The notes under the pieces were generated by a model that saw nothing but the letters and a program-made list of their open reading frames with translations, did no database searches and was not told the origin of the DNA. The position numbers were made by a program, and so were the translations under genes. From a virus (taxonomy: Duplodnaviria > Caudoviricetes): a stretch of DNA of 27,790 nucleotides. The DNA lies in the IMG/VR virus record IMGVR_UViG_3300027373_000195, positions 1 through 27,790 of that record; one strand, 5' to 3'. This document shows, one piece after another, positions 1 to 27,790 of this stretch. The number at the start of each line of letters is the position of its first letter. The first letter of the stretch is position 1.

Positions 1-33
1 CGCAATATAGGAGTGCTTCGAGGCCGCCTTCAT
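1..33 (-). CDS. 5' fragment of the next lactate-utilisation gene (probably LutB/LldF), truncated by the window edge
   Basis: ATG at 33 overlaps the lutA stop (ATGA) and the frame is open to the edge (MKAASKHSYIA). Identity inferred only from the usual lutA-lutB order. Confidence 0.45.
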   Translation of the reverse strand, partial: MKAASKHSYIA

Positions 34-770
34 GGCCCATCCCCGCCCGCCAGGACCTCGGCGAGATGGCGGACCCGGATGGGCAGATTTCTCCGCGCCA
101 GCCGGCCGCGGATCTGCATCAGGCAGCTGACATCGCCGCCCACCACGGTGTCGGCGCCGCTGGTGAGAATATGCTCGATCTTGGCGTCGACCATGGCCAG
201 GCTGATCTCCGGGTAGCCGACGCTGAAGGTGCCACCAAAGCCGCAACAGCTGTCGGACTGGTCCATCTCCACCAGGTCCAGTCCCCGCACCCGACGGAGC
301 AACTGGCGGGGCTGGTCGCGGATCCCCAGGGTCCGCACCAGATGGCAGGAGTCATGGTAGGTGGCCCGGGCCGGGAAGACCGCGCCGAGCTCGGTGACTC
401 CGAGGACATCGACCAGGTATTGGCTGAACTCATAGGTCCGCTGCCCCAGAGCCAGGGCGCGGGCCAACAGGAGCGGATCATCGGCCAGGAGTTCGGGGTA
501 GTGGTGGCGGACCATGGCCACGCAGGAACCGGAGGGGCAGACAATGACCGAAGCCCCGGCAAAGACGGTAAGGAAGTGCCGGGCCGCGGCCGCCGCCTCG
601 CGCCGATAGCCGCTATTGAAGGCCGGCTGCCCGCAGCAGGTCTGGCCTTCGGCATAGGCCAGGGGGATGGCGAGCCGATCAAAAATGCTGACCAGGGCGT
701 CTCCCACCTCGGGAAAGCAGGCATCCACCAGACAGGGAATGAACAGGGAGACAGTGGTCGGTTGGGCCAT
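30..770 (-). CDS. lutA: LutA/LldE/YkgE family Fe-S (CCG-domain) L-lactate utilisation protein
   Basis: Motifs LFIPCLVD, QTCCGQPAFNSG, CPSGSC, YHDSCH, CCGFGGTFS, GGDVSCLMQI. ATG at 770 with AGGA upstream preferred over the TTG at 794. Confidence 0.9.
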   Translation of the reverse strand: MAQPTTVSLFIPCLVDACFPEVGDALVSIFDRLAIPLAYAEGQTCCGQPAFNSGYRREAAAAARHFLTVFAGASVIVCPSGSCVAMVRHHYPELLADDPLLLARALALGQRTYEFSQYLVDVLGVTELGAVFPARATYHDSCHLVRTLGIRDQPRQLLRRVRGLDLVEMDQSDSCCGFGGTFSVGYPEISLAMVDAKIEHILTSGADTVVGGDVSCLMQIRGRLARRNLPIRVRHLAEVLAGGDGP

Positions 771-1098
771 GGAAGATCCTGGAAGGGTGGACAATAAAGA
801 TCGGGGGCCGGCGCCCGGCCAAATTCGAGACCGGGCACGGATCTTTTATACCACCCCTTCCCCTTGGCCAAAAGAAAAACCTTGCCGGCCGCACCCAGGA
901 TTCCTGGTCTTCGTCGGTACCATGGATGGCTACTGCCCCAGTGCTTGGCGACCAGGGGCAAACGCTCTGGGCAGTCGCTGATTTTTTGCCGGGGCGAGGC
1001 GGTCCTTGCCCGCTTTATCGTTTCTTTGATCATACAAGATCCCGATGTGCCGCAGCTTTCATCGTCCAACCTGTACTCAAAATAAATTTTGTCTAAAT

Positions 1099-1127
1099 TT
1101 GACGCACCCTTAGCTATAATCTATAAT
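1099..1127 (+). promoter_or_regulatory. sigma70 promoter for the histidine kinase gene
   Basis: TTGACG (1099-1104), 17-bp spacer, TATAAT (1122-1127), with an AT-rich tract upstream. Confidence 0.75.
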
Positions 1128-1214
1128 AAAAAAATATGAAAAGAGGAGGACGGAGATCAGCTTGGCCCGATCCTCTCCAAGGGGTTTTGTTATTGATTGA
1201 CGACCGGGGGACCC

Positions 1215-4200
1215 ATGACCAAACCGACCGAAGAAGAGCTCGAACAGCTGTTTGCTCTTCTCGAGGAGCAGACTGCTCACCGCCAAGAAACCGACGCTCA
1301 GATCGCTGTCCTTTTTCGTCATGCCCCCCTGGGGATTGCCTACCATCGGATGGTCCATGATAGCGCCGGCAAACCGGTCAATTATTTTTGCCTGAAGGCC
1401 AACGCCACCTATCGCAAACTGACCGGAGTCGATCCGACCGGCCGCCTGATCACCGAGGCCTATCCCGGCATCGAAGACGACCCCTTTGATTGGATCGGCA
1501 GCTTCGGCCGCGTCGTTACCACCGGCAAACCACTTAAATTCAAACGACATTTCCAGACCAACCAGCGCTGGTACGAGGGGGTTGCCTACCGCTACCAACC
1601 AGACCACTTCGTCCTCATCTTTTTTGAGATCACCGAGACCAAAAAGGTCGAGGCCTGCCTGCGCGAGAGCAACGCCAACTTCCAACAGCTGGTGGATGCG
1701 ATGCAGGGATTGCTCTTTGTGGTCGGGGCCAACGACGATCTCCGTTTCGCCAACCAACGGGCCGTCGCCTTCCTCACTAATAATCAACCCATCAACATCA
1801 TCGGCCGCAACCTCCGTAAAGCCATTCCCTCCGCCCAGACAGAGGCACTGGTGGAGGAATGCGGCCAGGTCCTGGAGATCAATGAGCCCAGGCAGCAGCA
1901 GGTCCTGCTGCAGACAGTGGCCGGCAGCCGCTGGTTCGACCGCTCCCTGACACCGATCCGCTACGGGACGCCGCCGCAACCGGCGGTACTGGCGCTCATG
2001 GTCGACATCACCGCCCAGATGACCCAGCAGGAATATCTCCGCCAATCCGAGGCCCAATACCGCGCCCTGTTCGAATCCATGCAGGAAGGGGCGATCAATT
2101 TCGCCTCACCCGGGGAACTGCTCGGCATGAACCCCGCAGCCCAGCGGATCCTGGGCTATTCTCCGACCGAGTTGCAGCACCATCTCCGTGACGACAGCCT
2201 TGAACGCATCTGCTACGATGACGGCCGCCGCTGCACCCAGGACGACAACCCCATTAGCCGTTGTTTTGCCACCGGCCGATCGGAGGCCGGGGTGATCTTT
2301 AAATCCTATAATCCCAAAACCGGCCGGGACCTCTGGATTATCGCCAATGTCACCCCCCTGTTCCGGGAGTACAGCGCCGTCCCCTCCCAGGTGATTGCCA
2401 CCTTCAACGATATCACCGATCGCATCCGTTTACGGGAAACCAACAAGGCGAGGGTCTATCTGCTCGAGAACAGCCACCGATGGACCCTGGCCCAACTCCT
2501 CCAGCAGACCATCGCCAAGCTGGGGCAACTCCTCGACAGCCCTATCGGTTTTTACCATTTTGTCGATCAGGACGAGCAACGACTGACCCTAAAGGCCTGG
2601 TTGGCGCCCAGCCCGTCGCCCCTCAGCCCGGCCGATAACAGCAGCAGAAATCATCCCCCCATGGTAGGGGCGGCGCCCTGGCTTGATTGCCTCCACCAGC
2701 GCCAGACGATCATTGCCAGCGCCCCCGCCCCCCTGGCCGTTGACATGGTCCTGGCCCCAGGGCAGGTCCACCTCACCCGGGCCCTGGCGACCCCGATCTT
2801 TCGCGGCCAAAGAATTGTCGCCATCCTCGGAGTCGGCAACAAGAGCCATGGCTACAACGGGGAAGACGCCGCCCAGACTGAGCATTTTGCCGATCTGGCC
2901 TGGGAGCTGGTGGAACAGAAGCAGATGGAGGAAGAACGACAGGAGTCGCGGCGAAAACTCAAGGCCCTGATCAGCAACCTGCCGGGCATGGTCTTCAGCG
3001 TTGACGACGACCCGGATCGGACCATCCGCTTTGTCAGCGACGGCTGCCAGGCGCTCACCGGCTACTCCGCCCGGGAACTGGTGGCCAGGACCTCCGCTTC
3101 GCTGGCCGCCCTCATCCATCCCCAGGACCGGGAACCGGTCAGGGACTCGGTGCGGCGGGCGGTGAGAGCGCATCGATCCTACGAGATCGAATACCGGTTT
3201 CTCCACGCCGATGGCCAGGAACGGGCGATCCTCGAACGGGGAGCGGCCACCTTTGACCGCAACTCGGCCCAGCCCCTGGTGGAAGGGTTTGCCATCGATA
3301 TCACCGCGCAGCGATACGCGGCCCAGCAGATCAAGGCCTCGCACCAGCAGCTGTTGACCATCCTCGACAGCATTGAGGCCCAGGTCTTTGTCGCCGACAT
3401 GGAGACCCACGAGGTCCTGTTCATGAATAAAAGGACCAAAGAGCTGTTCGGTGAAAATGATGACTACCAACCCTGCTACCGAATTTTTCAAAATGAAAAC
3501 AGCCCCTGCCCTTTCTGCACCAACGATCGCCTGCTCGACGAGCAGGGCGAACCGGGCCCGGTTTGCCAATGGGAACACCGCAATCCGATCACCGGCCGCT
3601 GGTATGTCAACCATGACCGGGCGGTGCGCTGGCTCAACGGCAAGATCGTGCGGATGCAGGTCGCCTTTGACAACACCGAACGCAAGAAAACGGAGATGAA
3701 ACTGTTCCAGGCGCAAAAAATGGAGGCCATTGGCCTGCTGGCCGGCGGTGTGGCCCATGACTTCAACAATATCCTCTCGGTGATCCTCGGTTACGCCACC
3801 ATGGCCCTGGAAGAGGTGGGCGACAACGGCCTGCGGGTCAAACGCGACCTGCTCCAGATCCAGAAGGCCGGCCTGCGGGCCAAGGATCTGGTCAAACAGA
3901 TCCTCGCCTTCTCCCATCATACCGAGGAACGCATTCAGCCGCTGAAGCTGCACCTGATCATCAAGGAAGTCATCAAGATGCTGCGATCTTCCTTTCCCGC
4001 CACCATCCACATCAGCGCCCAGATCGCGGTCCTCGAGCTGACGGTCCTGGTCGACCCCACCCGGATGCACCAGGTGCTGATGAATCTCTGCACCAATGCT
4101 CTCCATGCCATGAAGGATGGCGGTGCGCTCACCATCGGTCTGCAGCAGGTGGATCTGGACGGCCGGCAAGGGCGGCGGGAGTTACTCGCCCTGCCGACCG

Positions 4201-4868
4201 GCTCCTATGTACGGCTCAGCGTCAAAGATACCGGCACCGGCATACCGGTGGACCTCCTTGACAAGATTTTCGATCCTTTTTTCACCACCAAGGCTGAAGG
4301 AGAAGGCACGGGATTGGGGCTGGCCATGGTCCAGGGGATTGTTGCCGCTTATAAAGGCGCGGTCACCGTCGACAGCCGCATAGGCGAGGGCACCACTTTT
4401 GCCCTCTATCTCCCCGAACTTCCCCGGCCCGCACTGAAAATTGAAGGAGAGGGTAAAAAGGCCTTGCCGGCCGGGACCGAAACCATCATGCTCATCGACG
4501 ATGAACCGGCTGTGGCCATGATCATGCAGCGCCTGCTCAACCATCTCGGTTACACCGCCGAGGCCTTTACCGACAGTGCCAGGGCTGTCGAGGCCTACAC
4601 CAGGGAGCCGGAGGCCTTTGACCTGGTGATTACCGATTTGACCATGCCCAAATTCACCGGCATGGCCATTGCCCGGGCAATGCTCGCTCTCCGGCCTGGA
4701 CAGCCGATCATCCTCTGCACCGGCTTTAGCGAGGCGGTCGATGAAGCCAGGGCCAGGGCCGAAGGCATTAAGGCGTTGCTGGCCAAACCGATATCCCGGG
4801 AAACCCTGGCCCGAGCGGTGCGGAGGACGCTGGACCTGGGTAAAACACTGGGGCCTCCCGCGTCCTGA
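1215..4868 (+). CDS. Cytoplasmic hybrid sensor histidine kinase (multiple PAS, GAF, HisKA, HATPase, C-terminal receiver)
   Basis: H-box [13 protein letters not shown]; N-box [10 protein letters not shown]; [19 protein letters not shown]; receiver IDDE...[10 protein letters not shown]...AKP; GAF region [20 protein letters not shown] at 1215 has GGGGGA upstream (ORF track starts at TTG 1197). Confidence 0.93.
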
Positions 4869-4885
4869 GGGTCTGTTGGGTCAGC

Positions 4886-4938
4886 TGTAAGCTTGCACGT
4901 AAAGGCTGAAACTTTAGCAAGATAAACGAGAAACTTAG
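4886..4938. repeat. Prophage right end (attR): terminal TG plus two tandem 22-bp-period MuA-type binding sites (R1/R2-like)
   Basis: TG at 4886; GCACGTAAAGGCTGAAACTT (4895-4914) and GCAAGATAAACGAGAAACTT (4917-4936) are 22 bp apart; abrupt shift from GC-rich host DNA to AT-rich sequence. Confidence 0.8.
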
Positions 4939-4944
4939 TGTAGG

Positions 4945-5706
4945 CTAATTGCTGATTAAAAGCTCCTTCCGCACCTGGGACCGACTCCCTTCCTTTTTGC
5001 TCATCGAGTATTTCAGCTCGACCTCTTCGATTAAAAACCTCTCAAATATTTTTCGCACCTCGGGTGTCTCGTTGAGGGTCATCAAGAACCGGCCTTTGAC
5101 GTTGGCCAACACCCCTGCCAGATCGTAGAAATCCTGCTCCACGAAATTATGCTCGTAGCCGTTGATCTTCCAATATGGAGGGTCGAGGAAAAACAGGGTG
5201 TAGTCCCGATCGTAGCGGGGGATCAGGTCGCGGAAGTCGAGACACTCGATCATTACATGAGATAGCCGGATCCAGGCTTCCTCCAGTAACCGCTGCAGGG
5301 TGAAGAGATTGAGTCGGGGAATACCCGTGGTTGAAGTTCCGAAGACCCGACCGCGACTACGCCCGCCGAAGCACATCCGCTGGAGATAGATATAGCGAGC
5401 GGCCCGCTGGATGTCGGTCAATGTGTCGGGATCGACCTGCATCAGCCGGTTGAATTCGTCCCTGGAGACTAGAGTAAATTTAAACTGGCGATGCAGTTCC
5501 TCGGGATGATGCTTGACTGTCCGGTAGAGGGTGATCAGATCGCGGTCGAGATCATTTATCACCTCGGTGCCCCTGGCCTCCTTGGCGAAAAAGACATTGG
5601 CCGCGCCGGCGAACACCTCGACATAACACTGGTGCGCCGGGAATTTTGAGATGATGGTTTTAGCGAGGCGGCTCTTGCCGCCAAAATAGGGTATCAATGA
5701 TGCCAC
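4945..5706 (-). CDS. D12-class (Dam-like) N6-adenine DNA methyltransferase at the mom position
   Basis: N-terminal IPYFGGKSRLA, motif I YVEVFAGAANVF, INDLD, catalytic FFLDPPY. GTG start with AAGGAG 6 nt upstream. Confidence 0.92.
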   Translation of the reverse strand: MASLIPYFGGKSRLAKTIISKFPAHQCYVEVFAGAANVFFAKEARGTEVINDLDRDLITLYRTVKHHPEELHRQFKFTLVSRDEFNRLMQVDPDTLTDIQRAARYIYLQRMCFGGRSRGRVFGTSTTGIPRLNLFTLQRLLEEAWIRLSHVMIECLDFRDLIPRYDRDYTLFFLDPPYWKINGYEHNFVEQDFYDLAGVLANVKGRFLMTLNETPEVRKIFERFLIEEVELKYSMSKKEGSRSQVRKELLISN

Positions 5707-5745
5707 GAAAGGCTCCTTGCGGTAATGCAGGTGATATGCTACTAA

Positions 5746-5862
5746 CCCCGTGCGCTGTCCTCAGCGTGCATCGGGGCTATAGCAGGTGAACCTGCGGACC
5801 TCCTTCCGTGTTAGCGCACGGTTAGATGGTTCGGGGAGGGGTGCAACCCTCCCCAGTCCCGT
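5746..5862 (+). ncRNA. Candidate structured (cloverleaf) antisense or leader RNA upstream of the methyltransferase
   Basis: Closing stem CGGGGCT/AGTCCCG with three arms and an alternative 5' hairpin. G-U pairs favour the plus strand. Possible extended -10 TGaTATGCT at 5732-5740. Confidence 0.6.
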
Positions 5863-5869
5863 CCTAAGA

Positions 5870-6391
5870 TTATGGGGGAGGGAGTTGAAAAGTAGGCATT
5901 TCGGCCATTACCTCTTCTACCGTTGGCAAGGGCCTGGAACCGGCCAGCACCTCCTGCTCAATCTCAAAAGACTTTTTCCAGCAAGCGGCCGCCCAGTCGG
6001 CGAGGGGTGTCGCTTCTGGTAGCCGCCCCTCGTATATCCCTAAATTATAGATTGAGTCGTAACGATACTTCTTTGCCTCCTCGTTGAGCATCGTTTGGAT
6101 GGCCACACCGCACTCTTCTTGTCTTTGGATGCCGAGACGGATTTGCTGATCAGTCTGCCAAGATTGATACTTCTCTTGATCGATAACCACCCACTCCCCG
6201 CCTATCCACCCCCATGCCCCACCTACGAAGTCTGGATTATCTGGCACTATCTCGACATGGTGCGTGTCGGGCATGATATCTAAGGCCCGGAGAGCACCGG
6301 TGAGTCCCCTTTCGGTGACATTAAGCCTGCAGTCGGCTGGGCGGAGGAAAGCGACCCGGCCCGTGGCGGTTTCAATAACTGCTTTCATCAT
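5870..6391 (-). CDS. Tail fibre-associated (assembly chaperone-like) protein, 173 aa
   Basis: ATG at 6391 overlaps the fibre stop. C-terminal pattern AKKYRYDSI...WAAACW...VLAGSRPLPTVEEVMAEMP resembles proteins found after phage fibre genes. The longer ORF-track start (6595) lies inside the fibre gene. Confidence 0.65.
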   Translation of the reverse strand: MMKAVIETATGRVAFLRPADCRLNVTERGLTGALRALDIMPDTHHVEIVPDNPDFVGGAWGWIGGEWVVIDQEKYQSWQTDQQIRLGIQRQEECGVAIQTMLNEEAKKYRYDSIYNLGIYEGRLPEATPLADWAAACWKKSFEIEQEVLAGSRPLPTVEEVMAEMPTFQLPPP

Positions 6392-8631
6392 AATGCGTTC
6401 CCTAACACTAACAGTTTGTTTGAGGCCAGGGCGACACCGCAAATCCTTGACCCTGCTTGCCCGAGGTCTCCATAATCGTCGATGTAATAGGTCATGCCGG
6501 TTGTCAGGCCCGACAATGCGGAGCAGATGCCGCCCCTGATCGTCACGAGGCCCTGGGCTCCGTTGGCTATCGCGGCGTTTGCAATGCCGATCCATTTGTC
6601 GGCGTTGGTGACAATTTCGCCGGTGTCGACCACTCTGGTCATGCCATAAAAAGAGTTTCCCCCATCCTGATAGGCGATAACTGCCCTGTCCGTATAGCCG
6701 CTATACCCGCAGGTAGGGTATTGGGTTTGCGATGAGTTGAAGTAAACCAAGTCTCCAATTACCAAGGTTGAGCCGGAAACGTAGCACAAGGCGGCTATTC
6801 CGTATTGTGCTACGTCTTTTCCGCATATCAGAACTTTTCCCTTCCCGGCGTCCCAGCAGGCGCTAAAGGCCCCATAGTAAAACGTAGATGATACCGACAC
6901 GCTGCCAAGCATCGACACCACTCTTGCCGCCGTCGATGCCAGGTACCAGGTGGTCGAATTCGTCGCACAAAGGATAAACCTGTCATTGGTCTGGTCGTAA
7001 GCAAGAGTGTCGAAATAAGCAGCTGACGCGACTATCTGCACACCTGTGCCGACATACATGCTTGCACCGTTTGCCTCAACAACCCAGGCCTTGGCTTTGT
7101 ATCCGTTATCATAAGTGGTTAGCAAAAGATACGGAGTGCCTGCCTTCTCCTGCAACCCACAGACAAACGGGGCAGTTAAGCTTACCGCAATGTTTATAGC
7201 GGTGTTCCAAGTTACTGTCTCCCCGCTGATCGTTGCTGACCTAATTGAAATCACGGTACTGCCAACGCAGTACCCAAATATGATTTTGTTCTGGTGTTGG
7301 TTGTAGACCATCGCCATGCCATAAGTCGACGGGACAGAAGCGGTCCCGCCGGCCACCGCAGTTCCCAGCGATAAAGAAGTCCCGGTTATTGTGCCGATAA
7401 CGAGATACATACTAGAGGAGATGAATCCGATTACCAGCTTGCCCTCACCTTCATGCCACGCCATTCTGGCGGAGTCAGAGTATGGAAAAGGAACAGGCGT
7501 ACCCATGGTGACAGTGCCTGCCACCGGGTCAACGGTTCCGACCGCGACATAGTCTGAGTACATCACGACGATCTTGTCGGTGCCCGGAATAGGAAGCACC
7601 TTGTCGTAGTAAAGCACCGATGAGGCGACTTGCACCTGCTCACTGCCCATCGCTCCGGCATTTGTCGTCGATCCTACCGTGCTGATTGTCTCATCACTAT
7701 TCAGCACTACCACGTCACCGACAGCGATGGCCCCACTGGCCGTGAAAGTCGCCTTCCCTGAAACCATTTCGGCGCGCACAAAGGCAGTGGTGGCTATCTG
7801 AATGTTGTTGGTCCCCTCTGCCGGCGTCGGTGCCGTGGGGCCGCCGATGAACGCCGGGGAGGCAAGAGAGGCTTTTGCGGCCAGAGCGTTGGTGATATTA
7901 GTGGCGAAGTTTGTGTCATCGCCCAGAGCAGCGGCCAGCTCGTCAAGCGTGTCAAGAGCAGCCGGCGATGACGCGACTAAGTTCGCTACTGCCGTGGAGA
8001 CGAAAGCGGTGGTGGCGATCTGAGTAGTGTTTGTGCCCGCAGCAGCAGTTGGCGAGGTCGGGGTGCCCGTAAGCTCCGGGCTGACAAGAGAAGGAGCGGT
8101 AGCAAACACAAGCGGGCCGCTTCCGGTTTCGTCGGTGATGGCGGCGGCCAGTTGGGCTGAGGTGGCGAGTAGGGTGTTGTTGGACAGGTCGATGGTCTTG
8201 TCGGTCAGGGTTTGGTTGCCGCCCGGAGTGACAAATTGGGCAGGGTCAACCGCCGCGGTCATGCTGATGCTCCACTCGGCATAAGTTCCCGTGCCGACAG
8301 CACTGTACACAGCCACCACCAGCGCCCCGGTGGCAACATTGTAGCTGGTCACGGTTCCAAGCATACGCATGGTCGGGACCGTGGTGTAGGCAACTACGAG
8401 ATCCATGCCTGGGGTGTAGCCGAGATTTGGCTCGACCATCAGCGATTGTTCCCCCTCCTCGAGGGATAGCGATGAGGTGCTTGAGCCGCGCATCCCAAGC
8501 GCGAAGGCAGACCCGGTCTCGTTGAGCGCTTGGGTCCAGGGGTTGAGATTGCCGACCAATTTCTCCATCTTGGGATTGAAGTTGTCAGGGTCAAGCACGG
8601 AGGGGATATCTTCAAAAAGCGGAATCGGCAT
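6388..8631 (-). CDS. Tail fibre / receptor-binding protein, 747 aa
   Basis: Start MPIPLFED at 8631 (TAATG overlap). Contains fibre shaft motifs QTLTDKTI, two copies of SP..xG.PT.PT...GTN..QIATTAFV, and SSPAALDTLDELAAALGDD, then a beta-rich C-terminal half. Confidence 0.85.
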   Translation of the reverse strand: MPIPLFEDIPSVLDPDNFNPKMEKLVGNLNPWTQALNETGSAFALGMRGSSTSSLSLEEGEQSLMVEPNLGYTPGMDLVVAYTTVPTMRMLGTVTSYNVATGALVVAVYSAVGTGTYAEWSISMTAAVDPAQFVTPGGNQTLTDKTIDLSNNTLLATSAQLAAAITDETGSGPLVFATAPSLVSPELTGTPTSPTAAAGTNTTQIATTAFVSTAVANLVASSPAALDTLDELAAALGDDTNFATNITNALAAKASLASPAFIGGPTAPTPAEGTNNIQIATTAFVRAEMVSGKATFTASGAIAVGDVVVLNSDETISTVGSTTNAGAMGSEQVQVASSVLYYDKVLPIPGTDKIVVMYSDYVAVGTVDPVAGTVTMGTPVPFPYSDSARMAWHEGEGKLVIGFISSSMYLVIGTITGTSLSLGTAVAGGTASVPSTYGMAMVYNQHQNKIIFGYCVGSTVISIRSATISGETVTWNTAINIAVSLTAPFVCGLQEKAGTPYLLLTTYDNGYKAKAWVVEANGASMYVGTGVQIVASAAYFDTLAYDQTNDRFILCATNSTTWYLASTAARVVSMLGSVSVSSTFYYGAFSACWDAGKGKVLICGKDVAQYGIAALCYVSGSTLVIGDLVYFNSSQTQYPTCGYSGYTDRAVIAYQDGGNSFYGMTRVVDTGEIVTNADKWIGIANAAIANGAQGLVTIRGGICSALSGLTTGMTYYIDDYGDLGQAGSRICGVALASNKLLVLGNAL
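7775..8085 (-). repeat. Two diverged copies of the tail-fibre shaft repeat
   Basis: SPELTGTPTSPTAAAGTNTTQIATTAFV and SPAFIGGPTAPTPAEGTNNIQIATTAFV; coordinates approximate. Confidence 0.8.
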
Positions 8632-9719
8632 TACATTTCCTCTGTCTCCAGGTCGATCTCGACATGGTTGTTGGTTTTGTTCCCAAAAGCGAACTTGGTC
8701 CACACTCCAAAGATTTGCAGGGTGTCGAACCAGTCCAGGGCGGGGTCGTCGAGCCCTGTCCACAGGGCCACCTTACCTTCGAGCTCCATTTTTGCGGCAT
8801 TCACCTTGTTGAGCAGGTAACTCGGCAACCTGAGCTTTAATTTCGCCAACGGCAGAGAGCGCTTTACCACGATCTCTTTGTTGCCGTAATTGTCGTAGGT
8901 GTAGTCCGTGAACCCTCTGGTGTCCGCGACCACCGGGCCGATCACGGAACCGATAAAAATATAGGTCCCGAACACCATCGACCCGCACTTGACGTTGCCG
9001 GTGCTACTGGAGAGAGTCACAGTGACGATGATGTCAGAATACGGAGGGAGATCGAATATCACATGGCTTGCCCGGGTGGAAAACGGCTCGAAGGCGAACT
9101 CATAGTAATTGTTGACCTGGCGAGTGTTCAGGTCGAAAACCCCCGTTTTGGACCGTGAGTGGCCATTTGGATAGACCGCCCCGCCACCAGTGACCGACGT
9201 GGCGCTGATCTCCAGACTATTGCCTCGCATCCCGCCGATGCCGATGGTGTTTGCCCGCTGCCGCAAGGCCACCCGCACAGTCAATGGCCCTTCCGTGACG
9301 GTTTGGGTGGTTCTGGATAGGTCAAACATGGCCCACTTGTTGGTAGTGGCCACATTGATCCACCATGCCGTTTTTCTCTCAGGCCATACCGGCAGGGGGT
9401 GCCCGGTATTGTCCGCCGCGAGAGACTCGAAACACCACCGATCGTGCGAGCAGGTGGCACCCAGAGGATAGGTGGCTAGTGAGCTGTATGGCGTCTCTGT
9501 TGGCCCGAGTACTCGCCACCAAAGGGGCGACACTCCAGGGGGGTTTCCTTGATTATCTGGCTCCAGTGACTCGTAGATCTTATAATCACCGGCTACCTTG
9601 CGGATCGCGCCAAGCGGGTAGGTCTCGCCCGAATCCCATTCGGGGGGGGTATGAATTTCAGGCGCAGAGCTGCTGAGCACCATCATGGGGGTGATTTCGA
9701 GGGGCAGGGTCGCTCTCAT
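8631..9719 (-). CDS. Minor tail / tail-tip protein with two N-terminal CBM5/12-like repeats
   Basis: Sits between tape measure and fibre with overlapping start and stop codons. Repeats WDSGETYPLG...YESL..DN.G.P....WW and YSSLATYPLG...FESL..DN.G.P....WW. Confidence 0.7.
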   Translation of the reverse strand: MRATLPLEITPMMVLSSSAPEIHTPPEWDSGETYPLGAIRKVAGDYKIYESLEPDNQGNPPGVSPLWWRVLGPTETPYSSLATYPLGATCSHDRWCFESLAADNTGHPLPVWPERKTAWWINVATTNKWAMFDLSRTTQTVTEGPLTVRVALRQRANTIGIGGMRGNSLEISATSVTGGGAVYPNGHSRSKTGVFDLNTRQVNNYYEFAFEPFSTRASHVIFDLPPYSDIIVTVTLSSSTGNVKCGSMVFGTYIFIGSVIGPVVADTRGFTDYTYDNYGNKEIVVKRSLPLAKLKLRLPSYLLNKVNAAKMELEGKVALWTGLDDPALDWFDTLQIFGVWTKFAFGNKTNNHVEIDLETEEM

Positions 9720-12700
9720 GCGGCTGCCTCTGTCCGCACAGCCCTGCCGCCCCTGGTGACCTTAACCAACACGTCCTCGGTTGATTCGGCCGTTTTTCGC
9801 AGCTTCTCAAGTTCTGTCCTCATTCCTCGCAGTAATGCATTGGTTTCGGCCCGCTCGGAGCGCTCCAAGTCCACAAAAGGCTTAGGCGTAATGGTCTCTC
9901 CGGCGTGTGCGTAGATTGGACCGTCATGGAGCATATAGTTGGTCCCGGTGGCGTAGCCTCTGAGCCGCATGGTGGCAATATCAGCTCCGATCGCGCCGTT
10001 GCGAATCGCCGAAAACAGGGTCGAGCCGGAAAATCCGGAGTCCATCCAGTACTGCTCTCCCGCCTGGTCTGCATCGCGACCGAATAGGACCTGGTAAATG
10101 GCATCAATGGCTGAGGGTGTCGCGGCTGCAGGAACCGCAGCATTGCCGCCTAAACTTATGTCGTTGACCACGGTGGTGAGGCTGGCAAGGGCTGCACCGG
10201 TCAGGCCAAGCTGGCCGGCCAGTGATCCGGCTACCTCCTGCACGGTGTTGAACGACACTCCGAGGTTCGATGCGGCATCTTCGTTGCCCATTAGGGTGGC
10301 AGCAAGCAGTGAGGATGCCGCTGTCGACCCGCCAAGTGACCTGACCAACAGGGTCGCCGCGGTATCCGCTCCGACAAAGGATGCCTCGACCGACTCGGCG
10401 GCTCCGCCTGCGCCGACGAACTGATCGGCCAATCTGTCCGCATCGATCCCAGAGAACGCATCACCTAGCGTCACCGCGATAATGCCAGTGTCCCCGAAAA
10501 TATCGGCTAGGCCTAGCGATTCGAGCGTGGTTGACGCCATCCCCTCCCGGAGAGATTCGACCTGATCCCTTGTGATGCCAAGCATTCCGGATAGCACCCC
10601 CACCTGGTCGCCAGCGGATCCGAAAAGAGCATCCAAAGTGGCAAGGGAGTCGACCGGCGAATTGAGACCGTCAAGCAACGCCTGGGCGGCGTCGGTAGTC
10701 AAGCCGAACTGAGTAGTCAAAATGAAGGTGTCGCTGGTCAATCCGGTCAGCCTGAGTTTGAAGATGTCGGCCTCGGCACCGGTGAGCCCAAGTGTGGCGG
10801 CGAGGGCCGTGGCCGATGTGCCCGGCAGTCCCAGCAGCACCGCCAAAACACCGGCTGACCGGGCCGGATCACTGAGGCCCAAGGCCAGGGCCTCTGCTGC
10901 CGTGCCGGTCAGGCCGAGGGCTGCGGCGATCGCTGCGGCTGCGCCATCCGTGGTATTCACAGAGCCGACAATGGAGGTTAAAAAATCGTCTGTGGCCACC
11001 TCAAACGCGTCGAGATTGGCGATTAATTGCTCGATCTCGGTGGAGGTATCAAACGTGAGACCCTTGGTCAACTCCAGCGCCACCTGGTATTCGGCCTGGG
11101 CTTGGGTATTGGCGGCCACGGCCTCGTTGTACGCCGTGGTGAGACCAGTGACCGAATCAGCGGCGATCACCAGGGTCCGGTCGGTATTGGCACCGGCCTC
11201 AAGGGCCAGCTGCAGATACTCGGCAACCTTGGCATTGGCTGCGTCCAGGGCGGCCTGAGCCTGCTCCATGGGACTGGCTATGGAGGTCGCGGCCTCATCG
11301 GCCCCGGGAGTGATGGCCGAGCGCACCATGAGTAATTGCTGGCGAACAAAGGCCTCGGCCCTGGCATATTCCACCGCGCTGGTGCTGGTCTGCTCCGCTC
11401 GGTTGAGCACGGCCTGGGCTTGGGTAAGGAGCTTGGTCTGGGCATCGGCGTCGCCGGCGGCGGCAGCCGAAGAGGTAACCATCAGCTGGTCTTTGAGGTT
11501 GGCCAAACTGGCGGTGCTTGACGTGGACGGGTCGATGATTGCGAGGAAATCGTCAATGGTTGCGGCAAAGGCCCGGAGGTTGTCGGCGGCCTCCTTGATC
11601 AGGGCGTTGACCTCTTCTTGGGCGGCCAGTTGCTCGTCCTGGGCGGCCCACAGGCCGGCGCTGATATTGTCCCGGGCCGTGGCCACGACGGCCTCGGCGG
11701 CGCTGGCACGGTCGGCAAACGCCTGCACCTGGTCGGCGATGGTTTTCAGGATGCCGGTGACCTTCTCGCCGGCGGTGGCCAGTTCGGCGCGGGCGAGATC
11801 CCTTTGCTGCTCGACCACCTTTTTCAAGGCGATTGCCCTGGCCTCCTCCAGCTGGGTGTATTTTGCCATATCCACACCGGCGGTCTTCAGGGCCTCGGAG
11901 TAGCCATCAAACTGGAGGTTGATGGACCGGATAGCCAGCTCGTATTCGCTCAACCCGTTGGTGTCGATGATCTCCTGGATAGGCTCCATGGCCTGCCCGA
12001 TCTGGGCGATGATGTCCGAGACGCTGGAGATGGCAGCGGTCCCTGCCTCGATGTCGCCGCCTTTGATCTGGAGCGCAGCGGCGGAGAATGCCTCTTCTAT
12101 GTTCGCCTGCACCTGGTCCGTGAGCATTGCCCACGCGGCGGTGTCCTCCAGCAGGCCGCCGGCCCCCTTCAGGGAGACAAAATCACCAAGGGCGTGGGAA
12201 TAGACCTCGCTCACTTTTGCGTCGAGCCCTTTGGCATAAGCCTCGGCAATCTGCTTCAGCGCGGTTTCAGCGTCCTTGGCTTTCCACTCGCCTTCCGAGG
12301 CTTTGGCCAGGATAGCGGTCATATCAGTAGACGCCAACTCGGCCATCATCTGATCCCGCATCTCTGCCGGAAGCGTCGCCGTAAACTCTTTCAGCGTCTC
12401 GTCGAATGAGTCCTGGATCGTGGCCACGGTCGAACTATAGGCCGACAGGATGGGGTGATACCACTGGGCGGTCTCGTTGAAGTTAGGGTCGTAGACATGA
12501 GCCTCGGGGACAAACCCTTTGCCTGCGGTGTAATGGGAGTTCTCGGCGGCTACCGACTGCGGGACGCCAAAATCGTCTTCTTTCTCCTTAAACATCGACC
12601 CCATGATGCTGGAGCCGGCGATTGCCCCGAGAGCCGCGCCTATAACCCCTCCTACAGCGGTTCCAACGCCTGGCCAGATATACGTCCCAATCGCCGCCCC

Positions 12701-15208
12701 AGCCTTCATCCCCCCCCATGCCCCAACACCTGCCCCGACACCCTTGGCGGCGGCCTTCGCGAAGTCCTCGCCGCTGAGTAACCCAGACACAAACGTCAGT
12801 ATCCCTGCAGACCAGCCGGCAAACGCCGACGTGGACATGTCAGAGATCGATTCGGCCAGGGTGGTGGCCCCGACATTGTCGGCGAATATCGCCGCGTTCT
12901 GCACCGCCAGCTCCTGCCCGGCGACACTGGTGAGGGCCGATGTATTGTAGGCGTACCCCGACAAGGAGCTGCCCGTGACTGCGCTCCCGAGCAATGATGT
13001 CCCCGTCGACGTAAGATTGTTGATCGTTCCCACATCCGTACCGGCAGCCTGGGCGATCCCCGCGTTTGACACTCCCATGGCGCTACCGACTGCGGCGATC
13101 ATGGGGATAATAATGGGTTTGGCAATTGCCATCGTGGCCAGCTGCGCCAACATCTTGACAAACATGGCCTTGATGCTGCCGACCAGCTGCTGCATGGTGT
13201 TGGCGCCGCCAGAGAAGATATCCTCGAACATGCTGGCGAATCCGCTCTGGATGTTCTTGGCCACGTCCTCAAACATCTTTGACATTTCAGATGTTTTTTC
13301 GTTCACCGCTCCAATGTCGCGCTGGAGCTGGACGCCGAAGGCTTGGTGGTATTGATCAGCCACATCTCTGGTTATGTCGCCGGACGCGACCAGCAGCTCG
13401 ATACGTTTCTCGATCAGTGCGTTTGCCCGCTGAAGATCATCGATTTCTTTTCCCGCAGCGCTCATGTTGACCTGGGCAACCTTCACATCCCAGTCTGCCA
13501 ATGATTCCCGGGCCGCTTTTAACTCCCTTGTTTTCTCTGCGTTGACAGACAAGGTGGACGCGAGGTTTTCGAGCGCTGTTTTGTACTGTTCAGCCGTGAG
13601 CGCCGGGGCCATCTTGTTGAGGATGTCCAGCTGCTTGTTGTATTCGCGTTGCTCGGCCTCCAGGGGCAGGAGCTTGTCGAGGACGGCTTGATGCTCTTGG
13701 GCCAGTTTTTTAGCGGCCGACTCGGCTTTATTGGACGCCGTTTCTGCCCGTTTGCTTTCCTGCTCATCCAGATCGGCCACCTTGGCCCGATACGCCAGTT
13801 CCACCTTAGCCCGCTCGGCATCGTTCCTGGCGCCCTTGAGCATCTCCTCTCTTTCCCGGGCCAGCGCCTCGCGGCGGGTCTCGGTGTAGGCGATGGTCTT
13901 TTCGTGGGCCTCCTCGGTGGCCTTCATGGTGCTTTCGGACTGGGTTTTCACGCCGAGGAGGTGGAAGGCCAACTCCTTGTTCCCTTCCGCTGCCATCCTG
14001 GTGGCAGTCACCACCGTATTCATACTTTTCCCGACCGCTTCGCCGGTGACGTATGCCGAGGACGTCAGGTCCTTGATCCCATCTTTGAGCGTGGCGATTT
14101 GCTCGCCGTAGATGCGCAAACTCTCGGCCTTGACACCTGGCAGCATGCTTTCGTTCGACGTGACAACCGCGATTTTAGCCTCTATCTCGGCAATCTCTTT
14201 TTTGATTTTCCCCGACGCCGTAACGACAGCGGCCATCTTGTTGATGCTTGCTCCAGCGGCTTCAGCCATCATCTCGGCGCCGCCCTGGGAAATAATGGCC
14301 CCGTTGGCCATTTCCTTAAAAAAACCGATAATCCCCGCACGATTCCGGTCAATACTGTCCGCAATCCCATCAATCGAGCTGGCAATTCCGGCCGTCGCAC
14401 CAGACGCCTTGTTAGCGTCTGCCACAAGCGCGCTGAGGGCGTTGTAAAGCTTCTCGCTGGCTGTGCCGACAGTCACCGGCATGCGTTCAAATTCGCTATT
14501 CACCCCGGCCGCCCCGGCCATGATGGCATTGCGCAACACATCACCGGTGATCTCCCCGGCCTCGGCCATGGCGCGCAGTTCGCCGCGACTCTTGCCCGTG
14601 TAGGCCGTGAGCATGTCAATGACCCGCCCGCCGGACTCCATCACCGAGTTGAACTCATCACCACGCAGTACGCCCGAAGCAAAACCCTGGGACAACTGCA
14701 CCATTGCGGCCGACTGCTCCTGGGTGTTTGCCCCGGAGATCACAAAGGCCTTATTCAGGGCCTCGGTGATCGTCAAAAGCTCAGACTGAGCGATATTCTG
14801 TCCCTTGGTAGCCTGGGCGAATCGGCTGTAGACGTCGGCGGTGGCGATGTATTCGGTTCGGGACCTTTGGGCGATGTCGTAGAGGGCCGTCTGCACCGAT
14901 GCCAGCTCGGCAGACGAGCCGGTGACCAGCTTCAGGCGGCCTTCGATGCGGGTGTAGGCGTCGGCCAATTCGATGAGCTTGTCCAGGGCCATGACTGAGG
15001 CGAGGGAGACGAGGGTAGACTTCATCAGCGACGTCGCCGCGCTCGCCTTCGTAATCCCTCCCTCGGCCTTCATTGATGCTTGGTGCACGGACCCCAAACC
15101 ACGCGACGCCTCGGCGCCCGCGACCGCCGCATCCTTGCCAAATTGACGGATCTTCACAGACCCTTTATCGTCGACTTCAATGGCAATTTTCAGCGTGGAT
15201 GAATTCAT
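9716..15208 (-). CDS. Tail tape measure protein, 1830 aa
   Basis: N-terminal tape-measure domain (ADAYTRIEGRLKLV...QLSQGFASGVLRGDEFNSVME), long Ala-rich helical body, Gly-rich hydrophobic segments, C-terminal YATGT...HAGETITP motif; follows the chaperone pair. Confidence 0.93.
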   Translation of the reverse strand: MNSSTLKIAIEVDDKGSVKIRQFGKDAAVAGAEASRGLGSVHQASMKAEGGITKASAATSLMKSTLVSLASVMALDKLIELADAYTRIEGRLKLVTGSSAELASVQTALYDIAQRSRTEYIATADVYSRFAQATKGQNIAQSELLTITEALNKAFVISGANTQEQSAAMVQLSQGFASGVLRGDEFNSVMESGGRVIDMLTAYTGKSRGELRAMAEAGEITGDVLRNAIMAGAAGVNSEFERMPVTVGTASEKLYNALSALVADANKASGATAGIASSIDGIADSIDRNRAGIIGFFKEMANGAIISQGGAEMMAEAAGASINKMAAVVTASGKIKKEIAEIEAKIAVVTSNESMLPGVKAESLRIYGEQIATLKDGIKDLTSSAYVTGEAVGKSMNTVVTATRMAAEGNKELAFHLLGVKTQSESTMKATEEAHEKTIAYTETRREALAREREEMLKGARNDAERAKVELAYRAKVADLDEQESKRAETASNKAESAAKKLAQEHQAVLDKLLPLEAEQREYNKQLDILNKMAPALTAEQYKTALENLASTLSVNAEKTRELKAARESLADWDVKVAQVNMSAAGKEIDDLQRANALIEKRIELLVASGDITRDVADQYHQAFGVQLQRDIGAVNEKTSEMSKMFEDVAKNIQSGFASMFEDIFSGGANTMQQLVGSIKAMFVKMLAQLATMAIAKPIIIPMIAAVGSAMGVSNAGIAQAAGTDVGTINNLTSTGTSLLGSAVTGSSLSGYAYNTSALTSVAGQELAVQNAAIFADNVGATTLAESISDMSTSAFAGWSAGILTFVSGLLSGEDFAKAAAKGVGAGVGAWGGMKAGAAIGTYIWPGVGTAVGGVIGAALGAIAGSSIMGSMFKEKEDDFGVPQSVAAENSHYTAGKGFVPEAHVYDPNFNETAQWYHPILSAYSSTVATIQDSFDETLKEFTATLPAEMRDQMMAELASTDMTAILAKASEGEWKAKDAETALKQIAEAYAKGLDAKVSEVYSHALGDFVSLKGAGGLLEDTAAWAMLTDQVQANIEEAFSAAALQIKGGDIEAGTAAISSVSDIIAQIGQAMEPIQEIIDTNGLSEYELAIRSINLQFDGYSEALKTAGVDMAKYTQLEEARAIALKKVVEQQRDLARAELATAGEKVTGILKTIADQVQAFADRASAAEAVVATARDNISAGLWAAQDEQLAAQEEVNALIKEAADNLRAFAATIDDFLAIIDPSTSSTASLANLKDQLMVTSSAAAAGDADAQTKLLTQAQAVLNRAEQTSTSAVEYARAEAFVRQQLLMVRSAITPGADEAATSIASPMEQAQAALDAANAKVAEYLQLALEAGANTDRTLVIAADSVTGLTTAYNEAVAANTQAQAEYQVALELTKGLTFDTSTEIEQLIANLDAFEVATDDFLTSIVGSVNTTDGAAAAIAAALGLTGTAAEALALGLSDPARSAGVLAVLLGLPGTSATALAATLGLTGAEADIFKLRLTGLTSDTFILTTQFGLTTDAAQALLDGLNSPVDSLATLDALFGSAGDQVGVLSGMLGITRDQVESLREGMASTTLESLGLADIFGDTGIIAVTLGDAFSGIDADRLADQFVGAGGAAESVEASFVGADTAATLLVRSLGGSTAASSLLAATLMGNEDAASNLGVSFNTVQEVAGSLAGQLGLTGAALASLTTVVNDISLGGNAAVPAAATPSAIDAIYQVLFGRDADQAGEQYWMDSGFSGSTLFSAIRNGAIGADIATMRLRGYATGTNYMLHDGPIYAHAGETITPKPFVDLERSERAETNALLRGMRTELEKLRKTAESTEDVLVKVTRGGRAVRTEAAA

Positions 15209-15211
15209 GAT

Positions 15212-15523
15212 TTAACCGTGCATTAAAGGGCAGTTTTTTGGGGGTTCAAGGGCCTGCTTGATCCAGCCCAGGTCCATCCATTCCTCGGCCGAGAGTTCGT
15301 CGTTGTCGATCACATAGCCCCCGGCCTGTAAGGACCGGAGGCGTAACAGCTTGTGGGTGTAGGGGTTGAGGTCGCTCGATCGTTTCTTGGGGCAGTTTTC
15401 ACAGGCCCATTCAAGCGCCGTTTCGTCGCCGTCGTCCCCCACGTTTTCGGCCCGGCACTTTGATTCCTCGTCCGGCGTGCACAGACCCCGCTTGAGGGCT
15501 TCGAGGTCTGCTTTTATTCCCCC
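15212..15523 (-). CDS. Tail assembly chaperone 'T' part, reached by -1 frameshift (G-T fusion)
   Basis: The -1 frame is open from the slippery site GGGGGAA (15517-15523) through GIKADLEALKRGLCTPDEESKCRAENVGDDGDETALEWACENCP to the stop at 15212. Confidence 0.75.
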   Translation of the reverse strand, partial: GGIKADLEALKRGLCTPDEESKCRAENVGDDGDETALEWACENCPKKRSSDLNPYTHKLLRLRSLQAGGYVIDNDELSAEEWMDLGWIKQALEPPKNCPLMHG

Positions 15524-15960
15524 GACAGATCCTCTTCCGGTTCGCTGCCGGCACCGGCATCAGGCTCGTCATCGTCATCCTGGGTGACCAGGGAGGGCGA
15601 GCCATCAAAGACCTGCCCGGCCAGCGCCATCACCAGATCTCCGCAATCCTTTTCAATCTCCTCCCTCCAGCCGGAGAAATAATTCGGGCTGGAGGGATCG
15701 CTGGACATGGGCACCTGATCCTTGCCCTGCATCCGCACAAAGTCGCCATCCCGGACACCAGTGAGGATTTTAAGGCCGAATCTCATCCGGGCCTCGGCGT
15801 GGTGCATGGTTACCTTCTTGCCTTTGCGCTGCACGGCCGCGTTCACGTAGCCTTGGCGCTCAGTGGTGGTCGGCATCCGAAAGTAAAGGCCGAGCTCGCT
15901 CCCCGAGATGGGGTCATCAAAAATCAGTTCGTTTTGTGCTGCTCCGACAATTCTAGGCAT
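15514..15960 (-). CDS. Tail assembly chaperone (gpG-equivalent)
   Basis: Between tube and tape measure genes; GGAG SD; acidic C-terminus ending at a slippery sequence. Confidence 0.75.
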   Translation of the reverse strand: MPRIVGAAQNELIFDDPISGSELGLYFRMPTTTERQGYVNAAVQRKGKKVTMHHAEARMRFGLKILTGVRDGDFVRMQGKDQVPMSSDPSSPNYFSGWREEIEKDCGDLVMALAGQVFDGSPSLVTQDDDDEPDAGAGSEPEEDLSGE

Positions 15961-16061
15961 TGAGTTCTCCGTTTTGCTTGGTGGATTTTTTTAAAGGGTG
16001 CCGCCGTCCACCCTGCCCACCAAGCGGGAGGACAGAGCTTCGGGCGGCATTGGTTTCAGGG

Positions 16062-17333
16062 TCAGACCGCGTAGGCGCTGACCAGGTTCTTGACCCGGGC
16101 GATAACCGAACCATAGGTGCCGTCCTGCAGCACCTGCAGGTCGCCGGCCTCGGCGATCCGCTTGCCATCGGTGGATATCGGGGCACTCAGCAGCCCCAGG
16201 CGCGGAAAAATCAGCTCCAGGGTGTAGTTGTGGCCGGTGTCGAACTCGACCCCCTCGCAGATGATATGCAGCCCGAAATACTCATTCGTGGCCATGTACT
16301 GCTGCAGGAGCATGTTGCGCATCTCGCGGCTCAGCTTGATGGTCTGGCTGCGGCCATCGCGGAAACATTTGCCCGCATAGGCCCCGCCGGCGCAGAGCGT
16401 AAACTCCACCTGTAGGTTATTGGACAGCGAGTATTCACAGCTCTTGATCTCGCTACCGATGGCCTTGCCGCCGACAAATTCAGTCCCGGTCCAGGTGCCT
16501 CCCAGGTGTAGACAGGCTTGCCCCATCTTCAGCATGGTTTCGATAATCCGAGGGGGGAAGGTTGCCCAGGCCGGCTCGGTGGGGGTGTACAACACCTTGT
16601 AGGTGGTCGACACCCCGGTTCCGGCCAGTGAGGCGATGGTCAGCACCGCCGGGTTGGCGCCGGAGACCGCTGAGACCGTGGCGAACTTGACCCCGCCGCC
16701 CACAGTGGCCCGGACGATCTGGACCGAGTCCAGTCGCTCGGCGGCCGTTGCCCCCTGCACCGCACCGGCCAGGGTCAGGCTGGTGACATTATCAAGCGCG
16801 GTGACCTCCTCCTCAATCACGGTATCGGCAAAGAGACCGGTGGCCTTGATCGAGGCAGACCCCTTGATCCAATCACCCTTGGCGATGGTCAGGCTCAGGC
16901 TGTCGATGAAGCAGCTGGCCAGGCGTCGCTTGTTGATGGTCTGGCCGATCCGCTGCGCTGCCGTGAAGCTCGGGTTGGACCGGTCCATGTCCACATCGCC
17001 GCTGATCGGGGTGATGGTGTGCAGGTATCCAGATCCGGCGGCGGTGGTGACGACGTTGCCCAGGCCGAAGGCCAACATAAAGGCCGCCTGGTGCGGCTGC
17101 AATTTATTGAAGGTAAAATTGCCGGAGGCGGTTGCGCCGTTGTCATAGATGAGATCGGCCTCTTCCCGGCCGTTGGCCTCATCGGCGTTATTCTCCCGGC
17201 GCACGTCGAGGTTGAGATAATCGCCAACGTCGATCAGCAGGGTGGTGTCCAGGGTCTGCGGGGTGTTGATTGCGGTCTCTTTCGCGTTTGCGGAGACAGC
17301 GGTCAGGTTGAGCCCGGCTCGCGAATTAGGCAT
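16062..17333 (-). CDS. Major tail (tube) protein, 423 aa
   Basis: Position before the chaperones; beta-rich, with YLHTITP...PSFTAAQ and LELIFPRL features typical of tube proteins; AAGGAG SD. Confidence 0.75.
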   Translation of the reverse strand: MPNSRAGLNLTAVSANAKETAINTPQTLDTTLLIDVGDYLNLDVRRENNADEANGREEADLIYDNGATASGNFTFNKLQPHQAAFMLAFGLGNVVTTAAGSGYLHTITPISGDVDMDRSNPSFTAAQRIGQTINKRRLASCFIDSLSLTIAKGDWIKGSASIKATGLFADTVIEEEVTALDNVTSLTLAGAVQGATAAERLDSVQIVRATVGGGVKFATVSAVSGANPAVLTIASLAGTGVSTTYKVLYTPTEPAWATFPPRIIETMLKMGQACLHLGGTWTGTEFVGGKAIGSEIKSCEYSLSNNLQVEFTLCAGGAYAGKCFRDGRSQTIKLSREMRNMLLQQYMATNEYFGLHIICEGVEFDTGHNYTLELIFPRLGLLSAPISTDGKRIAEAGDLQVLQDGTYGSVIARVKNLVSAYAV

Positions 17334-17586
17334 CGGTCATCTCCTTATCTTTTTTCTGGCCCTTGGTCCGGGCCGATTCCGTCGGTTGCGGCTCGCTGTC
17401 GTTTACGGCAGCAGCAGCGGTCTCCTCCTGGCGCATCTTTTCGATGATCACCTCGCCGCTGTGCTCGAACCGATGATTCAGCCCGTCAGGGATCTCCTGG
17501 TACCCAATGCCGTGGGAAAAACTCCTGCCCACCATCGGCCCGTCCACCATTTCAAAGGGTGGTTGATTCTTTTTCAATTGCCACAT
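17326..17586 (-). CDS. Small hypothetical phage protein
   Basis: GGAGG 5 nt before ATG 17586 (MWQLKK...); alternative coupled start at 17607. Confidence 0.65.
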   Translation of the reverse strand: MWQLKKNQPPFEMVDGPMVGRSFSHGIGYQEIPDGLNHRFEHSGEVIIEKMRQEETAAAAVNDSEPQPTESARTKGQKKDKEMTDA

Positions 17587-17603
17587 AAACCCCTCCAGGT
17601 AAC

Positions 17604-18038
17604 TCATCTCTGCACGGTGTAGATCATGGTCCGCACCAGCTTGACGATCCATTGTGTGTTTTCCGCCTGATACAATTCAGTCGGCCGATCCATGCCGATT
17701 TTCACCCCCTGGATACCCGTGAATCCTTGATCCCAAAAGGTCGACAGGAGTGCGCTTGCCTCATCGAGCAAAGGGAAAACACCCTCATTGCCGACGATTG
17801 CGGTCCCGCCATCGACAGTCATGCGGGCAAACCCCACCAAGTCAACGGTTGCCGTCAGCTCGATGATCCCACAGGTCAGCTCCATCCGGGTGATGCCAGC
17901 ATCCTTGATGCCGATACACGGCTGCCGGGTACCGGTGGGCATCCAGTTCTCATGGGGAGTGATATAACAGTCGCTTGGCCGATTGAATCGGGCCATCCGC
18001 CGAAGCACTGCTTGCACCTCCGGCAGTAAAAGGTTCAC
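17604..18038 (-). CDS. Putative tail terminator / neck protein (Mu gp37-equivalent position)
   Basis: GTGA overlap with the gp36-like gene; size and synteny only. Confidence 0.6.
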   Translation of the reverse strand: MNLLLPEVQAVLRRMARFNRPSDCYITPHENWMPTGTRQPCIGIKDAGITRMELTCGIIELTATVDLVGFARMTVDGGTAIVGNEGVFPLLDEASALLSTFWDQGFTGIQGVKIGMDRPTELYQAENTQWIVKLVRTMIYTVQR

Positions 18039-18460
18039 AGGCCCCTCATCTTATCGCGGCCAAAAAGGCGCCCTGGCCCCGAGAACACCGCCGCTTCAGA
18101 GCCTGCCTGTTGCGGCGATGTGCCCAGGGTTTGACTGCCACTGCTCAACCTTACCAACGTCTTGACCGCCCCCTGGTAGCGCTCCTTGCGGACCTCGGGA
18201 ACCCCGGAGGCATCGCCGACGACTCCGTACAAATTCCAGATGGCGATATCCACAGCCAGTGTCGTCAATAACGGCTGGGGGGCGACCAACGGCAAGGGGT
18301 AGCGGGCGGCCAGGTAGCTGTCGATTTCCACATCCGCCGCCTCAAGTGCAGCATTGATTTTGTCATCCTGGACAGCACCGGTGCCGCCCTCGTCGGTCAA
18401 AAGGACCAACTCGCTTTGGCTGATCCGGTTATCAATATCGCCCCTGGTCGCATATCCCAT
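18035..18460 (-). CDS. Mu gp36-like (DUF1320) head-tail connector
   Basis: MGYAT..DI...EL..LTD, EIDSYLAARYPLPL, DIAIWNLY, ERYQGAVKTL pattern. Confidence 0.88.
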   Translation of the reverse strand: MGYATRGDIDNRISQSELVLLTDEGGTGAVQDDKINAALEAADVEIDSYLAARYPLPLVAPQPLLTTLAVDIAIWNLYGVVGDASGVPEVRKERYQGAVKTLVRLSSGSQTLGTSPQQAGSEAAVFSGPGRLFGRDKMRGL

Positions 18461-18462
18461 GG

Positions 18463-18786
18463 TTACTCAGCCCCTACCAAGTCTTGGCGGCGAGACTCGA
18501 TAGCCGCCAGCACTGTTGGCCTGGTCTCTCCCAATAGCATTGCATCCAGCAAGTCAACGCTCTCCGCCGCACCCGCCCTGGCGATCGCCTCGGCAGCGCT
18601 GATCTTTTCCTTGCTGCCGCCGCCACCGGGTTTGTCCGGAACAATGGTTACCACCAACATTTGCTCCTGCTGCAGAGTGCTCAGCTCATCGGCAGAGAAT
18701 CGATCAGCAGGATAATTGGTGGTCGCCATGGCGTGAGCCAAACCGCACCGCCGGAACCCATCTCTCTTGCTCGTAATTTCGACCAT
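18463..18786 (-). CDS. Mu gp35-like / HI1506-related protein
   Basis: N-terminal ITSKRDGFRRCG.AH...FS.DEL..L..EQMLVV; immediately after the capsid gene. Confidence 0.8.
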   Translation of the reverse strand: MVEITSKRDGFRRCGLAHAMATTNYPADRFSADELSTLQQEQMLVVTIVPDKPGGGGSKEKISAAEAIARAGAAESVDLLDAMLLGETRPTVLAAIESRRQDLVGAE

Positions 18787-18824
18787 GTCACGTCCTCTCG
18801 TTAGATTACGCCCAAGCCGGCAGG

Positions 18825-19718
18825 TTATGCCAGCCAGGGCACCTTAAGCAGGTCAACCGCCTTGTAATTGGTGTTGCTCGCTCCAGCGGCGAGGAATTGG
18901 GCCTCGATCACCTTCTTGGCGGCGCTGTAATTGGACGGGCCAACAACCAACAGGTTGGGAGTGATCCCCAGGGGCTCCCCGAGATCTTTCTTGAATGCGC
19001 CCATGGCGTCGTAACAGGTCTCGAAGTTGCCGGCATCGAGTGTGGCCTTGGAGCCATACGCCATCTGCCAGAATCCGAAACCGACGTTGCATCGCGAATC
19101 CACACCGTAGAGGAACTTTTTGCTCATGAAGACGTTCTCGTCGGTTTCCCGGTTCAGCATGACGAAGTTGGGCTTTTTTCGGTCTTGGAAGATTATCGGC
19201 TTCAGCGGCCGCCGCGTGTCCAGCAGGAACCAAGGGTTTCCTGACCCTGACTGATAGTTGCTCACAGATGTCGCTATCCCGGCCGAATCAAGCACCGGAT
19301 GATCAGTGTCGAAGAAATACTGACCGTCAAAACAGAGCGAGGCAAACCCGTCGGCCAGCAGGGCGAAAACAAGCTTGTCCGGATGAATGCGGGCCTCATA
19401 GCCCAGCGACTCCATCATCGGAGAGAATATGCCGTACTGGTCGTCTTCAAACCGGTCGCGGTCCACGCCCACGGTCAACTCGAAGCTCTTGTTGCGGATC
19501 GAGTAGTCATGCATGCTCAAATTATTTATCTGGCGATCGCCTACCCACTCCCGCATGCCAGGAATCTGACCAATCCAGCCGTAATCCTCGATAAGGGTTG
19601 TCGACGGCACCGTGGTGGCGACCTGGGCATACATCGGCTGGATGGAGTCAAAGCCGCGCTGAAAGACCGCCTTGAACCCTCTGGTGGCGCTGGCGATATT
19701 GCCGCTGTTAATGATCAT
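18825..19718 (-). CDS. Mu-like major capsid protein gpT
   Basis: YGWIGQIPGMREWVGDR, CFDGQYFFDTDHPV, WFLLDTRRPLKPIIFQDR, YGVDSRCNVGFGFWQMAYGS. Confidence 0.95.
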   Translation of the reverse strand: MIINSGNIASATRGFKAVFQRGFDSIQPMYAQVATTVPSTTLIEDYGWIGQIPGMREWVGDRQINNLSMHDYSIRNKSFELTVGVDRDRFEDDQYGIFSPMMESLGYEARIHPDKLVFALLADGFASLCFDGQYFFDTDHPVLDSAGIATSVSNYQSGSGNPWFLLDTRRPLKPIIFQDRKKPNFVMLNRETDENVFMSKKFLYGVDSRCNVGFGFWQMAYGSKATLDAGNFETCYDAMGAFKKDLGEPLGITPNLLVVGPSNYSAAKKVIEAQFLAAGASNTNYKAVDLLKVPWLA

Positions 19719-19749
19719 TTTATACTCTCCTTAAAAGAATGGTTTGCGC

Positions 19750-20157
19750 TCAGCGCATGTCGACCCAAACGCCGCTGCTGTCGACGTCAAATACTTTCCC
19801 GGCCACCGATCTGGAATTGGTATCGGAGGTTTTAGCTACGGTCTGGTCGTCAACGATGTAGCAGTCGTTGCCGATGTCGGCGGTGGTGATGGCATCGGTG
19901 CTGGAGGAATTTCCCCAGCGGAAGATACCTTTTTCGATTTCAACGTCGACCGCACCTGCCGTTGACCCGTTGGAGACCTGGGCGGCAAATCGACCGACCC
20001 CTCGCAGGGTGGTGGCCACCGCGCCGGGAGTAGCCCGGCCATTACCGTCCCGCGCAGCTAATCCACCGGCGAAGCAGGTTACCGACGCGGCCACTGCCAG
20101 CTTGACCTTCTGGCCGCTCCGCTCCTTGGTGTCTCTGTCCTTTGTCAATGCACTCAT
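19750..20157 (-). CDS. Putative capsid decoration/cement protein
   Basis: MSALTKDRDT...DIGNDCYIVDDQTVAKT...AGKVFDVDSSGVWV, typical of the gene between gpI and gpT in Mu-like phages. Confidence 0.7.
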   Translation of the reverse strand: MSALTKDRDTKERSGQKVKLAVAASVTCFAGGLAARDGNGRATPGAVATTLRGVGRFAAQVSNGSTAGAVDVEIEKGIFRWGNSSSTDAITTADIGNDCYIVDDQTVAKTSDTNSRSVAGKVFDVDSSGVWVDMR

Positions 20158-20184
20158 CCTGTTTCTCCTTGGAGGATGTCCTGG

Positions 20185-20676
20185 TTACGCGCTGGCTTTG
20201 AGATATTCTTCTTCCGTGACCCCAAGCCGTTCGCAGATCGTCCTTTCGTCTGCATTCAGCGCCTTGTCTGACTTTGGCGTTTTTTTGCCCTCGAGCCCAG
20301 ACGGTTCGCCGATTACCGGAGCCGCCTTGCAAAAGTCGCCGAACCGTTCCAGACCGCCTTCCTGGCGGCATTGAGCGCGGTGATAGTCAGCAGTTGCCGG
20401 AGTGATCTTCCCTTCCTCGAGGGCGGCATTGATGGCCGTTTCGATTTCACCGGCAAGTTTTTCCTCGCGGATAGCGGCCAATTGCTGTTCGGAGTTGGTG
20501 GCCTTGGCCAGCGCCGCATCGTAATCGCCGCGTGGCACGAACTTTTCCAGGCTCGGGGCGTGGGCATGATTCAGGGCCACTGCCAGATCGGCCTTCAGGC
20601 CGTCAATCTTGGCCAACGCCTGTTCCTGGGTGGAGTTTTCGGGCAGCGACAAGGCCGCCAGCATTGCTTTGTGCAT
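20185..20676 (-). CDS. Nested in-frame scaffold protein (Mu gpZ-equivalent), 163 aa
   Basis: AAGGAG-aaccct-ATG inside gene I, just after the protease domain (..PKENP|MHKAMLAA). Confidence 0.7.
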   Translation of the reverse strand: MHKAMLAALSLPENSTQEQALAKIDGLKADLAVALNHAHAPSLEKFVPRGDYDAALAKATNSEQQLAAIREEKLAGEIETAINAALEEGKITPATADYHRAQCRQEGGLERFGDFCKAAPVIGEPSGLEGKKTPKSDKALNADERTICERLGVTEEEYLKASA

Positions 20677-21156
20677 AGGGTTCTCCTTGGGATACTGGAT
20701 CCCGATGTTATGATTGAGGGCCTGCAGGTGCAGATTCGGCTGGTTGGTCAGCCCGACCGAAGTCAGACCAGAGATCTCGCCACTGCCTTTTTTGTACAAA
20801 ATGACCGGGCTCAGGTAGCGATACTGCTTAGAGGCTATCAGATCCCTGCCGGTAGGGAGCCATTCGACACGGCCCCAGATGGCGCCGTGGATATTATGCA
20901 GGGACTTTATCCAGCCGGCGGCTGGGGCCGGATCGCCGGCGGGAGCCTTGAGTTCGGTGGCATGCTCGATATCCACCGGCAGATCCATACCCGCAGCTGT
21001 AAAGGTCTCAAGCACCGAATCGGGCGCAGAGTTGACCCATGACCGGCCGTCTCTGCCGACGATATCACCAGCCGGGATCAGCTCCACCATGCTCGGCACA
21101 TCGCCCTGGGGATTGCCGGGGATTTCGAGGCTGTTCAGCGCGGTTACCAGTTTCAT
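20185..21156 (-). CDS. Mu gpI-like prohead protease / scaffold
   Basis: LIPAG...GRDGRSW, LPVDIEHAT, APAAGWI, VEWLPTG...YRYLSPV, VGLTNQPNL; helical C-terminus ending ICERLGVTEEEY. Confidence 0.92.
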   Translation of the reverse strand: MKLVTALNSLEIPGNPQGDVPSMVELIPAGDIVGRDGRSWVNSAPDSVLETFTAAGMDLPVDIEHATELKAPAGDPAPAAGWIKSLHNIHGAIWGRVEWLPTGRDLIASKQYRYLSPVILYKKGSGEISGLTSVGLTNQPNLHLQALNHNIGIQYPKENPMHKAMLAALSLPENSTQEQALAKIDGLKADLAVALNHAHAPSLEKFVPRGDYDAALAKATNSEQQLAAIREEKLAGEIETAINAALEEGKITPATADYHRAQCRQEGGLERFGDFCKAAPVIGEPSGLEGKKTPKSDKALNADERTICERLGVTEEEYLKASA

Positions 21157-21692
21157 AATTTCCCTTCCATTATCCAGTTGGACAGCAGTTCATTGATATC
21201 GCCCAGATCTTCCTGCTGCAGCAGCATGAACGGTCGAGCCGGGATGTTGCCCCATGGCAGTTTAACGTTGCGGGTGTGACCTTTTACTGTGGCGGCCACC
21301 GGGAACTTGAGCTCTTTGCCAAAGGCTTCCTTGACGATCCGCTGGTGAGCATCAACTTTGACTGCAAACGAGCCGAAGCTGCCTTTCTTGGCGCCGAAGT
21401 GATGCACGGCTGCGTAGACCACATTGGTGCCGACGTAGACCGTGTCGCCGTCCACCTGCTTGCCAATGGAGTTTTTTAGCTTGCCAGTGTCCAACAACGG
21501 CTGGCCGTCGCGACGTTTGGGAGCCGGCCATTTGTTGGGTCGCCCTCCAACCTCGAAGTTAGTCCGGACCGATTCCCGGGCGAGGACACCAATGGCCTCC
21601 ATCGCTTTTTTCCGGTTTTGGATCCGGTTGCTGATTTCTCCCACTTTTTCCTGCAACTCGGCGTCATCAATTTTGTAAGTCAGCCCGCTCAC
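21153..21692 (-). CDS. Mu gpG-like virion morphogenesis protein
   Basis: LLDTGKLKNSI, VYVGTNVVYAAVHHFG, IPARPFM. Confidence 0.9.
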   Translation of the reverse strand: MSGLTYKIDDAELQEKVGEISNRIQNRKKAMEAIGVLARESVRTNFEVGGRPNKWPAPKRRDGQPLLDTGKLKNSIGKQVDGDTVYVGTNVVYAAVHHFGAKKGSFGSFAVKVDAHQRIVKEAFGKELKFPVAATVKGHTRNVKLPWGNIPARPFMLLQQEDLGDINELLSNWIMEGKL

Positions 21693-21807
21693 AAGGAACC
21701 CCGTTTAAACTATCTTTAGTCTTTCCTGTATTCGACCCGACCCTATCGGCCCGGCCTTCGGGACGGGTGGTCTCCAAGATCGACTACAGACCGTTTTTGA
21801 AGCTTTC

Positions 21808-21836
21808 TTGCTTTCTCCCAGAGCAGAGGCTATATT
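21808..21836 (+). promoter_or_regulatory. Antisense sigma70 promoter pointing at the 3' end of the MuF gene
   Basis: TTGCTT (21808-21813), 17-bp spacer, TATATT (21831-21836), in otherwise GC-rich DNA. Confidence 0.7.
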
Positions 21837-21842
21837 CTCCTT

Positions 21843-21925
21843 GGGACGTGACAGTCAGGGGGGCCACCCTGCGAGCGGAGGCTGTCACGTGTCGGATCGT
21901 GCGCCGATCCGATCATCGCCCCTTT
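21843..21925 (+). ncRNA. Candidate ~80-nt structured RNA convergent with the MuF-nuclease gene
   Basis: Stem ACGTGACAGTC/GGCTGTCACGT with an inner hairpin, second stem TCGGATCG/CGATCCGA, possible closing GGG/CCC then TTT; begins about 7 nt after the -10 box. Confidence 0.6.
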
Positions 21926-23178
21926 GCCGGGTACAATAAAAGCCCCCGCCGCTGCCTCTCGACATAGTCGAGATCAAACGCCCCATGGCTCAAGGGCATG
22001 TACGCCGTCACCCCTTGCAACACACCGCCCGCCACTTCGAACACCATCAGCCCGCCAACCCGCTCCTTGTCTTCGGTTTTCCAGAGACAGACATACCGTC
22101 TTGACAGCCTGACCTTGCCCGAGCCGTCTTTTTGCGGCGTCAACCAGATCTCAAAGGGCTGCTCGATGGCCACCTTGATCAGGGGAATCATGGCACCGTG
22201 TCCCGGCTTGCTAAACTTCCACTGCACCAGCCCTTCGCCTTCCTTGACGACTTGAAAGGGTCGCAACGAGAGGATGACCGGCTCGCCGATCGCGTCGCTG
22301 ACCACCAATTCCTCGCCATACCGGCTGACAAACTCCCGTGCGTACTCGGCATCGCTCAAACCCGAGGGTAGGAGCATCGAAGCATCGAGATCGGGGATTG
22401 TCGCCGGCCGCACCTTTTCCAAGGCCGGACGACGGTAATCTTGCGGCCCGCGTAAATTATCCAGCGGTCTGAACCGGTGCCAGTCCTTGGTCTGCTGTTC
22501 GACTATCCCCCCATGGACCACCTTGCCGGGATTGTGCGCGAAACCCTGGTCAGGCAGCAACTGCCGTGCCGGCATCCGGTTACCGGTGTGCGGATCGACG
22601 GGCTCGATCAAGGTATTGGTCGGGTCGATCTCTTCTACCTTGAGGCCGCGCCGAGCCACCTGGCTCTTGGTCAGGCCGGTGACGGAACAGCGGCACCGGT
22701 AGCCGTTGGGCGGGAACCAGGTATCCCACATTGGATGCTCCGCTGGCCACACCCGCCCATCCATGGCCAGGTGCGTAGGACGAGTGCGCGAATCGTTGAT
22801 CGCCGAATATCGCCAGTAGGGGAGCAGGCTGCCGTCATCCTTCAGCTGTTTGTAGTGGCCGACGTTGTAGGCGGTCTGGATGTTGGTGCGGAAGATGTTG
22901 TCCACCCGCCAGGCCCGCTTACCGGTCCAGCCCCGGCGCTCGAAGATATCGCCGCAATCTTTCTTGAACTGCTCAAAGGTCGTACCCTGGTCGATAGCCC
23001 GCTGCAGGGCGGTGCACACCGTGTCCAGTTCGTTGCCCTTGGCAATTCCCGAGATAGCGAAGGCCTTGACCTTGGCTTCATCGGAGAGTTTGGCGAACTC
23101 ACCTGGGCCGAGTTTGACCTTGTCGCGCCAGAACTGCTGCGCCTCGGCCATAGGCAAGGGCTCGATGCGGACGGTCAT
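21913..23178 (-). CDS. MuF (gp30) minor head protein with a C-terminal PBECR2-like nuclease extension
   Basis: MuF domain: IFRTNIQTAYNVG, YWRYSAINDSRTRPTH, FPPNGYRCRCSV. C-terminal ~190 aa: LLPSGLS..EY, WKFSKPG, QPFEIW, LSRRY, GVTAY, YVERQRRGLLLY, resembling the phage Barnase-EndoU-Colicin-RelE (PBECR2) pattern from memory. Confidence 0.85.
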   Translation of the reverse strand: MTVRIEPLPMAEAQQFWRDKVKLGPGEFAKLSDEAKVKAFAISGIAKGNELDTVCTALQRAIDQGTTFEQFKKDCGDIFERRGWTGKRAWRVDNIFRTNIQTAYNVGHYKQLKDDGSLLPYWRYSAINDSRTRPTHLAMDGRVWPAEHPMWDTWFPPNGYRCRCSVTGLTKSQVARRGLKVEEIDPTNTLIEPVDPHTGNRMPARQLLPDQGFAHNPGKVVHGGIVEQQTKDWHRFRPLDNLRGPQDYRRPALEKVRPATIPDLDASMLLPSGLSDAEYAREFVSRYGEELVVSDAIGEPVILSLRPFQVVKEGEGLVQWKFSKPGHGAMIPLIKVAIEQPFEIWLTPQKDGSGKVRLSRRYVCLWKTEDKERVGGLMVFEVAGGVLQGVTAYMPLSHGAFDLDYVERQRRGLLLYPAKGR

Positions 23179-24755
23179 GACTGGGCCTCCAAGGTCGATC
23201 GGCCAAACAGTTCCGCTGCGACCATGGCCCGTTCAGTCAGTTGCTGGAGGCTGGTCATCTCAAGATCCGGATACAGGGCCAGGAGGTTCTCCATGGCCTG
23301 CTCGTAGCTGTCGGCCTCGAGCACGGCTTGGAGGATCCGCTCCTCGTTGGCGCCGAGATCCACCCCGGCCAAGGTTTGATCCGCTAAAGCCTCCAAGGCT
23401 TGCTGCTCGGGGGTGAACCTGAATCCGGGTATCTCCATGGCGTTACGGGCGGCATTGACCCGGACCGGCAGCTTCGATTGATCTGATTCGGATTCATCCA
23501 ACTTCGATGGATTTTCAACCTTCGGCGGCCCGAGGCAATCGGCCCCTTCCTCCGGATCCGGCAAGCCCAGCTTGTCGCGGACCACCGATTGCTCCACCTT
23601 GAGGCCGAGCGGCACCAACTTCTCCAGGGCGGTGATCAGGATCTGGATATCCTCCGGCTCGATCGCCTTGATGATCAGCTCCGGATAGTTCTCCTGCGGC
23701 CCCCAGTTGAGGTCGATGAACGGCCGCACCAGGTCGCGGTTGGTGGTCTCGGACAACTGGGTGGCGTCATCGTCGCGAATGTCTTCTCGCACCTCGGCCT
23801 GGGCATCGTCGCCGCCGAGTTTGCCGGGCGTCCCCTGGGTGGTTGCGGTCTGGCCGAGGATGGCCCGGCTCACCTGGGCATCGAGCCAGTCGGCGAGCGT
23901 CTTGAAAAGATCAATACTGCCGGTAGTCTTGGTCTCGATAAACTCGATCAGCATCGATTCCGGGATCACCGCCGCGGCGTCGCTGCCCAGGTTGGCCACC
24001 GCCGCCTTGAGAATAGCGATGTCGTTTTTGTCCGCTCCCGGCTGGTACTTTCCCACGCGGAGTGGCATGCCGAACACCTCGGCAAAGGCCATCCAGTCCT
24101 TGACCGTGTAGTTCTTGCACATCCATGACCAGGCCACGACCCGGGCCAGTCCGCCCCGGATGGGGATGCCGGTCTTGAGGTGGGGCAGATGGCTGATGAA
24201 TTTGTAGGGGGCCAGCTCGATCCCCTCCATCATATTGCTTTCATCAAGCAGCCGGATCTGTCGGCGGGAGGCCTGGTCAAAAGTGAAGAAGCGGGGATCG
24301 CGCCAGTCATATCGGGTCGGCATCCACTTCGCCCCTCGCGACCAGTTGATCTCGCAGACCGAGAAGCCCTTGCCGATGGCGTCCAACTGATCCTTGAGCA
24401 GTCCCCGGAATCCGGCTTTCTTGACCAGGGCGCGGACCTCGTCGGCCAGCTGCACATCCTTGGGCGCATCGGTCGCCGCTTCCACGGTCACCGGCAGCGA
24501 GGCCACCGCCAGCTTGCGCTTGGAGAGCTCGCAGCGGTAGTGGGGATCCCGTTCCTCCATCTCCTCGGCCAGGGTCAGGTAATCGTAGATATCGCCGGCT
24601 GCCGCTCCCTGCAGCAGGGTAGCCAGCTTGTACGGCGTCATGCCCGCCGCCACGGTGGCGTCCCAGACCGTGCGGATCCCGGTGAGGCTGGGCGCCGCCA
24701 GTTCGCTGGTCAACTGCTGGGTTTTTATCGGTCTGCCCAAATGATCGTACAGCAT
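23175..24755 (-). CDS. Portal protein, Mu gp29 / DUF935 family
   Basis: LAEEMEERDPH, LDAIGKGFSVCEI.W, KDWMAFAEVFGMPLRVGKY, SRAILGQT. Confidence 0.93.
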   Translation of the reverse strand: MLYDHLGRPIKTQQLTSELAAPSLTGIRTVWDATVAAGMTPYKLATLLQGAAAGDIYDYLTLAEEMEERDPHYRCELSKRKLAVASLPVTVEAATDAPKDVQLADEVRALVKKAGFRGLLKDQLDAIGKGFSVCEINWSRGAKWMPTRYDWRDPRFFTFDQASRRQIRLLDESNMMEGIELAPYKFISHLPHLKTGIPIRGGLARVVAWSWMCKNYTVKDWMAFAEVFGMPLRVGKYQPGADKNDIAILKAAVANLGSDAAAVIPESMLIEFIETKTTGSIDLFKTLADWLDAQVSRAILGQTATTQGTPGKLGGDDAQAEVREDIRDDDATQLSETTNRDLVRPFIDLNWGPQENYPELIIKAIEPEDIQILITALEKLVPLGLKVEQSVVRDKLGLPDPEEGADCLGPPKVENPSKLDESESDQSKLPVRVNAARNAMEIPGFRFTPEQQALEALADQTLAGVDLGANEERILQAVLEADSYEQAMENLLALYPDLEMTSLQQLTERAMVAAELFGRSTLEAQS

Positions 24756-26263
24756 TACCAGGTCCCCTCGATGGCGCCGAAACCGGCGGTTGTCCGGATA
24801 TCGCGGCTGCCCGGTTCAAAATCACGTTTGGTCACCGGATGGTAGGCGTATTCGACTGCATCCATCCGAGTCGCCGATACCGCCATGGCCACGGCGATGG
24901 CTGCATCCCCGTGGCGCTGGCGTCCGTCCGACCCCTTGGTTTTGGTGTCGGGCAGCTTGGCCACGCCCTTGATCATCTTGATCGCCCGGTAATCGTCGAG
25001 ATGATCCGCATGGCGGGCGACCTCGATGGTCCCATCTTCAAAGAATGATTTGAACCGTGGCATTTCGGCCCGGTACCAGGCCTCGGAGAGCATCACCTGC
25101 CCAATCCGAGAAATCCCATACCGCTGCATCGCCACCTCAGCCAGGTATTGGCCGTTGCCCCTAGCATCGAAATTTCCGTAGGTGAAGCGGGCCAATCGGT
25201 CGATGATAAAAAAGACGACCAGCTCCTGTTCCTTGAAGGGAATGTTGGCCAGCTCCACCACAAAAGGCTGGCGATAGGTCAGATTTTCTTTCTCAGCCAG
25301 AGGCGAGAACACCGTCAAATCGCCGTTTCGAGCAAAGTCCTCACCGAAATAATGGCGGCGCTTCGGATCTAGAGCGGCCAGCAATGGGGCCAAGTGCTCG
25401 TCGCACCAGTCCCGCGCCTCGGCCTGGCGGATATGATCCGGCTGCAGCGCGAACTCATCCTTACACTCCCACCGCAGCACCGGGATATCGTCCCGCATGC
25501 AGCGCTCGATAATGATCCGGGGCAGGTAGGTGCCACTGCCCTGGCTGGGGATGCAGAACAACTCCTCGTCGGCGTCATCGCCATAGGAGGCGACGATCTC
25601 TGCCCGCCACTGGGCTTCCGCAGCCGGCGACCACTCCCGGCCTTTCACCAGGCAGATTCGCTGGTACAAGCCCTGCGACAGGGCATCGTCAAAGGTCACC
25701 CGGTGCAGGCTGTACGGCTTCTTGCCGCTTCGGATATCGTTGATCAGCTCGTTAAATGGGTTGCTGTCGCCGTTATGGGTGGAGATGATCCGCACCTGCC
25801 CGCCCCACATCAATAGCGCCATGGCGGCCTTGATCAGCCCGGCGAGATCGTCATGGAAGGCCGCCTCATCGAGCACCACTCGGCCCGCCTTGCCGCGCAG
25901 GTTGGAAGGTCGGCTCGACAGGGCCACGATCTTGTTTCCTGAGGCGAACTTGATCCGGAAGGTGAGGATGTCCTTGTCTTCATCCTTGACGATTTCTTCC
26001 TCAACGGCTCCGGCGACCAGGGCATATTTCTTGACCCACTCGGCGCAGTCGGTGATGAACTCCTCGGCCATGTCCTTGTTGTAGCCGATGTACCAGACGT
26101 CCTCGCCCTCGGTTCCGGCGGCAAACAGGGCGTCATCCCCGGCCTCGGACCAGGAGAGCCCGATCCGCCGCGACTTCTCGATCACCTTGACCTGGGCCGT
26201 GTCGGCAGCCCAGGCTTGCTGGTACGAGAGAAAGGCGTAAGGAGCGGCCAGGGTCTTTATCAT
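24755..26263 (-). CDS. Terminase large subunit, Mu gp28-like
   Basis: Walker A EKSRRIGLSW, Walker B VVLDEAAFH, IISTHNG, nuclease GEDFARNGDLT, DARGNG, RHGDAAIA. Confidence 0.95.
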   Translation of the reverse strand: MIKTLAAPYAFLSYQQAWAADTAQVKVIEKSRRIGLSWSEAGDDALFAAGTEGEDVWYIGYNKDMAEEFITDCAEWVKKYALVAGAVEEEIVKDEDKDILTFRIKFASGNKIVALSSRPSNLRGKAGRVVLDEAAFHDDLAGLIKAAMALLMWGGQVRIISTHNGDSNPFNELINDIRSGKKPYSLHRVTFDDALSQGLYQRICLVKGREWSPAAEAQWRAEIVASYGDDADEELFCIPSQGSGTYLPRIIIERCMRDDIPVLRWECKDEFALQPDHIRQAEARDWCDEHLAPLLAALDPKRRHYFGEDFARNGDLTVFSPLAEKENLTYRQPFVVELANIPFKEQELVVFFIIDRLARFTYGNFDARGNGQYLAEVAMQRYGISRIGQVMLSEAWYRAEMPRFKSFFEDGTIEVARHADHLDDYRAIKMIKGVAKLPDTKTKGSDGRQRHGDAAIAVAMAVSATRMDAVEYAYHPVTKRDFEPGSRDIRTTAGFGAIEGTW

Positions 26264-26697
26264 TGCCCGATACCGAGGATCTGCCGGCGGATGTCTTCAA
26301 CGGTGTCGGGAGACAGGCCGGTCTTTTTTACTTCCCGCACCACGTCTTCCGCCACTCGCTGCGCTTTCTCCATCTTGTCCCAGCGCTCCAGCAAGCTGCC
26401 GATCTTAGAGAGGGTGTCCATCATCGGCGCCGACCGTTTAATCGCGTCCAGCCCTTCCAGGAAAAACAGCTGGTCTTCGAACAGATCACGCAGCCGCTGA
26501 ATGTTGGTCCGCTTCTGCGTCCGGGCCCGGTCCCATTCATCCATGTCGGCGGACGGAACCTTGCTTTCTTCCTTCCACTTGGCCAGACTGGTGACGGAAA
26601 CATCGAGCAGCCCGGAAATATCGGACAGCGCCCGGCCCTCTGCATACATCCGCATGGCCTGGGGCTCGAGGCAGGCCCGGTCTCCCTTCTTAGCCAT
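26260..26697 (-). CDS. Putative terminase small subunit (N-terminal HTH, DUF1804-like)
   Basis: AMRMYAEG..LSDIS.LLDVSVTSLAKWK...WDRAR; C-terminal GLSPDTVEDIRRQILGI; coupled to TerL. Confidence 0.75.
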   Translation of the reverse strand: MAKKGDRACLEPQAMRMYAEGRALSDISGLLDVSVTSLAKWKEESKVPSADMDEWDRARTQKRTNIQRLRDLFEDQLFFLEGLDAIKRSAPMMDTLSKIGSLLERWDKMEKAQRVAEDVVREVKKTGLSPDTVEDIRRQILGIGQ

Positions 26698-26935
26698 ACA
26701 GGGCTTCCTGCAATTCTTCGATTTTGGCGGAGACGCCCAGCAACTCGGCCTGCTGCATCACCATCTCATCCATCAAGGCTGCTGCCTCGGGGATCTTCAT
26801 GTCCGCAGGTTCATTAATCAGCGGGTTGACGATCTCGCCCACGCGCTCGCAGTTGGACCGGAACTTCACCTCCAGCCCTTTCTTTTGTTCTTCCAGCTCG
26901 GCCAAGCGGCCCTTCAGTATCCGGCGTTCGCTCAT
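26690..26935 (-). CDS. Small coiled-coil hypothetical protein
   Basis: Overlaps both neighbours at start and stop; amphipathic helical sequence. Confidence 0.7.
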   Translation of the reverse strand: MSERRILKGRLAELEEQKKGLEVKFRSNCERVGEIVNPLINEPADMKIPEAAALMDEMVMQQAELLGVSAKIEELQEALYG

Positions 26936-27294
26936 CGTCTCTGCATGCCCTCCATTCTCGCTGTGGCCAGGGTGATGGCCTTTGAGTTTTCCTTGACGAC
27001 CTCAAGCACGCTGTCGACCAGCGCCTGGGTCGCCCTTGCAAGTTTCTGGGTATCCTCAACCAGGATGACATTGTTGTCGTACTTCATCGCCATTTGGCTC
27101 GCGATCAGCTCCACCCTGGCCATCCCGTCCACCATGGTCCGCTCGAGGGACCGGATGGCGCGGATGCCGAGGATGACCGTCAAAAATCCCAACAGTGGGG
27201 GAATCAGCATGAAGATTGCCAGTAAGGCCCCCGCTCCCCATCCCCCCATCTCTTTGAGCAGGCCGATCAGGGCCACCGCCAAATTCACTTCCAT
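26932..27294 (-). CDS. Membrane-anchored hypothetical protein
   Basis: Hydrophobic N-terminal segment(s) followed by a coiled region; ATG at 27294 (alternative GTG at 27303). Confidence 0.65.
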   Translation of the reverse strand: MEVNLAVALIGLLKEMGGWGAGALLAIFMLIPPLLGFLTVILGIRAIRSLERTMVDGMARVELIASQMAMKYDNNVILVEDTQKLARATQALVDSVLEVVKENSKAITLATARMEGMQRR

Positions 27295-27512
27295 CCTCGC
27301 CACCCCTTTAATTGCCGTTCAAACCGCCGCTGGCATCCTATGCACCGAGTGCAGCCCGGGGCGGCCCGGCGTCGCGCTTCGGGGATATCGTCCCCGCAAT
27401 CCTCACACTCTTCCGCCGCATCGCCCTGGGGCATAGACTGTATCTGTAGCTGCAGGGCCAGTTGCTCGAACTGTTCCTGGTTGCGCTGGGCGATATCGAC
27501 ATCGTCCATCAA
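27285..27512 (-). CDS. TraR/DksA C4-type zinc-finger protein
   Basis: N-terminal DDVDIA (DxxDxA), CEDC...IPEARR...CIGC. Confidence 0.9.
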   Translation of the reverse strand: MMDDVDIAQRNQEQFEQLALQLQIQSMPQGDAAEECEDCGDDIPEARRRAAPGCTRCIGCQRRFERQLKGWRGWK

Positions 27513-27790
27513 TCGTTATGAGCCGGATCGGTTGCAGAGGGCCGGGGCCTGGGTATGTAGTCGCCGTGCTGGAGGGCCACAACTTTCCTGGCTCGATCCT
27601 TGGCCAGCTCCCTCGCCGCTGCGATCACGGCCGCCGATGCCGCTCCCTTCTCCACCTTGTGTCCGATGCCCACCAGGCCCAGGCCGATCAGGATGGCCTG
27701 GATGCCAAGATCGTCCTTGCCTTCGTAGACCAGGTAAAGGCCCAGCAGGCAGAGCCCACCGGCGGCCGCCCAGGTCTTCCAGCCTTTCAT
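27509..27790 (-). CDS. Small membrane protein, putative holin
   Basis: MKGWKTW, two hydrophobic segments, basic C-terminus; lysis-region position. The start is at the window edge, so no SD is visible. Confidence 0.55.
   Translation of the reverse strand: MKGWKTWAAAGGLCLLGLYLVYEGKDDLGIQAILIGLGLVGIGHKVEKGAASAAVIAAARELAKDRARKVVALQHGDYIPRPRPSATDPAHND

Follow-up and report, generated by a model that had tools for sequence, protein, structure and literature searches.

Genomic context

The window, the whole stretch of DNA analyzed here, is a 27.8-kb virus record that consists mostly of the minus-strand late region of a Mu-like prophage. Matches to PHROG families identify the Mu-like late genes, which include terminase, portal, head, tape measure and tail fiber. 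The last gene of the prophage stands at the mom position, with Mu-type head and tail genes upstream, and encodes a D12-class (Dam-like) methyltransferase whose gene faces a histidine kinase of the host (Table 1). Because the nearest named relatives sit in genomes of Desulfobulbus, Desulfocapsa and Desulfobulbaceae, the host probably belongs to the order of these bacteria.

Dam-like orphan methyltransferases are common in phages, and 466 phage records match the family found here. Such enzymes need to be kept silent in the lysogen, although many occur without Com. Mom and other prophage methyltransferases, which belong to other enzyme families, are described as harmful or silent in the host in the available parts of PMC3299994 and PMC5778455.

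An intergenic gap of 163 bp (5707-5869) separates the stop codon of the upstream gene (5870) from the GTG of the methyltransferase (5706), and an ORF scan of this gap found no Com-like reading frame of at least 20 aa. The upstream gene varies among relatives. Neither it nor the overlapping ORFs at the left end of the window (66-1069) matched a Pfam or PHROG family.

Table 1. Features of the methyltransferase locus, with window coordinates
Feature	Position	Strand	Basis
D12-class (Dam-like) N6-adenine DNA methyltransferase, 253 aa, GTG start	4945..5706	-	PF02086 E 5e-28; phrog_56 E 6e-81
Translation start region: SD AAGGAG 5718-5713, GTG 5706-5704	5704..5718	-	predicted closed by local hairpin; opening energy 8.8 kcal/mol
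Predicted sigma70-type promoter of the antisense RNA	5717..5745	+	-35 TTGCGG 5717-5722, 17-base spacer, TG 5737-5738, -10 TACTAA 5740-5745
Promoter spacer as read on the mRNA, predicted partner of arm 1	5727..5742	-	5795-5790/5727-5732, 5784-5779/5737-5742
5' hairpin of the antisense RNA, just past the predicted start (~5751-5753)	5750..5769	+	fold; lineage-variable
Four-way junction core, 90 bases: 7-bp closing stem and arms 1-3	5772..5861	+	fold, covariation
Arm-2 strand of the mRNA, 9 bp complementary to 5704-5712 (spacer and start codon); predicted alternative lock	5802..5810	-	forced fold
Conserved TCCT tail at abrupt cassette edge, without CCA or U tract	5862..5865	+	TCCT in 36/59 homologs
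Late gene without known family, stop codon abutting the cassette; likely source of read-through mRNA	5870..6392	-	start inferred from overlap with tail fiber stop

Structure and strand of the RNA element

A sequence-only reading had described a cloverleaf RNA in this gap. Its stems were found where they had been placed, with a closing stem at 5772-5778/5855-5861, arm 1 at 5782-5795, arm 2 at 5796-5832 (loop 5811-5816) and arm 3 at 5833-5854. The gap does have the length given in that reading, which took it to be almost fully paired; pairing is confined to about 5750-5861, and 5707-5745 is occupied by the Shine-Dalgarno sequence (SD) and the predicted promoter. The 5' hairpin at 5750-5769 was missing from that description. 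In the window fold, the closing stem stacks on arm 3 within a four-way junction that carries a 5' leader.

The plus-strand fold of 5732-5880 has an energy of -72.8 kcal/mol (z -4.25; 1 of 200 shuffles as good) and the minus-strand fold one of -64.6 kcal/mol (z -3.90; 0 of 200). Because both strands out-fold their shuffles, the window sequence alone hardly fixes the strand, and homologs are needed. Among these the consensus fold energy is -42.6 for the plus strand and -32.2 for the minus strand, and the plus strand folds lower in 20 of the 22 representatives that could be parsed (of 24). The sequence-only reading had taken G-U pairs as the mark of the plus strand, and the homologs agree: 53 G-U against 5 A-C were counted among 495 pair cells, and 94 against 21 in a second count. 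From the G-U excess and the consensus energy the RNA is most likely plus-strand, and we consider it very probable that such an RNA is produced.

Homologs, conservation and covariation

A four-arm covariance model built from 16 sequences matched 36 of the 38 loci with at least 59% protein identity; each match is antisense to the D12 start and lies at a constant distance from it. The 36 include 15 training sequences and some duplicates. The two loci that it missed are L012, with a 5'-truncated gene, and L018, with a deletion. Among 80 metagenome loci the model found 47 more matches at E < 0.001, many of them duplicating viral loci, and 59 non-identical four-arm loci were retained for the counts that follow. 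A scan that started from the RNA, over 151 genomes of the order, yielded 16 matches in 15 genomes, two of them at already known loci, and 15 of the 16 lie at a D12 start.

All 15 aligned viral relatives retain the element, and past 5865 their sequences diverge abruptly. Contigs from four public runs, three of which are flagged as probably DNA, likewise change to dissimilar sequence at 5864-5865. The element thus forms a cassette with a sharp end at 5865.

Covariation upstream of homologous methylases, which had been named as a check, is present. Eight of 31 pairs change on both sides in a MAFFT alignment. When 38 non-training sequences were fitted to the model, which leans such an alignment towards its own structure, 21 of 31 pairs covaried and 96% of cells were paired, compared with 36-49% in slid controls. 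The covariation exceeded 500 of 500 shuffles and every slid control. The conservation of the element is strong and its fold is real. The earlier proposal that a folded plus-strand RNA lies antisense to the methyltransferase leader, and probably has a regulatory role, is supported.

In the consensus the closing-stem pairs are invariant and a pyrimidine internal loop is conserved. Two loops diverge at 0.69 and 0.56, against 0.42 at four-fold sites, among 18 close relatives (one gene of which is frameshifted). Such fast change is as expected of recognition loops, though the mutability of hairpins would give the same. The element combines conserved stems with variable loops, a feature of cis-antisense regulatory RNAs. 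Between the otherwise near-identical phages L013 (2351-2372) and L014, the arm 3 loop is inverted.

It is most improbable that the cassette acts solely as DNA, as a cruciform or recombination site with no role for an RNA. Its sharp edge and the L013/L014 loop inversion would suit such an element, but promoter-like conservation, strand-biased wobble pairs and the covariation with translation starts described below, those of com included, argue against it.

Several loci depart from the common arrangement. In L018 (2275-2500) the leader has apparently been fused by a deletion to what is left of the upstream gene; no four-way core remains, the TA of the -10 reads TG, and the fused ORF stops one base before the ATG of a full-length methyltransferase gene. 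Because L018 has lost the core and the -10 TA and yet keeps the enzyme gene intact, the RNA appears not to be indispensable, on this one case. L218 (G140:C24:21547-21657) is a partial copy with arms 2 and 3 and the tail, without promoter or methyltransferase. The 5'-truncated gene of L012 (2501-3127) is a second methyltransferase copy in the record of L008 and has no cassette. Genes for tRNA near the methyltransferase in L075 (2485-2558) and L215 (2594-2666) are perhaps integration sites.

A three-arm form and its relation to com

Loci with 41-50% protein identity share the same plan, with a four-base junction replacing arm 1. A model of this three-arm form matched 22 of 37 non-training distant loci at E < 1e-6. 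It also matched 7 of 19 four-arm loci (E 0.012-0.16), over their full length and at the corresponding place. In a 2-kb search the window scored E 0.069. The four-arm model gave 5 weak matches among 46 distant loci. These weak scores, together with shared position, strand and plan, make common descent of the two forms likely. The three-arm model had no match in 151 genomes of the host phylum, under strict filters and in a search run without a positive control. L215 (G042:C9:92121-92246), a four-arm RNA with a shortened arm 1 beside an apparently frameshifted methyltransferase of the distant subfamily, links the two forms.

In KS9, VP882, KP12, Mae-JY22 and Aval the three-arm form sits immediately ahead of the methylase; in B3, Bise, TJ1 and L076/L077 it lies ahead of com. 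The sequence-only reading had cast the RNA as a regulator substituting for Com, which does not agree with the likely related form standing upstream of com in the latter phages. Because this form precedes com, com would be an optional insert behind the RNA in some phages.

Annotation around these elements is uneven. Bise has an unannotated Com-like ORF (L200:480-660) and a hypothetical protein of TJ1 is Com-like (L195:523-678). Two annotations that overlap the RNA element, B3ORF46 (L194:409-489) and the extended start of Aval gp44 (L201:221-700), may be spurious. In phage Bise a reverse transcriptase gene ends just before the cassette (L200:1-277).

Predicted antisense promoter and transcript ends

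The predicted -35 hexamer overlaps the methyltransferase SD. A TG-n-TA motif is conserved among the homologs at 30-37 bases from the start codon, together with TT at 17-base spacing. TG precedes the -10 hexamer in 56 of 59, the first two -35 positions are T and T in 52 and 58 of 59, and TTG at 16-18 spacing occurs in 33 of 59, all counted with TA as the search anchor. The last T of the -10 is present in only 15 of the 59 four-arm homologs and is also missing from the window. In the three-arm form, for which the anchors were partly hand-picked, position 2 of the -10 is A in 30 of 30 and position 6 is T in 29 of 30. The -10 proposed previously, TGaTATGCT, occurs in only a few close relatives; the conserved candidate is TG-C-TACTAA (5737-5745), five bases off. 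A consensus scan of the window found neither a promoter nor a terminator. In L016 (~2450-2466) eight bases of the predicted -10 region are duplicated in tandem.

Because the predicted start lies at ~5752, the antisense RNA would not cover the SD or the start codon. At the other end, the tails listed for the 59 homologs are TCCT (36), ACCT (6) and TTTT (5), none of them CCA. A U tract (at least 5 T in 8 bases) ends the element in 11 of 59 relatives.

Control at the level of transcription alone, in which an opposing promoter and its transcript would block or end read-through while the folds merely stabilize RNA and leader, appears improbable. The promoter does face the incoming late transcript and overlaps the SD, and the U-tract ends of some relatives (11/59) would fit, but this account leaves the arm 1/spacer and arm 2/start covariation, presented below, unexplained.

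Other candidate signals were rejected. The TA of a second, sense-strand -10 inside arm 1 is not conserved, and the spacing does not fit a Sigma54 promoter. A leader peptide from the minus-strand ATG at 5771 lacks its ATG in L011, L015 and L020. The plus-strand ORF 5786-6022 has no family and extends into unconserved sequence.

Comparison with known RNA families and systems

No Rfam family matched at the element in the window or in 20 distant loci, and 15 further loci gave nothing but weak chance matches to microRNA and frameshift families. The leader, used as a DNA query, matched no named phage. A literature search found no description of the family, although the supplement of PMC5737381 and the alignments of PMC10690425 may hold the motif. 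The latter source (Fremin et al. 2023) lists, in its available parts, DNAVirus_549, an 85-base motif of 9 sequences near Dam/D12 genes with a deltaproteobacterial host label. By that description, rather than by alignment, DNAVirus_549 could be the family of the element.

Resemblance to tRNA had also been suggested. ARAGORN predicted no tRNA gene, RF00005 gave no match, TTCRA is present in 3 of 59 homologs, and the tRNA-Ala-like start, an 11-mer, recurs in only 11 of 59. The closing-stem G-U of the window is A-U in 31 of 38 model-fitted sequences. That the RNA is a tRNA mimic processed by RNase P in the manner of P1 C4 is very unlikely: the four-way junction, the 7-bp closing stem stacked on arm 3 and the 5' leader recall one, but the absence of any tRNA or C4 match, the rarity of TTCRA, the lack of CCA among the tails listed, the A-U in place of G-U and the solely three-armed wider family all oppose it.

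In the C4 antisense RNA of P1 and P7 (RF01695), according to the available text of PMC5320573, three stems branch from a closing stem and the specificity loops vary; the element resembles this phage RNA in both respects. Membership in C4 was not borne out: RF01695 gave no match at E <= 10, and the element has no CCA-type tail and is encoded opposite its predicted target. C4, by contrast, shares the strand of its targets.

The D12-methyl motif (RF02950, 64 positions) is named for the gene family that the element adjoins (15/16). Membership had been raised here too, but the only match of RF02950 in the window is at 10175 (E 1.28), away from the element, and none exceeded the cut-off at the element in five named phages.

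SymR (RF01809) is a type I antitoxin RNA, cis-antisense to the 5' end of the tightly repressed symE (available parts of PMC1891008). The likeness to SymR noted in the sequence-only reading gained weak support. RF01809 had no match in the window, but E. coli symR was the best match of the three-arm model in the 801-base symE region, on the same strand (10.1 bits, E 0.0055), a rough value for a region chosen beforehand; the four-arm model matched a hairpin only (E 0.63). Both RNAs are cis-antisense to the 5' end of the target gene, and the arm 2 hairpin tip is the same save one base. In contrast to the element, whose predicted start lies upstream of SD and start codon, SymR has its promoter inside the ORF and covers both. 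The element also differs in its multiway junction, its methyltransferase (PF02086) target and its lack of an Rfam match.

In Mu, mom is controlled by Com and a translation inhibition structure, as given in the available parts of PMC6483171 and PMC3299994. On that account the locus is alike in being the last operon of a Mu-like phage, with a DNA-modification gene whose GUG start is predicted to be hidden in mRNA structure. It is unlike Mu in that the window has neither com nor mom, the enzyme is of the D12 class, and in B3, Bise and TJ1 com is not replaced but has the three-arm form in front of it. Neither model matched the gin-com-mom region of Mu. In the features tested here the element is not tRNA-like; it is not a Com substitute, and it is not in Rfam.

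Predicted long-range pairings in the mRNA leader

In the mRNA-sense fold of the window, arm 1 is predicted to pair with the promoter spacer at probabilities of 0.99-1.0. Pairing was compared across 24 four-arm representatives of less than 80% identity (L153 and L155 left out because their -10 was mis-picked) by permutation tests of own against cross pairing, which ignore phylogeny. For arm 1 and spacer, own pairing beat cross pairing in 22 of 24 lineages (-16.8 vs -14.2 kcal/mol, p 1e-4), with p 0.19 and 0.23 for two control segments. The same segments taken as a direct repeat performed more weakly than as an inverted one (16/24, p 0.04), and the helix has no strand bias (11 vs 13). If the antisense RNA starts at ~5752, both halves of this helix are present in the mRNA only.

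A second pairing joins arm 2 with the start region. The window fold forced to contain it has an energy of -75.6 kcal/mol, 4.3 above the minimum of -79.9, and the duplex itself reaches -19.4 kcal/mol against a cross mean of -13.9 (L002, an identical relative). Among four-arm loci this covariation was seen in 10 of 24 (p 0.016), driven by four lineages including that of the window; covariation of the anti-SD with the SD (12/24, p 0.16) was not significant.

The pairings were clearer in 30 three-arm representatives (4 of 37 loci, in which no start was found, were dropped). Arm 2 covaried with the start region, com starts included, in 24 of 30 (p 1e-4), the junction with the -10 in 20 of 30 (p 1e-4), and the -10 complement with the start region in 20 of 30 (p 0.003; control pairing p 0.65).

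A trans-acting role, in which the RNA would bind a protein and might for instance inhibit the methyltransferase or Com, is quite improbable. The invariant closing-stem pairs, the conserved pyrimidine internal loop, the plus-specific G-U pairs and the tight linkage to one enzyme family would be in keeping with such binding, but the loops are hypervariable and even invertible (L013 vs L014), and the sequence covaries with the mRNA start region.

Proposed regulation of the methyltransferase

Covariation of arm 1 with the spacer, an added finding of this work, and of arm 2 with the start region in the three-arm form (22/24 and 24/30) points to a switchable mRNA leader and a repressing antisense RNA. 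Our preferred reading, held with moderate confidence, is that a cis-antisense RNA of ~115 bases, from a predicted sigma70-type promoter over the RBS, likely represses the methyltransferase via a switchable leader on late read-through mRNA. The joint loss of the core and the -10 TA in L018, a single case, agrees with this reading. The class is a known one, that of cis-antisense RNAs with structured leaders.

In newly made mRNA the spacer/-10 segment would be held by arm 1, or by the junction in three-arm relatives; if unheld, it could pair with the start region. The antisense RNA would leave SD and start codon uncovered; its binding would free the spacer/-10 segment, and the start would stay shut even once the duplex is cut. 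Arm 2 may serve as a slower second lock on the start codon. In the lysogen a constitutive antisense promoter would keep the enzyme off, aided by collision with read-through transcription. The late lytic burst of transcription would outrun the antisense RNA, and phage DNA would be methylated against restriction. With loops that change fast, the pairing would be phage-specific. If this is correct, an RNA cassette before methylases, and before com where present, would explain silencing in the lysogen and extend the com paradigm by a layer of RNA control.

The opposite sign, with the antisense RNA as an activator, seems unlikely. Here arm 2 of the free leader would hide the start codon, which the RNA would expose by taking arm 2 away, a functional version of an RNA in place of Com. 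The arm 2/start covariation of three-arm lineages would fit this account, and in L013 the match is perfect over 13 bp. Folding by itself leaves the sign unfixed. Simulated antisense binding made the start harder to open in 23 and easier in 17 of the 59 four-arm loci, close kin of the window being among the eased ones, and harder in 7 and easier in 14 of the 30 three-arm loci. Against activation, binding also frees the second covarying anti-start segment, a predicted constitutive promoter would mean an active enzyme in the lysogen, the element is found before com as well, and the window itself shows no gain, its opening energy being hardly altered (8.8 vs 9.6).

A broader extension of the repression reading is more tentative, and we regard it as possible rather than probable. 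The element would represent a widespread RNA family, absent from Rfam and distantly akin to SymR, that gates phage anti-restriction methylases and com without contacting the RBS. One 30-base stretch would serve as promoter, as mRNA anti-start segment and as partner of arm 1, the freed promoter copy would silence at a distance, and hypervariable loops would define phage-specific groups.

A minor feature of the leader concerns arm 2, which on the mRNA strand (5796-5805) has a strong SD-like run with no start codon behind it. The SD of symE sits in the hairpin that aligns to arm 2, and the SD-like run could be a relic.

Follow-up and report, generated by a model that had tools for sequence, protein, structure and literature searches.

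A conserved predicted RNA with a convergent promoter motif behind phage MuF-PBECR2 genes, a candidate antidote to a predicted virion-borne nuclease

In a phage that is Mu-like by gene content and known from a virus record, the gene for the minor head protein MuF ends in a predicted nuclease domain and is followed, on the opposite strand, by a promoter motif and a predicted RNA. That this RNA, with a conserved tertiary fold, stands behind MuF-PBECR2 genes is confirmed by sequence comparison across related loci. On the same evidence, the nuclease and the RNA are a real and uncatalogued module, a variant of known toxin-antitoxin logic. Of the roles considered for the RNA, we favor that of a trans-acting antitoxin, similar to those of type III systems, which would bind and inhibit MuF-PBECR2; this reading is moderately probable. 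All coordinates refer to the window, that is, the whole stretch of 27,790 nucleotides that was analyzed.

The head genes of the window are read from the minus strand in the order portal, MuF, MuG-like gene, I protease, and major head gene, as assigned with Pfam. Where close relatives are found in named genomes, the organisms are mostly Desulfobacterota and similar anaerobes. MuF has 421 aa (21913..23178, minus strand, with its stop codon at 21913-21915) and matches PF04233 at residues 53-166 (E 4e-21). Its gene lies between the portal and the MuG/protease genes, and its C-terminal domain is exchangeable. In this it resembles the MuF polymorphic toxins (Jamet et al. 2017, PMC5576092), which also combine a MuF N-terminus in the head module of temperate phages with an exchangeable C-terminal enzyme domain, and for which virion delivery and the protection of lysogens have been proposed. 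In that survey, a small immunity ORF follows 89.4% of 191 MuF toxin genes, and the available text does not mention RNA immunity. By contrast, no such ORF is directly downstream of MuF here: the next gene is a late gene for a MuG-like virion morphogenesis protein (21153..21692, minus strand; PF05069, E 1e-16) and not an immunity gene. The two genes are separated by a gap of 220 bp (21693-21912), while the adjacent head genes overlap or are less than 40 bp apart. The sense-strand ORFs in the gap have only 27-34 codons, all without a ribosome-binding site. Thus, the tight late operon and the wide gap without a credible immunity ORF, both described in an initial annotation of this DNA, are borne out. 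Two DNA runs span the region, with no differences listed, and a look for RNA runs that contain it returned none.

The C-terminal extension of MuF, which had been likened to PBECR2 nucleases, indeed matches PF18810 at residues 282-416 (21931..22335, minus strand; E 2.4e-18), with a score of 66.9 bits against a curated cut-off of 27.1. In 38 homologues, His327 (in KPGHG) and Thr391 (in GVTAY) are each at least 90% conserved. An active-site layout of His plus Ser/Thr has been given for the PBECR domains of polyvalent proteins, whose activity is itself a prediction (Iyer et al. 2017, PMC5512222), and we infer from it that His327 and Thr391 are the catalytic positions of PBECR2. The AlphaFold2 model of the domain has a pLDDT of 91, and a Foldseek search with this model gave no match at E 0.001 or better. 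In a fold comparison, the best match was a weak one to 3ao9 (Z 3.5, rmsd 3.9, 90 aligned positions), and the matches to RelE, CdiA, BrnT, and colicin D chains (Z 2.5-3.2) were tied with unrelated folds. As structure searches gave only weak matches to BECR RNases, the RNase activity of MuF-PBECR2 is counted here as predicted. Relatives that are 60-77% identical in the MuF part have no extension or a PBECR3-like one, and one relative that is 38% identical in this part has a peptidase-like extension.

The plus strand of the gap contains a sigma70-type promoter motif that is convergent with MuF, with a -35 hexamer TTGCTT (21808..21813) and a -10 hexamer TATATT (21831..21836) separated by a spacer of 17 nt. 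The motif matches the consensus at 8 of 12 positions, which is below the threshold of a promoter scan of the single sequence, and was not listed by it. Likewise, the single-sequence folding of the region is not above chance (z of -1.07 for the plus and -1.11 for the minus strand). Since a fold and a promoter in a single sequence prove little, relatives were collected, and the evidence presented here is comparative. Relatives of the nuclease domain were gathered from 62 viral, 13 genome, and 35 metagenome loci, and whole-protein queries added 9 and 80 further loci, many of which repeated earlier contigs. Removal of duplicates and of loci with less than 150 nt downstream left 83 PBECR2 loci and 29 other MuF loci. 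Some weak matches to PF18810 or PF18812 were left out, four of them (L227, L232, L233, and L236) being short solo genes with a protein ORF directly after them and three (L228, L230, and L231) looking unrelated.

From 54 of the 83 PBECR2 loci, picked for a central motif and aligned with plain MAFFT, a covariance model was derived, which at E <0.01 matches 62 of the 83 loci, 8 of them outside the training set. The match is always single, antisense, and just behind the gene, and in the five whole genomes available there is one match per genome. Upstream of these matches, the promoter motif is conserved as well. If the best upstream match at each of the 62 loci is considered, the first three positions of the -35 hexamer are T, T, and G in 61, 60, and 61 loci, respectively, and the T, A, and final T of the -10 hexamer are present in 59, 62, and 61. 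With score weights and a threshold (15.5) that we set ourselves, the threshold is reached upstream of 55 of the 62 RNA matches, but on the other strand in only 1 of 62 and in 7.6% of shuffles. The promoter motif first proposed for the window is at the right coordinates, conserved across relatives, and strand-specific.

The predicted RNA is about 83 nt long (~21843..21925, plus strand, with inferred ends) and would fold into a three-way junction; the covariance model matches 21835-21926 with 71.5 bits, the window being one of its training sequences. The closing stem P0 pairs GGG at 21843-21845 with CCC near 21919-21922, followed by TTT, so that its 3′ strand overlaps the last MuF codons. Stem P1, of 11 bp with a 3′ bulge, spans 21846-21856/21880-21890; its inner hairpin P1b (21859-21861/21868-21870) carries loop L1, GGCCAC (21862..21867). 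Hairpin P2 (21892..21912, paired at 21892-21898/21906-21912) carries loop L2, GTGCGCC (21899-21905), which is complementary to L1 and forms a kissing pair with it. In the 54-sequence alignment, double changes are observed in 30 of the 31 proposed pairs, including 10/10 in P1, 2/3 in P1b, 7/7 in P2 (with 91.5% of cells paired), and 6/6 in the kissing pair. The 11-bp stem and the second hairpin were thus correctly drawn in the initial annotation, as was the overlap of the 3′ end of the RNA with the last codons and the stop codon of MuF, which lies inside 21843-21925. Its inner hairpin AGGG/CCCT stands as a hairpin but not in its register, since covariation shifts the stem by one base and leaves GGCCAC as the loop. 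The closure GGG/CCC followed by TTT is also present, but the U-run does not hold as a general terminator, as at least 5 T in the 8 nt after P2 are found in 20 of 62 loci versus 12 of 62 control stretches. A general intrinsic terminator is thus not supported, and the 3′ end of the RNA is uncertain. The kissing pair is an addition to the structure originally drawn.

The covariation score of the proposed structure is 0.439, against 0.204 for shuffled alignments (none of 500 reached it) and no more than 0.186 with slid partners, although this last control is lenient because the structure was drawn from the same 54 sequences. In the model-fitted alignment, 186 cells hold G-U and 48 hold A-C on the plus strand, an excess which indicates that the RNA is read from the promoter's strand, in agreement with what the G-U pairs of the single sequence had suggested. 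The kissing pair has at least six pairs, one bulge allowed, in 57 of the 62 loci, and its variants stay matched: GGCCAT/ATGAGCC, GACTCAC/GTGAGTC, GACCCAC/GTGGGTC, GGTCAC/GTGACC, GGCTCGC/GCGAGCC, and GGATGC/GCATCC, as well as GGCTAC/GTAGACC in a locus outside the training set (L047). At four loop positions, all 236 of 236 cells are standard pairs in 59 loci (the atypical L033, L044, and L087 being left out), and the protein tree implies 13 or more changes there. The RNA varies in its paired stems, with no variable single-stranded segment that could serve as a guide, and no unpaired base is invariant among the aligned loci. There is thus no evident cleavage or recognition site, and the lack of invariant unpaired bases also makes a ribozyme or riboswitch unlikely. 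A peptide encoded by the RNA was also rejected, since relatives differ by single-base indels and share no conserved start. In Rfam 15, no family is matched by the RNA at its gathering score: the best match of the window has an E of 6.4; there were no matches in 20 loci, and 15 more gave only tRNA, SRP, and int-alpA, none of them on the RNA.

The presence of the RNA follows the type of the nuclease. None of the 29 other MuF loci matches the model (best E 0.17), whereas among PBECR2 loci a match is found in 58 of 61 with the active-site His, in 4 of 19 with Arg in its place, and in none of 3 with another residue. The expected association between the structure and the nuclease extension is therefore observed. 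One of the three His-type misses is a truncated gene (L108). In the other two, the His and Thr are intact, and either the RNA and the -10 hexamer are deleted (L099) or the promoter is kept and the RNA is shortened to about 40 nt (L100). As these two combine an intact nuclease with no whole RNA, they count against a strictly lethal toxin; alternatively, they could be dying prophages or assembly errors. Four of five PBECR2 domains with neither His nor Arg have no RNA (L062, L075, L194, and L199). The exception, L179, has Leu at the His position and yet keeps a sequence like that of L178. In another locus (L103), the RNA is kept behind a frameshifted gene. Both cases also weigh against the antitoxin reading.

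The 15 of 19 Arg-type loci without a model match have RNAs that were judged by fold and eye only. Judged in this way, many of them share the promoter motif and the two-arm layout but differ in RNA sequence, their loops again being complementary, and this is also seen behind the distant PBECR2 domains of the cultured phages RR1-B and RcapMu and of EBPR siphovirus 4 and Ralstonia phage YO108_2; for instance, by eye, the loop pair is GGTGA/TCACC in RcapMu versus GGTGT/ACACC in EBPR siphovirus 4. Short MuF genes, in accordance with the prediction that the structure would be missing behind them, have no RNA; what follows them directly is either the next gene or, by eye, a stretch like the element that fills the other half of the window's gap. 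The promoter threshold is reached behind 2 of 12 of these genes, in both cases inside the next ORF. Both a conserved convergent promoter motif and a covarying structure are thus found where the initial annotation had proposed to look for them, downstream of MuF-PBECR2 genes. By eye, the long F proteins of Mu, DMS3, JBD18, and KS10 have no evident His/Arg motif and no promoter-RNA, so Mu itself is no test case.

In related MuF proteins, other C-terminal domains take the place of PBECR2. A second nuclease family, of 12 loci, has an invariant His78 and Ser132, and its domain shares 37% identity with a PBECR3 match. Neither PHROGs nor Pfam names this family directly, and its profile does not align with that of PBECR2. 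All 12 loci have a convergent promoter, and the 11 that were aligned share a different covarying RNA, with a likely pairing, CTCCC/GGGAG, that by eye becomes CCCCC/GGGGG in two loci. This second RNA lies almost wholly outside its ORF, and its structured part ends at the stop codon. A similar element is found in a Mannheimia phage; in a decayed member of the family (L152), promoter and RNA are both lost; and a search of E. coli genomes gave no copy of this second RNA. In addition, a MuF with an HExxH peptidase motif (L115) is followed by a convergent TTGACA-17-TAAAAT and then a 71-codon reading frame. Since the slot is filled by an RNA or by a convergent ORF depending on the domain, it looks like a place for immunity expressed by the lysogen, which would take the form of RNA when the domain is a BECR nuclease.

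The RNA is also found on its own. Searches that started from the RNA, in four partly overlapping sets of 151 genomes, fetched 18 new loci, of which 5 adjoin a PBECR2 gene or fragment (3 of these repeat loci already in the set) while for the other 13, which come from 10 genomes, the surrounding 1.5 kb or so contains no PBECR2. One of these copies, promoter included, fills a 167-bp unit in an otherwise regular 61-bp CRISPR array (L239). Others lie between an integrase gene and an int-alpA RNA (L240), directly behind two tRNA-Ser genes and an SRP RNA (L252), or behind tRNA-Arg with TTGATT-17-TACTCT (L254 and L255), and two pairs of copies share flanks (L250/L253 and L256/L257). By eye, a kiss of at least six pairs is kept in 10 of the 13 free copies. 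Only 4 of them reach the promoter threshold; transcription that continues from RNA genes further upstream could serve the others. PBECR2 was not found in 7 of 9 free-copy genomes searched, most of the assemblies being incomplete; in the eighth, only a short MuF was seen, and in the ninth there is a distant PBECR2, which is followed by a different element of its own. A PF18810 search of five free-copy genomes gave no matches, but neither did its controls. One copy (L249) keeps an apparent MuF gene end, and some free copies may therefore be prophage debris; they could also reflect an RNA with a job of its own.

Free copies are predicted by a trans-acting antidote and not by a cis antisense RNA. 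In the antidote reading, the sigma70 promoter would be active both in the lysogen and shortly after the DNA has entered a cell, when the late operon is silent. The RNA, of about 80 nt, would fold into a compact kissing-loop shape, bind the predicted RNase, and act as an immunity factor in place of a protein. Being made beforehand, it would neutralize MuF-PBECR2 that comes from the lytic phase or from a related virion, while the nuclease would first strike cells that lack the RNA. Hosts and rival mobile elements may capture the RNA gene alone for protection, which would explain the nuclease-free copies. The initial annotation had proposed that the RNA neutralizes a virion-borne RNase, as either antisense or a bound decoy. 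Each comparative test that it called for supports the core of this proposal, which as a whole is partly supported, and the bound decoy, similar to type III, is favored: the tertiary fold is under selection, the second RNA is almost wholly outside its ORF, and 13 copies lie away from any nuclease gene.

Among the alternatives, the one that fares best, though unlikely, is that the RNA does not inhibit the nuclease but serves an active ribonucleoprotein as its cofactor or guide, which MuF-PBECR2 would bind, perhaps carry in the head, and use against a target in the host or its defenses. The co-occurrence of the RNA with the domain would fit any obligate protein-RNA partnership, as would the fact that each nuclease family has its own RNA, and the survival of L099 and L100 without an RNA suits a cofactor better than an antitoxin. 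Nevertheless, nuclease-free copies are common (13 of 18 new loci), a variable guide segment is missing, a protein ORF takes the same slot behind the MuF peptidase, and the orientation of a sigma70-type promoter, opposed to the late operon, suggests that the RNA is made before there is any protein.

Cis antisense action similar to type I, or transcriptional interference, in which the transcript would silence leaky muF expression and the fold would only stabilize its 5′ end, has a small probability. The promoter does face the gene, the 3′ strand of P0 lies inside the MuF ORF in 49 of 62 loci, and a clear U-run terminator is missing at most loci, the window included, all of which would suit such a transcript. 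Antisense pairing, however, needs no conserved kiss, and the kiss covaries. Moreover, in 13 loci P0 is located outside the ORF, and 7 of these still retain 4-5 of its pairs; the second-family RNA is structured only up to the stop codon, the nuclease-free copies have no cis target, and an antisense RNA would be powerless against a protein that arrives in the virion.

We give about the same low weight to an RNA that merely shares the cassette and has a nuclease-independent job, such as a decoy for a host RNA-binding defense protein or a small mobile RNA element. This would agree with the 13 free copies in 10 genomes, some of them repeated with shared flanks, and with the genomes where PBECR2 was not found (7 of 9 searched) or where only a short MuF was seen (the eighth); against it, which RNA is present in phage loci depends on the nuclease family and on whether its active site is intact, and a change of domain goes with a change of RNA. 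Finally, it is very improbable that the hairpins function as DNA or within the late mRNA, which is read from the minus strand, whether as terminator, processing site, or portion of a gyrase-type site, since, although inverted repeats have similar folding energies on the two strands and the hairpin begins right at the stop codon, the G-U excess is on the plus strand, the minus strand lacks a U-run, the promoter motif is strand-specific, and the structure is missing after short MuF genes, whose operon would need the same processing.

The antitoxin reading has parallels in known systems. In the type III systems ToxIN, CptIN, and TenpIN, tandem RNA repeats and a terminator precede the toxin gene in one operon, and an endoribonuclease-type toxin is proposed to be bound directly by a small pseudoknotted RNA that is cognate by family, according to the available text of PMC12283969. 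A pairing between loops also covaries here, although it is not an H-type pseudoknot. Unlike in type III, the RNA is a single copy, downstream and on the opposite strand (62 of 62 loci), with a promoter motif of its own; its predicted fold is a three-way junction whose loops kiss; and the nuclease belongs to a virion protein, of which it is a BECR-type domain. Type I toxins are usually hydrophobic, small, stand-alone peptides of less than 60 aa. The present RNA recalls type I antitoxins in being convergent and overlapping the 3′ untranslated part and about 4 codons of the gene, but the latter encodes a 421-aa virion protein with a nuclease domain. AbiF is reportedly a prophage-encoded HEPN nuclease with an upstream non-coding RNA as antitoxin and a role in abortive infection; as here, a prophage nuclease would be under a non-coding RNA, but AbiF is not a structural protein. 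Orphan immunity genes of polymorphic toxins are kept without the toxin on mobile elements, and the known cases are proteins, whereas the free-standing unit here is an RNA gene. For the PBECR domains of PMC5512222, the available text names no partner RNA, promoter, or inhibitor. Literature searches returned no description of the nuclease-RNA pairing, although motif lists in supplements or behind subscriptions may hold such RNAs unnamed. PBECR2 itself turned up in one paper, no paper since 2018 was found that combines PBECR with a non-coding RNA, and searches for MuF with an RNA antitoxin, or for MuF with non-coding RNA, toxin, and prophage, gave nothing relevant. The main text of the Minerva preprint (2026; 10.64898/2026.09.22.753630) contains no MuF or BECR.

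A broader view is quite possible, although we hold it more tentatively than the antitoxin reading of the RNA itself. Transposable phages may share a general polymorphic-toxin system, in which virion-borne BECR RNases would each be neutralized by their own structured RNA from a convergent promoter, and bacteria and satellites would capture the RNA genes at tRNA, SRP, and integrase sites and, once, as a 138-bp insert in a CRISPR array. Already in the antitoxin reading, the RNA would be the first known case of RNA-based immunity against a virion-borne toxin. The immunity of polymorphic toxins has so far been described as protein, and toxin-binding RNA antitoxins come from a few type III families with one fixed layout; both ideas would come together in the RNA families indicated by this locus, of which there are at least two, probably more, all uncatalogued. 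It would also account for the missing immunity gene behind many long MuF proteins and would give PBECR domains a partner and an assay. The free copies, in turn, would mean that antidotes made of RNA are gathered by hosts and satellites as protection from nucleases that phages deliver. As a search rule, a convergent TTG-N17-TAnnnT motif can be sought at 70-130 nt behind BECR genes, and RcapMu of Rhodobacter capsulatus SB1003 offers a cultured test case.

The module is limited to ~21808-21925. The rest of the gap (21693..21807, minus strand) looks like a separate conserved intergenic element ending in TTTAAACGGGGTT; by eye, a similar stretch comes directly after the stop codons of short MuF genes. 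The cut site of Mu lies between G and I, and an alignment of the element with the Mu G-I intergenic region scored 38, versus 45 +/- 5 for shuffles, so that its identification as the Mu strong gyrase site was rejected; it is possibly a functional analogue of that site. Other contigs of both DNA runs match 21685-21735.

Not all copies of the RNA gene lie behind a nuclease gene, as some have no PBECR2 gene within about 1.5 kb (free copies). In genome G636, two such copies (L250 and L253) have a common extra flank, a 5′ hairpin leader, while two others in genome G646 (L256 and L257) have short flanks in common. Because flanking sequence is common to copies within one genome, these sequences suggest duplication or mobility of the free copies. 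In addition, one 167-bp unit (L239:1474-1641) of a CRISPR array with a 61-bp period contains the entire RNA gene and its promoter. The repeat of this array, which we take to be type I-E-like, is shortened on one flank of the unit.

The slot behind MuF may also have other occupants. At L115, behind a MuF that bears an HExxH peptidase motif, a convergent 71-codon frame (L115:3891-4106, minus strand) is a candidate protein immunity gene; it is preceded by the promoter motif TTGACA-17-TAAAAT (−35 hexamer, spacer in nucleotides, −10 hexamer), and its leader is nearly absent. The MuF of Rhodovulum phage RS1 (L205) has a different, His-bearing C-terminal domain. There, only about 50 nt separate a convergent TTCACA-17-TATATT motif from the MuF stop codon, possibly a minimal version of the layout (L205:2682-2749). 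At L229, which gives a weak PBECR-like match, the convergent promoter lies within the read-through C-terminal tail of the ORF, and this tail may also contain an RNA.

A second, uncatalogued RNA family of about 100-120 nt, with the motif GACACGGTGATATTCTCCCGGCCGT, is located behind PBECR3-like MuF domains (L111, L112, L150, L151, L154, L171, L172, L175, L177, L184, L185, L189, L206, and L235), and its range includes Pasteurellaceae phages.

A conserved element of the window (21693-21807), which ends in GAATACAG...TTTAAACGGGGTT, is common to short-MuF phages and other contigs of both sequencing runs; in a comparison with the Mu gyrase site, no likeness was found. Near the late-region end, the window encodes a D12-class adenine methyltransferase (4945-5706, minus strand), where Mu carries its DNA modification gene.

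Finally, in two short MuF genes (L161:2984-3040 and L162:2984-3040), the conserved C-R-C motif has an in-frame TGA in place of its first Cys codon, and a 7-bp hairpin lies 15-33 nt downstream. The normal MuF frame continues past the TGA, and these MuF proteins could possibly be phage-encoded selenoproteins.
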